Origin: Spirochaetota bacterium
GTDB taxonomy: Bacteria > Spirochaetota > UBA4802 > UBA5550
NCBI GenBank assembly: GCA_963664815.2
Contig: CAXXHB010000003.1
Span: 1,504,001 to 1,568,000 of the forward strand
Direction: 5' to 3'
Length of the DNA: 64,000 nucleotides
Made by a program: the position numbers and the translations under genes. Within the stretch, counting starts at the first letter, position 1, and each line of letters opens with the position of its first letter. The notes beneath the pieces are model-generated. The model worked only from the letters and a program-made list of their open reading frames with translations. It searched no databases and was not told the origin of the DNA. Positions 1 through 64,000 of this stretch are shown here, piece by piece.

Positions 1-104
1 ATGCCCGGTCCGTATCCGCACATTCCCTGATTGCCCCCCCAGGCTAAAAGCATTGTGGGAAGGGTCAGCGATAATGCTGTAAGTGCTATAATTTTACCTT
101 TCAT
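1..104 (-). CDS. Exported protein, 3' end beyond the window edge; N-terminus resembles the neighbouring 177..584 gene
   Basis: Manual translation MKGKIIALTALSLTLPTMLLAWGGNQGMCGYGPG; AGGAGA RBS at about 111-116; signal peptide followed by AWGG as in 177..584. Confidence 0.75.
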   Translation of the reverse strand, partial: MKGKIIALTALSLTLPTMLLAWGGNQGMCGYGPG

Positions 105-176
105 TTAATTTCTCCTGTTCATAATTAATGGCTCTATTCATAGAATTCTTCTTCATATATAAATCCATGTTCTATG

Positions 177-584
177 CTACCTCCAGGGGCAGAATCCGTA
201 TTTTCTCCCATCCCTGTCTTTGCTGAATTCATCCAGCTTTTTCTTCTGGTCAGCTGTGAGTACACTCTCTACAGCTTTTTTATGCTCGGCCCTTAAAGAA
301 CTGATTTTGTCGGCATTGTCACGGTTTTTAAAGAACTTTGAGCTGTAGTCGGAATCGATCTTAATGATTTTATCTATCTGATCGTCGCTGAGTCCTGCTT
401 TTTCTTTCAGGAAAACAAGATGACCGTAACCATGCATGCCGTAACCCATCATATAACCCTGACCGTTCTTCTCTGTATTATTCCCTCCGCAGCATCCATT
501 TCCTGAACCACCCCATGCATAGAGTGAATTAGCTCCCAGAGCGATAACTGAACCGATTGCCAGACCGATTAACAATTTTTTCAT
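177..584 (-). CDS. Spy/CpxP-like (LTXXQ motif) periplasmic protein
   Basis: Signal peptide, Gly/Met/His-rich stretch, LSDDQ and LTADQKKKL motifs. Confidence 0.65.
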   Translation of the reverse strand: MKKLLIGLAIGSVIALGANSLYAWGGSGNGCCGGNNTEKNGQGYMMGYGMHGYGHLVFLKEKAGLSDDQIDKIIKIDSDYSSKFFKNRDNADKISSLRAEHKKAVESVLTADQKKKLDEFSKDRDGRKYGFCPWR

Positions 585-728
585 AATTTAACCTCTTGTT
601 TAATTTTTAAATATTAGACCCCTTGCCGGGGCATAAAGTTCCATTTATTTAGAAAATAATTAAATACTTTATTGATTTAGTGGCTAATTGTTATATTTAA
701 AAGACAATGTTAATTCGTTAATGTAAGA

Positions 729-805
729 TTTAGTGTAAAAAAACACTATATCTCCCGGCCACCGAAGGCGGCCGGGAGATATAGTGTTTTTTTATTATAA
801 AAGAT
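729..805 (+). repeat. Dispersed hairpin repeat, copy A (about 25-bp inverted repeat with ccGAAgg apex)
   Basis: TTAGTGTAAAAAAACACTATATCTCCCGGCC-ACCGAAGGC-GGCCGGGAGATATAGTGTTTTTTTA; shares flanks with copies at 7167 and 13107. Confidence 0.75.
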
Positions 806-925
806 TATGAATTATTACTGTTTATAAAAAAAAATTATTAATCACTTTTAATTGTAAGTAATCTTAATTCAATATTACTTATGAGTGTATGAGGTATATA
901 ATGTATCAATGGTGCTTTATATTTC

Positions 926-952
926 TAAATAATAAATTTTTTCTGCCGAAAA
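926..952 (+). promoter_or_regulatory. Putative sigma28 (FliA) promoter
   Basis: TAAA(926-929)-N15-GCCGAAAA(945-952), 40 nt upstream of a flagellar-assembly gene. Confidence 0.55.
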
Positions 953-991
953 TATAATGATGGTCTATTTTTGTTTCATTAAGAGAATTTT

Positions 992-2722
992 ATGAGAAAG
1001 TTAATACTATATTTTGATCCTTCAGTTCAGGCAATACTTGTAAAGAAAACCGCAGAAGATGGAGAGACTAAGGTTGTTCTCTCATCAAGGCATAATTTTG
1101 TTTCTGAAAATGAAATAGTAGCACGTATAGTGGATATTAAAACCGATGAAGATCCGGCATCATATATCGATGAAGGTTATGATTATCATAATGTTGTGGA
1201 TTATTTTAATTTTTCAACGGGAGCAGGTATTCATTTTGACGAAGTTTCAAAGTCATACAGGGCATCATATTATGGCTTTGCAGTACTGAAAGATGCCAGG
1301 ATTTCATTGCTGTCCCCGCTTGTTCTGTCGAAGGATAAGACGAAAGCCTATTATAATATTCTCCCTACAAGATTCGGAAATTTCCCTTCTTATAACGAAA
1401 TAGTGGAGATTCTGCATGCTGAAAAAATAATATCTGTTATAACACGTGAAAAATATGAAAAACAGATTTCTGAAATTGATCTGAATCATCCTCATATGAC
1501 AAGAGTTGTAGTAGCTGAAGGGAGAGAACCGGTAAACGGTTATGATGAGTATTTTGAGCCGTTGCTGAGTTTTGAAAAGCAGGCGGGCAGAATTATGTCT
1601 AATGGACGTATAGATTATAAAGAGGTGGGATCAATCATCCAGGTACAGAAGAATCAGGAGATTCTTCAGTCAATACCGGCGGTAAAACCTGAGGACGGAT
1701 ATGATATTTTTGGCGATAAGGTTATGGCTGTAAAAGTTGATAAGAAGGGATTAAAAAAAGGTGAAAACCTTCTTCAGTCAGGTTTTGATCTGTCAATATA
1801 CCTTGCCGGGATTGATGGATGTATAAATATAGAAAATGGAAAAGTAAGTGTTCTTCCCGTAGCAGTGATAAACGGCGATGTGGGGCTGGATTCCGGCAAT
1901 ATAATATTTAACGGAACTGTTCATGTTACAGGATCAGTGCTTCCGGGATTCAGGGTTCAGGCTGACATGGATATTATTGTGGACAGGGATGTAGAGGATG
2001 CTCAGCTCAGGGCCGGTGGAGATATAACGGTAAAACTCGGAGTTGTAGGGAAAGAGGCTGTTAAACTCGTTGCTAAGGGTAATATCACCGCTAAGTTTAT
2101 GCAGAACGCAAAGATTGAGGCTGGAAAAAGCGTTACAGTGGATGATTCAATAATAAACTGTGATATTATTTCATATGACACTGTTACTGTCACAAGTAAA
2201 AGCGGGAAAATTATCGGGGGAAAAGTAGCAGCTCTTTACGAGATCAAGGCACAGACTATAGGAACTCAGACAGAAACAGCAACATCGCTTACAACGGGTA
2301 GAAATTTTATACTGGAAGACCAGATAAATAAAAAACGTACTGAAATAATAATGGTAAAACAGAGAGTTGAAGAGATTAATACAACAATTAAGATGCAGTT
2401 TGGCGAAGAGATATTCAAAAATCCGAAGGAATATATTAAAATACTTCCTCCTGTGAAAAAGAAAAACTGCCTGATACTTTTAAATGACCTTGGAAACGCC
2501 AATGCTGTTATGAAAAAACTTTCAGAGGAAGCTAAAGCAATAGAGGAAAAAATGAAATTTGAAAAGGAACCTGTTATCATTGCGACAAACAGGGTTTATC
2601 CCGGAGTAGTAATAAATATCAAAAAAAGTGTTAAAAAAATTGATCGTGCTATCGAGAATGTGAAATTCTTTGAGGATCAGCTTGATAAAACGGTAAGATT
2701 TGTTGCGGCAAATCAGGTCTGA
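992..2722 (+). CDS. FapA/DUF342 family flagellar assembly protein
   Basis: VVAEGREPVNGYD, GRIDYKE, INGDVGLDSGNIIFNG beta-solenoid, IIGG, VYPGV and C-terminal coiled coil. Confidence 0.85.
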   Translation: MRKLILYFDPSVQAILVKKTAEDGETKVVLSSRHNFVSENEIVARIVDIKTDEDPASYIDEGYDYHNVVDYFNFSTGAGIHFDEVSKSYRASYYGFAVLKDARISLLSPLVLSKDKTKAYYNILPTRFGNFPSYNEIVEILHAEKIISVITREKYEKQISEIDLNHPHMTRVVVAEGREPVNGYDEYFEPLLSFEKQAGRIMSNGRIDYKEVGSIIQVQKNQEILQSIPAVKPEDGYDIFGDKVMAVKVDKKGLKKGENLLQSGFDLSIYLAGIDGCINIENGKVSVLPVAVINGDVGLDSGNIIFNGTVHVTGSVLPGFRVQADMDIIVDRDVEDAQLRAGGDITVKLGVVGKEAVKLVAKGNITAKFMQNAKIEAGKSVTVDDSIINCDIISYDTVTVTSKSGKIIGGKVAALYEIKAQTIGTQTETATSLTTGRNFILEDQINKKRTEIIMVKQRVEEINTTIKMQFGEEIFKNPKEYIKILPPVKKKNCLILLNDLGNANAVMKKLSEEAKAIEEKMKFEKEPVIIATNRVYPGVVINIKKSVKKIDRAIENVKFFEDQLDKTVRFVAANQV

Positions 2723-2946
2723 TACAATTATATCATGGTTGAAGGCCCGGATTTATTAATGAACCGGAGATTTAAGTTAAGTAATTGAATATTCAATTCG
2801 GCTCTTTATATACAGGTTAAATCCATATCTTCTCTATATTTTTAAAATATAATACTATAGAATTATTGACATAACAGCTCTGTTAATGTTTATGTATCGG
2901 GTTGCCTGATTCAGGCAGTATTTATTTTATTAATTGGAGAACAGTT

Positions 2947-3108
2947 ATGAGCATGCCCGGAATTGGTGAATTACTAATAATATTTATGATAGTTCTTGTG
3001 CTTTTCGGTGCAGGAAAAATCCCTAAAATTGCAAAGGATATGGGAAGCGGGATAAGAGAGTTTAAAAAAGCGATGTCCGGCGAAACGGATAAAGATAAAG
3101 AAGCATAA
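2947..3108 (+). CDS. tatA: Twin-arginine translocase TatA/E subunit
   Basis: GIGELLII...[25 protein letters not shown]; GGAGA RBS favours ATG 2947. Confidence 0.9.
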
Positions 3109-3230
3109 TCAAGATTAATAACTGATGCTATAGCATAATGAATACGTAAAGAAAATGCTGATATTTTCTGAAAACAGCAGAACATCCATAAAGAATAATG
3201 CCGGTCTGAAAGGCTTCAGGTTACATTACT

Positions 3231-3941
3231 ATGAGCATCTCTGAAGAAATATATTCCATTCTGTTGAGTTCTTACGGCAGGCAGGGCTGGTGGCCGGTTG
3301 TCAGCAATAGAACAGGGATCAGTGAATATGGAACAGGTGCCCCGCTTGACGACAGTGACAGATTTGAAATTATAATAGGGGCAATACTAACTCAGAATGT
3401 CGCATGGAAAAATGTTGAAAAGGCGCTGAAATCTCTGAAAAAAAATAAACTGGTCTCTCCGGAAAAACTTCATAAAACCCGGGATCAGGTTATTGCAGAA
3501 TGCATCAGGCCTACAGGTTATTATAACCAGAAAACAATCAAAATAAAGAATTTTCTTAACTGGTTTGCCGGAATGAACTATTCATTTGATGAGTTGAAAA
3601 AAATGAAAACCGGAACTTTGAGAGATCGGCTGCTTGATATAAATGGTATCGGGCCTGAGACTGCAGATTCAATTTTACTTTATGCAATGAACAGGAAAAT
3701 TTTCGTAATAGATGCATATACAAAGAGAATTTTTTCCAGATTAAATCTTATATCATCCGGCGACAGCTACGATACTGTGCAGAAATTTTTTCACGCTGAA
3801 TACAACGGAACTATCAGGAAATACAATGAGTACCATGCATTGATTGTTGCTCATGGAAAGGATATATGTAAAAATAAACCTCTTTGCGAAGGATGCTGTA
3901 TTTCACATTTCTGTTCCTTTAAAAATCAGGCTGCAGGGTGA
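3231..3941 (+). CDS. Endonuclease III-related HhH-GPD DNA glycosylase with [4Fe-4S] cluster
   Basis: QGWWP, GAILTQN, GIGPETADSILLY, VIDAYTKR, C-X6-C-X2-C-X5-C. Confidence 0.9.
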   Translation: MSISEEIYSILLSSYGRQGWWPVVSNRTGISEYGTGAPLDDSDRFEIIIGAILTQNVAWKNVEKALKSLKKNKLVSPEKLHKTRDQVIAECIRPTGYYNQKTIKIKNFLNWFAGMNYSFDELKKMKTGTLRDRLLDINGIGPETADSILLYAMNRKIFVIDAYTKRIFSRLNLISSGDSYDTVQKFFHAEYNGTIRKYNEYHALIVAHGKDICKNKPLCEGCCISHFCSFKNQAAG

Positions 3942-4074
3942 TTCCCGGAAAACCTCATTTAAAATTTAAGATAACCTGTGCATAGTTTTATGCTACTACC
4001 GGCATCATATAATTACCAAAGATCTTTTACAGTTATAATACTGAATTAATTTATCTTGACAGTTATACCTGAGA

Positions 4075-5379
4075 ATGAGGTATCGTAAAAACCAAGCCGG
4101 AGATAAAACAGGATTGCTGATGGGTAGAGAAAGAGACTTCAATAATTCAAACATAAAAGAAAACAAAGAACTGGTCTCTTATGTTCAGAGGCTTGAGCGT
4201 GAAACAAAAATCAGGTTCAGCGGTCCGGAACCGCTTGCGAAGATGAAATATGAAGATGAACTTCGTTCCAAGGACAGGGCATTTTCATCATACTGGAACG
4301 ACATAACAGGCAAATGTTCCGCCGGAGTAATAATACCTTCTCCGATGCCGAGAAAATACCGGACAACAACCAAGAGGCGCATACACATTTCCCAGAGAGG
4401 TTTACTCCTTAGCTCGGATGAATCATTAAAAACGGATAAACCCTCACTCCTTGAACCGGACTCTCATTATGATATTTACAGGATACTTGCGGAGCTGCTG
4501 AATACCCAGATTAATAAAACTATTTCGAAGTACCTGAACTTTGTGATAATTCGCGGCGATTATGAAACCCATACGATAATATTTAATGTAAAGAGAATAA
4601 ACGCTGATGTGGTGAAAGGTTTCACTAAAATCTCCGGGAAATTAAAAGAACAGGTAACCAGGATTAACAGTGCTTTCTTATTTCACGATCCTGACGGTTC
4701 CAAATATTACCTGAATGCATCTTCCGAGGTCGACGGGCTGAGACTTAAAAGGCTTTTCGGAAACAGGATGATAACTCTTCGTGCAGGAGGAATTACATAT
4801 AAGTATTCTCCCGATGGTTTTTCACAGGTAAATCTTTCAATTTGCGGGGCTATGCTTGAAACAGCCGGTTCACTGCTCTCGCACAGGGATGGAGGGAGAC
4901 TTCTTGATCTTTATTCCGGTTACGGTTTTTTCTCCTGCTATCTTGCTCAGGACTTCAATGAAATAACAGGAATGGATTTTTCGGAGTCGTCGATTGATTC
5001 TGCAAGAGAAAACATGAAGATGCTGAAGCCATCTGCAAAGTGGACCTTTCATTCGAAGAAGATAGATGTACGTTCATTGAGGGATTCGCTCCCTGAACCG
5101 GGGATAGAGGAATACATAATTCTTGATCCGCCGAGAAACGGGACAGCGCCCGGCGTGATAGAAACAATTGCCGGAAGAAATCCTGAACTTGTCCTGCATA
5201 TTTTCTGCGGGGTTGAGACAATTCCTGACGGGATAAATTCCTGGAGGAATTCAGGGTATGATCCGGTTAAGTGCATACCTCTTGACATGTTTCCCGGCAC
5301 ACCTGACGTTGAGGTAATGGTGCTTCTTGAGAAGGTTCAGTCCTTAAAAACATCGTCACGTTCAAAATCGGGGAGATAG
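4075..5379 (+). CDS. RlmD/TrmA family RNA m5U methyltransferase (start may be ATG 4120)
   Basis: FSQVN, LDLYSGYG, LDPPRNG, catalytic Cys in HIFCG, DMFPGTPDVE. Confidence 0.85.
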   Translation: MRYRKNQAGDKTGLLMGRERDFNNSNIKENKELVSYVQRLERETKIRFSGPEPLAKMKYEDELRSKDRAFSSYWNDITGKCSAGVIIPSPMPRKYRTTTKRRIHISQRGLLLSSDESLKTDKPSLLEPDSHYDIYRILAELLNTQINKTISKYLNFVIIRGDYETHTIIFNVKRINADVVKGFTKISGKLKEQVTRINSAFLFHDPDGSKYYLNASSEVDGLRLKRLFGNRMITLRAGGITYKYSPDGFSQVNLSICGAMLETAGSLLSHRDGGRLLDLYSGYGFFSCYLAQDFNEITGMDFSESSIDSARENMKMLKPSAKWTFHSKKIDVRSLRDSLPEPGIEEYIILDPPRNGTAPGVIETIAGRNPELVLHIFCGVETIPDGINSWRNSGYDPVKCIPLDMFPGTPDVEVMVLLEKVQSLKTSSRSKSGR

Positions 5380-6254
5380 GATATGTGACTGCCCATCTCC
5401 TGTAACATGAGATTTGTAAATCCGAGGATACAGGCGTAATCCGCAACTCTTTCATACTCTTCTGCGGATAATGTTCTGTTCAGCTCAGGATATTCCCTGT
5501 CTGAGTTCAGAGAAAATGGATGGTACTGGGACATCAGCGATATGTTTATCCGCCGGTCGACTGATTCGAGAAAGTCCAGCACCTGCAGCGAACTTTCAAT
5601 ATGCCCGGGAATCACAAGATGCCTCACTGCAATGCCTTTATATGCAAGGCCGTTATGGTCAGTCTGAAGAAGACCTGCCTGGCTGAACATTTTTTTTATG
5701 CATTCCTTTCCGTGCGTATACAGCCCAGGAGCATCTGAGAGTTTCCTTCCGGTTACATCATCTCCGTACTTTATATCCGGGAGATAGATATCGATCAGGC
5801 CTGCAAGCGAATCTACTGTCTCGGGGGAATCATAGCCATGAGTGTTATAGACAAAGGGGAGCGTGAAACCTGAATTTTTCGCCTTTATAACAGCCTCACG
5901 TATCTGAGGAACATAGGGAGTGGGAGATACAAAATTTATATTGGACGCTCCCATCCTTTCAAGCTCCCGGAATATATCAAGGAGTCTCTCTGCGGAAGCT
6001 GTTTCCACAACATCAGCTCTGTCAGCAGTTCTCCATCTGCTGATCTGAAAGTTCTGGCAGAACCGGCAGCGCAGAGTGCATCCGGCGAAGAATATTGTAC
6101 CTGATCCATGCTTTCCAGTAAGGAAAGGCTCCTCGCCACTGTGCAGCCCGTAGTGCGAAACGTATGTTTTATCATCAATGCCGCATCTTCCGGTCTGGAT
6201 ACTACGGTCAACTCCGCACCGGAAATTACATAAATTACATCTGTTGGCTGACAG
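5337..6254 (-). CDS. PflX-like radical SAM protein; probable CTG start at 6254
   Basis: Frame is open from 6260. N-terminal CNLCNFRCGVDR..GRCG, HSGEEP, GSGTIFF and CTLRCRFCQN lie upstream of the track's GTG at 6008; NINFVSPT, DIYLPDIKY, RHLVIPG. Confidence 0.85.
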   Translation of the reverse strand: MSANRCNLCNFRCGVDRSIQTGRCGIDDKTYVSHYGLHSGEEPFLTGKHGSGTIFFAGCTLRCRFCQNFQISRWRTADRADVVETASAERLLDIFRELERMGASNINFVSPTPYVPQIREAVIKAKNSGFTLPFVYNTHGYDSPETVDSLAGLIDIYLPDIKYGDDVTGRKLSDAPGLYTHGKECIKKMFSQAGLLQTDHNGLAYKGIAVRHLVIPGHIESSLQVLDFLESVDRRINISLMSQYHPFSLNSDREYPELNRTLSAEEYERVADYACILGFTNLMLQEMGSHISYLPDFERDDVFKD

Positions 6255-6255
6255 C

Positions 6256-7089
6256 TTATTTTACCTTTATTTTTATTCTTTTCTGTACTACATAACCGCC
6301 GTTAGGCCAGTCGTAATATACTCTCACTTCATAATCACCCGGTTCGGCAATTTTAAATGTATAGCTCCCCGATTTCTGCCCGTATGTATAAAACCAGTCC
6401 CCGTAAACTGTGTCAGGTTCAGATTCCTTAACAAGCGTTATCCAGTCATTCTGGTTTCCGGGAAGGTCTGAATATGTAATTGTTATATGTTCTGTTTTTG
6501 AATATATTTTCTTGTTAAGCCTGATTTCGGCCATTCTGTCCTTAATGTCTTCAATTATCTCATTGCCCTGCTGATTATTACCGGTGTTATCCTCTGCTGA
6601 AATGCCGGTTGTAAGTTTTTCATCTGTTGAAGCGAGGATAATCCCCTTTTCACTCTGGATCACCCTGGCGATGAACTCCACTTCTTTATCTGTTACATGA
6701 ATAGTACCTATGACAACTGCGTCAACTGCAAGTATCCTGCCGATCTTTGCAGCAGTACCGGCATCTATTGTACCTGTCATGGAGAGGCTCTGCTCTTTCA
6801 GAATCTGGTCAATTCTCGAACGTTCAATCACTGTGAGATCACCTTTTTTAACAATGTAATGTGTCAGTTTTTCTGTGGCGAATTTACCATAACTGTCATC
6901 TTTTCTGCCGATTACTTCAAATCCGTAAATTGCAATTGTTTTATTCTGAAGTTTGTTTTCGACTTTTGACAATGTTTCAGCCATTTTTTCATATATTTTA
7001 TCTGCATCCGAACTTTCTTTTCCCGTAACAGGAATAAGGGAGATAGCGAACCATATAGTAACAAAAAGCATTTTCATATATTTCATCAT
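6256..7089 (-). CDS. Exported CsgG/FlgO-like (TolB-N-like) domain protein with C-terminal Ig-like domain
   Basis: Signal peptide; VIERSRIDQILKEQ..TGTIDAGTAAKIGRILAVDAVVIGTI; PGDYEVRVYY. Confidence 0.75.
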   Translation of the reverse strand: MMKYMKMLFVTIWFAISLIPVTGKESSDADKIYEKMAETLSKVENKLQNKTIAIYGFEVIGRKDDSYGKFATEKLTHYIVKKGDLTVIERSRIDQILKEQSLSMTGTIDAGTAAKIGRILAVDAVVIGTIHVTDKEVEFIARVIQSEKGIILASTDEKLTTGISAEDNTGNNQQGNEIIEDIKDRMAEIRLNKKIYSKTEHITITYSDLPGNQNDWITLVKESEPDTVYGDWFYTYGQKSGSYTFKIAEPGDYEVRVYYDWPNGGYVVQKRIKIKVK

Positions 7090-7166
7090 GCCGGTTAACC
7101 CCTTTAACGTTTATTGTATCTGCTTAAGCTGAATTAATAATATCAATGTTATCTCCTGAACATATC

Positions 7167-7236
7167 TTAGTGTAAAATAAATGACTATATCTCTCCATCG
7201 GCTTCTGCAGCAAAGAGTATTTTCTATTGTAAAAAT
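7167..7236 (+). repeat. Dispersed repeat, copy B (eroded hairpin)
   Basis: TTAGTGTAAAATAAATGACTATATCTCT...TTTTCTATTGTAAAAAT; first 18 nt identical to copy C. Confidence 0.65.
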
Positions 7237-7345
7237 ATAAAAAGTTCAGGAATTAGTCTTGAATTAACAGATAACCTGAAATAAATTTAATATGATTCTG
7301 AGTGTACGTCAATTTGTAAATATTAATATTTTATTATATTTCAAA

Positions 7346-7576
7346 CTATTTTAACTTTGTTATTAAACTGAAAATTAATGAAACAATTATACTCAGTATA
7401 ATGCATGTAGTGATCGGGAAATAGAATGAAAAGTTTTCCCTTTTTATATTTATATCACCGGGAAGTTTTCCTATATACTTTAATATCTGGAGTTTTTCTC
7501 CATATATAAAAATAATTCCTGTGATAAGTGCTGCTGTCCCGATGATAATCAGTATTCTCCCAATCTGCTGATTCAT
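7346..7576 (-). CDS. DUF2905 family small membrane protein
   Basis: GKLPGDINIKRENFSFYFPITTCIILS signature between two TM helices. Confidence 0.9.
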   Translation of the reverse strand: MNQQIGRILIIIGTAALITGIIFIYGEKLQILKYIGKLPGDINIKRENFSFYFPITTCIILSIIVSLIFSLITKLK

Positions 7577-7953
7577 GACGTTTATTCCTTCAATTATTTT
7601 CTGGTCTGTTCACCTGTTTCATGTCTGGATTAGCACAGGCTGTGATATTTTAATTTTATAAATATTGAACGTCTGGTGTCGATAATTTTTATATTTATGA
7701 TGATTATTTAATAATTCAGCTTTCCTGATGTAAATATGGTGACTGGAAAATATCTTGAAATTTAGAGACGCTTCTGTGACTTTATCCGGAATGTTTTAAG
7801 TTTCCAGATTTCAACCGGCAGTATGAATTTATGTCAGCAAGGGGGCTGAATATAAAGCACTTCCTGCAGAAAACCCTGGTGTAATTTAAGATTTTTTATT
7901 AAGATTCACTGAAGTTTTTATGGTATTAAAACGAAATCCCGAGAGGTATAGAA

Positions 7954-9651
7954 ATGAGAGTTACAAAATATATCCTTCCTACACTAAAGGAAAATCCTTC
8001 AGATGCAGCTGTTCTCAGCCATAGACTTATGCTGCGCGCCGGGCTGATGCGTAAGGAGTCCGCCGGTATGTATGCTTATCTCCCTTTAGGACTACGGGTT
8101 CTCAGGAAGATAACCGGTATAATCAAAGAGGAGATGGACAGGGCAGGGGCGCATGAATGCCTTATGCCTGAACTCACCAATGCAGACTACTGGAAAGAAT
8201 CCGGAAGATGGAATACAATGGGTCCTGAAATGTTCCGTATTACCGACAGAAACGGGCTTGAATATTCACTTGGTCCGACACATGAAGAGGCTTTTACAAA
8301 TCTGGTGCGCTCGGTAGTTTCATCATACAGGGATTTCCCTCTTAACCTTTACCAGATAAACACCAAATTCAGGGATGAAATAAGACCGAGATTCGGGGTT
8401 ATAAGAAGCAAAGAGTTTATTATGAAAGATGCATATTCATTCGACATCGACCAGAACGGGCTTGATGAATCCTATAATGCCATGGCTTTGGCCTATAGAC
8501 GTATATTTGAAAGGTGCGGCCTTGAAACAATCCCGGTTCAGGCTGATTCGGGAAATATGGGTGGGAGCACTTCAGAGGAATTCATGGTCGCATCTGAGAT
8601 CGGGGAGGAGGTTCTTCTTCTCTGTGAAAAATGCGGATACAGGGCAAACAGCGAAAAAGCTGAATATAAAAGGGCGGATGTAATCAATAAAACTGACGCT
8701 GATGAATTGAAAGAGTTCCATACACCGGGTGTTAAAACAATAGATGACCTTGTAAAATTCTTCAGATGCGAAGATGATATTTTTCTGAAAAGTATAATAT
8801 ATGTGTATGATGGAAAACCATTGATGGTAGTGGTTCCGGGGAGCAGAGAGGTTAATGAACATAAGCTTAAAAACCATACCGGCGCGCTGGAGCTTAATCT
8901 GGCTACTGATGCCGTTGTAGAAGAGGTAACCGGGGCACCATTCGGTTTTGCAGGACCTGTTGGAATTAAGAATACAAGAGTTATTTATGATGTATTGGTT
9001 AAAAATGCGGTCAACGCTGTTACAGGCGCGAACAGGAAAGATTATCACTACACTGGAGTAAACCCTGGAAGGGATTTCATGATAAATGAAGAGGCTGATA
9101 TATCCACTGCAAGAGCCGGTGATGCCTGTCCGAAATGTGGAGCATCAATGTATGAAAAAAAAGGTATTGAGGTAGGTCATATATTCAAGCTTGGGTATAA
9201 ATATACAAAATCCATGAATTTATCAGTTCTTGACGAAAAAGGTGAGACAGTCACCCCGATTATGGGATGTTATGGTATTGGAGTAAACAGAACAATGGCT
9301 GCGGTTGTTGAGCAGAACAATGATGAGAGGGGTATAATCTGGCCTAAAACCGTGGCTCCTTTTCATGTACACCTTGTTGGTATAGCAAAAAGCGAAGAAG
9401 AGACCGCTGCTGTGGATAAAATTTATAATTTACTCCTGGATTCCGGGATAGATGTACTTTTCGATGACAGAAAAACAAGTCCCGGAATAAAGTTTGCAGA
9501 TGCGGATCTTATAGGAATACCTCTCAGGATTACTGCAGGGAAGGGTTTTTTTACCAGCGGTGAACTTGAATTAAAAGAGAGATGCGCTAAAGATATAATC
9601 AATGTTCCAGCGGATAAGCTGGTGGATAAAATCAGAGATTATTATAAATAG
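7954..9651 (+). CDS. proS: Prolyl-tRNA synthetase with INS editing domain
   Basis: LGPTHEE, FRDEIRPRFG, GIEVGHIFKLG, MGCYGIGV, GIKFADADLIGIP. Confidence 0.98.
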   Translation: MRVTKYILPTLKENPSDAAVLSHRLMLRAGLMRKESAGMYAYLPLGLRVLRKITGIIKEEMDRAGAHECLMPELTNADYWKESGRWNTMGPEMFRITDRNGLEYSLGPTHEEAFTNLVRSVVSSYRDFPLNLYQINTKFRDEIRPRFGVIRSKEFIMKDAYSFDIDQNGLDESYNAMALAYRRIFERCGLETIPVQADSGNMGGSTSEEFMVASEIGEEVLLLCEKCGYRANSEKAEYKRADVINKTDADELKEFHTPGVKTIDDLVKFFRCEDDIFLKSIIYVYDGKPLMVVVPGSREVNEHKLKNHTGALELNLATDAVVEEVTGAPFGFAGPVGIKNTRVIYDVLVKNAVNAVTGANRKDYHYTGVNPGRDFMINEEADISTARAGDACPKCGASMYEKKGIEVGHIFKLGYKYTKSMNLSVLDEKGETVTPIMGCYGIGVNRTMAAVVEQNNDERGIIWPKTVAPFHVHLVGIAKSEEETAAVDKIYNLLLDSGIDVLFDDRKTSPGIKFADADLIGIPLRITAGKGFFTSGELELKERCAKDIINVPADKLVDKIRDYYK

Positions 9652-9652
9652 A

Positions 9653-9707
9653 TTAATAAAAGTATATCATCATGATATATATATTGTGGATGATATACTT
9701 TTATTAA
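9653..9707 (+). terminator. Long AT-rich hairpin immediately after proS
   Basis: TTAATAAAAGTATATCATC / GATGATATACTTTTATTAA 19-bp inverted repeat. Confidence 0.65.
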
Positions 9708-10357
9708 GGGTAGTTTTATAATGAATACCGGAAATCCGGACGATAATCTAAAATTAGATATTCAGATTTTAGTAATATTACATTTTCTGTAGCGAATATT
9801 GCTACAAACACGATATTTTTTAATTCCTGAACCCTCTGGTACAGCCATATGGCGTAATCGGTGGGGGGCTTGAATATACTGTTATGGAATTATTTGTGCT
9901 GAATATTTTCTTATTTCAGACAAAACATAATTTATATTGTCAATTATGCCTTCATTTTAAACCATAATGCAGCCTTTAAGTCCCCTTTCGGATTTAGGGG
10001 GTATGGCGCAGGTAAATCTACCAGATGATATACCCGGCAGGCCGGGGTCAATGCGGGAAGTGGGTATAAGTCAGATTTTAATTAAGGAATAAGAGCAAAG
10101 TTGCTTAAAAAACCATCCGTAGTACCGCATTGAAACTATTTAAACTATGAAGAGATGACACTATTTACCAGAAGATAAGATTGATATTTGCCATAAAATA
10201 TTCAGATTATAATCCGGAACATTTTTAACATGGTTTATTTTACTCAATAAAAAAGATTAATATTGACATATAATCTTGCGCTAGTAAATAATGCTAAAGG
10301 ACTTTCTTTAACTTTAGTTAACAAATAAACAAAAAAATCAATTAAGGGAGTATCGTA

Positions 10358-11131
10358 ATGAAGATAGTTGTCTGTCTGAAACAGGTTCCTGATATGGAAT
10401 CTAAGTTTAAGATCGTTGATGACAAAAAAGTCGATGAATCACAAATCGCTTTCAAAATTAACGATTTCGATAACTATGCTGTAGAAGCAGCCCTCCAGCT
10501 AAAAGAAAAACATGGCGGAGAAGTAGTTATTGTATCAGCCGGTCCTGACAGAGCTGCCAAGGATATCAGGCAGGCTTATGCGATGGGAGCTGATTGGGGA
10601 ATACACATCACTGATCCAGCCATTTATGATGGCGACAGCTTCGTAATCGCAAGCGCACTTGCAAAAGCAATTCAGAACATCGGTGGAGTAGACCTTGTTA
10701 TGACAGGTGTTCAGTCAGAAGATTTACAGGCGGCAGTTACAGGCGTAATGGTTGCTGACCTTCTCGGCGTTCCACACTGCACAAACGTTGTTAAAATAAC
10801 AACAGCTGACGGAAAAGCATTTACTCTTAACAGAGAGCTTGAAGGCGGACTTAATGAAGTTCTCGAACTTGCAGGTCCTGCAATGCTTTCAATCCAGTCA
10901 GGTATCAATGAGCCAAGGTATCCCACCCTTCCGGGTATCATGAAAGCTAAAAAGAAACAGCTCGATACAAAATCAGGCGCAGACCTGGGAGTATCAGCTT
11001 CATCAAGAACTACGTTTATCAAAATGTTTGTTCCTGTTTCTGATTCTATGGCGGAAATAATTCAGGGCGCTCCTGCAGAAGCAGCTGCAAAGCTTGTTGA
11101 TAAGCTCAAAAATGAAGCGAAAGTGATATAA
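10358..11131 (+). CDS. etfB: Electron transfer flavoprotein beta subunit
   Basis: MKIVVCLKQVPD, INDFDNYAVEAAL, AMGAD, INEPRYPTLPGIMKAKKK. Confidence 0.95.
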   Translation: MKIVVCLKQVPDMESKFKIVDDKKVDESQIAFKINDFDNYAVEAALQLKEKHGGEVVIVSAGPDRAAKDIRQAYAMGADWGIHITDPAIYDGDSFVIASALAKAIQNIGGVDLVMTGVQSEDLQAAVTGVMVADLLGVPHCTNVVKITTADGKAFTLNRELEGGLNEVLELAGPAMLSIQSGINEPRYPTLPGIMKAKKKQLDTKSGADLGVSASSRTTFIKMFVPVSDSMAEIIQGAPAEAAAKLVDKLKNEAKVI

Positions 11132-11149
11132 GGTAGGAGGATCTGAATA

Positions 11150-12100
11150 ATGGCTAAATTACTTGTAATAGCAGAACACAGAGATGGGAAGCTGAGCGTT
11201 GCTACATTGGAGCTTTGCAAAGTAGCTAAAGAGATTGCTCCTGCTCTTGGTCTCGAACCGGCTGCTGCAGTATTCTCTAAAGATGATGCAGTTGCGAAAG
11301 AAGTTGCAAAATACATCCCCACAGTATTGTCAGTTACTGATGCTGCAGTTGCTCAATATACATCTGACGGTTATTCACAGGCTATCAAAGCTGTTGTTGA
11401 ATCACAGGATGTAAAAGGCGTTCTTGTTCCTCATACATATGATGGAGTTGACTATGCTGCCAAAGCAGCAATGGCAATAGGCGCAGGTATTGTTTCCAAT
11501 GTAAACAAGATTGTTGCTGAAGGCGGCAAACTTGTATGCACAAGAGGTATATACAACGGTAAACTACAGGAAACCAAATCTGTATCTACAGATAAATTTG
11601 TTATATCTATTGAAAAAGGCGCATATGATCCGGCAGAAGCCGGCGCAGCAGGCAGCGTTAATGCTGTTTCTGTATCATTCGGCGCAATCAGAACAAAAGT
11701 TAAAGAAGTTATTGCAACATCTACAGGCGGAGTTGATATTACCCAGGCTAAAATTATTGTATCGGGCGGACGTGGTCTTAAAGACGCTGATAAATACAAA
11801 GATATCGTTATTCCGCTTGCTCAGAAACTCGGCGGGGAATATGCAGGATCACGTCCTGTTATAGACTCAGGCTGGACAGAAGCTTCAAGACAGGTTGGAC
11901 AGTCAGGTAAAACTGTAACTCCCGATCTCTATCTTGCACTTGGTATTTCAGGCGCGGTACAGCATGTTGCCGGAATGAAAGGTGCAAAATGTATAGTAGC
12001 AGTTAACAAAGACCCTGAAGCACCTATTTTCAACATAGCTGCATATGGAATAGTTGCAGATCTTTTCGAGGTTGTTCCTGCTCTTATGGCTAATCTGTAA
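11150..12100 (+). CDS. etfA: Electron transfer flavoprotein alpha subunit
   Basis: VSGGRG, QVGQSGKTVTPDLYLALGISGAVQHVAGM, NKDPEAPIF. Confidence 0.95.
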   Translation: MAKLLVIAEHRDGKLSVATLELCKVAKEIAPALGLEPAAAVFSKDDAVAKEVAKYIPTVLSVTDAAVAQYTSDGYSQAIKAVVESQDVKGVLVPHTYDGVDYAAKAAMAIGAGIVSNVNKIVAEGGKLVCTRGIYNGKLQETKSVSTDKFVISIEKGAYDPAEAGAAGSVNAVSVSFGAIRTKVKEVIATSTGGVDITQAKIIVSGGRGLKDADKYKDIVIPLAQKLGGEYAGSRPVIDSGWTEASRQVGQSGKTVTPDLYLALGISGAVQHVAGMKGAKCIVAVNKDPEAPIFNIAAYGIVADLFEVVPALMANL

Positions 12101-12127
12101 AATTTGATTTAATTATTGAAACTCAGG

Positions 12128-12156
12128 AGGCTGTCCCGTAAGGACAGCCTTTTTTT
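12128..12156 (+). terminator. Rho-independent terminator of etfBA
   Basis: AGGCTGTCC-CGTAA-GGACAGCCT followed by a T-run. Confidence 0.9.
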
Positions 12157-12355
12157 ATTATACAGTTTTATCTATATTACTGTTTGACATTTCATTGCGA
12201 AGCAGCATTATTCTGCATAGATAAAAAATATTTAAATAAGAGGATGATTTCAGGTAACAAGGTGGGAGGATATCCGGATTGGTCTTGTGGAACAGACGGA
12301 TTTCGCTGGCGCTCAGTTGAGTAAGTAATTTACATTTAAAAACCGGAGGGATATT

Positions 12356-13009
12356 ATGACCGAGGCAACAATCAGGGCACTAAATGGTTTACGTGATTTA
12401 TCTACAATTAAATGGTATGTTATACCGCTTCTTGCAATAGTTCTCTATATTTATACCAGGGAGATAAAAGATGCAAAAAAAACCGGCAACTGGAATGCCG
12501 TATTTTCCGGACTTGCTGTTTTCGGCGCTGATTTTTTTAATGAAACCTGGAACGGATGGTTTATGGTACTTTCAGGACGTTCAGCAGTATGGACAGCTCC
12601 CGGCGAAACAGCGCTTCGAACAATGGTTGGCTGGAACATAGAGATTATGTTTATGTTTTCAATAGCAGGTATTATTTTTTATCATACGCTCACAGAGGGG
12701 GAGGATGTGAAAATTCTTGGATTACCGGAAAAATGGTTCTGGGCGATTGGCTTTTCAGCTTTCTGTGTTTTCGTTGAATGCCTGTTAAATAGGGGTGGGC
12801 ATCTGGTATGGGAATATGAGTTATGGTTCAGGTCGGCAGCCGGTGTCTGGCTTGTTTTTCTAGTCGGATATTTCCCGTTTTTTTGTGCCGCTATACTGCT
12901 GATTTCATTAAAACAGGTTAAACATAAACTTATCGCTTTAGCGGTGATATATTCAGTACCGGTTTTAATGAATATTACAGGTTTAGGTATAATGGGGTGG
13001 AATTACTGA
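12356..13009 (+). CDS. Uncharacterised multi-pass membrane protein
   Basis: About 6 hydrophobic segments, Trp-rich, DFFNETWN and GWNIEI motifs; GGAGG RBS. Confidence 0.75.
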   Translation: MTEATIRALNGLRDLSTIKWYVIPLLAIVLYIYTREIKDAKKTGNWNAVFSGLAVFGADFFNETWNGWFMVLSGRSAVWTAPGETALRTMVGWNIEIMFMFSIAGIIFYHTLTEGEDVKILGLPEKWFWAIGFSAFCVFVECLLNRGGHLVWEYELWFRSAAGVWLVFLVGYFPFFCAAILLISLKQVKHKLIALAVIYSVPVLMNITGLGIMGWNY

Positions 13010-13106
13010 TTTATCAGCTGCTTTTGTTTAATTACTAAAAAATTTGAAATACTTATAAAACATTATTATTATTATTATTATCCGGTAATATCTTCTTAAT
13101 ATGTAT

Positions 13107-13183
13107 TTTAGTGTAAAATAAATGATATATCTCTTCGCCTTCGAACGCGGCGGAGAGAAAGGGTGATTTTCTGTTATAAAAAT
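13107..13183 (+). repeat. Dispersed hairpin repeat, copy C
   Basis: TTTAGTGTAAAATAAATGATATA-TCTCTTCGCC..GGCGGAGAGA..TTTTCTGTTATAAAAAT. Confidence 0.7.
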
Positions 13184-13219
13184 GGTTTGGTGTAATCAGC
13201 AATAAAACTGGAGGAAATT

Positions 13220-13396
13220 ATGGCTTATAGAATTAAAGCGGATGATTGTACCGCATGCGGTGCATGTGAGTCTGTATGCCCGGTAACATGCATTACTGAA
13301 CAGGGTGATGGTAAAAGAAAAATAAATGAGGATGATTGTATCAGCTGTGGAACCTGTGCGGATACATGCCCGGTTTCTTGTATTTCTGAGGTTTAG
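13220..13396 (+). CDS. 2[4Fe-4S] clostridial-type ferredoxin, 58 aa (absent from the ORF track)
   Basis: Manual translation MAYRIKADDCTACGACESVCPVTCITEQGDGKRKINEDDCISCGTCADTCPVSCISEV; two CxxCxxCxxxCP motifs; GGAGG RBS. Confidence 0.95.
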   Translation: MAYRIKADDCTACGACESVCPVTCITEQGDGKRKINEDDCISCGTCADTCPVSCISEV

Positions 13397-13430
13397 CAGC
13401 CTGCAATATGCAGGCGAAAGCTTATTTTTC

Positions 13431-14108
13431 TTAAGGTCTGGAGAAAAAGTTTGTTCTGAACATCCATCCCGATGTTAAACTGTAGTTAATCATATGTAAT
13501 TTATCTTTTGAACCGCCTCCTGAATACAGGAGGTTAGTGGGATAATATTCTCCTCCCGCCCCGAAAATAAAATCGGAAAAATCAGTTACTTTAAATCTCA
13601 TTGTAATTCCGGCTGTAACACCCGCCTGATTTGCATTTGTAAATCTTAAAGCATTATCCTTATATTTATCAAGTGTGAGAGTTGTATCTGTTTTCATAAC
13701 TGAATAGAAAATATGTGAATAAATGCCCCCCAGGTAAAAAGAGAGACCCACAGCATCTTTGCGCAAAGAATAGAGAAAAATAACAGGGATGTTGATGGTC
13801 TGAAAAGTCCATTTTACATCATAAGATGGTGTATCATTCATAACAAATCTGGTATTGAAATATCGGTATTGAATCCCTGATCCGATATCGATATTTCCAT
13901 AAAGATTTTTTTCAACCGAAACTCCACCCCCTGTGTACATGCCAGGTTTAATATCAAGGTTCATATTCTTATCATATATGTCAAATATGCCGTAGTTACC
14001 ATTTATACCTATTGAAACATCAGGAACCTGTTTATCCATATTCTCTTCTGCAGATAAAGAGATATTCAAACCTGCAAACAGGAAAAGTGTTATAAAGAGT
14101 TTTTTCAT
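13431..14108 (-). CDS. Outer-membrane beta-barrel-like exported protein
   Basis: Signal peptide MKKLFITLFLFAG; alternating aromatic/Gly strands, INIPV; start overlaps the bactofilin stop (TGATG). Confidence 0.65.
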   Translation of the reverse strand: MKKLFITLFLFAGLNISLSAEENMDKQVPDVSIGINGNYGIFDIYDKNMNLDIKPGMYTGGGVSVEKNLYGNIDIGSGIQYRYFNTRFVMNDTPSYDVKWTFQTINIPVIFLYSLRKDAVGLSFYLGGIYSHIFYSVMKTDTTLTLDKYKDNALRFTNANQAGVTAGITMRFKVTDFSDFIFGAGGEYYPTNLLYSGGGSKDKLHMINYSLTSGWMFRTNFFSRP

Positions 14109-14473
14109 CAGTCTTTCTGCGGTTCGGAATCCATGATGCATGTGCCGTTAAATATAGCTCCGCTTTCCATAATTATCTCAGGAGAGACGAGATCAGCGCT
14201 GATTTTACTTTTTTTATATAACTCTATTTTTTTTCCGGCTTTTATTTTGCCGTTTACTGTCCCGCTGATTGAAACTATTGAGGCATTGATATCGGCGCTT
14301 GTAACTGACTCACGGCCGATTATAAGCTGACCATCAGATATAATTTTACCTTCAAATTTTCCTTTAATTTTAAGTGAGTTCTTAAATTTTAATGTACCCC
14401 TGAAATCGATATCATCAGCAATAACTGTATCAATTTTATTTTCGTCTTCAACAATCTCTTTTATCTCTGACAT
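14108..14473 (-). CDS. Bactofilin (polymer-forming cytoskeletal protein)
   Basis: TVIADDIDFRGTL..LKIKGKFEGKI..ISGTVNGKI..MESGAIFNG beta-helix repeats. Confidence 0.92.
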   Translation of the reverse strand: MSEIKEIVEDENKIDTVIADDIDFRGTLKFKNSLKIKGKFEGKIISDGQLIIGRESVTSADINASIVSISGTVNGKIKAGKKIELYKKSKISADLVSPEIIMESGAIFNGTCIMDSEPQKD

Positions 14474-14646
14474 TAAATTCTCCTTTTTAATAACTGCAGA
14501 TCAGCATTTATTTATATATTTTTAATAAGCAATATACAGAATTATAAAAAAATTAAGAAATAATAATTGTTCATAAACTATTACTGATTGTAAATTATAA
14601 ACAGGTATACTTCTCTTGTCAAACAAAAAGGAATATATTATTATTT

Positions 14647-14985
14647 ATGGAGTTATTAATGGAAGAAATTCTTGATAAGGCCAATGAACTGGGCATTTTG
14701 ATTAAACAGACAGATGTATACATCCGGTTTGAAGAGATTAATCTGGAAGTTGAAAATGACAATGAGGCTTCAGTACTTCTTAAGAAATATAATGAAATTG
14801 CCGAGACAATTCAGCAGAAGCAGGACGCGGGATTTATGCTGGAAAAATATGAACAGGAAAAATTCCGGGAGCTTGCAGGGGCTGTAGCAGCTAATGAGAT
14901 TCTTCTGAAATATCTGAAGGCAAGGGATGCATATATAAACCTTCTGATGGTTATTCACAAAGAACTGAATAATGATAATCAGTAA
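14647..14985 (+). CDS. YlbF/YmcA family regulator
   Basis: ILDKANELG..IKQTDVY..F, helical, ..YLKA pattern. Confidence 0.75.
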   Translation: MELLMEEILDKANELGILIKQTDVYIRFEEINLEVENDNEASVLLKKYNEIAETIQQKQDAGFMLEKYEQEKFRELAGAVAANEILLKYLKARDAYINLLMVIHKELNNDNQ

Positions 14986-15182
14986 TTTTTTTATTGAAAC
15001 AAATATTCATAATTGGTATCTTCTAGAATGTTATGAAGGAAATTTTATATTATTAACGTAAAGATACAATGTAAAATAGTCATTTCTTCGAAAGTTTAAA
15101 AAAGATTTTAAAAAAATCTTGACGATGTATGAATTTATAAATAAAAATATTAGTATTTGAATAATACTAAAAGGCAGGAAAA

Positions 15183-15710
15183 ATGCAACCCGATTTAAAT
15201 AATCTGAAAGCAAAAATTCAGGCTAACAGGGATTTTATCGACAGAATTGCCACAGGACTCCCCGGCTTCAAAGGTTATGTCGAAAAATCAGAAAACTATG
15301 ACGCGGATAAAATGATAAGAAGCTTTATCGTGGATAAAATACTTTCATTGAAGAAAAATATCGGCGTAATTTCAGGAGACTGTGTAAGGAACGGTAATCT
15401 GTCCGTTACCAGAGACTTTGACTCACTGTCCAATCTTCTTGAAGGACTGGTAAAGAAAGTTGAATATGCTGATTATGGGGTCAGTGGTGGCTTTTCGAAG
15501 ATTAAAATTACAGAAGAGGATCAGAACAGGCTTCTGGAATATGACTGGAGATTGATTACGTCATTTGAAGAGGTGTATAAATCATTCGAAAATCTTTCAA
15601 CTATTCAGGGCGATACCTTGTCCTCTGAAATAAATAATATTAAACCGAAAATCAGGGATTTTGAAAAAAGCTTTGATGATAGAAAATATGTAATTATGGA
15701 GGTCATATAA
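15183..15710 (+). CDS. Conserved alpha-helical hypothetical protein, first gene of the SPFH operon
   Basis: LPGFKGY..ADKMIR, YADYG..GGF, LLEYD motifs; TAATG overlap with the next gene. Confidence 0.75.
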   Translation: MQPDLNNLKAKIQANRDFIDRIATGLPGFKGYVEKSENYDADKMIRSFIVDKILSLKKNIGVISGDCVRNGNLSVTRDFDSLSNLLEGLVKKVEYADYGVSGGFSKIKITEEDQNRLLEYDWRLITSFEEVYKSFENLSTIQGDTLSSEINNIKPKIRDFEKSFDDRKYVIMEVI

Positions 15711-16840
15711 TGGCTTTACTTGATGTTGTTCAGTGGGATAATAAACCTGGTGAAGTAATTTTTAAATTTGAAGAAGGTGCAATTGCTCTCGGTTCACAGT
15801 TGATTGTAAAAGAGGGGCAGGAGGCTATTTTTTTTAAAAACGGACAGGCGCTTGATTCATTTGGTCCCGGCAGGCACACTCTCAGCACCGGGAATATACC
15901 TATTCTTGAAAAGCTTATAAATCTGCCCTTTGGCGGGAAAACACCATTTCCGGCTGTTGTATATTTTATAAATAAAACTGAAATTCCAAACATGAAATGG
16001 GGGACAAAACAGCCGATGCAGCTTATGGATCCGGTTTATAATCTGCCGGTACCGATAAGGGCTTTCGGGTCATATTCAATCCGTATCACGGATATTAAAT
16101 CTTTTTTAATTACTGCTACAGGTTCATGGCAGGCGTTTACAACTGAATCAATAGGGACTGCTTTCAGGGACATGGCTATTCTTCCGAAAGTCCAGGATCT
16201 CGTAGCAGAGTTTATGATCAAACAGAATATCACAATTCTGAAGCTGCCGGCATATTATGATGAAATAGGCTCAGCCGGTAAAGCTAAACTTGCCGAGGAT
16301 TTTACAAGTTTCGGCGTTGAACTGGTAAGATTTGCTGTTGAATCGATCAATATTCCGGATGATGATGAAAACGTAAAACGCCTTAAGAAAGCCCTGGCTG
16401 ATAAAGCAGAGATCAATATCATGGGTGAAGATTATAAAACAAAACGTACTTTTGATACAATGGAAAAAGCTGCGGCAAATGAAGGCATGGCCGGTGGTAT
16501 GATGGGTGCCGGAATGGGAGTTGGAATGGGACAGCAGATGGGTACAATGATGGGTGCTGTTATGGGCAATGCGGGAGCTGGTGCGGCACAGGGACAGCAG
16601 GTTCCATGTCCCAAATGTAACGCTGTAAATCAGGCTGGAGCTAAATTCTGCGCTTCATGCGGTGGTCCAATGTCTGTTCCTCAGGCCTCATGCCCTGCAT
16701 GTAAAGCTCAGATTCCGGCTGGTGTAAAATTCTGTCCTTCATGTGGTGCAAATCTTCAGGGATCCAGCTGCACAAAATGTAATGCTGCGCTTCAACCGGG
16801 TGCAAAATTCTGTCCGGAGTGCGGAGCACAGCAAGGTTAA
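15710..16840 (+). CDS. SPFH/band-7 (YdjI-like) protein with C-terminal repeated zinc ribbons
   Basis: GSQLIVKEGQEAIFF, GPGRHTLSTGNIP, KWGT, RAFGSY; Gly/Met linker; six CxxC pairs (AKFC repeats). Confidence 0.9.
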   Translation: MALLDVVQWDNKPGEVIFKFEEGAIALGSQLIVKEGQEAIFFKNGQALDSFGPGRHTLSTGNIPILEKLINLPFGGKTPFPAVVYFINKTEIPNMKWGTKQPMQLMDPVYNLPVPIRAFGSYSIRITDIKSFLITATGSWQAFTTESIGTAFRDMAILPKVQDLVAEFMIKQNITILKLPAYYDEIGSAGKAKLAEDFTSFGVELVRFAVESINIPDDDENVKRLKKALADKAEINIMGEDYKTKRTFDTMEKAAANEGMAGGMMGAGMGVGMGQQMGTMMGAVMGNAGAGAAQGQQVPCPKCNAVNQAGAKFCASCGGPMSVPQASCPACKAQIPAGVKFCPSCGANLQGSSCTKCNAALQPGAKFCPECGAQQG

Positions 16841-16851
16841 GGAGATTGCAG

Positions 16852-17454
16852 ATGGCATCAATGAATTGCGCTTCATGCGGAGCTCCTGTTGAAATAAAGA
16901 ACAGGTTCAGTAAGGTTTTTGTATGCAGCTACTGCGGGTCGCATCTTAAACTAAACGATAGCGGCCTGGATATTGCAGGAAAGTATCCGAAGCTTGCTGA
17001 ATTTCCTTCTATATTCCGGGTCGGATCAAGTGGAACTATTCTTGGGAAACCTTTCTCTGCTCTGGGACGTATGAGATATAAGTATCAGGGTGGATATTAT
17101 GACGAGTGGTTCATTGATTTTGATGGTGATAAGGGGTGGTTTACTGAAGATGAAGGAACTTTTACTCTTTACACCGACCTTTTTGAGGCTGTTGATATTC
17201 CTGATATGAACAGCATAAAAGCTGGCCAGAACATTATGGTTGGTGACAAAAAAGTGATGGTAAAAGAAAAAGGGCATGCAGTGATAGAGGGTGGAGAGGG
17301 TGAACTTTACTTTTATGCAGAACCCGGAACCGAGGTTGTCTACCTTGATGCTGTATCTGAAGGGAAAAAGGTTTCAGTAGAGTATACAGAGAATGAAGTT
17401 GAAATGTTTTCAGGAAGGCCTCTTCTTAAAAGAGATATTGTTGTTGAAAACTGA
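16852..17454 (+). CDS. Zinc-ribbon plus DUF4178 domain protein
   Basis: CASCGA..CSYCGS; GRMRY..GGYYDEWFI..GWFTEDEG; VKEKG..GEGEL; AAGGAG RBS before ATG 16852. Confidence 0.8.
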   Translation: MASMNCASCGAPVEIKNRFSKVFVCSYCGSHLKLNDSGLDIAGKYPKLAEFPSIFRVGSSGTILGKPFSALGRMRYKYQGGYYDEWFIDFDGDKGWFTEDEGTFTLYTDLFEAVDIPDMNSIKAGQNIMVGDKKVMVKEKGHAVIEGGEGELYFYAEPGTEVVYLDAVSEGKKVSVEYTENEVEMFSGRPLLKRDIVVEN

Positions 17455-17573
17455 TATTATATGCTTAAAAAAACCGGGAGATTTATGTCCCTTGTTCCCT
17501 GTCTCCCGTCGGGCACTTCCCCTATGATGATATAGGGAAGGGATTTAATCTCAAACTCTGAACTGAGGATCAT

Positions 17574-18983
17574 ATGGGTACTGATAAGAAAGAGGAACTG
17601 AAAGCGATAAAATGTCCCAGGTGCAGTGGCGGCCTTGCAAAGGGATCACGGACTCATTATGATGAAGACGAAGAGGAAGAAGTATCAATACCTGTAGCCA
17701 GGTGTATCCATTGCAATACCGAATATGACCAGCATACATCCGAATACTATGAAGTCTTTGCCGATGATCTGACTGCTGACAGGGATTCAACCATATTTAA
17801 GCTTGGCCTTAAGGGTAAGCTTAAGGGGATAGATTATGAGATCATTGGACGGTTAAGATACCAGGAAGAAGAGGAGTACGAGAAAACTACATGGGATGAG
17901 TGGGTTGCAGTTTCAGATGACGGTGTTTTTCACTATTTCGTTGAAGAAGCGGGGAGAATTGATTCCTATGAAGAATATATACCGGAACTGATAGACATAG
18001 AATCCGATGCTTCTTTTATAGAATTTGAAGGGAGAAAGATAAAAAAAACCGACGGGTATACAGGTCGTATCGTTCTTGCTGAAGGTGAACTCCCATGGAA
18101 ACCGGAAATTGGTGAAGCTGTTTTATGCTATGATTTCAAGAAAGACGGAAAAAACTTCACGATTGAAAAAACCGATGATGAGGTCTCAATAACTAGGGGT
18201 GAAAGGCTTACTCACGGTGAAGTGATAGATGCATTTAATATTGAAGGTTATAAAGAACAGTATAAAAGTACATTAAAAAAAAGAAATTCATACAAATGGG
18301 AAAGCCGCATTTATATCACAGGAATGATAATTTCTTTAATAGCAACGGTTTACAGTTGTTGCAGTAATGTGCCCGTGCAGGGAGTTGCAAATTCGAAAAA
18401 GGTTCTGGTTGATAATGTTAAATCGACTGATGCCGAGGGTACAGTTTATGAAAGTCAGATTCTTTACGGTCCTTTTGATATTCCTGAAGGTAATAAGCTG
18501 TATGATGTAACAGTTCAGGTTGACCAGGACGTACAGCCGCTTAATCTTGAATGGCAGTCATTCAGGTTTATGCTGATAAGCGAGAACAGGCTTAACGATA
18601 CATCCGGCGGGAAGATTAATGATCCTGTAATTCTGAAGGATCTTTTTGAAGAGATAGATGCAATGCCTGAACCGCTTGAATCATATGTGATAATAGGGGA
18701 TTTCTGGGATGAAGAGGGGAGTGACAGTGATGGCTACTGGCATGAGTCAGACCTTAGTTACAGTTCAGATTTTGTCCTTGATGAATCGGGTAAATATTAT
18801 GTTTATATGGAATTGTTCAATAACAAAATAAAGAACATCAACGCTGTAACGTTTTCCATATCAAAATCAAAAGGCTATAGATATTATCTGATTATATTTT
18901 TTGTATTCTTCATCTTGTGGGGAATCAGCGTAATACGTTCAAGATCTTATAATGAACTCCCCTTTGAAATGGCGGATAATTAG
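17574..18983 (+). CDS. Zinc-ribbon plus DUF4178 membrane protein with acidic extracytoplasmic domain
   Basis: CPRC..CIHC; IIGRLRY..WDEW; EGELPW; two TM helices; DEEGSDSDGYWHES. Confidence 0.8.
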   Translation: MGTDKKEELKAIKCPRCSGGLAKGSRTHYDEDEEEEVSIPVARCIHCNTEYDQHTSEYYEVFADDLTADRDSTIFKLGLKGKLKGIDYEIIGRLRYQEEEEYEKTTWDEWVAVSDDGVFHYFVEEAGRIDSYEEYIPELIDIESDASFIEFEGRKIKKTDGYTGRIVLAEGELPWKPEIGEAVLCYDFKKDGKNFTIEKTDDEVSITRGERLTHGEVIDAFNIEGYKEQYKSTLKKRNSYKWESRIYITGMIISLIATVYSCCSNVPVQGVANSKKVLVDNVKSTDAEGTVYESQILYGPFDIPEGNKLYDVTVQVDQDVQPLNLEWQSFRFMLISENRLNDTSGGKINDPVILKDLFEEIDAMPEPLESYVIIGDFWDEEGSDSDGYWHESDLSYSSDFVLDESGKYYVYMELFNNKIKNINAVTFSISKSKGYRYYLIIFFVFFILWGISVIRSRSYNELPFEMADN

Positions 18984-19187
18984 GTGCAGGTTATGATAAG
19001 AAGTTTAATACTCACAGTTATTCTGATTGCCGGTTCATTTATGCTTACATCACGTTATGTGGGATACTCCGGCGCCGGCAGGGAATACTTTAAAAAAGTT
19101 TCTGAAGAGAGGAAATCTCTCAGGTCCGGGAGCGGGTATTATGCTCCTTATCATGTGGGTTCCGGAAGCTTCAGATCGGGGAAGTAA
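18984..19187 (+). CDS. Small membrane-anchored Gly/Ser-rich protein
   Basis: N-terminal TM, SLRSGSG..GSGSFRSGK tail; abuts its operon neighbours. Confidence 0.7.
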   Translation: MQVMIRSLILTVILIAGSFMLTSRYVGYSGAGREYFKKVSEERKSLRSGSGYYAPYHVGSGSFRSGK

Positions 19188-19242
19188 AATCATCTTTTAA
19201 GTTCGGATGATAAAAAATATTACATATTTCAGGGGGTATTTT

Positions 19243-19515
19243 ATGGATTGGGCGGTAATCCTTTACGGTATAATTGATACTGTTATTTATTCTTTAATCG
19301 GTATAATTTTAATGGGGCTTGGTTTCCTGATCATCTCCTTCTTTACACCTTTTTCGATAAAAAAAGAGATTGAAGATGATCAGAATATATCGCTGGGAAT
19401 AATAATCGGGGCTGTTATTCTCGGCATATCGATAATTGTTGCATCTGTCATTTCTGCACCTTCAAGCCCGGGAACAATTAAGAATAACCAGATTAGAACA
19501 GAGCAGCCGAAATAG
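19243..19515 (+). CDS. DUF350 (YjfL-like) membrane protein
   Basis: FTPFSIKKEIEDDQNISLGIIIGAVILGISII signature; AGGGGG RBS. Confidence 0.9.
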   Translation: MDWAVILYGIIDTVIYSLIGIILMGLGFLIISFFTPFSIKKEIEDDQNISLGIIIGAVILGISIIVASVISAPSSPGTIKNNQIRTEQPK

Positions 19516-19517
19516 AA

Positions 19518-21041
19518 TTGAAAACTGTATTGCAGAAAAGTGAACAGGGAATACTTTTATTCTCTGTTTTTATTTTATCACTGTGCGGGATTATTTATGA
19601 ACTTGTACTCGGTTCGCTGGCATCCTATCTTCTCGGTAATCCGGTACAGCAGTATTCCATAACAATCGGTGTATTTTTAAGCTCAATGGGGCTTGGTTCA
19701 TTTATATCCCGGTATATCATAAAGGACCTTGTTAAAGCTTTTGTGAGGATAGAAATTGTACTTGGCCTTGTCGGCGGTGTGTCTGTTGTTTTTCTGAATT
19801 ACATGTTTTCTTTTTCAGCATCATTTTACCTGCTGCATGTATTTTTCCTTGTAGTTATAGGCACACTTGTAGGTCTTGAGATTCCGCTTCTTACAAGAAT
19901 AATGAAAAGTTATGGTACACTCAAAGATATAATATCAAATGTTCTGACTCTTGATTATATAGGGGGCCTGGGGGGATCTCTTCTTTTCCCGCTTATACTC
20001 TTCCCGTATCTGGGAAGATTTCTGACATCGATCATTATCGGTATAATGAATATTTCTGTTGCTGCAGTTGTCATAATAAAAATTGTTGATTACTCAAAAA
20101 AGAAAATTGATCTTGCTTATGCAGTACTATCTTTGCTGATACTTCTTTTTCTTGCTGTAAATTCGGTATGGGTAACATCAATTCTTAATAAGAAGATGTT
20201 TTATGACGATATAGTTTTTTCGAAAAGATCAAGGTTTCAGGAAATTGTGCTGACAAGAAACGGCGATGACTTCAGGCTTTACCTCGACGGTTCACTGCAG
20301 TTCTCAACAACTGATGAATACAGATACCATGAAATGCTCGTTTATCCCCCGGTGATGATCTGCGGAAACAGAAACATTTCAGTTCTTGTCCTGGGTGGAG
20401 GTGATGGACTTGCAGTGCGTGAACTTCTGAAATTTAAAAATGTCATTCATATAACTCTTATTGAACTGGATGAATACATGGTTAATCTTGCGAAGAATAA
20501 CTCGACATTGAAATATATAAATCATAATTCACTGGCTGATGAACGTGTATATGTGGTTACGGGGGATGCCTACGATTATCTTATAAAGAACAGTCTTAAA
20601 TATGATTTAATCATTGCTGATTTTCCTGATCCGCATGATGAAACGGTTTCAAAGCTTTATACAGACAGTTTTTATAAAATTGTAAAAAAATCACTGAAGA
20701 GTGATGGTGTTTTTGTGACACAGTCCACATCGCCGCTTTTTGCCAGGGAGGCCTTCTGGTGCATAAACAATACACTGAGTGAGGTCTTTAAAACTGTAAT
20801 ACCGTACCATGTTTTTATTCCGACTTTCGGTGACTGGGGATTTAATATCGGAACAGACAGAACATTGAATTCTGAGGAACCTGGAGAAGCCGGGAATTCA
20901 AAATTCTATACAAGTGAGACATTCAAAGCCTCCATGCATTTTCCGCCGGACTCCGATAAAGTCACAACAGAGGTAAACAGATTTAATAAGCCTTTGTTAT
21001 ACCTGTATTACCTTAAGGGATGGAAAAATTCTGATTACTGA
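19518..21041 (+). CDS. Membrane-anchored polyamine aminopropyltransferase (spermidine synthase-like)
   Basis: About 7 N-terminal TMs (CGIIYEL, GLEIPLL); LYLDGSLQF, DEYRYHE, LGGGDG, DFPDP, PTFGDWGF. Confidence 0.92.
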   Translation: MKTVLQKSEQGILLFSVFILSLCGIIYELVLGSLASYLLGNPVQQYSITIGVFLSSMGLGSFISRYIIKDLVKAFVRIEIVLGLVGGVSVVFLNYMFSFSASFYLLHVFFLVVIGTLVGLEIPLLTRIMKSYGTLKDIISNVLTLDYIGGLGGSLLFPLILFPYLGRFLTSIIIGIMNISVAAVVIIKIVDYSKKKIDLAYAVLSLLILLFLAVNSVWVTSILNKKMFYDDIVFSKRSRFQEIVLTRNGDDFRLYLDGSLQFSTTDEYRYHEMLVYPPVMICGNRNISVLVLGGGDGLAVRELLKFKNVIHITLIELDEYMVNLAKNNSTLKYINHNSLADERVYVVTGDAYDYLIKNSLKYDLIIADFPDPHDETVSKLYTDSFYKIVKKSLKSDGVFVTQSTSPLFAREAFWCINNTLSEVFKTVIPYHVFIPTFGDWGFNIGTDRTLNSEEPGEAGNSKFYTSETFKASMHFPPDSDKVTTEVNRFNKPLLYLYYLKGWKNSDY

Positions 21042-21050
21042 GAAAATAAA

Positions 21051-21078
21051 AAAGCAGGCTGTTTAAACAGACTGCTTT
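21051..21078. terminator. Probable bidirectional terminator between convergent genes
   Basis: AAAGCAG-G-CTGTTTAAACAG-A-CTGCTTT with an upstream A-run. Confidence 0.65.
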
Positions 21079-21102
21079 AAGGTTAAAGTATTAAAATAAC
21101 AG

Positions 21103-21291
21103 TTAAACTGCTTTAACAACACTACCTGTTCTTATGCATCTTGTACATACATTTTTTCTGACAGTTCTGCTGTTGACGAGCACTCTGATTTTTTTTACGT
21201 TTGGTCTCCACATCTTATTTGTCTTTTTATGTGAATGGCTCACGTTACAACCGAATTGAACAGATTTTCCACATATTTCACATTTTGCCAT
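21103..21291 (-). CDS. rpmB: 50S ribosomal protein L28 (Zn-binding C+ form)
   Basis: MAKCEICGK..GCNVSHSHKKTNKMWRPN..VCTRCIR. Confidence 0.97.
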   Translation of the reverse strand: MAKCEICGKSVQFGCNVSHSHKKTNKMWRPNVKKIRVLVNSRTVRKNVCTRCIRTGSVVKAV

Positions 21292-21552
21292 TTGCCTAAT
21301 CCTTGGATACGAATAATTTGTAGTCAACATAAAACCTGTGATATTATTTTCAAGTAAATTATGTATGTTTTGAGGAAAATTGTTGAATTAATTGTATCCG
21401 TTATTTAACCAGGATATTTATATATTGTTATTTAACCATACAGTTCAATCTGCAGTATCATAAATGTTATTGAGTGTCCCCTGGCTCTATCAATAGTTGC
21501 TTATGCAGAACGTGTATAATTGATTGTAAAAAAAGTTATCTGGAAGGATAAA

Positions 21553-21747
21553 ATGGAGATAAAACCAAGTACTAATGCTGCTGAAGCATTGAAGATGTCT
21601 AAAAATGTTGCTGAAGTTTTCAGAAGTTATAATCTGGATTGTCTTGCCTGTAAGGGGGTTGTCGAAGAGACAGTGGATAAAATTGCTTTTAACAACGGAA
21701 TCTCCCTTGATGTATTTTTAGAAGATCTTAACAATGCGCTGAAATAA
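21553..21747 (+). CDS. DUF1858 family small protein
   Basis: VAEVFRSYNLDCLAC..ETV..NGISLDVFLEDLN; AAGGA RBS. Confidence 0.75.
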   Translation: MEIKPSTNAAEALKMSKNVAEVFRSYNLDCLACKGVVEETVDKIAFNNGISLDVFLEDLNNALK

Positions 21748-21760
21748 TTATGGCGGACTT

Positions 21761-22345
21761 GTGAAGGGTACCGTAAGAATCATCTCAGGCCTGATGAAAG
21801 GAAGAGTAATCCCGTTTAATGTAAGTAAATTTAATGATGCTGAAATTACACCGCAGAAAGTAAAGGGGGCGCTTTTCTCCATTCTTGGAGAGTATCTTCA
21901 GGGAAAAACGTTTATCGATCTTTATTCCGGTTCAGGGCAGATAGGGATAGAGGCTCTCAGCCGTGAATGTTCTATTGTTGTTTTTAATGAAAAAGAGCGA
22001 TCGCGTTATGAATTTATCAGGAAATTCATAACGCAAAGTGATTACAGCGAAAGGGCAATTGTTCTGAACCTTAGCGCTATGTCAGCACTTGCTAATCTTC
22101 TTGAAAAGGACATAAAAGCCGACATAGTTTTTCTTGATCCTCCGTATAAAAAGGAAACAGGAGCTTCCGGTTTTTATGACAGCATACTCACAGATATTGT
22201 CGGTTCAGGAATTCTTAAAGAAGAATCCGAAGTAATCGTTCAGCATTATTCGGATAATGTACTCCCGGAATTCTGCAGTAATTTAAAAAAAAATGATGTT
22301 AAAAAATACGGATCAACATCATTATCGATATACCATTATTGTTAA
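21761..22345 (+). CDS. rsmD: 16S rRNA m2G966 methyltransferase
   Basis: VRIISG..KGR, DLYSGSGQIGIEALSR, FLDPPY, KKYG. Confidence 0.9.
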   Translation: MKGTVRIISGLMKGRVIPFNVSKFNDAEITPQKVKGALFSILGEYLQGKTFIDLYSGSGQIGIEALSRECSIVVFNEKERSRYEFIRKFITQSDYSERAIVLNLSAMSALANLLEKDIKADIVFLDPPYKKETGASGFYDSILTDIVGSGILKEESEVIVQHYSDNVLPEFCSNLKKNDVKKYGSTSLSIYHYC

Positions 22346-22446
22346 TGTTTATATAGACAATAATAATATTTAAGCTTTTTAAAGGGCCTTTTCACAGATA
22401 ATCGGGTTAAGTGATGATATCTCTTTCAAATTAAGTATTGATATTT

Positions 22447-23220
22447 TCATTTAACAAGCGAAATCTTCATATCCTGCATGGTTGAAATGGCACGAAGGTA
22501 ATCTGAAGGAGCCTCTGTTGAAAGATTGTGATAGGCAAGTGCGATATACCTGTTGTAGTGAATATCTCGTGGTCTGGTTGAATCAACAAGAATCCATTTC
22601 CCTTTATAATATGCTTCCACCCACATGTGGTATACAAAAACATTCTCCTTTCCGGAAAAACTTTCAGCAAGAATTATTCCGACTACTGCTCTTGAAGGTA
22701 TTTGTAATTCCCTTAAAATGGATACTGTCAATATGCTGTGCTCGGTACAATCACCGGTTTTACCGGTGAGTATCGATGATGCCGGTAACAGAGGTATGCC
22801 GATTTTTTTATTTGAAATGTGATTATATACGAAGAGTGAAACATCACTGACCGGATTAAGGGAGTTTTTAAATTTTTCTGCTGTTTTTTTAATACTCTCT
22901 TTATCCAGATTAAGATATGGTGTATTTTTAAGGTATATATTTAAATCTTTGTTATCTTTAAGATGAGACTCTCCTGATGATACAAGGATTGTGCTTTTTT
23001 CACTGTACCGGTTCACTGACAATATCTGCTGGTTAGCGGTTGAGTAAAGAGTAAAATCCTCATCGCTGCTTTCTACTTTATAGATAGTTCTGATGCCGGA
23101 ATAAACCGAATTATTTATACCGGAAGGAATAATCATAAAGGATGACGGGGGGATTGATACAGCATTACCCCATATGAAAAAGACTAAAAGAATACAACAG
23201 GCAGCATGGCGTAATTTCAT
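22447..23220 (-). CDS. Exported transglutaminase-like domain protein
   Basis: GDCTEHS, YHMWVE, W..VDST triad; signal peptide. Confidence 0.85.
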   Translation of the reverse strand: MKLRHAACCILLVFFIWGNAVSIPPSSFMIIPSGINNSVYSGIRTIYKVESSDEDFTLYSTANQQILSVNRYSEKSTILVSSGESHLKDNKDLNIYLKNTPYLNLDKESIKKTAEKFKNSLNPVSDVSLFVYNHISNKKIGIPLLPASSILTGKTGDCTEHSILTVSILRELQIPSRAVVGIILAESFSGKENVFVYHMWVEAYYKGKWILVDSTRPRDIHYNRYIALAYHNLSTEAPSDYLRAISTMQDMKISLVK

Positions 23221-23919
23221 TTATTTATCTACTCTGACCATTTCAAAAACGTTGTTAAGCATCTTTAAAATAATTATTTCTGTAACGCCCTCCTTGTTTA
23301 AATACATGTCAATGCTTTTAAGCTTCTCAATTCTCTGTTTAACATGAAGAAGCTTCATCGTTTTATCGCCGACCTGTATATTCTCCGTGCCCTGAGCTTC
23401 AACAAGAACAAGAATTGGTGTATCGATCTCAACTGAGGGTTCATATATATTTGATTTGATAATAACTCCTTTTTTAAATTTATTTTTTATAAGTTCGCTG
23501 AAAAAATAATTTCCATCAAGGACAAAAGTTCCTTTGATTTTAAACCTGGATTGGTAATCTCCTGTTGAGAGTGTAACTTCATTTCCATTAAACAGTGCTG
23601 TTTTATTTATCTCTTCGGTTGTACCGCCGGATTTATCATTAACGGTATTGAATACTTCGAGCTTAACAGGTTTAAAATCTTTTGTTTCAGTAACAATCTG
23701 AACAGATTTATTTTCTATTGTCCCTATAGTAAGGGACATTTCACTTTTCAGTATATAATTGTTACCTGAACTTGTATTGGAGAATACAGCTTTACCAGCC
23801 CTGACTCCGTTCACAAGAAGATCGTAGTTCCATGTACCTTCGGGAATTTGCGTTGGATTTGATGAACATGATACTGATATGGTTATTATTAAGATGGATA
23901 AAAAAGTCCTGATTTTCAT
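23221..23919 (-). CDS. Lipoprotein of unknown function (beta-rich)
   Basis: Lipobox ISVSC; abuts the transglutaminase gene. Confidence 0.7.
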   Translation of the reverse strand: MKIRTFLSILIITISVSCSSNPTQIPEGTWNYDLLVNGVRAGKAVFSNTSSGNNYILKSEMSLTIGTIENKSVQIVTETKDFKPVKLEVFNTVNDKSGGTTEEINKTALFNGNEVTLSTGDYQSRFKIKGTFVLDGNYFFSELIKNKFKKGVIIKSNIYEPSVEIDTPILVLVEAQGTENIQVGDKTMKLLHVKQRIEKLKSIDMYLNKEGVTEIIILKMLNNVFEMVRVDK

Positions 23920-23946
23920 TTTAACTTACCTTCCTGTTTTAAATTT

Positions 23947-24897
23947 TTACCTGAAGTGATCATAACCAGCGGGTTCAATTGTTATTTGCGAATCGCCTTT
24001 TATCAGAATATACCCGCTTGCGGTTACATTTCCTATGTATCTGATATGTTCATTATCTTTAATATCTTTTTTTGCAGTAAATATCAGCTCATACTCTTCA
24101 CCACTATAGAGAGTATAATCTGAAGCAGCAATTTTTTTTTCAGCGCAGAAACCTTCAAGTTCATCATCAGCAGGAACATTATCGATGTAAATTTCAAATC
24201 CGCAATGGCTCATTTCACATATATGTCCAAGGTCAATGAGTAATCCATCAGATATATCGATCATTGCAGTGGGATGATATTCATTTACAATGGGACTTAT
24301 CAGATCTATCCGGGGGTCCGGTCTTAAATGCTTTTCAACAGATTTCGGAAAATTGTCTCTGCATGCATTTTTATTCAGTATCTCAAGCCCCAGCTTTGAT
24401 AAACCTGTGTTTCCGGTGACATAAATTCTGTCCCCGGCTTCCGCACCTTTCCTGTATACAGGCCGGCAGGTTTCTCCATATATTGAAATGTTTACAACGA
24501 GTTTGTCGGATTTTGATGTATCACCTCCCGCAATGAAAGTCCCGTGCTTTAATGCACATGTGAGAATTCCATCATAGAGTTCATCAATCATCTGTTCTGT
24601 ATATTGCGGCGGAATGCCGATCGATACAAGTGCAAGCACCGGTTTTCCACCCATGGCATAAATATCGGAAACATTTGCTGCCATGGATCTGTAGCCGGCA
24701 TCAGAAAGAGATGTGTAGTCTAAATTAAAGTGCACATTCTCGACACTGATATCTGTTGAAAAAAGTCCATACCTGTCGTCTGAGATTCTGTAAACAGCAC
24801 AGTCATCACCGATTCCGAAAATATTTTCGGAGCCATTCTGCAGCAGGTTTACTTTTTTTCTGATAGATTCTATCAGTTTAAATTCACTTGTTATCAT
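23947..24897 (-). CDS. thiL: Thiamine-monophosphate kinase
   Basis: GIGDDCAV, NVSDIYAMGG, GGDT, AMIDISDGL, GEEYEL, GYDHF. Confidence 0.95.
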   Translation of the reverse strand: MITSEFKLIESIRKKVNLLQNGSENIFGIGDDCAVYRISDDRYGLFSTDISVENVHFNLDYTSLSDAGYRSMAANVSDIYAMGGKPVLALVSIGIPPQYTEQMIDELYDGILTCALKHGTFIAGGDTSKSDKLVVNISIYGETCRPVYRKGAEAGDRIYVTGNTGLSKLGLEILNKNACRDNFPKSVEKHLRPDPRIDLISPIVNEYHPTAMIDISDGLLIDLGHICEMSHCGFEIYIDNVPADDELEGFCAEKKIAASDYTLYSGEEYELIFTAKKDIKDNEHIRYIGNVTASGYILIKGDSQITIEPAGYDHFR

Positions 24898-24901
24898 TAT
24901 T

Positions 24902-26329
24902 TCAACAGTATTTTTGTTTGCAGTAATCAATCCTTTTTTTCAGATTGTTGTAGCCTATAACCGGTATGGCAATGTCAAGATCGGGACCGCTGAGAGTGCC
25001 TGTTATCATCGCACGTATCGGGTGAAACAGCTTTTTACCTTTATGCTCTGTATTCTCTTTTATTCCGGGTATAAGCCCTGTGAGAACTGTTTCATCATTT
25101 AAAACGGGAATAATTCCAGAGGCTGTATTTATTATATCCCTGGAATAATCCTCTTTAAGAAGTTTATCAGCTTCTTCATCCGGAATGTTTATTTCATTTA
25201 AAAAAATCCCCGCAGGCTTTATGATATCAGAAAGTATTTCGCAGCTGTTCCGAGTAATTGAAATTATATTTTCGAGCTTTTCCCTGCTGAGCGATTTTAT
25301 TTCAAGGCCGGCCTTATCAAGGTAGGGAATGAACATATCAGTAATTTCTGACAGGGAGTATTTTTTTATATAACTTCCATTCATCCATTTAAGTTTCTGG
25401 AAATCGAATACAGCTGCGCTCTTACCTATACTGGATATATCGAACAATGATACAAGCTGATCGAATTCAAGAATCTCTTCTCCTGATTCGGTGGACCATC
25501 CGAGAAGCCCAAGGTAATTCATTAATGCTTCGGGAAGGTATCCCTCCTGTCTGTATAAATCTACTGATGTGATTCCGTGCCTTTTGCTCAGTTTCTTTTT
25601 ATCTGAACCGAGAATAAGCGGGAGATGGGCATATTCAGGAAATGGTAATCCCAGCGCTTTTGCAATCAGAATCTGCTTCGGTGTGTTTGAGAGGTGATCT
25701 TCACCACGTATGACATGAGTTATCTCCATCAGGGCATCATCAATACTCACTATATAGTTATAAACCGGACCGCCATCAGACCTGACAATTATAAAATCTC
25801 CGCCGATATTACTGCTGTTGAATACAACATGACCCTTTATTTTATCATCAAATTCTATTGTTTCATCTACCGGAACCTTGAATTTAACAGGATATTCTCC
25901 ATGAAATGAAAGTTCCTCCTGTTCAGTAAGAGTCAGATTTCTGCATCTGTCAAGAAACGGTCTGTTTTCAGTCATTGCCTGTTTTTTGTCTTCCTCAACC
26001 TGTTCGTTGGAGCAGAAACATGTAAAAGCATGTCCGGTTAATAAAAGTCTTTTTGTATATTCACGGTATATTTCATCTCTTTCTGACTGTCTGTATGGTC
26101 CATGACCCTTATCCTTGTCAGGACCTTCGTTCCATTCAATACCAAGCCACCTGAGATCATCAAGTATTGAAATTTCTGATTCAACGGTGCTTCTTTCTTT
26201 ATCTGTATCTTCAACTCTTATTATAAAATCAGCGCCTGATTTTTTTGCGGTAATATGGTTAACAACGGCAGTTCTGGCATTTCCTATATGAAGGTAACCT
26301 GTCGGGCTGGGGGCAAATCTGACTCTCAT
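24902..26329 (-). CDS. gltX: Glutamyl-tRNA synthetase
   Basis: RFAPSPTGYLHIGN, ITHVIRGEDH, KLSKR. Confidence 0.97.
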   Translation of the reverse strand: MRVRFAPSPTGYLHIGNARTAVVNHITAKKSGADFIIRVEDTDKERSTVESEISILDDLRWLGIEWNEGPDKDKGHGPYRQSERDEIYREYTKRLLLTGHAFTCFCSNEQVEEDKKQAMTENRPFLDRCRNLTLTEQEELSFHGEYPVKFKVPVDETIEFDDKIKGHVVFNSSNIGGDFIIVRSDGGPVYNYIVSIDDALMEITHVIRGEDHLSNTPKQILIAKALGLPFPEYAHLPLILGSDKKKLSKRHGITSVDLYRQEGYLPEALMNYLGLLGWSTESGEEILEFDQLVSLFDISSIGKSAAVFDFQKLKWMNGSYIKKYSLSEITDMFIPYLDKAGLEIKSLSREKLENIISITRNSCEILSDIIKPAGIFLNEINIPDEEADKLLKEDYSRDIINTASGIIPVLNDETVLTGLIPGIKENTEHKGKKLFHPIRAMITGTLSGPDLDIAIPVIGYNNLKKRIDYCKQKYC

Positions 26330-26622
26330 CGTATACTCCTGTAAAATTTACTGAGGATATTTGAAAGCTGATATAATATTTGTAAATGAAAAAACGGCCA
26401 TATAAAAAATGTGTTAAATCATTTTTATATGGCAGAAAATATCAAATTTCATTATTTTAAGAAATGTTTTTTATTTTTATTAATATATTGCAGGTACTGT
26501 TGATAATTATAATTAATCTGTTATAATTTACTTGATTATTGCACCAGATAATAAAATTTGTCATAGAGAAAATTTTATAAATATATTGATACTTAATAAT
26601 TCTATCCGGAACAGGTAATGTT

Positions 26623-28326
26623 ATGAGTGAAAATAGTATTATTGATAATGAAACAGGTAAATCCAATTTTATTAAGGAAATAATAAAGGAAGATCTGAAT
26701 AATAATAAAAATGACAGTCGGGTGGCTACAAGATTTCCGCCGGAACCTAATGGGTACCTCCACATAGGTCACGCTAAATCTATATGCCTTAATTTCGGTC
26801 TTGCCCGTGAATTCAAAGGAACATGCAATCTCAGGTTTGACGATACCAACCCTTCAAAAGAGGAAACTGAATATGTAGATTCAATTCAGAATGATGTAAA
26901 ATGGCTAGGTTTTGACTGGGATGACCGGCTTTACTATGCTTCAGATTATTATGAAAGACTGTATGAATTTGCAGTTGTACTTATAAGAAAAGGAAAAGCA
27001 TTTGTCTGCGATCTTACTGCGGATCAGATGAGGGAATACCGTGGAACCCTGACGCGTCCCGGACAGGAGAGCCCTTTCCGTAACAGAAGTGTGGAAGAGA
27101 ATATTGATCTTTTCCGGAAAATGAGAAACGGGGAATTTAAAGATGGAGAAAAAACTCTTCGTGGAAAGATAGATATGTCTTCCGGTTATATAGTAATGAG
27201 AGATCCTGTGCTTTACAGGATTCAGCGCTCTACTCATCACAGAACGGGGGATGCGTGGTGCATATACCCGATGTACGATTTCGCTCATCCTCTCTCGGAT
27301 TCAATTGAGGGAATTACTCATTCAGTCTGTACACTGGAGTTTGAAAACAACAGGCCGCTTTATGACTGGGTTGTTAACGAATGTGAAGCAGTGCATAAAC
27401 CACGGCAGATAGAGTTTGCCCGTCTTAATCTTTCATTTACTGTAATGAGTAAAAGAAAACTCCTGGAGCTTGTTACAAAAAATTATGTTTCAGGATGGGA
27501 CGATCCGAGGATGCCTACAATTGCCGGTATAAGGCGAAGGGGATACACTCCTGAATCTATAAGGGATTTTGCCGACAGGATAGGGGTTGCCAAGGCCGAT
27601 AACATGGTTGATATTGCCATGCTTGAACATTGTCTGCGGGAAGATATGAACAGACGGGCGCAGAGAGTAATGGCTGTAATCGATCCGGTAAAAGTTATTA
27701 TTGATAACTATCCTGAAGATAAGACTGAGCATGTTGAGGCTGTAAATAATCCGGAAGATGAAAGCATGGGGAAGAGGGAGATGCCTTTTTCCAGAGAGTT
27801 ATGGATAGAGAGAAGCGATTTCATGGAAATTCCGGTAAAGGGATACTTCAGGCTTGCACCGGGAACAGAGGTGCGATTTAAACATGCTTATTATATAAAA
27901 TGTGTGTCAGTGGAAAAGGATGATTCCGGGGAAATCAAAGTGATACATTGCACATATGATCCGGATACACGGGGCGGATGGTCTCAGGATGGAAGAAAAA
28001 TCAGGGGCACAATTCATTGGGTATCTGCCGCGCATGCTGTGGAAGCCGAGGCGAGGCTTTATGAACACCTGTTTATCAAAGAGAATCCGGATGATCTGGA
28101 AGATGGTGCCGACTATAAAATAAATCTTAATCCGGATTCTTTAAAGGTTATTAAAAAAATATATGTAGAGGCTTTTGTTGAAAAATGTTCACCGGGGGAT
28201 AAATTCCAGTTTGACAGAACTGGTTATTTTTGTATCGACCCCGATACGACAAAAGGGAATATTGTTTTCAACAGAACAGTTCCGTTAAAGGATTCATGGG
28301 GTAAAATAGCGGGGAAGAACGCATAA
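26623..28326 (+). CDS. glnS: Glutaminyl-tRNA synthetase
   Basis: [42 protein letters not shown]. Confidence 0.97.
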
Positions 28327-28351
28327 TTATTATATAATGAACGTTTTTATC

Positions 28352-28408
28352 AGCATTTTTAATCATTCCGAAACCTGTTTCTGGTAATCCGGAATGACTG
28401 GTTATGCT
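28352..28408. terminator. Imperfect hairpin between convergent glnS and kinase genes
   Basis: AGCAT..TCATTCCG / CGGAATGA..ATGCT. Confidence 0.45.
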
Positions 28409-28446
28409 AAATACGTTTTTTATAAAAGACAAATAACTTTATCTTT

Positions 28447-31263
28447 TTAATTTACTGCATTTTCAATGGCAGAAACAATATCTTCAAGATTATATGGCTT
28501 CTGAAGAAAACCTGCAATTTTTTCATCAGCAAATCTGGATACTATGTCAAACTCGCAATATCCGCTGGTTATAATAATCGGGATATCGGGATCTATTTTT
28601 CTTATTTCACTGAGTGCCTCGCTTCCGTCCAGTTCCGGCATTGTAAGATCAAGCATGATGCATGATATTTCATTCTTATTTTTCATAAATACTTCAATTG
28701 CCTCTTTACCGTTTCGGGCAATGTGAACCTTATAACCCGAGATATGAAGCATTTTTGTTGTAAGATCACGTATATATTTTTCATCGTCAGCAATAAGGAC
28801 TGTGAGGGACTTTACTCCTGCTGCCTGTCTCTTTTTAATTGCCTGTTTATCCTGGATACCACCCTCCAGTGAAACTGGAAAAAATATTTTAAAACATGTT
28901 CCTTCCCCAATTATACTTTTTACAGACAAACCGGCATTGTGACTTCGGATTATTCCGGAAACAGCGGAAAGGCCAAGGCCTCTTCCTGTAAATTTAGTAG
29001 TGAAGAAAGGTTCAAATATCTGTTCAAGCTTACCGCTTTCAATTCCGCAACCTGAATCGGTTATTTCAAGTACAGCATAGTTCCCAGGTATAACATTATT
29101 GCTGATGGCCAGAGTTTCAATTTCAGGTAATGTCAGTGAGGATACTGATGTCTTCACCATGATCGTACCATTATTCTCAATGGCATCTGATCCGTTAAGT
29201 ATCATGTTCAATAAAACCTGTCTTATCTGCGTGGCATCCCCTTTTATTCCGGGGAGTTCGGGTAGAAAGGAGTATGATAAATCCACTTTTTTTGATATTG
29301 ATGCTTCGAGAAGAGTATGCATGTCAATGATGAGATCGTTGAGGTTTATCTGTTCAATTATGAATGTTCCTTTTCCGGAATAGGCCAGCATCTGGTTGGT
29401 GAGCTGACTTGCCAGCTTTGTAGCGCGTTTAATTTCTATAATTCGCTGTTGAATTTCAGTATCCTGCGGGAGCTCATATAAAAGTATTTCAGAATTTCCC
29501 AGTATGCCGGTCAGAAGATTGTTGAAGTCATGAGCAATTCCACCTGCGAGTACTCCAAGACTTTCAAGTTTCTGCGCCTGCTGCATTTTAAGTTCCAGCT
29601 CAACCCGTTTAAGTTCAGCCTCTTTCTTTTCTGTTATATCAATAACAGAACCCGCAGCGCGAAGTGGTCTATTGTCAGAATCATATTCAACGATCCTGCC
29701 CCTTGAAAAAAACCATCTGTAGCTTCCGTCGGGCAATTTTGCCCTGTATTCATCTGTGTATGTTTCGTTCTTTTGGCCAAACAGCATGTTTAATGTTTTC
29801 TGTGCAGACGGGAAATCATCAGTATGAATATAGTCTTCCCATGTAATGCTGGCATCATCAATGGTATTTGATTTGAACCCTAGTAATTCACTCATTATGG
29901 TGTTCAGTATCAGTTTATTTTTTCTAATATCAACGTCCCATAGGCCAATAACACCTGCCTTCAGCGCTGTGTCGAGTCGTTCCCACATCTTTTTCAGTTC
30001 AAGCTCGGCTTCGTGTCTTTCGGTCTCATCTCTTCCTGACGAAAAAATAAGGCGTGTATTTTTAAAGGCAATACTGCTCCATCTTATTATTTTATATTCA
30101 TTATTTTTGTTGCGATACCTGTTGGTAAGTGTCATTAGTTTGTCTGACTTTTTCAGTTCAATGATGAATTCATCAGTTTTTTGAATATCATCCGGATGAA
30201 TGAGATCGTGAAAGCTCATATTTTTTACCTCATCAATCTCCCATCCCAGAATGCTTGTCCATGCGGTGTTAGCCTGTTTCAGGTCTCCGTTATAATCATG
30301 TATGGCAATCAGGTCTCCTGAATTGTTAAAGAACAGGTCACGTTCAAACTGTGATGCTCTCAGACGGGTGATATCTTCAATGAAGGTAGTAAGATATTTT
30401 TCACCGGTAAACTCATCGGTCATTTTCAGCATGTATACATTCTCATAGACAGTGGATCCGTCTTTTTTGGAACCTGTTAAATCAAAGGCATTGATAATAT
30501 CACTTTTTGACAGCCTTTCAATTAATCTTCCCCTTGCTTCTTTATCATGGTAGAGGTTTTTTGTGTTTATGATACATTTTACAAAATCATCAAGAGAGTC
30601 ATATCCGAAGATCCTGAACAGCGCATCGTTCGCATCGAGAATCTCTCCTGATATTGTTGACTGAATTATACCGATAGGTGAGTTTTCAAAAATTTTCCTG
30701 AATTTTGTTTCACTGACTCTGAGTTTATTGTTTGCTCCTTCAAGATCCATCTGATTTTTCTGGAGCTCATCCATAATGGCGGCCATTTCTTCATTCTGGG
30801 CTTCCGATTCTTCATACAGAGCTTCGATTTCTGAATTCTTTGTGCTCAGCTCATTTTCAATAAGCTTCTGACCGGAGATATCAAAAGTTATTCCATCTAC
30901 TCTTGATGGAAGGCTGTTTTTATATCTTGTAATCTGACCGTTCAGGAAGAGCCAGATGTATTCACCATTGTTCCTCTTTAAGCGATATTCAAATTCAAAA
31001 CCTTCAGGATTTTTGTTTTTTATATATTGAACAAGATTTTCTTTTATTCTATCCTGATCTTCGGGATGTACATATGCTATCCATGAATCCATTGTATATT
31101 GTTTTGTTTTTTTGTATCCAAGTTTGTCCAGCCAGAAATCATCTATATAAATCTGGTTGTTAATAATATCCCATTTCCACAAACCGATCTTTCTTTTTGT
31201 CAGGGGCATTATAATATTTATCTTTTTTGATATCTGGTTAATACGTTTAAGAAAATTTTTCAT
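28447..31263 (-). CDS. Cytoplasmic multi-PAS hybrid sensor histidine kinase/response regulator
   Basis: Several PAS/PAC repeats (VHPED, IHPDD), H-box GGIAHDFNNLL, FEPFFTTK..GRGLGL, receiver domain with KP. Confidence 0.93.
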   Translation of the reverse strand: MKNFLKRINQISKKINIIMPLTKRKIGLWKWDIINNQIYIDDFWLDKLGYKKTKQYTMDSWIAYVHPEDQDRIKENLVQYIKNKNPEGFEFEYRLKRNNGEYIWLFLNGQITRYKNSLPSRVDGITFDISGQKLIENELSTKNSEIEALYEESEAQNEEMAAIMDELQKNQMDLEGANNKLRVSETKFRKIFENSPIGIIQSTISGEILDANDALFRIFGYDSLDDFVKCIINTKNLYHDKEARGRLIERLSKSDIINAFDLTGSKKDGSTVYENVYMLKMTDEFTGEKYLTTFIEDITRLRASQFERDLFFNNSGDLIAIHDYNGDLKQANTAWTSILGWEIDEVKNMSFHDLIHPDDIQKTDEFIIELKKSDKLMTLTNRYRNKNNEYKIIRWSSIAFKNTRLIFSSGRDETERHEAELELKKMWERLDTALKAGVIGLWDVDIRKNKLILNTIMSELLGFKSNTIDDASITWEDYIHTDDFPSAQKTLNMLFGQKNETYTDEYRAKLPDGSYRWFFSRGRIVEYDSDNRPLRAAGSVIDITEKKEAELKRVELELKMQQAQKLESLGVLAGGIAHDFNNLLTGILGNSEILLYELPQDTEIQQRIIEIKRATKLASQLTNQMLAYSGKGTFIIEQINLNDLIIDMHTLLEASISKKVDLSYSFLPELPGIKGDATQIRQVLLNMILNGSDAIENNGTIMVKTSVSSLTLPEIETLAISNNVIPGNYAVLEITDSGCGIESGKLEQIFEPFFTTKFTGRGLGLSAVSGIIRSHNAGLSVKSIIGEGTCFKIFFPVSLEGGIQDKQAIKKRQAAGVKSLTVLIADDEKYIRDLTTKMLHISGYKVHIARNGKEAIEVFMKNKNEISCIMLDLTMPELDGSEALSEIRKIDPDIPIIITSGYCEFDIVSRFADEKIAGFLQKPYNLEDIVSAIENAVN

Positions 31264-31341
31264 ATTTATACTATCCGGTTCTTTATAAGTCTTTTAAATT
31301 ACATTTTTTACTACAGGACAGATAATCCATACTGCGGGTCA

Positions 31342-31575
31342 TCAATAATCGTAAAGATTTGAAGATGGTTTACCTGTAACGATTTCACTTGAATCCCTTT
31401 CTATCCTGTTAATCAGATTCCGGAGTTTGTCTTTTGTTTCCTCCGTGTATTGTACTTCGTCACATCTCATGCATTTATAGGAGGGAACATTTTCGAGTAT
31501 AAAAGTATAATATTTACTGCTGTTTCTGTATGTACTTTTCCCTTCAATCAATACTCCGCCGCATTTACACTGCAT
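31342..31575 (-). CDS. YgiT/MqsA-type zinc finger protein (stand-alone)
   Basis: CxCGG...ILENVPSYKCMRCDE. Confidence 0.8.
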   Translation of the reverse strand: MQCKCGGVLIEGKSTYRNSSKYYTFILENVPSYKCMRCDEVQYTEETKDKLRNLINRIERDSSEIVTGKPSSNLYDY

Positions 31576-32203
31576 TTTTTCACCTCGATTAATCTTTTCG
31601 TAATAACTTCACTGAGGCGGTTAACTGTCAATAAAATTAGATTGAGCAGGCCGGACTTTTATAATTATTATATATATTTTAAAAAGTGATCAGTTATGCA
31701 GTTTGAAATAAACAGATATGTTTTCTGTTTCAGTAATGCAGGTAGTATTTTACCAATCTGATTGTTATTAAAAAAATATTTGTCTTTTTTAACAATCCGG
31801 GAGTAATATCAGTTTTAATGTTAATAATTAAATATATTTATTATAATTCTAATTTGAGATTTGAATGAATATAAAAATTATATAATAAAATAATTTTAAA
31901 GACACTTATTTCTTGAATTAATAAAAATACTTTTATCATGTTGAACATGAATGAATTCTGACAAAGTCTGATAATTGAATCTTAAATATCAGAGCATTTT
32001 AATGATAAAAAATGAAACGCTATATTTCGGTTTTTATATTAAATATTATGTCACAGTATTGAGGTTTTTAATTGACACAGTTATAAAAAAAATATTTATT
32101 ATTCAATGTTTATTCCTTTATTTCTATCAGTAAAAAGATATTATCATCTCCATGCCGCAATTGTCGGTGAGTTAAAATATTTGGTATTTAAATTCCGGGG
32201 TTT

Positions 32204-32950
32204 ATGATGGAAAAAAGTTTGATTAGAGCAGCGGAAATTATAAAAAAAACAAAAAATGTAATAGCGTTGACCGGCGCTGGAATTTCAGTGGAAAGTGGTA
32301 TTCCTGATTTCAGAAGTGCCGGCGGTTTATGGGACAAATATGACCCGTCAATTTATGCGTCAATATACTCATTTAAGAGTATGCCTGAAAAGGTCTGGAA
32401 TATGATATTTGAGATGATAGATATTACGGAAAATGCAAAACCGAACAATGCTCATTATGCACTTGCGGAGCTGGAGCAAATGAACCTGCTGAAGGCTGTT
32501 ATTACCCAGAATATAGATAATCTTCATCAGGAGGGGGGGAGCAGAAATGTAATTGAATACCATGGGAATGCTAAACACCTTGTGTGTCTTTCATGCTCGG
32601 TTGAATACAGCGCCCAGGATTTTAATGTCATGGAAAAGAAGATACCACATTGCGGAAAATGCGGTAAAATATTAAAACCATCGGTAATTTTTTTCGGTGA
32701 AAATATTCCGGATAATGCTCTCCGTGATTCACAGAAGTTTGCCGAAAATGCAGGTGTTGTTCTTGTGGTTGGAACTTCGGCAGTTGTATATCCCGCAGCG
32801 GGGATTCCAAAGATAGCAAAAAACAGAGGTGCATGCATAATTGAGTTTAATATTGAGGAGACCGAGTTGACCAGGGGTGATACTGATATATTCATAAAGG
32901 GCTCGGCAGGAAAAACTCTCCCCGAACTTGTACAGCTGCTGAAAAAATAG
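32204..32950 (+). CDS. cobB: NAD-dependent deacylase (sirtuin)
   Basis: TGAGISVESGIPDFR, TQNIDNLH, HG, two CxxC, GTS..VYPAA. Confidence 0.93.
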   Translation: MMEKSLIRAAEIIKKTKNVIALTGAGISVESGIPDFRSAGGLWDKYDPSIYASIYSFKSMPEKVWNMIFEMIDITENAKPNNAHYALAELEQMNLLKAVITQNIDNLHQEGGSRNVIEYHGNAKHLVCLSCSVEYSAQDFNVMEKKIPHCGKCGKILKPSVIFFGENIPDNALRDSQKFAENAGVVLVVGTSAVVYPAAGIPKIAKNRGACIIEFNIEETELTRGDTDIFIKGSAGKTLPELVQLLKK

Positions 32951-32959
32951 GTTGAAAAA

Positions 32960-34708
32960 TTGAACAAAATTATACTTTTACCCGATCATATAAAGCATAT
33001 GATTGCAGCAGGAGAAGTTGTTGAAGGGCCTTTTTCTGTTGTAAAAGAACTTGTTGAAAACTCGGTAGATGCCGGGGCTGACATTATTGATGTACAGGTT
33101 TTTGATTCCGGTCTGAAAAAAATCCTTGTAATGGATAATGGAGCCGGTATGCTGAAAGATGATGTTATACTTTCAATAAAAGAACATGCCACGAGTAAAA
33201 TTACCGGCAGTGCCGGACTGCATAATATTACAACATATGGATTCAGGGGGGAGGCTCTTTCCAGTATATCCTCCATTTCAGATATGGTAATACTTACCAG
33301 GGCTTTGGAAGAGGATTTTGGTTCCAGGCTTGAATCGACAGACGGGAAGGTTGTTGTTACTGAATTTGCCGGGATGCCTGGTACAACTGTAATTATTGAA
33401 AATCTCTTTTATAATATGCCGGCGAGAAAAAAATTTTTAAAATCCAAAAAAACCGAGCTGCGGAATATCAGGGAAACTGTTCTTTGCATGGCATTGTCGG
33501 CATATAATATTTCTTTTACACTTGATGTTGACGGCAGGAGGGAGGTCTCTCTTCCTGCCGTTAAAACTGCCGATGAGCGCATACAGCAGGTTTTCGGTAA
33601 AACAATACTTCAAAGCCTGTATGTTGAGGAGCTGGTTGATATTAAAGTTAAACTTCGGGGGTACCTCTCAAAGCCTGATTTTATGAGAAGCTCAAAGAAT
33701 ATGCAGTTTATATTTGTAAACGGCAGGCCGATAGAATATAAATACCTGTCATTTCATCTTTCACGGGCATATGATGCGGTGATACCTAAAGGTAAATATC
33801 CAGCCGCAATAATATTTATTGAGATTGATCCTGAGCTTATTGATGTTAATATACATCCGGCCAAACGCGAAGTGAAACTTTTCGATCAGAAATACATTGA
33901 TGATATGATTTTCAACCTTGCATCTAAATGTCTGAATAAACCTCATTCCATACCTGATTCATTTCTCAGGAGTGCTGCCGGTGATTATAAATCGGTAAAT
34001 ATTCCGGAGAAGGACAGTTCCTATTCACTCCTGCAGAAGACTGTTCAGCTATCTTCAGTTGATGAGTTATCGGAAAATGCATATGGCGGAACACTTTTTA
34101 ATCAGGCAGAGGAGCGTATACCTGTAAATCGTGAGATCAGGACAGGCGGAGGAATAAAAATTCTGGGTACCCTGTTTGATACATACATTCTGGCTGAAGA
34201 TGATAATAAGCTTCATCTGATAGATTTTCATGCTGCACATGAAAGGATTCTATACGATAAGCTTAAGGCTTTTCATAATGAAATTGAATATCAGGAACTT
34301 ATTTTTCCTGTTACTGTGGAACTATCAATTGATGAATTTAATCTTGTGACAGATAATGTTGAAATTTTTAATGAAATAGGATTTGAAATTGAAGAATTTT
34401 CTGATTATACAATAATAATCAGATCTGCACCCGTTATTGCAGGGAATGATAAAATTGATGAATTAATTAAAAATATGATTGATAATATAAAAGATGGAAT
34501 AAAAAGTAATGATCTGACTGAGCGATTTTATTCATTAGTTGCGTGTCATTCGGCAAAAAGAGCCGGAGATAAGCTGAGCGACCCTGATATTGAAACTCTG
34601 ACACGCAAGGTAATGGATGGAAGCATGGAATTAAGGTGTCCGCACGGCAGGCCTTTTTTCTTTACAATAAATCGGAACGATCTTGAGAGGATATTTAAAA
34701 GGATATGA
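32960..34708 (+). CDS. mutL: DNA mismatch repair endonuclease MutL
   Basis: IAAGEVV, KELVENS, GFRGEAL, DVNIHPAK, D(F)HAAHER, ACH, CPHGRP. Confidence 0.96.
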   Translation: MNKIILLPDHIKHMIAAGEVVEGPFSVVKELVENSVDAGADIIDVQVFDSGLKKILVMDNGAGMLKDDVILSIKEHATSKITGSAGLHNITTYGFRGEALSSISSISDMVILTRALEEDFGSRLESTDGKVVVTEFAGMPGTTVIIENLFYNMPARKKFLKSKKTELRNIRETVLCMALSAYNISFTLDVDGRREVSLPAVKTADERIQQVFGKTILQSLYVEELVDIKVKLRGYLSKPDFMRSSKNMQFIFVNGRPIEYKYLSFHLSRAYDAVIPKGKYPAAIIFIEIDPELIDVNIHPAKREVKLFDQKYIDDMIFNLASKCLNKPHSIPDSFLRSAAGDYKSVNIPEKDSSYSLLQKTVQLSSVDELSENAYGGTLFNQAEERIPVNREIRTGGGIKILGTLFDTYILAEDDNKLHLIDFHAAHERILYDKLKAFHNEIEYQELIFPVTVELSIDEFNLVTDNVEIFNEIGFEIEEFSDYTIIIRSAPVIAGNDKIDELIKNMIDNIKDGIKSNDLTERFYSLVACHSAKRAGDKLSDPDIETLTRKVMDGSMELRCPHGRPFFFTINRNDLERIFKRI

Positions 34709-35241
34709 AAAAAATAGTACTGGCGGTTGGGTCATCAATTTCAGCGTATAAATCGTGTGATCTGTCCCGGCTTTTCGTTAAGGGGGGGTATGATGTCTTT
34801 ATGGTGTTGACTGAGAACGCAACAAAACTCGTATCTCCGCTGGCACTTGAGGCTCTGACAGGTCACCCTGTATATACTGATGAAACATTATGGGAAAAAC
34901 ATGAAATGGGGCATATAACCCTGAAAGATAATGCGGCACTCTTTCTGGCTGCCCCCGCTACAGCAAATATGCTTGGTAAGTTCGCAAACGGTATCGCAGA
35001 CGATATAGTAAGTACAACATTTCTCGCCATGAAATGCCCTGTACTTATTGCACCTGCCATGAATCCTGATATGTACAGCCATCCATCAGTCAGGTTTAAT
35101 ATTGAAAAGCTGAAAGGATGGGGATTTAAATTTGTTGAACCGGAGGAAGGACTGGTTGCGTGCGGAGATACAGGAAAAGGAAGACTTGCTGATATAAATG
35201 TAATTTATGAGGCGGCAGTCAATGTTATTGAAGGAAAGTAA
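34705..35241 (+). CDS. coaC: Phosphopantothenoylcysteine decarboxylase (stand-alone)
   Basis: APATAN..ANGIADD, APAMN, LVACGDTGKGRL. Confidence 0.9.
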   Translation: MKKIVLAVGSSISAYKSCDLSRLFVKGGYDVFMVLTENATKLVSPLALEALTGHPVYTDETLWEKHEMGHITLKDNAALFLAAPATANMLGKFANGIADDIVSTTFLAMKCPVLIAPAMNPDMYSHPSVRFNIEKLKGWGFKFVEPEEGLVACGDTGKGRLADINVIYEAAVNVIEGK

Positions 35242-35902
35242 GATTATCGTAACCGGTGGTCCAACCCGTGAGTGGTTTGATCCGATAAGGTATATCTCTA
35301 ATGCATCAAGCGGCAAGATGGGGGTCGCTCTTGCCGATGAATCTTACAAAATTTCAGCAAATACTCTTTTCATTCACGGTCCTATAAATGAAAATCTCGT
35401 TAAAGATAAACCTTACAAATGTATTAAGGTCGAAACTACATCAGAACTGCTTGAAGCGGTACTCGGGCAGATTGGAGAAAATTCAGTGCTGATTATGTGT
35501 GCTGCACCGGCTGATTACACACCAATGGAAAAGTCTGAAGAAAAAATAAAAAAACAGGACGGTGACATTACCATTCGCATGAAAAGAACACCGGATATAC
35601 TTAAAAATGTTGCGGAATTCAGAGAGTCAGCCGGATTGAAAAATATTTTTGTAGCAGGATTTGCAGCTGAGACCATTAATACAGAAGATTATGCAATATC
35701 CAAACTGGCCGGTAAAAATCTTGACATGATATGTCTTAATGATGTGTCGAAAGAGGGAGCCGGATTTAACCTGGATACAAATATAATGACGCTTTTCACC
35801 AGAACCGGGCTGAAAATTGAATTACCCATGCTTGCAAAGGATAAAGTTGCTTTCGAAATACTAAATCTGATTAATACTGAGCTTCTAAAAAGAGGTGAGT
35901 AG
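35222..35902 (+). CDS. coaB: Phosphopantothenate--cysteine ligase (stand-alone)
   Basis: VTGGPTRE.FDPIRYISNASSGKMG, AAPADY, GFAAET; GAGG RBS before ATG 35222. Confidence 0.9.
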   Translation: MLLKESKIIVTGGPTREWFDPIRYISNASSGKMGVALADESYKISANTLFIHGPINENLVKDKPYKCIKVETTSELLEAVLGQIGENSVLIMCAAPADYTPMEKSEEKIKKQDGDITIRMKRTPDILKNVAEFRESAGLKNIFVAGFAAETINTEDYAISKLAGKNLDMICLNDVSKEGAGFNLDTNIMTLFTRTGLKIELPMLAKDKVAFEILNLINTELLKRGE

Positions 35903-35904
35903 TT

Positions 35905-36735
35905 ATGTTTATACGAAAACCGGTAGTGGCAGGTTCTTTTTATCCGGGAGATCCCCTGGAGTTGCAGAAGATGATAACTGAGTTTCTGGATTTTGCGGGA
36001 CCTGTATCTGGGGAGTTTGAAAATGATAAAATAATGGGGATAATATCTCCGCATGCCGGTTATGTCTATTCCGGACCTGTGGCTGCTTATGGATATAACT
36101 ATCTTGCCCATAGCAGGTATAACCGGTTTGTGGTGCTTGCACCTTCTCATCACGGGAGGTTTAACGGTGCATCAGTAATTCCGGGTGGTATTTTCAAAAC
36201 TCCGCTTGGTGATGTTAAAATAGATTCAGGCATTGGTGAAAGGCTTGAAAAAAGAGGCCATTTCGGATTCATAAAGGAAGCTCACGAGATGGAACATTCT
36301 CTGGAGGTACAGATTCCCTTTCTGCAGATGGTAAAACCAGAAGCGGAAATTGTACCGGTTGTGATGGGAACAATAGAACCTGAGCTCTGCAGAGTAATCG
36401 GTGAGACAATAGCGGAGGAGGTTATCTCTTCAGGAAGGGAGTATGGAATAATAATCTCCACGGATCTTTCCCATTATCATGCTTATAATGTAGCTGTTAA
36501 AAAAGATAAAGAGTTTATAACTGCACTTGAATCGTTCGATGGGCGAAAAGTTGCAGATGTAATCCTGTCAGGAAGGGGTGAAGCATGTGGAGAAGGCGGG
36601 ATTCTGGCGGGGATTTCACTTGCGAGGATGCTTGGAGCGAAACGAATTAAAACTGTAAAGTATGCGAATTCTGGCGACACTGCAGGACCGAAGGATCAGG
36701 TTGTCGGTTATCTATCGGCGTTAATTCTTGGCTGA
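35905..36735 (+). CDS. amrB: AmmeMemoRadiSam protein B (MEMO1 family)
   Basis: RKPVVAGSFYP, SPHAGYVYSG, EHSLEVQIPF, STDLSHY, ACG, VVGY. Confidence 0.93.
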   Translation: MFIRKPVVAGSFYPGDPLELQKMITEFLDFAGPVSGEFENDKIMGIISPHAGYVYSGPVAAYGYNYLAHSRYNRFVVLAPSHHGRFNGASVIPGGIFKTPLGDVKIDSGIGERLEKRGHFGFIKEAHEMEHSLEVQIPFLQMVKPEAEIVPVVMGTIEPELCRVIGETIAEEVISSGREYGIIISTDLSHYHAYNVAVKKDKEFITALESFDGRKVADVILSGRGEACGEGGILAGISLARMLGAKRIKTVKYANSGDTAGPKDQVVGYLSALILG

Positions 36736-36750
36736 TGGGGGGTAAATGAT

Positions 36751-37314
36751 ATGATAGAGCTAAACAGGGATCAGCAGATAAAATTGCTTAAGCTTGCAAG
36801 AAGAACAATTGCAGATAAACTCGGTATTTCCGGAGCACCCGAGATACCCTCTTTTAATGATGATATTTTTAATGAAAAATGTGGCGCCTTCGTAACTATT
36901 CATATTAAAGGCAGACTTAGAGGATGTATCGGGTATATTGAGGGTGTAAAATCGATTCCTGAAACAGTAAAAGATATGGCAGCTGCATCCGCTTTCAGCG
37001 ATCCCCGGTTTTCATCGCTTACAGCTGATGAATATAAAAAGATTGATATTGAAATTTCTGTTCTCAGCCCTGTAGAAAAAGTAAGCAACATCGATGAGAT
37101 TGTTGTGGGAAGAGATGGACTTATAATAACAAGGGGATACAGCAGAGGTTTATTGCTTCCACAGGTTCCGGTAGAACAGGGGTGGGATAGAAATACTTTT
37201 CTTTCTCAAACATGTTATAAAGCCGGGATATCCGGCGATTCATGGAGAAAACAGGATGTGATGATAGAAAAGTTTTCAGCACAGGTCTTTTCGGAAAATG
37301 AACTTCCTGTGTGA
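36751..37314 (+). CDS. amrA: AmmeMemoRadiSam protein A (AMMECR1 family)
   Basis: GAFVTI..LRGCIG, DPRF, EISVLS, GLLLPQV, KAG. Confidence 0.93.
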   Translation: MIELNRDQQIKLLKLARRTIADKLGISGAPEIPSFNDDIFNEKCGAFVTIHIKGRLRGCIGYIEGVKSIPETVKDMAAASAFSDPRFSSLTADEYKKIDIEISVLSPVEKVSNIDEIVVGRDGLIITRGYSRGLLLPQVPVEQGWDRNTFLSQTCYKAGISGDSWRKQDVMIEKFSAQVFSENELPV

Positions 37315-37458
37315 GAATAAGCTGGTTTACATGTATTTTGGTGATGGCTTTTCATTTAAATTTGTAATATTACGTGGAATTTAAACAATGCGGTTAATAA
37401 AAGAATATTTAAAAGCAGTCAGTATGAATAAGATGTATTAATAAAATGGATTAATTAA

Positions 37459-37923
37459 ATGAATATAAATAAAGCAATAGCAGTGTTACTGATTTTCACG
37501 TTTTCTATTACGCTTTCATGTAAGGGAAAAAAAGCTTTTGTTGATCCCGCTTATGTCTTTTTGAAATGGTCAAGTGCTGTTAAGAATCTTAATTATAAAG
37601 AGTACAGCGAATGTGAAGCCTTTCCAAAAGATGAAATTGTGTTTCGTGAGCTTTATACGGATTTTTATTATGCAGATCTCCTTATACGAAATCTTGGCGA
37701 ATACAATGAGAATGATATCAGGAGAGATATCGAAGGGAATAAATATAACTTACGTAAGGTTTACTTTGAATGTAAAAGAGTGGAACGGAAGAGCGGGCAT
37801 GCAGTTCAGGAAATGAAGGGTGATATTGAATTTGTAAATTATATTAATGGTCCAAAATTAAATAAGGGATGGCTGATGTATAACAGAACAATTATAAGTA
37901 CGGGGATAAATATTAGAAAATGA
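37459..37923 (+). CDS. Lipoprotein of unknown function
   Basis: Lipobox ITLSC; overlaps the lolE-like start. Confidence 0.7.
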   Translation: MNINKAIAVLLIFTFSITLSCKGKKAFVDPAYVFLKWSSAVKNLNYKEYSECEAFPKDEIVFRELYTDFYYADLLIRNLGEYNENDIRRDIEGNKYNLRKVYFECKRVERKSGHAVQEMKGDIEFVNYINGPKLNKGWLMYNRTIISTGINIRK

Positions 37924-39224
37924 AATTTTTTGAATTTTTTGTCGGGTTCCGCTATTTAAAATCGAAAAAAGCACAGGGATTTATATCTTTTAACACGCTT
38001 CTTTCTGTTTTCATAGTTTTTATTGGAGTATTCATTTTAATTGTTGTGCTCTCTGTAATGAACGGTTTTCAGGGGCAGATAAAGAACAAGATTCTTGATG
38101 TCGATTCACATATTGTTGTTTCAACACTGGCCGGTGAAATAGATGGCGTGGCCATTCCCGATTACAGGCATGTTGTGGATAAAATAAGAATGATAGAGGA
38201 CGTTACATCAGCAAATGCATATATTCAGGGTCAGGGCTTATTCAGATTTAAAAGTAATGTAGGTCCGATAATGATCAGGGGTATGGGAACCAGAGAGGAT
38301 GTTCCATCAGATATATTGAAGTTTATAACTTCAAATAAAAGCGGATTCTGCCATGAAAAGGGTGTTTATATCGGGGAGGAAATGGCGTTTAATTATGGTA
38401 TAAAAGCAGGTAACCAGATTGAGTTGATTGTCCCGCAGGGGAGGCTTAGTGCAGTTACTGGTATAACACCAGGTATAGGGAAATTCAAGGTACTGGGTTT
38501 TTTTAAAACAGGTTATTATGATTTCGATACAAAACTTATTATTATGTCTCTTTCTGATTGCCAGAATCTTTTTTCACTTGGTGATGTTGCGTATAACATA
38601 GGGGTAAAAATTAATGACATATATAAGTTGAATAAGATGTCGTCCATTATTCAGTCGGCGATAGGTTTTGAATATGTTACTATGACTGCGGAACAACGGA
38701 ATCATAATCTGTTTTATGCACTTAAGCTTGAGAAACTTATCATGACAATAATACTTTTTCTGGTAATAATTTCAGCGGGATTTACAATTATGGGTACAAT
38801 TGTAATGGTTGTGATGGAGAAGAGAAGAGCGATAGGAATTATGAAATCGATGGGCGCAAAACCTGAATCTATAATGATAATATTTGTCCTTGAGGGTTTT
38901 CTAATAGGTATTATTGGTACCTTTTTGGGCGTTATCCTGGGGCTTGCAGCTTCGCTTAATCTTGAAGCTATTATTTTATGTATTGAAAATGTAATCAATG
39001 CGGTGATGGAATACATGTATGTTTTATTTGATCTTGGAGTTTTTTACCGTATCAATATAGTACCAACCAGTGTTTATTATATTGATTCAATTCCGACGGA
39101 GATCAGTCCTGAATTCATTGTTTTTATAGCGGCGGCAGCAATTTTTCTCTCTACATTCGCTGCTATCTTCCCGGCATGGCAGGCATCAAGACAGAAGCCT
39201 GTTGAAACTATCAGATATGAATAG
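37920..39224 (+). CDS. Lipoprotein-releasing ABC transporter permease (LolC/E)
   Basis: VLSVMNGF, FKTGYYDFD, EKRRAIGIMKSMGA, PAWQAS..PVETIRYE. Confidence 0.92.
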   Translation: MKFFEFFVGFRYLKSKKAQGFISFNTLLSVFIVFIGVFILIVVLSVMNGFQGQIKNKILDVDSHIVVSTLAGEIDGVAIPDYRHVVDKIRMIEDVTSANAYIQGQGLFRFKSNVGPIMIRGMGTREDVPSDILKFITSNKSGFCHEKGVYIGEEMAFNYGIKAGNQIELIVPQGRLSAVTGITPGIGKFKVLGFFKTGYYDFDTKLIIMSLSDCQNLFSLGDVAYNIGVKINDIYKLNKMSSIIQSAIGFEYVTMTAEQRNHNLFYALKLEKLIMTIILFLVIISAGFTIMGTIVMVVMEKRRAIGIMKSMGAKPESIMIIFVLEGFLIGIIGTFLGVILGLAASLNLEAIILCIENVINAVMEYMYVLFDLGVFYRINIVPTSVYYIDSIPTEISPEFIVFIAAAAIFLSTFAAIFPAWQASRQKPVETIRYE

Positions 39225-39233
39225 GTTATTTCA

Positions 39234-39929
39234 ATGAATTCAGATAATAAAATAATTGATGTAAAGGGGCTTGAAAAAACATATGGTTCAGGCAGAAACA
39301 GTATACATGTTCTCAAGGGAATCGATCTTGAAGTTATAAAAGGGGATACAGTTTCAATAACCGGGCCGAGTGGAACCGGAAAGTCTACCCTGCTTAATAT
39401 GATCGGCTGTCTTGATAATTTTGACAAAGGGAGCCTGAGACTTTCCGGTCGTGAGGTATCATCTTTTTCTGTAGATGAGCTTTCTTCATTCAGAAACAGA
39501 CATATAGGATTTATCTTCCAGCTTCATAACCTGCTGCCGGAATTTACCGCAGTTGAAAATGTGATGATTCCTCTGCTGATACGGAGGACACCATCAAAAA
39601 AAGCGCGGGAGATGTCGATGGAGTTGTTGAAAAAATTTCATATGGAAGACAGATCAGATCATAAGCCCGGGGAGATGTCCGGTGGAGAGTGTCAGCGGGT
39701 TGCAGTGGCAAGGGCGATAGTCGGTGAACCTGATCTGATATTAGCTGATGAACCTACAGGGAGCCTTGATTCCAGAAACTCAATGACTCTTCTTGAGATA
39801 TTGCTTGATTTATGCAGAGAAAAGGAGAGTACAATTGTTATAGTAACGCATGATATGAAAATTGCCGGGATGACCCGCAGAAAAATATCCATGCTTGATG
39901 GTCTTATAGTGGATAATGAAGTTCTGTAA
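39234..39929 (+). CDS. lolD: Lipoprotein-releasing ABC transporter ATPase
   Basis: GPSGTGKST, GFIFQLHNLLPEFTAVENV, MSGGE, ADEPTG, VTHD. Confidence 0.9.
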   Translation: MNSDNKIIDVKGLEKTYGSGRNSIHVLKGIDLEVIKGDTVSITGPSGTGKSTLLNMIGCLDNFDKGSLRLSGREVSSFSVDELSSFRNRHIGFIFQLHNLLPEFTAVENVMIPLLIRRTPSKKAREMSMELLKKFHMEDRSDHKPGEMSGGECQRVAVARAIVGEPDLILADEPTGSLDSRNSMTLLEILLDLCREKESTIVIVTHDMKIAGMTRRKISMLDGLIVDNEVL

Positions 39930-39945
39930 ATAGCGGAATGGTTAT

Positions 39946-41028
39946 ATGCCCGATTTAATTAAAACGGTTACTGATAAAGCTCAGTTTCAATTTCTTCTTG
40001 AAAATTTTTTTAAAGAAGCTGCTGTTTTTATAAAAACAAGCAGCGGCAGTATTACTCTTCAATATATCGGCTTTTCCGAAGGCAATGTTGCATTCAGGAT
40101 CCCGCTTGTTAAATCTTCACCGGAAAACGTTGTTGTTTTTACCCGTCACAAAACAAACACAATATATCTGAGCATGAAATTTCTGGAAAGAAGTGAAGAT
40201 ACTTTTGTTTATATACCGATTAAATTCCAGATAATTTCCGAATCGAGAAAGGAAGACCGTAAGCTTGTCAATATTGAGGGCGGGAAAAGTATAATGTATC
40301 TCAATAATCTGATAAGTGATTATATTATTGAAAGGGGATTATCAACGGCTGAAAAAAAAATTGATAAGGTAAAGGAATTCACTGAATTTGAACTGAAAAA
40401 GAAATTTGATCTTGTGAAGATAGTTTTTATTAATGAAAGTAAAACAGATAACAGGCTCAAACATATTTTAAATACTTCAAAACCGATATATATGCCTAAT
40501 CTTAATGTTGATCCTGATCCGGATAAAGAGGAGGATTATAATTTTTACATCAACAATATTTATAAATACGACATTTCTCTCTCATCAAGAAATAAGTATA
40601 TCTCAGAGATAACGATTCCTGTGACGTATAATAATGTTATTATATATGGTTATCTTCAGGTTAATAACACACAGGCGGTAACAGATGGGATGGTGGCTGT
40701 TGTCAGGAGGATGAGTATAGCCATAAACCAGTTGATGATAAAACATCAGCTTTTCTTCCCGCTTGAAGACAGGTTTCTTGTCGCTGATATTTCACCTAAC
40801 GGTTTAAGCTTTGTGTTTAAAGAGAAAAAATACCTGAGATATTTTGAAGAGGGGAGTAAAATAAGTTTTGATATTTTACTGCCGACTCAGAAAAAGGCCA
40901 TCATAGGTGCTATAGTCAGGAATGTTACATTCATGGAAAACAGAATTATAAAAACCGGATGTGAAATATATGTAATGGATGATATCAGTAAATCAAATTA
41001 CGATGAATTTTTACAGTTATCTCAATAA
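39946..41028 (+). CDS. DUF1577-like PilZ-related protein with GAF-like insert
   Basis: RKEDR (RxxxR), EITIPV..YGYLQV, DISPNG (DxSxxG). Confidence 0.7.
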   Translation: MPDLIKTVTDKAQFQFLLENFFKEAAVFIKTSSGSITLQYIGFSEGNVAFRIPLVKSSPENVVVFTRHKTNTIYLSMKFLERSEDTFVYIPIKFQIISESRKEDRKLVNIEGGKSIMYLNNLISDYIIERGLSTAEKKIDKVKEFTEFELKKKFDLVKIVFINESKTDNRLKHILNTSKPIYMPNLNVDPDPDKEEDYNFYINNIYKYDISLSSRNKYISEITIPVTYNNVIIYGYLQVNNTQAVTDGMVAVVRRMSIAINQLMIKHQLFFPLEDRFLVADISPNGLSFVFKEKKYLRYFEEGSKISFDILLPTQKKAIIGAIVRNVTFMENRIIKTGCEIYVMDDISKSNYDEFLQLSQ

Positions 41029-41100
41029 TACTGCAAATATCACAGTAAACCATATTTAATATTATATATAACCGATTTGCTGATGCAATTTCTTCCAGTT

Positions 41101-41847
41101 TTATATGAAATGATCTACCGTGGCAATTATATCTTTTAATTTAGGTTTGATGTATTCCAGCCCCTCATTAACATCATCAAAGAAATGAAATATATTGAGA
41201 TCTTCTGCTGAAATCATCCCTGTATCCACGAGTTTCCGGAAATTAATAAGATCTTTCCAGTAGGCACTGTCATATAACAGAACAGGTATATCAGATTTGG
41301 CCATTTTTTTTGTCTGTATCAGAGTTAATGTTTCAAAAAGTTCATCGAATGTACCAAATCCGCCGGGGAATACTATTATTGCTTTTGCGTGGTATAGAAG
41401 CCAGAGCTTTCTCATGAAAAAATAGTGAAATTCAAAATTCAGATCTTCAGAAATATATGGATTGGGATGCTGTTCGAAAGGAAGAGATATGTTAAGTCCG
41501 ATAGTTTTACTACCTGCATCTCTTGCTCCGCGGTTTGCAGCCTCCATTACACCGGGGCCCCCTCCGGTGCATATAAAAAAAGTTTCACCCGTCTCATTCT
41601 GAAGCTCCTGGCTGTATTTTGCCAGTTCAAAGGAGAAAGTTCTTGCTATGTTATAATATTCGGCAGTTCCGAATTTATTGTCATCTGGATGAATTCTGGC
41701 TGAACCGAAAAAAACTACAGTATGATATATCTCCATTTTTCTGAATTTTGCTTCAGGCTGGATATATTCGCTAAGAATTCTTAGTGTACGACCGTCTCTT
41801 GAGTTCATAAAATCCGGATCTTTATATGCTTTGAGAGGTTTGTCCAT
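41101..41847 (-). CDS. LOG family (TIGR00730-type) nucleotide-binding protein
   Basis: FFGSAR, TGGGPGVMEAANRGA, FHYFFMRK, PGGFGTFDE. Confidence 0.92.
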   Translation of the reverse strand: MDKPLKAYKDPDFMNSRDGRTLRILSEYIQPEAKFRKMEIYHTVVFFGSARIHPDDNKFGTAEYYNIARTFSFELAKYSQELQNETGETFFICTGGGPGVMEAANRGARDAGSKTIGLNISLPFEQHPNPYISEDLNFEFHYFFMRKLWLLYHAKAIIVFPGGFGTFDELFETLTLIQTKKMAKSDIPVLLYDSAYWKDLINFRKLVDTGMISAEDLNIFHFFDDVNEGLEYIKPKLKDIIATVDHFI

Positions 41848-42424
41848 GCTTAAAGTACCGCCTTTTGCGTTTTATATTAAATATTGTTCCGTCAGTTGAA
41901 TCGGTAACATTTGAAGCGATTATCGTTTTTTTATCAATATACTCTATTGAGACGGAATCCATGAAACTTAATATAATTTTAAGACCAGCCCCGATGCCCC
42001 TGAGGGGAACTGTTTCTCCATTTACTTTTATTGAGAGTTTGGATTTTTCTGATTCTGTTGCATAGCTTATAATCTGGTCATGGTAATTTCTTGACTGTAT
42101 ATCAGGGGTTGTGCTTAATATTTTTATAAAATCCAGACCGGTTCCATGATCGATTATTGTTGCGTCAAACTCGGTTTCGGTTACGGTATATCTTATAGTT
42201 ATATTACGTTTTTCCGGGATTTTACTTTTATTGTCGTTACAGTTAAGAGTAACCTGAACTGCATTGGTAATAGATTCATCCATGGACAGAATTATTTCAT
42301 CTATCTCTTCCTGGGGATATTCAATTTTAATTAAATCTATCATCAACCTGTCAATTACTTCGGGAACAATAGAAGTACTTGCAGTGAAACTGTCCAGAAA
42401 ACCTATCTCTTTATCTTTTATCAT
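41822..42424 (-). CDS. RsbW-like anti-sigma factor kinase (HATPase_c_2)
   Basis: DESITNAV, IIDHGTG, RGIGAGLKII..FMDSV. Confidence 0.75.
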   Translation of the reverse strand: MIKDKEIGFLDSFTASTSIVPEVIDRLMIDLIKIEYPQEEIDEIILSMDESITNAVQVTLNCNDNKSKIPEKRNITIRYTVTETEFDATIIDHGTGLDFIKILSTTPDIQSRNYHDQIISYATESEKSKLSIKVNGETVPLRGIGAGLKIILSFMDSVSIEYIDKKTIIASNVTDSTDGTIFNIKRKRRYFKHGQTSQSI

Positions 42425-42720
42425 ACCATTACTTAGATTTTTTAATTATAACATGAGAATGGAAAAATAGTCAAAAAAAATCAATTCATTAATTATTTTT
42501 ATCAGTTACACTAATTCTTTTTAAATTAACGGTTAGTAATACTTGATATAATTAGTATAAATTTATTTTTTGATTAAAAAAAGATGTTTCAGAATGCTTA
42601 ACGATGTATGTGAAAAAATGTTGCTTAAGACTTAATTGGTTTTAAAAAATTAATAAATGTATTGATTATTGTTGAATTAATCTGAAATGTAAAACAACTA
42701 ATGATTTTTATAACAGAAAT

Positions 42721-43845
42721 ATGATAAACAACGGTATTTATATACACATTCCATTTTGCAGAAGTAAATGCGATTACTGCAGCTTTTATTCCATAAAACC
42801 AGGTGGCGATGGTTATATGGAGGAATACATTGATTCTTTATTGAGTGAAATAAATTTTATATCTGAATCTCATATGAAGGTCAATGTTGATTCGGTTTAT
42901 TTCGGTGGAGGAACACCCTCTTTGCTGGAACCGTCTCATATTGAGAAGATAATAAAGCTTCTTTCCGGCAGATTTTCTCTCAGCATCGATTCCGAAATAA
43001 CAATTGAAATGAATCCTGATGATCTTACCATTAATAAACTGGATGGTTTTATCGCGTCGGGTGTAAACAGAATAGTTCTGGGCGTTCAGACATTTGATCC
43101 GGACCTTGGAAGAGAAATCGGACGTAAAGGAAAAATTATTTCAAAGGCTGACATGGATATTTTTTTCTCTTATAAAAAATTTATCAGATGCATTGATATT
43201 ATGGCCGGGCTTCCGGGACAGAATGCGTCCCAACTAATAAAAGATCTGGAAACAGTTACAGAGTATAAACCTGAACATATCTCTCTTTACCTCCTTTCAG
43301 TTGATGAAGATACACCGCTGGGTTCAAGGTTTTTTCCCGATGAAAAATTTGAAGAAAAACAGGCTGAATTGTGGGGAGCTGCTATAAGTTTTCTTGAGTG
43401 TAAAGGATATAATCATTACGAGATTTCGAACTATGCGCTTCCCGGATTTGAGTCGAGACATAATTCAAAGTACTGGGACTATACTCCATATTTCGGCTTC
43501 GGTTCAGGTGCTCACTCGTTTGTTGACGGGAAAAGGTATTACAACAGGCTGGAAGCTGGTGAATATATTAAGAGTGGGGAGTTTATGTATGAGGTTGAAA
43601 CACCCGATGAAAATAACATCGTTGTTGAATTTATAATGACTTCTTTAAGGCGTATGAAGGGTTTCAGTTCCGGTGAATTTGCTGCGGTAACCGGGCATCC
43701 GCTTCCCGGGAATATTCGTACAAAGCTTAACAATCTAGAAGAAGAGGGTATGATGGAGATATCCGGCGGAAGATTTTATTTATCGAAAAAAGGAATTTTT
43801 TTTACGGATTCGATAATCTACAGACTCGTAGAGGATTTTCTCTGA
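42721..43845 (+). CDS. hemW: Radical SAM heme chaperone HemW
   Basis: YIHIPFCRSKCDYCSF, FGGGTPS, HYEISNYA, SRHNSKYW. Confidence 0.92.
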   Translation: MINNGIYIHIPFCRSKCDYCSFYSIKPGGDGYMEEYIDSLLSEINFISESHMKVNVDSVYFGGGTPSLLEPSHIEKIIKLLSGRFSLSIDSEITIEMNPDDLTINKLDGFIASGVNRIVLGVQTFDPDLGREIGRKGKIISKADMDIFFSYKKFIRCIDIMAGLPGQNASQLIKDLETVTEYKPEHISLYLLSVDEDTPLGSRFFPDEKFEEKQAELWGAAISFLECKGYNHYEISNYALPGFESRHNSKYWDYTPYFGFGSGAHSFVDGKRYYNRLEAGEYIKSGEFMYEVETPDENNIVVEFIMTSLRRMKGFSSGEFAAVTGHPLPGNIRTKLNNLEEEGMMEISGGRFYLSKKGIFFTDSIIYRLVEDFL

Positions 43846-44174
43846 ATTGATAGGGAGCAGATTCAATTTTCTCAGACATTTATACCCGTATTTATTGAAG
43901 GATTGCCTGAATTTACATTGATTTCCTCCGAAATTTTTAATTATTGTATCGATAAAAGGTCTTGACTTTATATTCGGATTATAGTTTTAAGAATAAACTT
44001 TTAAAGGGCTTTATTTTTTCAGAAAGATCAGTTTAAATTTTCAAATCATCGCTGATTTTAATCTTAAAAAAATTTTCTCGCGAAATTGTTTAAGTAAAAC
44101 TTGCAGAATGCCAGGTAAATGATGGCATCGGCTTTTATAGTAAAATTAATCATATTAAGGATGGAATTCAGGAA

Positions 44175-44915
44175 ATGCAAAGAAAAGTGTATTTAAAAAC
44201 TGTTATGTTAATTATGTTTATATTCATAACAATTATTGCAGATGCGGTATATCAATCCTCACCACAAATGATAGCAGAGCATGAACGATGGATGAAGCGT
44301 TATCGTGCCGAGAAAAAATTTAAAGAGAATGTCTTTACTGCATTTCAAAGTGTTCCACGTGAATTTTTTGTACCGGCGGATAAACAGAGTCAGACTTATA
44401 GAGATATAAATGTTCCAATAGGCTACGGGCAGACAATTACCAAAGCCTGGTTTGTTGCATATATGACTGATAAACTTGATGTACAACCGAGTGATAAGGT
44501 TCTTGAAATCGGATCAGGTTCAGGATATCAGGCTTCAATATTATATCAGATTACAAAAAATGTATATTCAATAGAGATTGTTGAACCTCTTGCAGTTCAG
44601 GCAGCAAAAAGATGGATGGAAATTGGCTATACGGGAATCAAGGGAAAAGCGGCAGATGGATATTACGGCTGGACAGAACATGCTCCATTTGACAAGATTA
44701 TTGTAACATGTGGAGCAGACCATGTTCCGACCTATCTGCTTCAGCAGCTTAAACCGGGTGGAATTATGGTTATACCAGTAGGCAATCCCTTTGATCATCA
44801 GACCCTGCTTCTTTTAAGAAAAAAAGAAGATGGCAAAATAACAACCGAGCGTCTCTACTCCTGTAAGTTTGTCCCTTTTACAGGCAAGATGCTTGAAAAG
44901 TATAACAAGAAGTAA
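44175..44915 (+). CDS. pcm: Protein-L-isoaspartate O-methyltransferase with N-terminal signal/anchor
   Basis: VPREFFVP, GYGQTIT, VLEIGSGSGYQA, APFDKIIVT, LKPGGIMVIPVG, FVPF. Confidence 0.9.
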   Translation: MQRKVYLKTVMLIMFIFITIIADAVYQSSPQMIAEHERWMKRYRAEKKFKENVFTAFQSVPREFFVPADKQSQTYRDINVPIGYGQTITKAWFVAYMTDKLDVQPSDKVLEIGSGSGYQASILYQITKNVYSIEIVEPLAVQAAKRWMEIGYTGIKGKAADGYYGWTEHAPFDKIIVTCGADHVPTYLLQQLKPGGIMVIPVGNPFDHQTLLLLRKKEDGKITTERLYSCKFVPFTGKMLEKYNKK

Positions 44916-44919
44916 CTTT

Positions 44920-47313
44920 ATGCAGCTTTATATACCTGTTTTTTTTATATCCATAGCTATTCTTGCCGCAGAGATGGTTATAATCCGTGTGATGAGTGTG
45001 GTAAACAGCGCATCCTTTGCCTCGATGGTTATAAGTATTGCTCTTCTGGGTTTTGGTATTTCAGGGACAATGATTACCATGCTTCGCAAAAGGATTGAAC
45101 CACAGATTGACAAAGTGCTTTTTATCTCTGCAATGGCTGCGATGCTTTTAACTTCAGTAACACTTCCACTTGCGGGCTTTGTGGATTTTGTTCCACAGAG
45201 TCTTCATGAGGACTATACTCAGATATTCAGAATCGGCGCGTTTTACCTGATTTTCTTCATGCCGTTTTTCGTCGGGTCTTTTTTTATAAATCTTTCTTTT
45301 TTAAAGGCAAAAACCGGTATAGGTCACCTCTACTTTTTCAATCTCACAGGTTCGGGAATAGGTGCCCTTGCAATTCTGCTGCTTATGACTGTAATTGAAC
45401 CATCAATGCTGATGCTGCCGGTTGTACTTTTCTCTGTTGTGCCGGTATTGATTACTATGCCGCGGACAGTAAAAGGTATTGCAGTCGCAGCTTCCGGAAT
45501 AATACTCTCTCTTGTTCCTTTTATTGTCATGCCCGGATTGACGGTGTCTGCATATAAGGATATTTCATACGCGATGAAGTATCCGGACGTGAAGGTTATT
45601 GCAACAAAACCATCTCCATCGGGGTATATACAGGCAGTGCAGAGTTCAATGCTCCGTTTCGCACCCGGACTTTCACTTTCAAGCTATGATGTTATTACTC
45701 CAAATCAGGTTGGAATTTATACCGACGGATCCTCCGCTTCCGGTATCGCAATGCCTTTATCCGGTGATGAAGCGCGTTATATTGACTATCTCCCTTTTGC
45801 TCTGCCATTCGCAGTGAAGAAGTCACCCTCTGTACTGATACTCGGTGCAGGGGGAGGGAATCCGGTAATGTTTTCACGGCATCTGGGTTCATCCCGGGTT
45901 ACTGCCGTGGAACCTGATCTTCCACTGATGGAAATGATCCGTACAAAGTTTCCAAAGGCATGGAAAGGGGTATGGGAAGATCCATCCGTTCGTGTAGTAA
46001 ATTCTGACGGACGCTCTTTCTGCTCTGCAGATACCGGTAAATACGATATTATTACAATTCCGGCAATGTTATCATCGGGGATCTCTTTTTCATCAGGCTC
46101 CGGTCATGGTGAGAATTATCTTTTTACACGTGAGGCTTTTGCCGATTACATGGCCCGTCTTAAAAATGACGGGTTGTTAAATATTACCATGACGATGGAA
46201 TCTCCACCATGTGCGCTGCTTAAGCTCGAGACCCTTTCATTCAGCTACCTGAAGGATAGATATCCGGATGATTTCATGAAACGTATCATTTTCATGCGAG
46301 GGATGGACTGGGGAATGGTGCTTATCAAGAATGGTGTGTTTACTGCAGCGGAGATAACTGCTGTAAAGAAGTTCAACAATACACTTTCTGCTGATTTCAG
46401 CTGGTATCCGGGAATTAAAGAGAGTGAACTTAACAGTTATAACCTTATTGATGATGAACTCTATTATAAACTTGCATGTGCCTACAGAGATAACTGTGAG
46501 AAGGATTTTATATCATCATACGCTTTTATAATTGAACCCCCGGTGGATAATAAACCGTTTTTCAGGCATAATCTGAGAATCTCTGAAATTTCCAGATTAT
46601 TCAAGTCAGAAGATGAAGGGGAAGTTCTGCCATTTTCTGAATGGGGTTACCTGGTAATGTGGGCGACCCTGCTTCAGGGAATTGTGTTCGGAATAGTCGT
46701 AATCCTTATACCGGTATTTGCGCCTGGGGTAAGGTTTGTCAGCGAGAAGGGCAAAACAACTGTAATTACATATTTTTCAGCTCTTGGCCTTGGTTTTATG
46801 CTGGTGGAGATGTCGGTAATTCAAAAACTTACACTTGTGATTGCCAATCCTCTTTATAGTGTGGCGGTGGTAATTTCTGCTATATTAATTTTCTCAGGTA
46901 TGGGAGCATGGACAAGCGCGCGTTTCAGAACTGATCCGGTAAAGGGAATTAAAATTGCAGTAGCCGGTATAGCCATGGGAATGATTTTTAATGTTGCGCT
47001 TTTTGCTTTTTTTGCAAATAGTTTCCTGTCGTTTTCTGCAGCAGCGCGTATATGCATTGCAGTGCTTTCACTCGCGCCGGTCGGATTCTGCATGGGAATG
47101 CCTTTCCCTCTGGGGCTTCAGGTACTTGGCGACAGAAAAGAAGCTTTTATGCCGTGGGCCCTCGCTGTAAACGGTTCTGTATCAGTTTTTGCAGCGGTTC
47201 TGACAAATATTCTTTCAATGCACCTTGGTTTCATGACTGTTGCCGTTATAGCTATAGGTTGTTATTGTATAGCACTTATTTCTTTTCCGGGAAGATGGAT
47301 AAAGGAATCATAA
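44920..47313 (+). CDS. Large membrane protein with central spermidine-synthase-like SAM-binding domain
   Basis: N- and C-terminal TM bundles (SIALLGFG, LYFFNLTGSG, MGMPFPLGL, WALAVNG); VLILGAGGG, DGRSF, ENYLFTREAF, DNKPFF. Confidence 0.8.
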   Translation: MQLYIPVFFISIAILAAEMVIIRVMSVVNSASFASMVISIALLGFGISGTMITMLRKRIEPQIDKVLFISAMAAMLLTSVTLPLAGFVDFVPQSLHEDYTQIFRIGAFYLIFFMPFFVGSFFINLSFLKAKTGIGHLYFFNLTGSGIGALAILLLMTVIEPSMLMLPVVLFSVVPVLITMPRTVKGIAVAASGIILSLVPFIVMPGLTVSAYKDISYAMKYPDVKVIATKPSPSGYIQAVQSSMLRFAPGLSLSSYDVITPNQVGIYTDGSSASGIAMPLSGDEARYIDYLPFALPFAVKKSPSVLILGAGGGNPVMFSRHLGSSRVTAVEPDLPLMEMIRTKFPKAWKGVWEDPSVRVVNSDGRSFCSADTGKYDIITIPAMLSSGISFSSGSGHGENYLFTREAFADYMARLKNDGLLNITMTMESPPCALLKLETLSFSYLKDRYPDDFMKRIIFMRGMDWGMVLIKNGVFTAAEITAVKKFNNTLSADFSWYPGIKESELNSYNLIDDELYYKLACAYRDNCEKDFISSYAFIIEPPVDNKPFFRHNLRISEISRLFKSEDEGEVLPFSEWGYLVMWATLLQGIVFGIVVILIPVFAPGVRFVSEKGKTTVITYFSALGLGFMLVEMSVIQKLTLVIANPLYSVAVVISAILIFSGMGAWTSARFRTDPVKGIKIAVAGIAMGMIFNVALFAFFANSFLSFSAAARICIAVLSLAPVGFCMGMPFPLGLQVLGDRKEAFMPWALAVNGSVSVFAAVLTNILSMHLGFMTVAVIAIGCYCIALISFPGRWIKES

Positions 47314-47336
47314 ACAGGGATCATTATATAATTGAA

Positions 47337-47386
47337 ATATGGTATTGGTACTGCTTTTCATAAATCAACAGAGTACCAATCCATAT
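47337..47386 (+). terminator. Hairpin after the pcm operon
   Basis: ATATGG-TATTGGTACT / AGTACCAAT-CCATAT followed by a T-run. Confidence 0.5.
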
Positions 47387-47656
47387 GGTATTTTTACAGA
47401 ATTGTTGCTGTATATTTTTTTATACTTCTCAAATAAGAACTTCGTCTGCCGGTTGCTGATTAATTTAATATATATCGGATTTTACCGAAAATAAATCTAT
47501 CGCTGTTAATATACCTGAAAACTTCATTTAACTGCCTGATTCAAGAAGTTAAAATCCTGAAAACTACCCTGAGAACTGCCACAAAAACTTCTTATTGAAT
47601 TATGATACATTGCCGATACTAAAATGAATATTCATGTTCGGATCATGGAGGAGCAG

Positions 47657-48163
47657 ATGCATTATATTGCGCAAAAGCTGGTTAATATTATGAATCTTGA
47701 AAGAGAAATCTATCAGGACATTTTGGATATAGAAGAGAAAAAAAGTGAGGCAATACTGGGGAAGGATGGCAGAGTAATTGAAGAACTATCTGCCGGTCAG
47801 GAAAAACTACTTGTGAAGATTGAATCACTGGAAAATGAAAGATTGAAGTTTATGACTGAGTGCAGGAAGCAGATAAAGATGAACGCCAATCAGTCTGATA
47901 TAACTCTGCAGGATATAATTGATTCGGAAGACAGTAAAACCGGTTCAGTTTTGAATGAGTCGGGAGTTGAGTTGAAGAAAATTCTTCTTAAATTAAAGAA
48001 AATCCGGGATCTGAACTCACAGTTATTAAAGGATAATATGGAATTTTATGAAATACTGATTTCCGGGTTAAAAAACAGTTCAACCCTTAAGTCCGGTTAT
48101 GGGAAAGATGGCAAGGAAAAGGGGAGAGTTTTTAATCCGGTTTTGTTTAATATAAAAGCATAA
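47657..48163 (+). CDS. flgN: Flagellar export chaperone FlgN
   Basis: Helical, LENER, N..LL; position before flgK; GGAGGAG RBS favours ATG 47657; sigma28-like GCCGATAC at 47612. Confidence 0.8.
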   Translation: MHYIAQKLVNIMNLEREIYQDILDIEEKKSEAILGKDGRVIEELSAGQEKLLVKIESLENERLKFMTECRKQIKMNANQSDITLQDIIDSEDSKTGSVLNESGVELKKILLKLKKIRDLNSQLLKDNMEFYEILISGLKNSSTLKSGYGKDGKEKGRVFNPVLFNIKA

Positions 48164-48175
48164 AAGGGGAAAGAT

Positions 48176-50086
48176 ATGAATTCAACATTCATGGGACTTG
48201 AAATAGGCAAGAGGGGGCTTCAGTCTCATCAGCAGGCTCTTCATGTTACGGGTCATAATATTTCAAATGCAGAGAACAAGGAATATTCCAGGCAGAAGAT
48301 CGTAATTACATCGGCAGATCCTATTTATGCACCCGCGCTTAACAGGGACAATAATCCAGGGCAGATTGGACAGGGAAGTACGGTGGCATCGGTGGAAAGA
48401 ATAAGAGATTCTTTTATCGATGACAGAATGGTTTCAGAAAAAAATACAATGGGGTACCTGAAATCAAAAAATGACTTTATATACCAGATTGAAACAATTT
48501 ATAACGAACCCTCAGACCAGTCTATCCGCAGCAGAATGGATGCCATGTGGGCTTCGTGGCAGGAACTTTCAAAATATCCGGAGGAAAGATCTACAAGGGA
48601 GGTTGTAAAAGAAAAGGGAGTGCATCTTGCAAATGAAGTAAACAGTGTGTTCCGGCAGCTGTATGATCTCAGAAATGATGCCAACAGGCAGGTTGAGCAT
48701 CGCGTTAACCAGATTAATATATATGCATCAGAAATTCGTGACCTTAACGAGAGAATTCAGAAATCAGAATCTCTAGGAGATAGTCCGAATGATCTTAAAG
48801 ATCGACGTGATTCACTTATTGAAAAACTGTCTACTGTAGTCAATGTTTCGGTAGGAAGAAGCGACAAGAATGAAGTTATAGTATATATAGGGGGTGAAAA
48901 TCTGGTACAGGGCCCTATTTTAAGAGAACTTAAAGTCGTAAAAAATCCTGAAAACAGCGGGATGTTTGATGTAATATGGAAAAAAACAGAAACTCCTGTA
49001 TCGGTTAAGGGAGGAGAGCTTTATGGTCTTCTGGAAGTGAGGGATGTTATCATGAGGCAGAATCTTAATGATGTGAATGCTCTTGCCGTAAATATCTCTG
49101 ACCTTACAAATGAAGTTCACCGCGACGGATTCGGGAGAAGAGGAGAAACCAACAAGAATTTTTTCGATCATATAAACATCAGCGATGACAACGAGGGGAA
49201 TTTTGATTATAATAATGATGGCGTGAATGATACTACGGCTGTTTTTAAGGTTGCGGGGAGTAATAAAATTGATTCATCAGCTGCAATAGGAATGAGCGGT
49301 ACTCTGACTTTCGCAAAAAACGATGAGCTGAATTCAATTTCAGAGATTGATTATAACGAATCTGATACTGTTAATTCAATTATAAGAAAGATAAATGATG
49401 CCAAAATCGGAGTTGTGGCGTATATGGATCATAATGGAAATTTTGCGATAAAAGCAACAGTTGCTGCGGATACAGATAAAAAGAATTTTATGCTGCGGCA
49501 TATTGAGGATTCGGGTCAGTTTCTTGTAGGGCTGACGGGTGTTTTAAAGCAGAGCGGACAGCAGGGGTCATTTGACTATCGCAGGGTGAATGATATAGTT
49601 AAATTTCTTCCGGATAAGGAACATATAACAATTACTCCAAAATTAAATCCTGCAGCACATATGGCTGTTTCGCGTGAAATAGTCGAAGATGTTGATAAAA
49701 TTGCCGCAGCCAGGGGGAGTGACACAGGTGGAACCGGCGATTATAATACGTCAAACGGTGTTGGTGACGGTACGAATGCTCTTGCTATTGCCTCACTCAG
49801 ACATAAAGCAGCCATGGTTGACAGTAAAACCACTTTCAGTGAATTTTATACAGCATTAATTGCAAGAATTGGAACTCAGGGCGAAGAGACCAAGGATAGA
49901 ATAGAAAACCAGACAACCTTGATTAAAAACCTTGAGAACATGAGACAGTCGGTTTCAGGGATAAATCTTGATGAAGAGATGGCGAACATGGTTGCCTTTC
50001 AGCATGGTTATAATGCATCGGCCAGAGTAATTTCAACAATGGATAAAATGCTTGAAACTGTAATCAGATTGGGGGCAGGAGCGTAA
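48176..50086 (+). CDS. flgK: Flagellar hook-associated protein 1
   Basis: GHNISNA..YSRQ, NDLKDRRD, SVSGINLDEEM. Confidence 0.96.
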   Translation: MNSTFMGLEIGKRGLQSHQQALHVTGHNISNAENKEYSRQKIVITSADPIYAPALNRDNNPGQIGQGSTVASVERIRDSFIDDRMVSEKNTMGYLKSKNDFIYQIETIYNEPSDQSIRSRMDAMWASWQELSKYPEERSTREVVKEKGVHLANEVNSVFRQLYDLRNDANRQVEHRVNQINIYASEIRDLNERIQKSESLGDSPNDLKDRRDSLIEKLSTVVNVSVGRSDKNEVIVYIGGENLVQGPILRELKVVKNPENSGMFDVIWKKTETPVSVKGGELYGLLEVRDVIMRQNLNDVNALAVNISDLTNEVHRDGFGRRGETNKNFFDHINISDDNEGNFDYNNDGVNDTTAVFKVAGSNKIDSSAAIGMSGTLTFAKNDELNSISEIDYNESDTVNSIIRKINDAKIGVVAYMDHNGNFAIKATVAADTDKKNFMLRHIEDSGQFLVGLTGVLKQSGQQGSFDYRRVNDIVKFLPDKEHITITPKLNPAAHMAVSREIVEDVDKIAAARGSDTGGTGDYNTSNGVGDGTNALAIASLRHKAAMVDSKTTFSEFYTALIARIGTQGEETKDRIENQTTLIKNLENMRQSVSGINLDEEMANMVAFQHGYNASARVISTMDKMLETVIRLGAGA

Positions 50087-50089
50087 CAT

Positions 50090-51352
50090 ATGAACAGAAT
50101 TACAAACTCAATGATAAATAACACGATGACCTATAATCTGCAGAGACAACAGACAGATATGGATACCCTCCAGAATCAGCTTGGGACAGGGAAAACTGTA
50201 CAGTTGCCACGTGATAATCCAATCGCTGCAACAAACCAGATGATGTACCGGACACGTCTTTCCGAGATTGATCAGTATATTTCCAATATAAATGAAACTC
50301 AATCAAGGCTGAATGAGGTTGATACTGCACTTCAGTCAACTCTTCGAATTTTCCAGAGAATCAGAGAGCTTTCTGTTCAGGGTGCTAATGGTATTTATTC
50401 CAACTTTGAAAGAAAGGAGGCTGCCGCAGCTGAAATAAATCAGCTGCTTGAGGAGGTAGTAAGTCTTGCTAATACAAGGGGTGCAACAGGCAAAGCAATA
50501 TTCGGCGGATTTAAAACCGGTACGGAAGATCAGCCTAATCCATTCGTCCCGATATATATGACTCTTACTGCGGGAAGGCAGGGAGATGCAATGATCGGTG
50601 TTGAATATCGAGGAAATATCGGCCAGCAGGCAAGGGAAGTCGGAAAAAATGATTTTATGAATGTAAATATACCGGGAAATAAAGTTTTCTGGGCAACAGA
50701 TCAGATGCTCACCTCAAGCCTTGATGCGACTAATTATAATCCGACGACAAATCAGAAAATAAAAATCGATGGCAAGGAGATCTCAATATCTGCAGGAGAT
50801 AACATTGATATAATAATAGATAAAATCAATAATGCCGGATTAAATGTCAATGCGGCGAAGGGAGGAGTCAACAATCTAATTCTGTCAACAACTACACCTC
50901 ACCAGATATGGCTTGAGGATATGGGGAGCGGCACTGTTCTTCAGGATCTGGGTATAATCAACAAGAATTATCCCCAGCCTCCGAACAATATAGATTCCAC
51001 AGTAACGATAGGGGGCATGTCTATTTTTGAGATGATCATACAGGTAAGAGACGATCTGGTGCGTGGAGACCAGGAGCTTGTAGGGGGAAGAGATTTAGGT
51101 CTTATAGATATGGCTCTTGATAATATACTCAAGCATCTTGCATCAACAGGGGCTAAACAGAACAGAGCTGATGAGCTTGCAAAAAAAGCTGAATATGAAA
51201 AAGGGAATGTAACAGAGATTCTTGCTAAAAATGAAGGAATAGATTATCCTGAAACAATAATGAACTTCAAATGGCTTGAAAGCGTTCATGAATACGCCCT
51301 TTCAGTCGGAGCTAAAACAATAAGATCCACTTTAATGGATTTTTTAAGATAA
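50090..51352 (+). CDS. flgL: Flagellar hook-associated protein 3
   Basis: Flagellin-like N-terminus (TGK..PRDNP), IFGG, C-terminal TLMDFLR. Confidence 0.95.
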   Translation: MNRITNSMINNTMTYNLQRQQTDMDTLQNQLGTGKTVQLPRDNPIAATNQMMYRTRLSEIDQYISNINETQSRLNEVDTALQSTLRIFQRIRELSVQGANGIYSNFERKEAAAAEINQLLEEVVSLANTRGATGKAIFGGFKTGTEDQPNPFVPIYMTLTAGRQGDAMIGVEYRGNIGQQAREVGKNDFMNVNIPGNKVFWATDQMLTSSLDATNYNPTTNQKIKIDGKEISISAGDNIDIIIDKINNAGLNVNAAKGGVNNLILSTTTPHQIWLEDMGSGTVLQDLGIINKNYPQPPNNIDSTVTIGGMSIFEMIIQVRDDLVRGDQELVGGRDLGLIDMALDNILKHLASTGAKQNRADELAKKAEYEKGNVTEILAKNEGIDYPETIMNFKWLESVHEYALSVGAKTIRSTLMDFLR

Positions 51353-51435
51353 TATCTTTAACATGTCATGTCAGTAGATATTGAACAATCAGTTTTAATG
51401 TGTTGTAATGTTAATAATAATTGTGAGGTTTATGC

Positions 51436-51897
51436 TTGAGTATAAAAGTTGACACCAAACCTTTTGGAGAAATAGAGGTAAATGAACTTCAAATCATCGA
51501 TTTTCCGGAAGGAATTCTCGGATTTGATTTTATTAAAAAATTTATTATAATGGATGCTGAAGACGAAGGCTCACCATTTAAGTGGATGCAGGCTTTTGAT
51601 GAAAAGAATCTCGCATTTGTAATAATACAACCGGTTGATTTTATGGGCGAATATGAACTGGTTATTTCACAGAGTGATCTCGAAACTGTAAAATCTGAAA
51701 ATATAGATGAACTTATCACTTTTGCAATTGTTACAATTCCCGATAACCCAAGAAAAATGACTGCTAATCTTCAGGGACCTATTATTATCAATCCTGTAAA
51801 AAGAATAGGGAAACAGGCAATTTCGATGAGCGAACGCTATTCAGTCCGTCATAATATCCTTGACGAAATGAAAAAACATACAAAGGCGGGAGGATGA
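51436..51897 (+). CDS. fliW: Flagellar assembly factor FliW
   Basis: [27 protein letters not shown]. Confidence 0.95.
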
Positions 51898-51901
51898 GAT
51901 T

Positions 51902-52147
51902 ATGCTTGTTCTTGCCAGAAGATTGAATGAAAGTATAATGATAGGCGATGATATTGAAGTCGTTGTGATAGATATTAAAGGTGATCAGGTTAAACTGGGA
52001 ATTAAAGCTCCAAGAAAAATCACAGTTCACAGGAAAGAAATTTATCAGGAAATAAAACAGGAAAATATTGCTGCAATCAGTTCTGATTTTGATCCTAATA
52101 CGTTAAGAGATCTGTCTGACTTATTTAAAAAAGATAAAAAGAAATGA
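51902..52147 (+). CDS. csrA: Carbon storage regulator
   Basis: [31 protein letters not shown]. Confidence 0.97.
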
Positions 52148-52809
52148 ACAGCTACAGTCTTGTGTGTGCTCTTTCATCTGTATTTTTAATTTTTTTTATA
52201 ATGAGAGAGTATTTTGCTTATAAAAAGAATCTTTTTCTGAAATATTTTTTTACTCCATCATTGACATTAATACTTACAATAATGACTGTTCTATCAATTA
52301 TACAAAATGGATCTGAAAGATACAGAGTAATGATACTATTATCTTTGTTGATGGCGTTAATTGCCGATACGCTGTTAATGATAGAGGAAATTAATCTTTT
52401 AAAAAACGGGATAATTTTTTTTATTATGGCTCATGTTTTTTATATCATAGCATTTTCAGAATGTTTATCATTTAAGCCATGGAATTTAATCCTGATTGCA
52501 ATAATCGTATTTTTAAATTTCATATATATAAAAAAACTGGCAGCAACAGGGAATAAGATGTTAATACCTGTTCTGTTCTATATATTTATTTTGAACATGA
52601 TGGTCTATTCTGCAATAATAAGATTAAATAATGGAGTTTCTGTTTCTGCTGTTCTAGCTGCATCAGGAGCTATTATGTTTATTTTTTCAGATTTTATACT
52701 TTCGGTTAATGCATTTATAAAACCGGTGAAAAACAGTACGGTAATTACGTGGTTATTATATGCTCCAGCTCAGTATCTTATTGTTTTATCAACATTTACA
52801 AATAATTAA
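52144..52809 (+). CDS. YhhN family (lysoplasmalogenase-like) membrane protein
   Basis: [27 protein letters not shown]. Confidence 0.85.
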
Positions 52810-53052
52810 AACAGCTTATTTTGATGACATATAAACAAACCAGAAATTAGTCGTAACAATAATTTGTAAAAAAATAATGTTACATTAATATAAAAAATAT
52901 AGAATTGATGGTAAAATAGTCGTCAATAAAGGCTTGACTTTGATTAACGTTTTTTTAATTTGTCGAAACTTTTTATAAAATTAATTTTACATAAAATACA
53001 TTCAATTGCATTATTGTACAATTATTATAAATCAGACTTTTTGCCAAGCTGA

Positions 53053-53203
53053 TCAGGTTAAAAGGGATAAGTGAATTAATCTCTTTAAAACGCTCTCCGT
53101 AGTGCCGCACTTTTTGCACAGAGTTATTCGAAGCGGGGCTCACCTGTGAGTGTGAGATGTAGTTTCGCAACAGGTCAAATGTAATGATTCATTAAATTCC
53201 TGA
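53053..53203 (+). promoter_or_regulatory. Candidate structured 5' leader RNA of the PFOR gene
   Basis: GC-rich island with four hairpins closed by TCAGG/CCTGA; G-U pairs favour the + strand. Confidence 0.4.
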
Positions 53204-53258
53204 ACGGTTTGAAATTATTAAAAAAATAAATAAGTATTCAAATATATATAAAAGGAGA

Positions 53259-56200
53259 ATGAAGATGAATAAAAAGCAGATGAAGTCAATGGACGGTAAC
53301 CAGGCAGCAGCCCATGTGGCTTATGCTTTTACTGAAGTAGCAGCAATTTATCCCATTACTCCATCATCACCTATGGCGGAACATGTTGATGAATGGACGG
53401 CACATGGGAAGAGAAATATTTTCGGGAACATGGTCAAAGTGGCAGAGATGCAGTCTGAAGCGGGAGCTGCAGGTGCTTTGCATGGTTCACTTCAGGGGGG
53501 AGCTCTTACAACTACATTTACTGCTTCACAGGGATTGTTGCTCATGATTCCGAATATGTATAAAATTTCAGGAGAACTTCTTCCGGCGGTTTTTCATGTC
53601 ACCGCGAGAACACTGGCAGCGCATGCGCTTTCAATTTTTGGTGATCATTCAGATATTTATTCCGTCAGACAGACCGGATTTGCCATGCTTGCAAGCAGCA
53701 GCGTACAGGAGGTTATGGATCTTGCAGGTGTTGCACATCTTACAGCAATTAAAAGCAGGGTGCCGTTTCTGCATTTCTTTGATGGTTTCAGAACATCACA
53801 TGAAATTCAGAAAATAGAGGTTATTGATTACGAGGATCTTGAAAAACTTCTGGATTATGAAGCACTTGAGAGATTCAGGGCCAATGCGCTTAACCCTGAA
53901 AATTCGTGCACCAGAGGTACAAACCAGAATCCGGATATATTCTTTCAGGCGCGTGAAGCATCAAACAGGTTCTATGTCTCTCTTGATGATACTGTTGAAG
54001 AATACATGAAGGAAATTACAAAAATTACAGGCCGCGAATATCATCCTTTCACATACTATGGAGCGCCTGATGCTGAAAATATTATAATAGCAATGGGTTC
54101 TGTTACAGAAACAATTATTGAAGTAATAGATTATCTGCGGAAACAGGGTGAAAAGGTAGGACTGATAAATGTTCATCTTTACAGGCCATTTTCTGAAAAA
54201 TATTTGATGAAAGTTCTCCCTAAAACTGTAAAGAGAATAGCGGTTCTTGACAGAACAAAAGAGCCGGGAGCAAATGGGGAACCTTTATATCTGGATGTCA
54301 GGGATATATTTTATGGAAAACCGAATGCTCCTGTTATTGTGGGTGGAAGATATGGGTTGAGTTCAAAAGATACAACCCCGGAACAGATGTTTGCGGTTTA
54401 TAACAATCTGAAACTGCCTGAACCGAAGAATGGCTTTACCGTAGGGATTAATGATGATGTTACGTTTAAATCCCTTCCTCTTCCCGAAGCTGTGAGTGTC
54501 GTTGCCGATGGTACAATCGAGGCAAAATTTTATGGTATCGGGTCAGATGGAACTGTCGGAGCTAATAAAAATTCAATAAAAATTATTGGTGATACTACTG
54601 ATCTTTATTCTCAGGCATATTTCTCCTATGATTCAAAAAAATCAGGAGGTGCAACGGTATCGCATCTACGCTTCGGAAAATCCCCTATAAAATCGACATA
54701 CCTTATTTCACAGCCGGATTTTGTGGCCTGTCACGTTTCATCGTACATCTATAAATATGATATGCTCAAAGGGCTAAAAAAAGGTGGTACATTCCTTCTT
54801 AATATAGTGGGGGATGTTGAAGAGACAGTCGAAAAGCTTCCCGACAGAATGAAGTTATACATGGCCAAGAATAACATAAATTTTTATGTGATAAATGCTA
54901 CCAGAATTGCTGAGGAGATCGGACTCGGTTCCAGAACTAATACAATTATGCAGTCAGCTTTCTTCAAGCTTGCCAATGTTATTCCATATGAGAAGGCGAT
55001 GGCAGAAATGAAAGGTGCTGCCAAGAAGAGCTATGGTAACAAAGGTGATGATATCGTAAATATGAATTACGCAGCAGTTGATAAAGGCGCGGATGGTCTT
55101 GTGAAAATCAATATTCCTGAAAGCTGGAAGAATATTGACGGGAAATCTGACGGGAAGAGAACCGATATTACTGAATTTTTCGAGAAAATAGCATTGCCGA
55201 TCAATAACCTTGACGGTGATCTTCTGCCGGTAAGTGCATTTATAGGAAGAGAGGATGGTACTTTCCCTGCATCGACTACACAGTATGAAAAACGTGGAAT
55301 AGCAATAAATATTCCGGAATGGTTGCCTGAAAACTGTATACAATGTAATCAGTGTTCGTACGTATGCCCGCATGCTGCAATAAGGCCTTTCCTGCTAGAT
55401 GAAAAAGAAGCTGCAGGAGTAACACAGGGTACAAAACTTGTTGAAGCAAAAGGCAAAGGTCTTGAAGGTATGAAATTCAGAATACAGGTAAGTCCACTTG
55501 ACTGTACAGGCTGTGGAAACTGCTCACAGGTTTGTCCTGCAAAGGAGAAGGCCCTTGTGATGAAACACCTTGAAACTCAGCTGGGCGAAACAAAGAACTG
55601 GAATTATATCAGTGCGAATGTTACATACAAGAACACTCTGATGCCGGTAAATACGGTAAAAGGAAGTCAGTTCTCACAGCCTTTGTTTGAGTTTTCCGGG
55701 GCGTGCGCAGGTTGCGGTGAAACTCCCTATATAAAACTGATTACACAGCTTTACGGCGAGAGAATGATGATCTCAAATGCAACAGGTTGTTCTTCAATTT
55801 ACAGTGGTGCAGCACCGGCAACCCCATACTGCAGAAATTCAAAAGGTCATGGTCCTGCATGGGCTAACTCGCTTTTCGAGGATAATGCTGAATATGGATT
55901 TGGTATGAATCTTGGTGTTGAACAGATGAGAAACAGGATTGCGGACCTTACGGATATTTATAATTCCGAAGGAAGCTCATCTGAACTGAAATCTCTTTTA
56001 AGCCAATGGAAGGCTGAGAGAAATAATGCAGAGAAAACAAAAGTGCTTGTAGAAAAAATTGTACCAATTCTTGAAAAGGATAATTCCAAATCTGCAAAAG
56101 AGATTTATAAACTGAAGCAATACATTGTTAAAAAATCACAGTGGATATTCGGAGGCGACGGATGGGCATATGATATAGGTTACGGCGGACTTGATCATGT

Positions 56201-56786
56201 TGTTGCATCAGGTGAGGATGTAAATATACTGGTAATGGATACTGAAGTTTATTCGAATACCGGGGGTCAGTCATCTAAAGCAACTCCTACTGCCGCTGTT
56301 GCAAAATTCGCAGCATCAGGTAAAAAGATAAGGAAAAAAGACCTTGGTATGATGCTTATGTCATACGGATATGCTTATGTTGCCCAGGTAAATATGGGGG
56401 CCAATCAGTCACAATACCTGAAAGCATTGATGGAGGCTGAAGCTTTTCCCGGTCCATCTGTCCTGATTGCATATTCGCCATGTATTAATCATGGTTTGAG
56501 ATCAGGAATGGGGAAATCACAATATGAAGCCAAGCTTGCTGCTGAGTGCGGCTACTGGAGCATGTGGAGATATAATCCGTTACTTGAAGCTGAGGGCAAG
56601 AATCCGTTTATACTTGATTCAAAAGAACCTGATTTCAGTAAATTTCAGTCTTTCCTTGCAGGTGAAGTGAGATATTCTTCTTTGAAAAAAGAATTCCCGG
56701 ATAAAGCGGATGAGCTTTTTGCTGAAGCTGAAAGGAATGCAAAATGGAGATTTAACAGGTATCTGAAACTTTCAGAGAGTAATTAA
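53259..56786 (+). CDS. nifJ: Pyruvate:ferredoxin (flavodoxin) oxidoreductase
   Basis: AIYPITPSS, EMQSEAGAAG, two CxxCxxCxxxCP, GACAGCGET, GGDGWAYDIG, YSNTGGQ. Confidence 0.98.
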   Translation: MKMNKKQMKSMDGNQAAAHVAYAFTEVAAIYPITPSSPMAEHVDEWTAHGKRNIFGNMVKVAEMQSEAGAAGALHGSLQGGALTTTFTASQGLLLMIPNMYKISGELLPAVFHVTARTLAAHALSIFGDHSDIYSVRQTGFAMLASSSVQEVMDLAGVAHLTAIKSRVPFLHFFDGFRTSHEIQKIEVIDYEDLEKLLDYEALERFRANALNPENSCTRGTNQNPDIFFQAREASNRFYVSLDDTVEEYMKEITKITGREYHPFTYYGAPDAENIIIAMGSVTETIIEVIDYLRKQGEKVGLINVHLYRPFSEKYLMKVLPKTVKRIAVLDRTKEPGANGEPLYLDVRDIFYGKPNAPVIVGGRYGLSSKDTTPEQMFAVYNNLKLPEPKNGFTVGINDDVTFKSLPLPEAVSVVADGTIEAKFYGIGSDGTVGANKNSIKIIGDTTDLYSQAYFSYDSKKSGGATVSHLRFGKSPIKSTYLISQPDFVACHVSSYIYKYDMLKGLKKGGTFLLNIVGDVEETVEKLPDRMKLYMAKNNINFYVINATRIAEEIGLGSRTNTIMQSAFFKLANVIPYEKAMAEMKGAAKKSYGNKGDDIVNMNYAAVDKGADGLVKINIPESWKNIDGKSDGKRTDITEFFEKIALPINNLDGDLLPVSAFIGREDGTFPASTTQYEKRGIAINIPEWLPENCIQCNQCSYVCPHAAIRPFLLDEKEAAGVTQGTKLVEAKGKGLEGMKFRIQVSPLDCTGCGNCSQVCPAKEKALVMKHLETQLGETKNWNYISANVTYKNTLMPVNTVKGSQFSQPLFEFSGACAGCGETPYIKLITQLYGERMMISNATGCSSIYSGAAPATPYCRNSKGHGPAWANSLFEDNAEYGFGMNLGVEQMRNRIADLTDIYNSEGSSSELKSLLSQWKAERNNAEKTKVLVEKIVPILEKDNSKSAKEIYKLKQYIVKKSQWIFGGDGWAYDIGYGGLDHVVASGEDVNILVMDTEVYSNTGGQSSKATPTAAVAKFAASGKKIRKKDLGMMLMSYGYAYVAQVNMGANQSQYLKALMEAEAFPGPSVLIAYSPCINHGLRSGMGKSQYEAKLAAECGYWSMWRYNPLLEAEGKNPFILDSKEPDFSKFQSFLAGEVRYSSLKKEFPDKADELFAEAERNAKWRFNRYLKLSESN

Positions 56787-56790
56787 CAAT

Positions 56791-56825
56791 ATATAAAGGG
56801 CTATCGTTTTGATAGCCCTTTATAT
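56791..56825. terminator. Terminator hairpin between convergent nifJ and 6S RNA
   Basis: ATATAAAGGGCTATC-GTTTT-GATAGCCCTTTATAT 15-bp inverted repeat. Confidence 0.85.
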
Positions 56826-56857
56826 CACGCATATAAATTTTTTTCATGTTATTAGAA

Positions 56858-57031
56858 TACCCGTAGATGCCGCGTAGTCAAAGTTTTTAGAACCTGGAAA
56901 CCAGGTGGGTTCCCGCATATGATATCAGGTCTTCTCCTCGAGAGAGTATGATCTTTAATCATAAATATTGAGATCCCAAAATTTTTGTAGGTTCAAAACA
57001 TTGTATGACTAATCACGGGCACCACAGGCAT
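56858..57031 (-). ncRNA. ssrS: 6S RNA
   Basis: About 175-nt rod: closing stem TGCCTGTGGTGCC..TAGTCA / TGACTA..GGCATCTACGGGTA; TTTGAACC, A-rich bubble and GGGA on the 5' strand; CCCACCTG..CAGGTTC on the 3' strand, matching 6S conserved regions. Confidence 0.8.
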
Positions 57032-57237
57032 AATGGAAATAAAAAAGAGAGGTTATATTTAGGCAACAATTTTTTAATTATTGACAATAATTAAAAAATG
57101 AAAATGAAATATTTTAATTCACAATAAATTGTTAAAAAATTTCAGGTCTATATTTTCTTGAAATCCGGTTGTTTTAATTAATAATATTTGAATATTGTTT
57201 TATATATAATAATGATATAGTAAATAAGGAAGTTATA

Positions 57238-57954
57238 ATGTTAAAAAGTTATTTTATTGATTTTAATAAAAAAATTGTAAAAAAAGCATCGGTTGCAAAA
57301 TCAGCTTCTACGAAGGGAAGTGCAAAAAAAAACAGTTTAAATATTGATTTTAATGCTTTTACAGAAAAATTGGATGGTATAATACCCAGAAAATTACGCG
57401 TTGATTCATTAAAACCAGTAGATAGTTCAGGTTTCTCACCAGATGGAACAGATTTAATCGTTTATAGTGAATATTGCAGAGATATAAAAACTCTTTTAAA
57501 TGGTTATATTCCCTATGAACTGATTCATGGAGCTTTTTTTCTCGTGAATGATCTTAATAAGAGTTCATTGGCGGATGTATTCGGGCGTGTTGCAACATTA
57601 AAAAAAATAAATCATTTTACAGATGCTGCAGGAACATTTAATATCCCGTCATTTATTATAACCAATAATAATCCGGATTATACACTCTCTGAAATAAAAA
57701 ATGATGTTATAAACTACTGTATGTCAAAAAATATTTCTTCCGAATCTGAATTTGAGATAATTATGATACATAATACCGGATTATTGATAAAAGACTGGCA
57801 TAAGGGAGATCACAGGTTTATAGGTCTTGAGACGGGAGAAGATACTATGATGTGGTTTTTTATACTGATGAATGAATATCTTGATGTTGAAAGAGAAGAT
57901 GTTTTTGATGTACGAAATTATGTCAGGACAGAAAAATCATATAATGAGTTTTAA
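57238..57954 (+). CDS. Hypothetical protein, possibly a degenerate DUF6602/PD-(D/E)xK-like fold
   Basis: VDSSGFS..TDLIVY..IPYELI..LADVF.RVATLKKI pattern. Confidence 0.6.
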   Translation: MLKSYFIDFNKKIVKKASVAKSASTKGSAKKNSLNIDFNAFTEKLDGIIPRKLRVDSLKPVDSSGFSPDGTDLIVYSEYCRDIKTLLNGYIPYELIHGAFFLVNDLNKSSLADVFGRVATLKKINHFTDAAGTFNIPSFIITNNNPDYTLSEIKNDVINYCMSKNISSESEFEIIMIHNTGLLIKDWHKGDHRFIGLETGEDTMMWFFILMNEYLDVEREDVFDVRNYVRTEKSYNEF

Positions 57955-58031
57955 TTTGTATGTTTTTTTAATTATTCTTGACATTCTTTATTAAATATAC
58001 TAATTTAAAAAAAAATGTTAAGGGGATAATA

Positions 58032-59165
58032 GTGTTACGTATAAAAAAGACTACTTATAAATTATTGTTACTGTTAATTGCAGGATTCATCTTATTACCT
58101 GAACCTGAATCCCTAAAAGCAGCAGCCACAGTGGCTAACAAAGATGTGATCCTGGTGCTTGATACATCGTTAAGCATGGTAGGATATCAGGGTAAAAACA
58201 TTCTTGATTCTGTTAAAGGGAGCGTTAATTCCTATATTGACAGTCTTCAGGATGGTGACAGGGTTACTTTTGTAACATTTGATGAACAGGTTAAAGTATA
58301 TCCGCAGGTTTTGATTGATGATCAGAATGATAGAGATATAGTTAAAAAATATATATCTATAACTGAAGCAAAAGGGCAGTGGACATATACGCTGGATATG
58401 CTCAAAACAGTTTTCGCTCTTGCGGATAAACTTACAAAAGAGTCGGCACAGAGCAATACTGAATTAAAGAGAAATGTTGTTATAGTTATCATGAGCGATG
58501 GACTTGATGATCCACCCCCGACAAAGGTTAAAGAAAAGTTTGATTTGAAAAAGGTTTCGGCTCAATATAGTGGTAACGACTGGTGGATATATCTTGTCAA
58601 TCTAGATGAACTTCAAAAATCTAAAGAAATAACGGCGGCTCAGAAGAATTTATTAAATGAATTGAATAAGGTAAGCAGTAATACAAGTATGCTTGATGGC
58701 AGTGATCCCAATAAGGCTATTAATGATGCTCTAAAAAAAGATATCGAACGTAGAGAAAAGGAACAATTTTATAAGCTGTTAGCTGTATCTTCGGCTGCAC
58801 TTATTCTGCTTTTAATTATTATTATAGTAATTGTTAAAATCAGGGCAATAAAAATTATCGGACATCTTGAATACTGGAACCATGAATTATTAAAACCTGA
58901 AGTTTTTACTATATCATTGACAAACCATGAGAAGAAAGAAATCGTTCTTGGAAGAACAAGTACGTGTACAATCAAACTCAGGGAATATGAATCGCGTATA
59001 CCTTTCACTTTGAAAGCAGTGAGAAAAAGCGGGAAAGTTCTGATTAAAATAAGTCATGAAGAAGGTCTCAATCTGGCCTTTAAAAACAAGGAAGCTGATG
59101 GATTTGTGCTTAATGGCGATATTTTTAGTGCTTCCAATATGAGTTTTAGGTATCTTGCTGAGTAA
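58032..59165 (+). CDS. Membrane-anchored vWA domain protein with FHA-like C-terminus
   Basis: Signal, MIDAS DTSLS..T..SDG, TM helix, IVLGRTSTCTIKL; AGGGG RBS before GTG 58032. Confidence 0.85.
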   Translation: MLRIKKTTYKLLLLLIAGFILLPEPESLKAAATVANKDVILVLDTSLSMVGYQGKNILDSVKGSVNSYIDSLQDGDRVTFVTFDEQVKVYPQVLIDDQNDRDIVKKYISITEAKGQWTYTLDMLKTVFALADKLTKESAQSNTELKRNVVIVIMSDGLDDPPPTKVKEKFDLKKVSAQYSGNDWWIYLVNLDELQKSKEITAAQKNLLNELNKVSSNTSMLDGSDPNKAINDALKKDIERREKEQFYKLLAVSSAALILLLIIIIVIVKIRAIKIIGHLEYWNHELLKPEVFTISLTNHEKKEIVLGRTSTCTIKLREYESRIPFTLKAVRKSGKVLIKISHEEGLNLAFKNKEADGFVLNGDIFSASNMSFRYLAE

Positions 59166-59258
59166 AATAAATGTTTTTTTTAAGATGATGCCGATAATAT
59201 GTGTATATTAATTTCTAATAAAGAATAAATTTTTATTCTTTATTAATAGAAATAAATC

Positions 59259-59286
59259 TTGACATAGGACATATTGTTGTTATCTT
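59259..59286 (+). promoter_or_regulatory. Putative sigma70 promoter of cfpA
   Basis: TTGACA-N16-TATCTT with TG extended -10. Confidence 0.5.
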
Positions 59287-59402
59287 TATCTTTAATTATA
59301 AAAAGTAAAATAACTGATGAAGGTATTATAGGCAGTTTCTAACAGTTACAGGAAGTATGATAGTAAACCGTGTTTTGTTATATATTTAAGGAGGATTAAA
59401 TA

Positions 59403-61376
59403 ATGCCATTAAATCAATTTCCAAAGAGTCCAAATAAGGTACATCCAACTGTTCCAAGTGCTGTTGGTTCAAGAGAATCAATTGCTCAGGAGGGAAGGGA
59501 TAAGATAGAAGAAGGAAAGATTATACTTGATGAAACCTTCGATAAAGTGTTGAATCATATACAGACAAAACTTCCTGAAGAAGTATTGAGAGAACTTGAT
59601 GTAATGGGCGGTTTGAAGGAAAAACTGTATAATTATATTAACCAGACATATGTCAATATGTTTAACAGGTATACTGTTACAATGGAAGATGAATTCATGA
59701 AGAAAATACGTGAATTCGTTGATAAGGAGGAATCAAAAGGTCTTGCAAGATATACTCCAAAAGAAATTGTGGAAATTCTTGATAAAATTGGTGGAGCAGA
59801 CAAGTTTCATACCGGTGAAATAGAAAAATCTATAGTAAATATGTATGGCCACCTTCAGGGACATATTCAGAGAGGAGTCAATGATCTAGAAACAGAAACG
59901 AACTCCATTCTAAGACAAAAAACTGATGTTGGTGCCTTTGTTCGTGGTGAAAATGCGTATGCTATCCTCAAGTGCGTATTTAAGGACAATGAGTTACGTC
60001 CCAAATATGTTGATGATGTAAAACTTTCGATCAATATCCTTGAAAGTGAGTTAATAAGTCCTATGTATCATTATCAGGTAACTGTTGAGTCTATCATGAA
60101 GGATACTATTCAGAAACATATACAGGATCTAATAGAAAAACAGGTTCAGCAATTCAATGATGATCTTGTTGATAAAGGTAAAAATGAATTGTCATCAAGT
60201 GAAAAAATGTTTGAGAAAGTAAAACGAATTGATAATTTTACTGATGATGACAAAGAAGATGATAAATCAAAAAGGTATACTATTCTTGCCAAAAAATTTC
60301 TGGATAAAATAGAGGGTTTAAGGGCAGAAATTGATGTTGAAGAGATGGATCCTCTAAATATAAGAGAAAATATAAAATTTATTATTGATGAGGAAAATAT
60401 AAGAAACAGGGGATATAACACATGTGTTAATTCCATAACTTCGATTCTTGATACCAGTAAACTCGGTTATCAGGTATGTAACAACATGAAGAATGCCCGT
60501 GTATGTATAATCAGTGAATATGAAGAAACGGACAGAATGATGCTTCCAGATGAAAGATATACGATCAGAATGGCATATTATGATCAGAATCAGTTGAAAG
60601 AAGCAAAAAAAGAATATGACAAGCAGGTGGCTGCATTTACAACAGAAGTTGGTATGTTATGGGATGTAACACACGCACATTATGAATCAAAAAAGAGATT
60701 CAGATCTTTGGTTGATTTTGATGACTTAAGTGCCAGATTGATGAACAAAGAGTGGAAGAAACAGAAGAAAGCTTACGAAGATGATCCTGATGGCGTAATG
60801 TGGAATGAAGTTGGAGAAATGTATAATGAGAATTCTTTTGTTGAAAAAAATAACAGGACTTATGAAGACAGGTTTAAAAATCTGAAGAATAAACTTACTT
60901 ATTTAAAAGGTATACTTAAAAAAATGCACGGATTTCAGAATCCTGTTGAACGAGTTATTCTTGATGAAAGAATTTCATTCCTTGAAAAAAGGTTTAATGA
61001 ATTTGCCCATTTGGTAAATCCACATCATATACAGCCTGGACTTGTTCTTGATATAGATGTAACAACTGTTAAAAGAAAAAGATTTATCATGAAAAGTATG
61101 GCTAACTGTCTCAATGAATTTCTTTATAGTATTTCTAAAGGTTTTGCCGATGCCGCTTTTGCAACTTATTCAAGAAGGAGATCAACCGTCAGGGCGGATA
61201 TTGATCAGTCTTTTGGTGAAGATGAGATTGGTGAAGATCTTTTTGAAACTGCGTATAAGCAGGGTTCTGAGGCTGAATCGAGTGAAATTTTATTACCTGC
61301 TGAAGTTACAGGTTCTGTAAATTTAACTCCAAGCCAGGCTCCAAAAAAGAAAAGTTCAGGTTTAAAAGAGTTATAA
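59403..61376 (+). CDS. cfpA: Spirochaete cytoplasmic filament protein A
   Basis: N-terminus PKSPNKVHPTVPSAVGSRES matches recalled treponemal CfpA; coiled-coil; NPHHIQPGL, GFADAAFA; AAGGAGG RBS. Confidence 0.9.
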   Translation: MPLNQFPKSPNKVHPTVPSAVGSRESIAQEGRDKIEEGKIILDETFDKVLNHIQTKLPEEVLRELDVMGGLKEKLYNYINQTYVNMFNRYTVTMEDEFMKKIREFVDKEESKGLARYTPKEIVEILDKIGGADKFHTGEIEKSIVNMYGHLQGHIQRGVNDLETETNSILRQKTDVGAFVRGENAYAILKCVFKDNELRPKYVDDVKLSINILESELISPMYHYQVTVESIMKDTIQKHIQDLIEKQVQQFNDDLVDKGKNELSSSEKMFEKVKRIDNFTDDDKEDDKSKRYTILAKKFLDKIEGLRAEIDVEEMDPLNIRENIKFIIDEENIRNRGYNTCVNSITSILDTSKLGYQVCNNMKNARVCIISEYEETDRMMLPDERYTIRMAYYDQNQLKEAKKEYDKQVAAFTTEVGMLWDVTHAHYESKKRFRSLVDFDDLSARLMNKEWKKQKKAYEDDPDGVMWNEVGEMYNENSFVEKNNRTYEDRFKNLKNKLTYLKGILKKMHGFQNPVERVILDERISFLEKRFNEFAHLVNPHHIQPGLVLDIDVTTVKRKRFIMKSMANCLNEFLYSISKGFADAAFATYSRRRSTVRADIDQSFGEDEIGEDLFETAYKQGSEAESSEILLPAEVTGSVNLTPSQAPKKKSSGLKEL

Positions 61377-61394
61377 AATTGGAGTAAATTCTAA

Positions 61395-61430
61395 AATAAA
61401 AAAGGGATGATTAACATCCCTTTTTTTATT
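61395..61430 (+). terminator. Rho-independent terminator after cfpA
   Basis: AAAAAAGGGATG-ATTAA-CATCCCTTTTTTT. Confidence 0.85.
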
Positions 61431-61533
61431 CAAAAAGGGATATTTTATTGCACCTGTAAAATTTAATACTTGAAATTTTTTATTTTATTACAGTATATTT
61501 TTAGTGTGCTCAATCATAACAGGAGAGTCAATT

Positions 61534-62490
61534 ATGGAAACTACATACTATTCATTGGCATCTAAATCTTCTTTCAATAAGGCGTTAAGGCATTTTTTTG
61601 CAGTAAATGATGCTGTTGGTGAAATTGAAACTAAAAAAAATCTGGCAGATTATATTAACGATTTACTGGATGAGGAAGAAATACATCCTGATCAGGTACT
61701 TCCGATTATTGGAGCTGTTGTAAGAGATAAATTTGAGTATAGTTATTATTCATATAGCGTTCCAAACACTGTAACTGAGTTTCAGAAAGTTCAGGATGAA
61801 GTTGCAAAATGGAATACATTAGATATTCTGGTTATTTATTTTGGTCCTGATGGAAAAAGATTTGTAATTAACCCAAAAAACATTGATAGCTGGGAAAGGT
61901 GCAGGGAAATACATAAAGACCAGCTTCTGGTAATATATGTTAAACTAGAGAAGGAAAAGAATCAAAAGCTTGAAGAAGAAGCAATAAAAACTTTCATTGA
62001 TCTGTTTACAGGTAAAGATGTTTTCGTTAATAAAAGTTTTATTGATCAGACTATAGTTAATCGACCTGCTGCTGCCTCTGCTCCAAAAGCTGTTGCAGCA
62101 ACCCCGGGAAGTAAACCTGCAGCTTCGGTTGTACAATCGGCTCCTCAAAAATCAAAAAAAGTGAATATAACTCCTAAATATGGGGTTCTCGTATCAAACG
62201 AGTTGTTTCACAATGGTAATGTTGAGGCATGGAAAAAAGTTTTGGAAAGTTTTAATGCAAAATATCCGGATTTAACAGTACATGTAATGTATGAAGGTGA
62301 GGTCATAAACGATATAAATTCCCTGTTCAAGTGGGGGAAGGTAAAACATGGAGATTCAATCTTTTTTCAGGTATCGGGTGAAAATATTATGGGTGTGTCA
62401 AAGCTACAAAAATATTTATATGAAGGTGCCAGCCAGCGTTATGAACAATTTCTTAAACTTGGTGTTGGTCGGGTTCTGAATATTTTTTAA
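61534..62490 (+). CDS. Conserved spirochaete protein with Pro/Ala linker and C-terminal HPr-like domain
   Basis: AGGAGA RBS before ATG 61534; VSNELFHNGN..NSLFKW..VKHGDSIFFQVSGEN resembles HPr. Confidence 0.75.
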   Translation: METTYYSLASKSSFNKALRHFFAVNDAVGEIETKKNLADYINDLLDEEEIHPDQVLPIIGAVVRDKFEYSYYSYSVPNTVTEFQKVQDEVAKWNTLDILVIYFGPDGKRFVINPKNIDSWERCREIHKDQLLVIYVKLEKEKNQKLEEEAIKTFIDLFTGKDVFVNKSFIDQTIVNRPAAASAPKAVAATPGSKPAASVVQSAPQKSKKVNITPKYGVLVSNELFHNGNVEAWKKVLESFNAKYPDLTVHVMYEGEVINDINSLFKWGKVKHGDSIFFQVSGENIMGVSKLQKYLYEGASQRYEQFLKLGVGRVLNIF

Positions 62491-62511
62491 ATCAATTAAA
62501 AGGAGAAAAAA

Positions 62512-64000
62512 ATGAGTAATATTATATATTTTAATAAAGATTTAAAATTGGAAGATGAAAAAGTATTATCGAAGCTGGGAATCCGGGGGAGAAGAGCAGT
62601 TGAACTTGCAAGTATGGGTTTACCGATTGTACCTGGTTTTATAGTCGATTCTGAACTAACATTGAAACTGCCTCAGGTAAATATTAAAGAACAACTTCTT
62701 TCCCAGATATCTCAGATAGAAAAAGAAACAAAGAAAAAGTTTGGAGATAATAAAAAACCATTATTTTTAAAACTCGTTTTAAGTTCGGATTTGAATGTTC
62801 CATTCTTTCCTTCAATTCATAATATAGGTATGAATAGTGAAACTGTAGAAGCATTCGGAAAATTTACAGGTAATGAATTTGCTTATGGTGAATACCTGTT
62901 TTTAATGAGAAATCTTGCTACAAAGCTATTTAATATACCTGAAGAAAACAGAAAAAAAATTGAAGGGACTCTTCCGAAAAAACCATCACTTGATCAGATA
63001 AAGAATACAATAGATGCATATAAAAAGGAATTTGATAAGAATTTCAGTGATGATGTTATGGATCAACTGATATTGATAATGAAAAAAGCAGCTGAAACAT
63101 ATTGTGATTCTGATATTGATGTAGATAATACATTGTCAATAATGATTCAGGCAATGGTTTATGGAAATTTTGGTGATAATTCATACTCTGGTAATTATTT
63201 TACAAGAAACATAATAACTGGGGATGCAGAGATACAGGGCGATTTTTTAAAAAATGAGTTTGATTTTACTGGTGGTAAAGCTACTGAAATTAAAAATATA
63301 GATAAAAAATATTTCGATAAATTTACACAAATAGGTCATAAGATAGAAGAAAATTTTAAAGAAATTCGAAATATAAAGTTTACTATTGAAGAAGGAGATT
63401 TCTGGCTTGTTGAACAGAGGGAGGTTGATGAAAAATCAACACAATCGCAAATAAAAACTCTTTTAGACTTAAATGCTAATAAAATAATAACTGATGAATA
63501 TCTTATTAAAAATATTAAGCCAGGACAGCTGAATGAATTACTTCATCCTGTTATTGATCCACGTACTGTAAAGAATATAAAAACTATCAAGGGTGGTATT
63601 GCCGGATCTACTGGGGCTGCAATTGGTAAAGTATTTTTTTCAACGCCAAAGCTTTTAGAAGAATATAAGAAAGCAATAATGCATGGGTCTGATACAAATA
63701 TGATTTTAATTTTAACTTCTTCTTTTGCTGAAGATGTAAAGGCAATAGAGGTTGCTCAGGCTGTTGTTACATGCGAAGGTGGCTTTTCTTCTCATGCACC
63801 AGTTGTTGCAAGAAGTCTTGGAAAAGTTGCGATGGTTCAGCCGGAAATGAAAATTAAAGGTAATTCTCTGACAATTGATGGTAAAACTGTTAAGGAAGGA
63901 GATTATATATCTATCAATGTCCCGTATTATGAAGAACCGACATTATATCTTGGTAAAATAGGTCTCATTGAACCGGATTTTAAAAATAATGGGCTACTGG
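62512..64000 (+). CDS. Pyruvate phosphate dikinase-like protein with degenerate ATP-grasp domain (runs off the window)
   Basis: Manual translation: GLPIVPGF, QAMVYGN, FTRN, FTIEEG, LLHP, GGFSSHAPVVARSLGK; AGGAGA RBS. Confidence 0.9.
   Translation, partial: MSNIIYFNKDLKLEDEKVLSKLGIRGRRAVELASMGLPIVPGFIVDSELTLKLPQVNIKEQLLSQISQIEKETKKKFGDNKKPLFLKLVLSSDLNVPFFPSIHNIGMNSETVEAFGKFTGNEFAYGEYLFLMRNLATKLFNIPEENRKKIEGTLPKKPSLDQIKNTIDAYKKEFDKNFSDDVMDQLILIMKKAAETYCDSDIDVDNTLSIMIQAMVYGNFGDNSYSGNYFTRNIITGDAEIQGDFLKNEFDFTGGKATEIKNIDKKYFDKFTQIGHKIEENFKEIRNIKFTIEEGDFWLVEQREVDEKSTQSQIKTLLDLNANKIITDEYLIKNIKPGQLNELLHPVIDPRTVKNIKTIKGGIAGSTGAAIGKVFFSTPKLLEEYKKAIMHGSDTNMILILTSSFAEDVKAIEVAQAVVTCEGGFSSHAPVVARSLGKVAMVQPEMKIKGNSLTIDGKTVKEGDYISINVPYYEEPTLYLGKIGLIEPDFKNNGLL

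What the first reader, a model, noticed from the sequence alone, without database searches (positions are those of the whole stretch)
59403..64000. Candidate undescribed PEP-driven phosphorelay beside the cytoplasmic filament gene: CfpA, tethered HPr-like protein and Enzyme-I-like pseudo-PPDK
Seen: cfpA is followed by a two-gene unit (21-nt gap) encoding an HPr-like domain with a His at the His15 position and a PPDK homologue that keeps its phospho-His but lacks ATP-site residues. Known: PPDK and PTS Enzyme I share the His-swivel and PEP-binding domains, and Enzyme I passes phosphate from PEP to HPr. From memory, the order cfpA-hypothetical-ppdK also occurs in T. pallidum (Tp0748-Tp0746), annotated simply as metabolic PPDK. 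Inference: PEP to pseudo-PPDK His to HPr-like His, signalling carbon and energy state to the CfpA cytoskeleton (division, nucleoid segregation). Caveats: a terminator separates cfpA from the pair, and the PEP-binding domain lies outside the window.
Basis: partly seen in the sequence, partly recalled or inferred. Interest (0 to 1): 0.88.

Follow-up and report, generated by a model that had tools for sequence, protein, structure and literature searches.

The report
Filament-linked PPDK-like and HPr-like gene pair
Next to the spirochaete cytoplasmic-filament gene cfpA lie a protein with two HPr-shaped domains and a pyruvate-phosphate-dikinase look-alike that keeps its PEP and histidine sites but has lost its ATP site; the three genes travel together across the phylum and may form an undescribed PEP-driven phosphate relay.

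Summary
cfpA (59403-61376) is followed by a terminator-like hairpin and then by a 318-aa protein (61534-62490, Pfam TP_0747_N family). 21 nt after that comes an 862-aa PPDK paralogue, which runs out of the window to coordinate 65100.

- **The paralogue.** In all 20 members examined it keeps the catalytic His and every PEP/pyruvate-site residue. It has lost the phosphate- and Mg-binding residues of the ATP-grasp site. The genome has a separate canonical PPDK.
- **The middle protein.** It has two HPr-fold domains. The first (Z 10.3) has no His. The second (Z 7.6), on an Ala/Pro-rich tether, has a His in 64 of 67 sequences immediately before helix A, as His15 is in HPr.
- **Co-inheritance.** Of 301 Spirochaetota genomes, 108 hold at least one of the three genes and 103-104 hold all three. 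One family keeps all three although they are unlinked.
- **A T. pallidum-like genome.** Its only "PPDK" belongs to this clade.
- **Published T. denticola data.** The paralogue co-fractionates with CfpA and the three genes are co-regulated.

A relay from PEP to the paralogue's His to His226 is the best-supported mechanism, but it is inferred, not shown. The output onto CfpA is speculative. My searches of the held literature found no description of this system.

The parts
59403..61376 (+). cfpA, cytoplasmic filament protein A (657 aa)
   Evidence: NCBIfam NF040882 892.8 bits, cut-off 500; ORF
61416..61441 (+). Terminator-like hairpin (10 pairs) followed by a T run, downstream of cfpA
   Evidence: Consensus scan; sequence read. 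A pattern match only.
61470..61499 (+). Promoter-like site TTGAAA-18-TATATT upstream of the middle gene
   Evidence: 10 of 12 matches. The region has no more such sites than shuffles do (19 found, shuffle mean 24.5), so this is weak.
61534..62490 (+). Middle gene, TP0747 family (318 aa). It has a helical head, HPr-like domain 1, an Ala/Pro-rich tether, HPr-like domain 2 and a C-terminal L-x-L-F tail.
   Evidence: 2700 relatives carry the precomputed Pfam PF27497, which the Atlas names TP_0747_N. AF2 model pLDDT 90.5.
61738..62016 (+). HPr-like domain 1 (residues 69-161), with no His at the His15-equivalent position
   Evidence: VIA wide search: HPr Z 10.3, 9.8, 9.6, 8.9 and NPr 7.5; the next unrelated row is 6.2. 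Columns 76-90 show no conserved His.
62026..62148 (+). Low-complexity Ala/Pro/Lys-rich linker (residues about 165-205), variable in length between species
   Evidence: pLDDT 53-77 in the model; gappy, variable columns in alignment A1
62158..62448 (+). HPr-like domain 2 (residues 209-305), holding the motifs V(S/T)NELFHNGNVEAWK and LFKWGKVKHG
   Evidence: Domain folded alone, pLDDT 92.9. VIA Z 7.6, rmsd 2.1 A, 78 of 85 residues, top 25 rows all HPr or Crh. Foldseek probability up to 1.00, E 0.014.
62209..62211 (+). Codon of His226, the candidate phospho-acceptor. It is the residue immediately before helix A (227-243).
   Evidence: His in 64 of 67 aligned sequences; secondary structure
62512..64000 (+). 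PPDK paralogue, TP0746 family. The first 496 of 862 aa lie in the window; the gene ends at window coordinate 65100 (G000:C3:1569100).
   Evidence: (TIGR01828 689 bits, below the 843 cut-off)
62512..63531 (+). Remodelled ATP-grasp domain (residues 1-340). Against C. symbiosum numbering: R25 for K22, V89 for R92, N287 for D321, K289 for E323, and an 11-residue loop deleted.
   Evidence: Alignment to 1dik; clade-wide counts; Pfam PPDK_N only 30-32 bits
63793..63795 (+). Codon of His428, the swivel-domain phospho-histidine (His455 of C. symbiosum PPDK)
   Evidence: His kept in 20 of 20 paralogues

Best explanation
cfpA, the TP0747-family gene and the TP0746-family PPDK paralogue form one conserved functional module of Spirochaetota.

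The paralogue is not an AMP/PPi-dependent dikinase. It keeps the PEP/pyruvate half-reaction, in which PEP plus His428 gives pyruvate plus His428~P. Its former nucleotide cleft has lost the phosphate- and Mg-binding residues and has become basic.

The most likely acceptor of the phosphoryl group is His226 of the second HPr-fold domain of the neighbouring protein. That domain hangs on a flexible Ala/Pro-rich tether, as phosphocarrier domains do in multidomain PTS proteins (recalled). The rest of the protein (helical head plus the His-less HPr-like domain 1) would dock it to the paralogue and/or to the CfpA ribbon.

The pair would then be an Enzyme I/HPr analogue built on a PPDK scaffold, reporting the PEP/pyruvate state at the cytoplasmic filament.

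Shown: the gene anatomy, the residue patterns, the folds and the co-inheritance.
Inferred: the PEP-dependent autophosphorylation, the His-to-His transfer, and any effect on CfpA.
For: (a) The PEP site and the His are intact. R561, R617, E745, N768, D769, C831 and H455 are kept in 20 of 20 paralogues, as in 20 of 20 canonical PPDKs. Over 105 genome pairs, the His and PEP domains are as conserved among paralogues (58.7% and 63.0%) as among canonical enzymes (58.6% and 62.4%). The N domain is not (40.6% against 61.6%).

(b) The nucleotide site is lost across the clade. K22>R in 19 of 20. R92>V/I in 20 of 20. R135 is lost in 20 of 20. The loop carrying G101, M103 and D104 is changed in 20 of 20. 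The xRTP loop Arg is deleted in 20 of 20. D321 is lost in 19 of 20. E323>K/R in 19 of 20. All of these are kept in 20 of 20 canonical enzymes.

(c) The paralogue is a separate old clade. The 20 paralogues and the 21 canonical sequences fall on opposite sides of one branch (SH-aLRT 92). The window's genome also has a canonical PPDK (1408 bits) and a pyruvate kinase.

(d) The partner has an HPr fold with a near-invariant His at the N-cap of helix A. Its two most conserved motifs map to the loop plus helix A and to helix B plus the following loop. These are the surfaces HPr uses for its partners (recalled).

(e) Co-inheritance. The middle gene is found in 106 of 301 genomes, cfpA in 107, and the paralogue in 105 at the threshold used. 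103 of the 108 genomes with any of them hold all three, or 104 counting G078, where one search finds the trio. The middle gene and the paralogue are adjacent in 97 of 104. The 7 exceptions are all from one family of 1.3-1.9 Mb genomes that keeps all three genes on separate contigs. Within single families the trio is present or absent together (f20 10 of 28; f8 2 of 8).

(f) Literature (passages seen). TDE0844 'PPDK' is band 1 and CfpA is band 3 of the T. denticola envelope fraction (PMC3931704, Table 2). TDE0842, TDE0843 and TDE0844 are repressed together (PMC3914990, Table 5).

(g) Every genome checked that lacks a canonical PPDK has another route from PEP to pyruvate: PK in G159, G210 and G171; GTP-PEPCK plus OAD-beta in G102.
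Against: - No sequence-level similarity to HPr. Pfam PTS-HPr finds only the genuine HPr in this genome, and hhalign probabilities are 2% or less.
- For the His-bearing domain, Z 7.6 is in the range the tool calls 'middling', and Foldseek E-values are only 0.014 and worse.
- Arg17 of HPr has no counterpart. The motif reads H-N-G-N.
- 3 of 67 sequences lack His226.
- PPDK has no equivalent of the helical subdomain with which Enzyme I binds HPr (recalled), so a docking site has to be assumed.
- Parts of the adenine-pocket strands (xMVYGN, G254, FTRN) are kept, and Q335 is kept in one of the two alignments, so a ligand may still bind there.
- The one genome without PK or a canonical PPDK (G102) could be read as needing this enzyme for glycolysis.
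- A terminator-like hairpin separates cfpA from the pair.
- Genomes that are kin are not independent, so the co-occurrence counts overstate the number of independent events.
Confidence: 0.45

Rival explanations
1. Filament-associated scaffold. The paralogue and the two-HPr-fold protein are structural or regulatory parts of the CfpA ribbon, for example its bridging or anchoring components. The HPr-like domains would act as protein-binding modules, and no phosphate would pass to His226. Any PEP chemistry retained by the paralogue would serve sensing or its own regulation.
For: - TDE0844 is a major band of the sedimentable envelope fraction together with CfpA (PMC3931704, Table 2, passage seen).
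- HPr-like domain 1 has the best HPr fold match but no His, so at least one HPr fold here is certainly not a carrier.
- The trio is co-inherited.
- The title of Izard et al. 2004, seen only in the reference list of PMC3398590, speaks of unidentified 'bridging and anchoring components' of the filaments.
Against: The catalytic residues of the PEP site and the swivel His are kept in 20 of 20 paralogues, and those domains are as conserved as in true PPDKs. That argues for ongoing catalysis. The near-invariance of His226 and its motif needs a reason.
Confidence: 0.2
2. PEP-dependent phosphotransferase with a small-molecule acceptor. His428~P would pass its phosphate to a ligand bound in the remodelled N-domain, such as a nucleoside-like compound or Pi to give PPi. 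The TP0747-family protein would be a regulator or adaptor rather than the acceptor.
For: - The strands lining the adenine pocket are partly kept (MVYGN, G254, FTRN).
- New residues are conserved across the clade in the N domain (R25, K87, S91, H103, Q213, R286, E293, K308 and S309 in alignment A2).
- The N domain is still 40.6% identical across the clade.
- There is precedent for re-targeted swivel-His enzymes: rifampin phosphotransferase (PMC4844700, passages seen).
Against: The acidic Mg ligands are replaced by Lys or Arg and an 11-residue loop is deleted, which is unfavourable for phosphoryl transfer to a small anion (inference). This reading does not explain the strict coupling to a protein that has an HPr fold with a conserved His, nor the coupling to cfpA.
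Confidence: 0.15
3. The database annotation is right: this is a working pyruvate, phosphate dikinase with an unusual nucleotide site, and it sits by cfpA through operon history alone.
For: - The three-domain architecture is complete.
- It scores 689 bits against TIGR01828 and 534 bits against C. symbiosum PPDK.
- G102 has neither PK nor a canonical PPDK.
- The T. pallidum literature treats TP0746 as glycolytic (PMC10013896 and PMC8525777, passages seen).
Against: - It scores below the equivalog cut-off of 843.
- Residues that are invariant in 20 of 20 canonical enzymes are replaced in 19-20 of 20 paralogues.
- Most genomes with the paralogue also keep a canonical PPDK: two TIGR01828 matches per genome.
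- Its presence tracks cfpA, not glycolysis.
- It is retained with cfpA and the middle gene even where the three are unlinked (family f40).
- G102 has PEPCK plus OAD as a bypass.
Confidence: 0.15
4. The neighbourhood is chance or hitch-hiking and has no functional meaning.
For: A terminator-like hairpin lies between cfpA and the pair. Kin genomes inflate the counts.
Against: All three genes are present in 103-104 of the 108 genomes holding any of them, and in none of the other 193. Several within-family presence/absence splits occur. All three are retained where unlinked.
Confidence: 0.03

Closest known systems
PTS Enzyme I with HPr (PEP:protein phosphotransferase)
   Same: A PEP-binding TIM barrel and a swivel phospho-His domain sit next to a small HPr-fold protein with a His at the N-cap of helix A. 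The chemistry proposed is the same: PEP to His to His.
   Different: The enzyme is a PPDK paralogue, not an EI. It scores 86 bits against TIGR01417, cut-off 341.7. It has a remodelled ATP-grasp domain where EI has its HPr-binding helical subdomain. The partner has two HPr folds, a helical head and a tether, and shows no sequence similarity to HPr. The genuine EI and HPr are encoded elsewhere in the same genomes.
Pyruvate, phosphate dikinase (C. symbiosum 1DIK/1KBL; TIGR01828)
   Same: Same three-domain architecture. The catalytic His and all PEP/pyruvate-site residues are shared. Identity in the PEP domain is about 51% to the canonical copy of the same genome.
   Different: The phosphate- and Mg-binding residues of the nucleotide site are replaced, and an 11-residue loop is deleted, in all 20 members. 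The score is below the family cut-off. The paralogue is co-inherited with cfpA rather than with glycolysis.
Rifampin phosphotransferase (RPH; PMC4844700)
   Same: It is a precedent for a swivel-phosphohistidine enzyme of the PPDK/PEPS lineage with one substrate domain exchanged for a new acceptor site. That paper notes an HPr-like subdomain in RPH (passages seen).
   Different: RPH keeps a working ATP-grasp domain and lost the PEP domain. Here it is the reverse. RPH's acceptor is an antibiotic, not a protein.
CTP synthase with crescentin in Caulobacter
   Same: A protein of metabolic-enzyme ancestry functionally tied to an intermediate-filament-like cytoskeletal element.
   Different: Different proteins, with no phospho-relay involved. 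It is an analogy only.

Membership tests
CfpA (NCBIfam NF040882) | Full-length match over the curated cut-off | tested here: met
   892.8 bits, cut-off 500, profile positions 2-604 of 605
Pyruvate, phosphate dikinase (TIGR01828 equivalog) | Score over the curated equivalog cut-off (843.45 bits) | tested here: not met
   689.1 bits for the cfpA-linked gene, against 1408 bits for the genome's other copy
Pyruvate, phosphate dikinase (TIGR01828 equivalog) | Three domains: ATP-grasp, swivel His and PEP/pyruvate barrel | tested here: met
   PPDK_N (weak, 30.5 bits), PEP-utilizers and PEP-utilizers_C (232.5 bits); aligned to 1dik residues 17-872
Pyruvate, phosphate dikinase (TIGR01828 equivalog) | Catalytic His455 and PEP/pyruvate-site residues R561, R617, E745, N768, D769, C831 | tested here: met
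   Kept in 20 of 20 paralogues
Pyruvate, phosphate dikinase (TIGR01828 equivalog) | Nucleotide, phosphate and Mg site of the ATP-grasp domain (K22, R92, G101 loop, R135, D321, E323, R337). Residue roles are recalled from Ye et al. 2001. Only the role of Lys22 was seen cited, in PMC4844700. | tested here: not met
   Replaced in 19-20 of 20 paralogues and kept in 20 of 20 canonical enzymes. The status of Q335 depends on the alignment.
Pyruvate, phosphate dikinase (TIGR01828 equivalog) | Dikinase activity | not testable with these tools
   Needs an enzyme assay
PTS Enzyme I (TIGR01417) | Score over the curated cut-off (341.7 bits) | tested here: not met
   86.3 bits, covering the PEP-barrel part only (profile 348-546). 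The genuine EI of the genome scores 611 bits elsewhere.
PTS Enzyme I (TIGR01417) | Helical HPr-binding subdomain of the N-terminal domain | not tested
HPr (Pfam PF00381 PTS-HPr) | Sequence-profile match | tested here: not met
   Only the genuine HPr (C3:632515-632760, 81.5 bits) is found in the genome. hhalign probability is 0.24%, and 0.5% and 1.9% for the two domains.
HPr (Pfam PF00381 PTS-HPr) | Open-faced beta-alpha-beta-beta-alpha-beta-alpha fold | tested here: met
   Domain 1: Z 10.3, rmsd 2.0 A, 80 of 85 residues. Domain 2: Z 7.6, rmsd 2.1 A, 78 of 85 residues, top 25 rows all HPr or Crh.
HPr (Pfam PF00381 PTS-HPr) | Active-site His at the N-cap of helix A (His15) | tested here: met
   Domain 2: His226 directly precedes helix 227-243 and is present in 64 of 67 sequences. 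The register from the VIA ranges is within one residue of His15; no residue-level superposition was available. Domain 1: no conserved His, so the feature is not met there.
HPr (Pfam PF00381 PTS-HPr) | Arg17 next to the active His (recalled feature) | tested here: not met
   The motif is H226-N-G-N229; N229 is in 67 of 67 sequences
HPr (Pfam PF00381 PTS-HPr) | Phosphorylation on the His by a PEP-dependent enzyme | not testable with these tools
   Needs [32P]PEP transfer or mass spectrometry
TP_0747_N (Pfam PF27497) | Carries the family's domain | tested here: met
   Precomputed PF27497 on the window's own protein and on all 120 listed relatives. The name comes from the Atlas. The local Pfam copy lacks this model, so the match was not recomputed here.

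The most novel reading that the evidence does not exclude
The TP0746 family is not a dikinase. It is a PPDK-derived protein-histidine phosphotransferase that charges a tethered HPr-fold carrier (the TP0747 family) sitting on the CfpA filament ribbon. This would couple the PEP/pyruvate ratio to the spirochaete cytoskeleton, cell division and nucleoid organisation. A corollary is that the syphilis-type treponeme has no true PPDK, so its PEP-to-pyruvate step, which the literature assigns to TP0746 with ATP gain, runs through PEPCK plus oxaloacetate decarboxylase or through this relay.
Probability: 0.35. Interest if true: 0.9.

Novelty: new variant of a known kind. Interest (0 to 1): 0.8.

Why it matters
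CfpA filaments are a hallmark of treponemes, and loss of cfpA gives division, nucleoid and virulence defects (PMC3398590, passages seen). No partner or regulator of the filament has been identified in the papers I could see.

This work names two candidates that are always inherited with cfpA. It also gives them a concrete, testable biochemistry: PEP to His428 to His226.

It questions a textbook assignment as well. The only 'PPDK' of the T. pallidum-like genome lacks the residues that every canonical PPDK examined here keeps for handling nucleotide and pyrophosphate. Energy-yield models of that organism that count ATP from this step may therefore be wrong.

More generally, it would be the first PPDK scaffold turned into an Enzyme-I-like protein phosphotransferase. 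It is also a case of a protein holding one 'dead' and one possibly 'live' HPr fold.

Tried and rejected
1. Complex prediction. I sent the full paralogue (alignment A2) with HPr-like domain 2 (A1, residues 205-318). Score 0.00 in both runs, and the controls were not run. The tool's verdict is 'no answer', so it counts neither for nor against binding.

2. RNA evidence. No listed holder of window 61000-64000 is on record as RNA; 5 runs from 2 studies hold it as contigs. Read laying was therefore not used, and nothing can be said about expression or co-transcription in this organism.

3. A 'fusion' of CfpA with the N-terminal part of the middle protein (P0249, 841 aa). Rejected as a Rosetta-stone case. 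Its only record is a gene model in a mussel genome assembly, so it is most likely a spirochaete contaminant contig read with a eukaryotic gene caller. A search for longer relatives found none at E <= 0.001, which is weak evidence.

4. Sequence homology of either HPr-like domain to HPr, or of the two domains to each other. hhalign probabilities were 0.24%, 0.5%, 1.9% and 0.7%. One of the 7 rows of my small HPr alignment (L049) was a wrong-strand ORF.

5. A profile of A1 against PDB sequences gave only noise (E 0.26 and 0.83).

6. Foldseek with the full-length model first suggested that the HPr likeness lay in the C-terminal domain. The VIA wide search showed that its best HPr match is residues 69-161. 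Folding the C-terminal domain alone was needed to see the second one.

7. My recollection that T. pallidum lacks Enzyme I was not borne out. G102 has an EI-family match of 345.7 bits summed, in two pieces of a 711-aa frame.

8. The neighbours of the unlinked middle gene in G103 (FtsH, an HD-GYP-like response regulator, and a 445-aa protein with no Pfam match) gave no lead.

9. In the tree, CAN_G110 has an end branch of 7.76. It is probably a wrong ORF, picked as the 'longest' in the fetched stretch. I dropped it, which is why those have 20 canonical rows and not 21.

10. In one search, two of my site labels ('T253', 'G254') were off by one. The row labelled T253 is G254. I do not use the other.

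11. Literature. Searches found no paper describing TP0747/TDE0843, an atypical TP0746/TDE0844, or a phospho-relay at cfpA. 'TP0747' had 0 occurrences. Subscription papers are not held: Izard 2001 and 2008 and You 1996 were asked for by PMC id and not held.

Full report
**What is in the window.** Three genes lie on the + strand.
- cfpA, 59403-61376, scores 892.8 bits against NCBIfam NF040882 (cut-off 500).
- A middle gene follows. The ORF lister starts it at GTG 61504, but ATG 61534 has GGAG 7 nt upstream and gives the 318-aa protein that gene callers report (P0001). It ends at 62490.
- A PPDK homologue starts 21 nt later at 62512 and runs off the window.

Between cfpA and the middle gene lie a terminator-like hairpin (61416-61441, then a T run) and a promoter-like site (61470-61499). 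These are pattern matches only. In the genome (window = G000:C3:1504001-1568000) the homologue is 862 aa and ends at window coordinate 65100.

**The PPDK homologue is a paralogue with a dead nucleotide site and a live PEP site.** The genome has a canonical PPDK on another contig (1408 bits against TIGR01828). The cfpA-linked gene reaches only 689 bits, below the 843 cut-off. The genome also has a pyruvate kinase, a genuine Enzyme I (611 bits) and a genuine HPr.

Aligned to C. symbiosum PPDK (1dik), the paralogue keeps His455 (its His428, in GGFSSHAPVVAR). It also keeps the whole PEP/pyruvate site: R561, R617, E745, N768, D769 and C831. In the ATP-grasp domain it has R for K22, V for R92, an altered G101 loop, F for R135, N for D321 and K for E323. 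The QGEDVVAGxRTP loop is deleted.

I fetched the corresponding gene from 19 other genomes and canonical PPDKs from 20 genomes. The counts, are:

| Residue (C. symbiosum numbering) | 20 paralogues | 20 canonical PPDKs |
|---|---|---|
| K22 | R in 19 | K in 20 |
| R92 | V or I in 20 | R in 20 |
| R135 | lost in 20 | R in 20 |
| G101 / M103 / D104 loop | changed in 20 | G101 and M103 kept in 20; D104 is D in 14, E in 6 |
| Arg of the xRTP loop | deleted in 20 | R in 20 |
| D321 | lost in 19 | D in 20 |
| E323 | K or R in 19 | E in 20 |
| His455 and the six PEP-site residues | kept in 20 | kept in 20 |

The status of Q335 depends on the alignment. R337 is not conserved in either. The roles of these residues are recalled from Ye et al. 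2001. I saw only Lys22's role cited, in PMC4844700.

Domain by domain, over 105 genome pairs:

| Domain | Paralogue-paralogue identity | Canonical-canonical identity |
|---|---|---|
| His domain | 58.7% | 58.6% |
| PEP domain | 63.0% | 62.4% |
| N domain | 40.6% | 61.6% |

A tree puts the 20 paralogues and the 21 canonical sequences on opposite sides of one branch (SH-aLRT 92). One canonical row there is a long-branch artefact. So this is an old, separate clade in which the PEP-to-His half-reaction is under full constraint and the nucleotide half is not.

**The middle protein has two HPr folds.** It matches nothing in the local Pfam or in NCBIfam. Its 2700 relatives carry the newer Pfam PF27497, which the Atlas names TP_0747_N.

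An AlphaFold2 model from 67 sequences has pLDDT 90.5. It shows a helical head (1-66), an alpha/beta domain (69-161), a low-confidence Ala/Pro/Lys-rich linker (about 165-205) and a second alpha/beta domain (209-305). Both alpha/beta domains have the strand and helix order of HPr.
- The exhaustive VIA search gave HPr at Z 10.3 (rmsd 2.0 A, 80 of 85 residues), then 9.8, 9.6 and 8.9, and NPr at 7.5. All of these are for residues 69-161, and the next unrelated row is 6.2. I had not expected this.
- The C-terminal domain folded alone (pLDDT 92.9) gave HPr or Crh in all 25 top VIA rows. The best is Z 7.6, rmsd 2.1 A, 78 of 85 residues. HPr also dominates the Foldseek list, with probability up to 1.00 but E only 0.014.

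The tool warns that Z under 8 can be a common arrangement. Here the match covers the whole HPr chain, and no other family intrudes before rank 26.

The two domains differ in the decisive point.
- Domain 1 has no conserved His before its first helix.
- Domain 2 has His226 directly before helix 227-243, in 64 of 67 sequences. It sits inside V(S/T)NELFHNGNVEAWK, the most conserved motif of the protein. A second conserved motif, LFKWGKVKHG, covers helix B and the following loop.
- The C-terminal residues L-x-L-F are also nearly invariant; F318 is in 67 of 67.

No sequence-level relation to HPr is detectable, and there is no counterpart of Arg17.

**The three genes are inherited together.** In 301 Spirochaetota genomes, the middle gene is found in 106. 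cfpA is found in 107, all over the cut-off. A paralogue-type N domain, at E 3.7e-36 or better, is found in 105 (canonical PPDKs cross-match only at E 1.7e-34 and weaker).

Tabulating the coordinates gives 108 genomes with at least one of the three and 103 with all three. G078 also has the trio, which makes 104. The other 193 genomes have none.

Presence and absence split inside families: f20 10 of 28, f8 2 of 8, while f14 is 0 of 45 and f18 is 0 of 38 for both cfpA and the middle gene.

The middle gene and the paralogue are adjacent on the same strand in 97 of 104 genomes:
- 88 by the typed rows;
- 8 more by the first-part rows, for the 965-972-aa forms;
- G032.

The 7 exceptions are all from family f40, whose 1.3-1.9 Mb genomes keep cfpA, the middle gene and the paralogue on three different contigs.

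cfpA and the middle gene are adjacent in 88 of 105. In 20 fetched loci, 18 show the order cfpA, middle gene, paralogue. Kin are not independent, so these counts overstate the number of events. Even so, joint retention without linkage and joint loss within families argue for a shared function rather than hitch-hiking.

**Treponemes.** L007 comes from G102, a 1.14-Mb single-contig genome. It shows cfpA (678 aa), the middle gene (344 aa) and the paralogue (901 aa). This paralogue is the genome's only TIGR01828 match (E 2.4e-183). The genome has no pyruvate kinase, but it has GTP-PEPCK and the oxaloacetate decarboxylase beta subunit.

The gene's coordinates include the TP0746 positions printed in PMC10013896. 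From that I infer that G102 is T. pallidum-like and that TP0746 belongs to this clade. That paper and PMC8525777 treat TP0746 as a glycolytic PPDK that makes ATP (passages seen).

Other genomes with the paralogue but without a canonical PPDK have pyruvate kinase (G159, G210, G171).

For T. denticola, PMC3914990 (Table 5, passage) lists TDE0842 cfpA, TDE0843 hypothetical and TDE0844 putative PPDK as repressed together. PMC3931704 (Table 2, passage) identifies TDE0844 as band 1 and CfpA as band 3 of the envelope fraction. That is an odd place for a soluble glycolytic enzyme but a natural one for a filament-bound protein.

**How it most likely works.** The paralogue can still take phosphate from PEP onto His428. 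This is inferred from intact residues and from constraint on those domains. It can hardly hand the phosphate to AMP and PPi.

The neighbouring protein offers an HPr-fold domain on a flexible tether, with a near-invariant His where HPr has His15. Its most conserved surfaces lie where HPr meets its partners (recalled). His-to-His transfer needs no Mg (recalled from PTS biochemistry), which fits the replacement of the acidic Mg ligands by Lys or Arg.

I therefore rank a relay from PEP to His428 to His226 first, at confidence 0.45. The helical head and the His-less HPr fold would serve as docking parts, and the CfpA ribbon would be the place of action.

The rivals, in order:
- a largely structural, filament-associated role (0.2);
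- a small-molecule acceptor in the remodelled cleft (0.15);
- a working but unusual PPDK (0.15);
- chance (0.03).

**Novelty.** My searches of the held literature found no description of this system. Older subscription papers and supplements could not be read. It resembles Enzyme I with HPr in its logic and PPDK in its ancestry, but it fails the sequence-based membership tests of both. I rate it a new variant of a known kind, with a well-supported anatomy and an untested mechanism.

Noticed in passing
G000:C3:3784427-3787438 (-), locus L003; outside the window: A third PPDK-related gene. It is a 1004-aa frame with a roughly 480-aa N-terminal extension of unknown kind, then an ATP-grasp domain with canonical-looking motifs (GGKG, SMPG) and a swivel His domain, but no PEP barrel.
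   Followed up: no
window 53259-56786 (+) and G000:C3:1569193-1570377 (-) (= L002 4140-5324): In this genome the trio sits between a 1175-aa pyruvate:ferredoxin oxidoreductase-like gene (by its sequence motifs; not scanned) and, convergent just downstream, phosphoglycerate kinase (PF00162, 501.9 bits). So here it is embedded among central-carbon genes.
   Followed up: partly
window 57238-57954 and 57978-59165 (+): Directly upstream of cfpA lie a 238-aa protein with no family match and a 395-aa protein with a von Willebrand A domain followed by a hydrophobic segment. I did not check whether they travel with cfpA elsewhere.
   Followed up: no
window 61738-62016 (residues 69-161 of the middle protein): This part of the Pfam 'TP_0747_N' region is itself an excellent HPr fold (Z 10.3) without the active His. 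It is a 'pseudo-HPr' inside the same protein as the His-bearing HPr-like domain.
   Followed up: yes
L016, L017, L018 and genomes G044, G018, G032, G056, G104, G119, G126, G154, G175: In three families (f8, f22, f30) the paralogue is 964-972 aa long, with an insertion of about 100 residues in the N domain. This splits the match into two pieces.
   Followed up: no
G005: C97:23675-25486, C69:22694-24508, C102:30441-32243: One genome has three full-length cfpA matches (974, 854 and 843 bits) but one middle gene and one paralogue, both next to the first copy.
   Followed up: no
P0249 (841 aa): An apparent fusion of CfpA with the N-terminal half of the TP0747 family is a gene model in a freshwater-mussel genome assembly. 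It most likely comes from a spirochaete contig among the host contigs.
   Followed up: yes
G102:C1:625304-627259 (+): The Enzyme I match of the T. pallidum-like genome comes in two pieces (profile 1-135 and 259-565) within one 711-aa frame, 345.7 bits in sum. This suggests an EI with an inserted or diverged middle part.
   Followed up: no
L026 (G078:C2): The most divergent paralogue (39% identical to the window's) has drifted further in the N domain. It has L at the K22 position and L at the E323 position. It still keeps the His and the PEP-site residues.
   Followed up: partly
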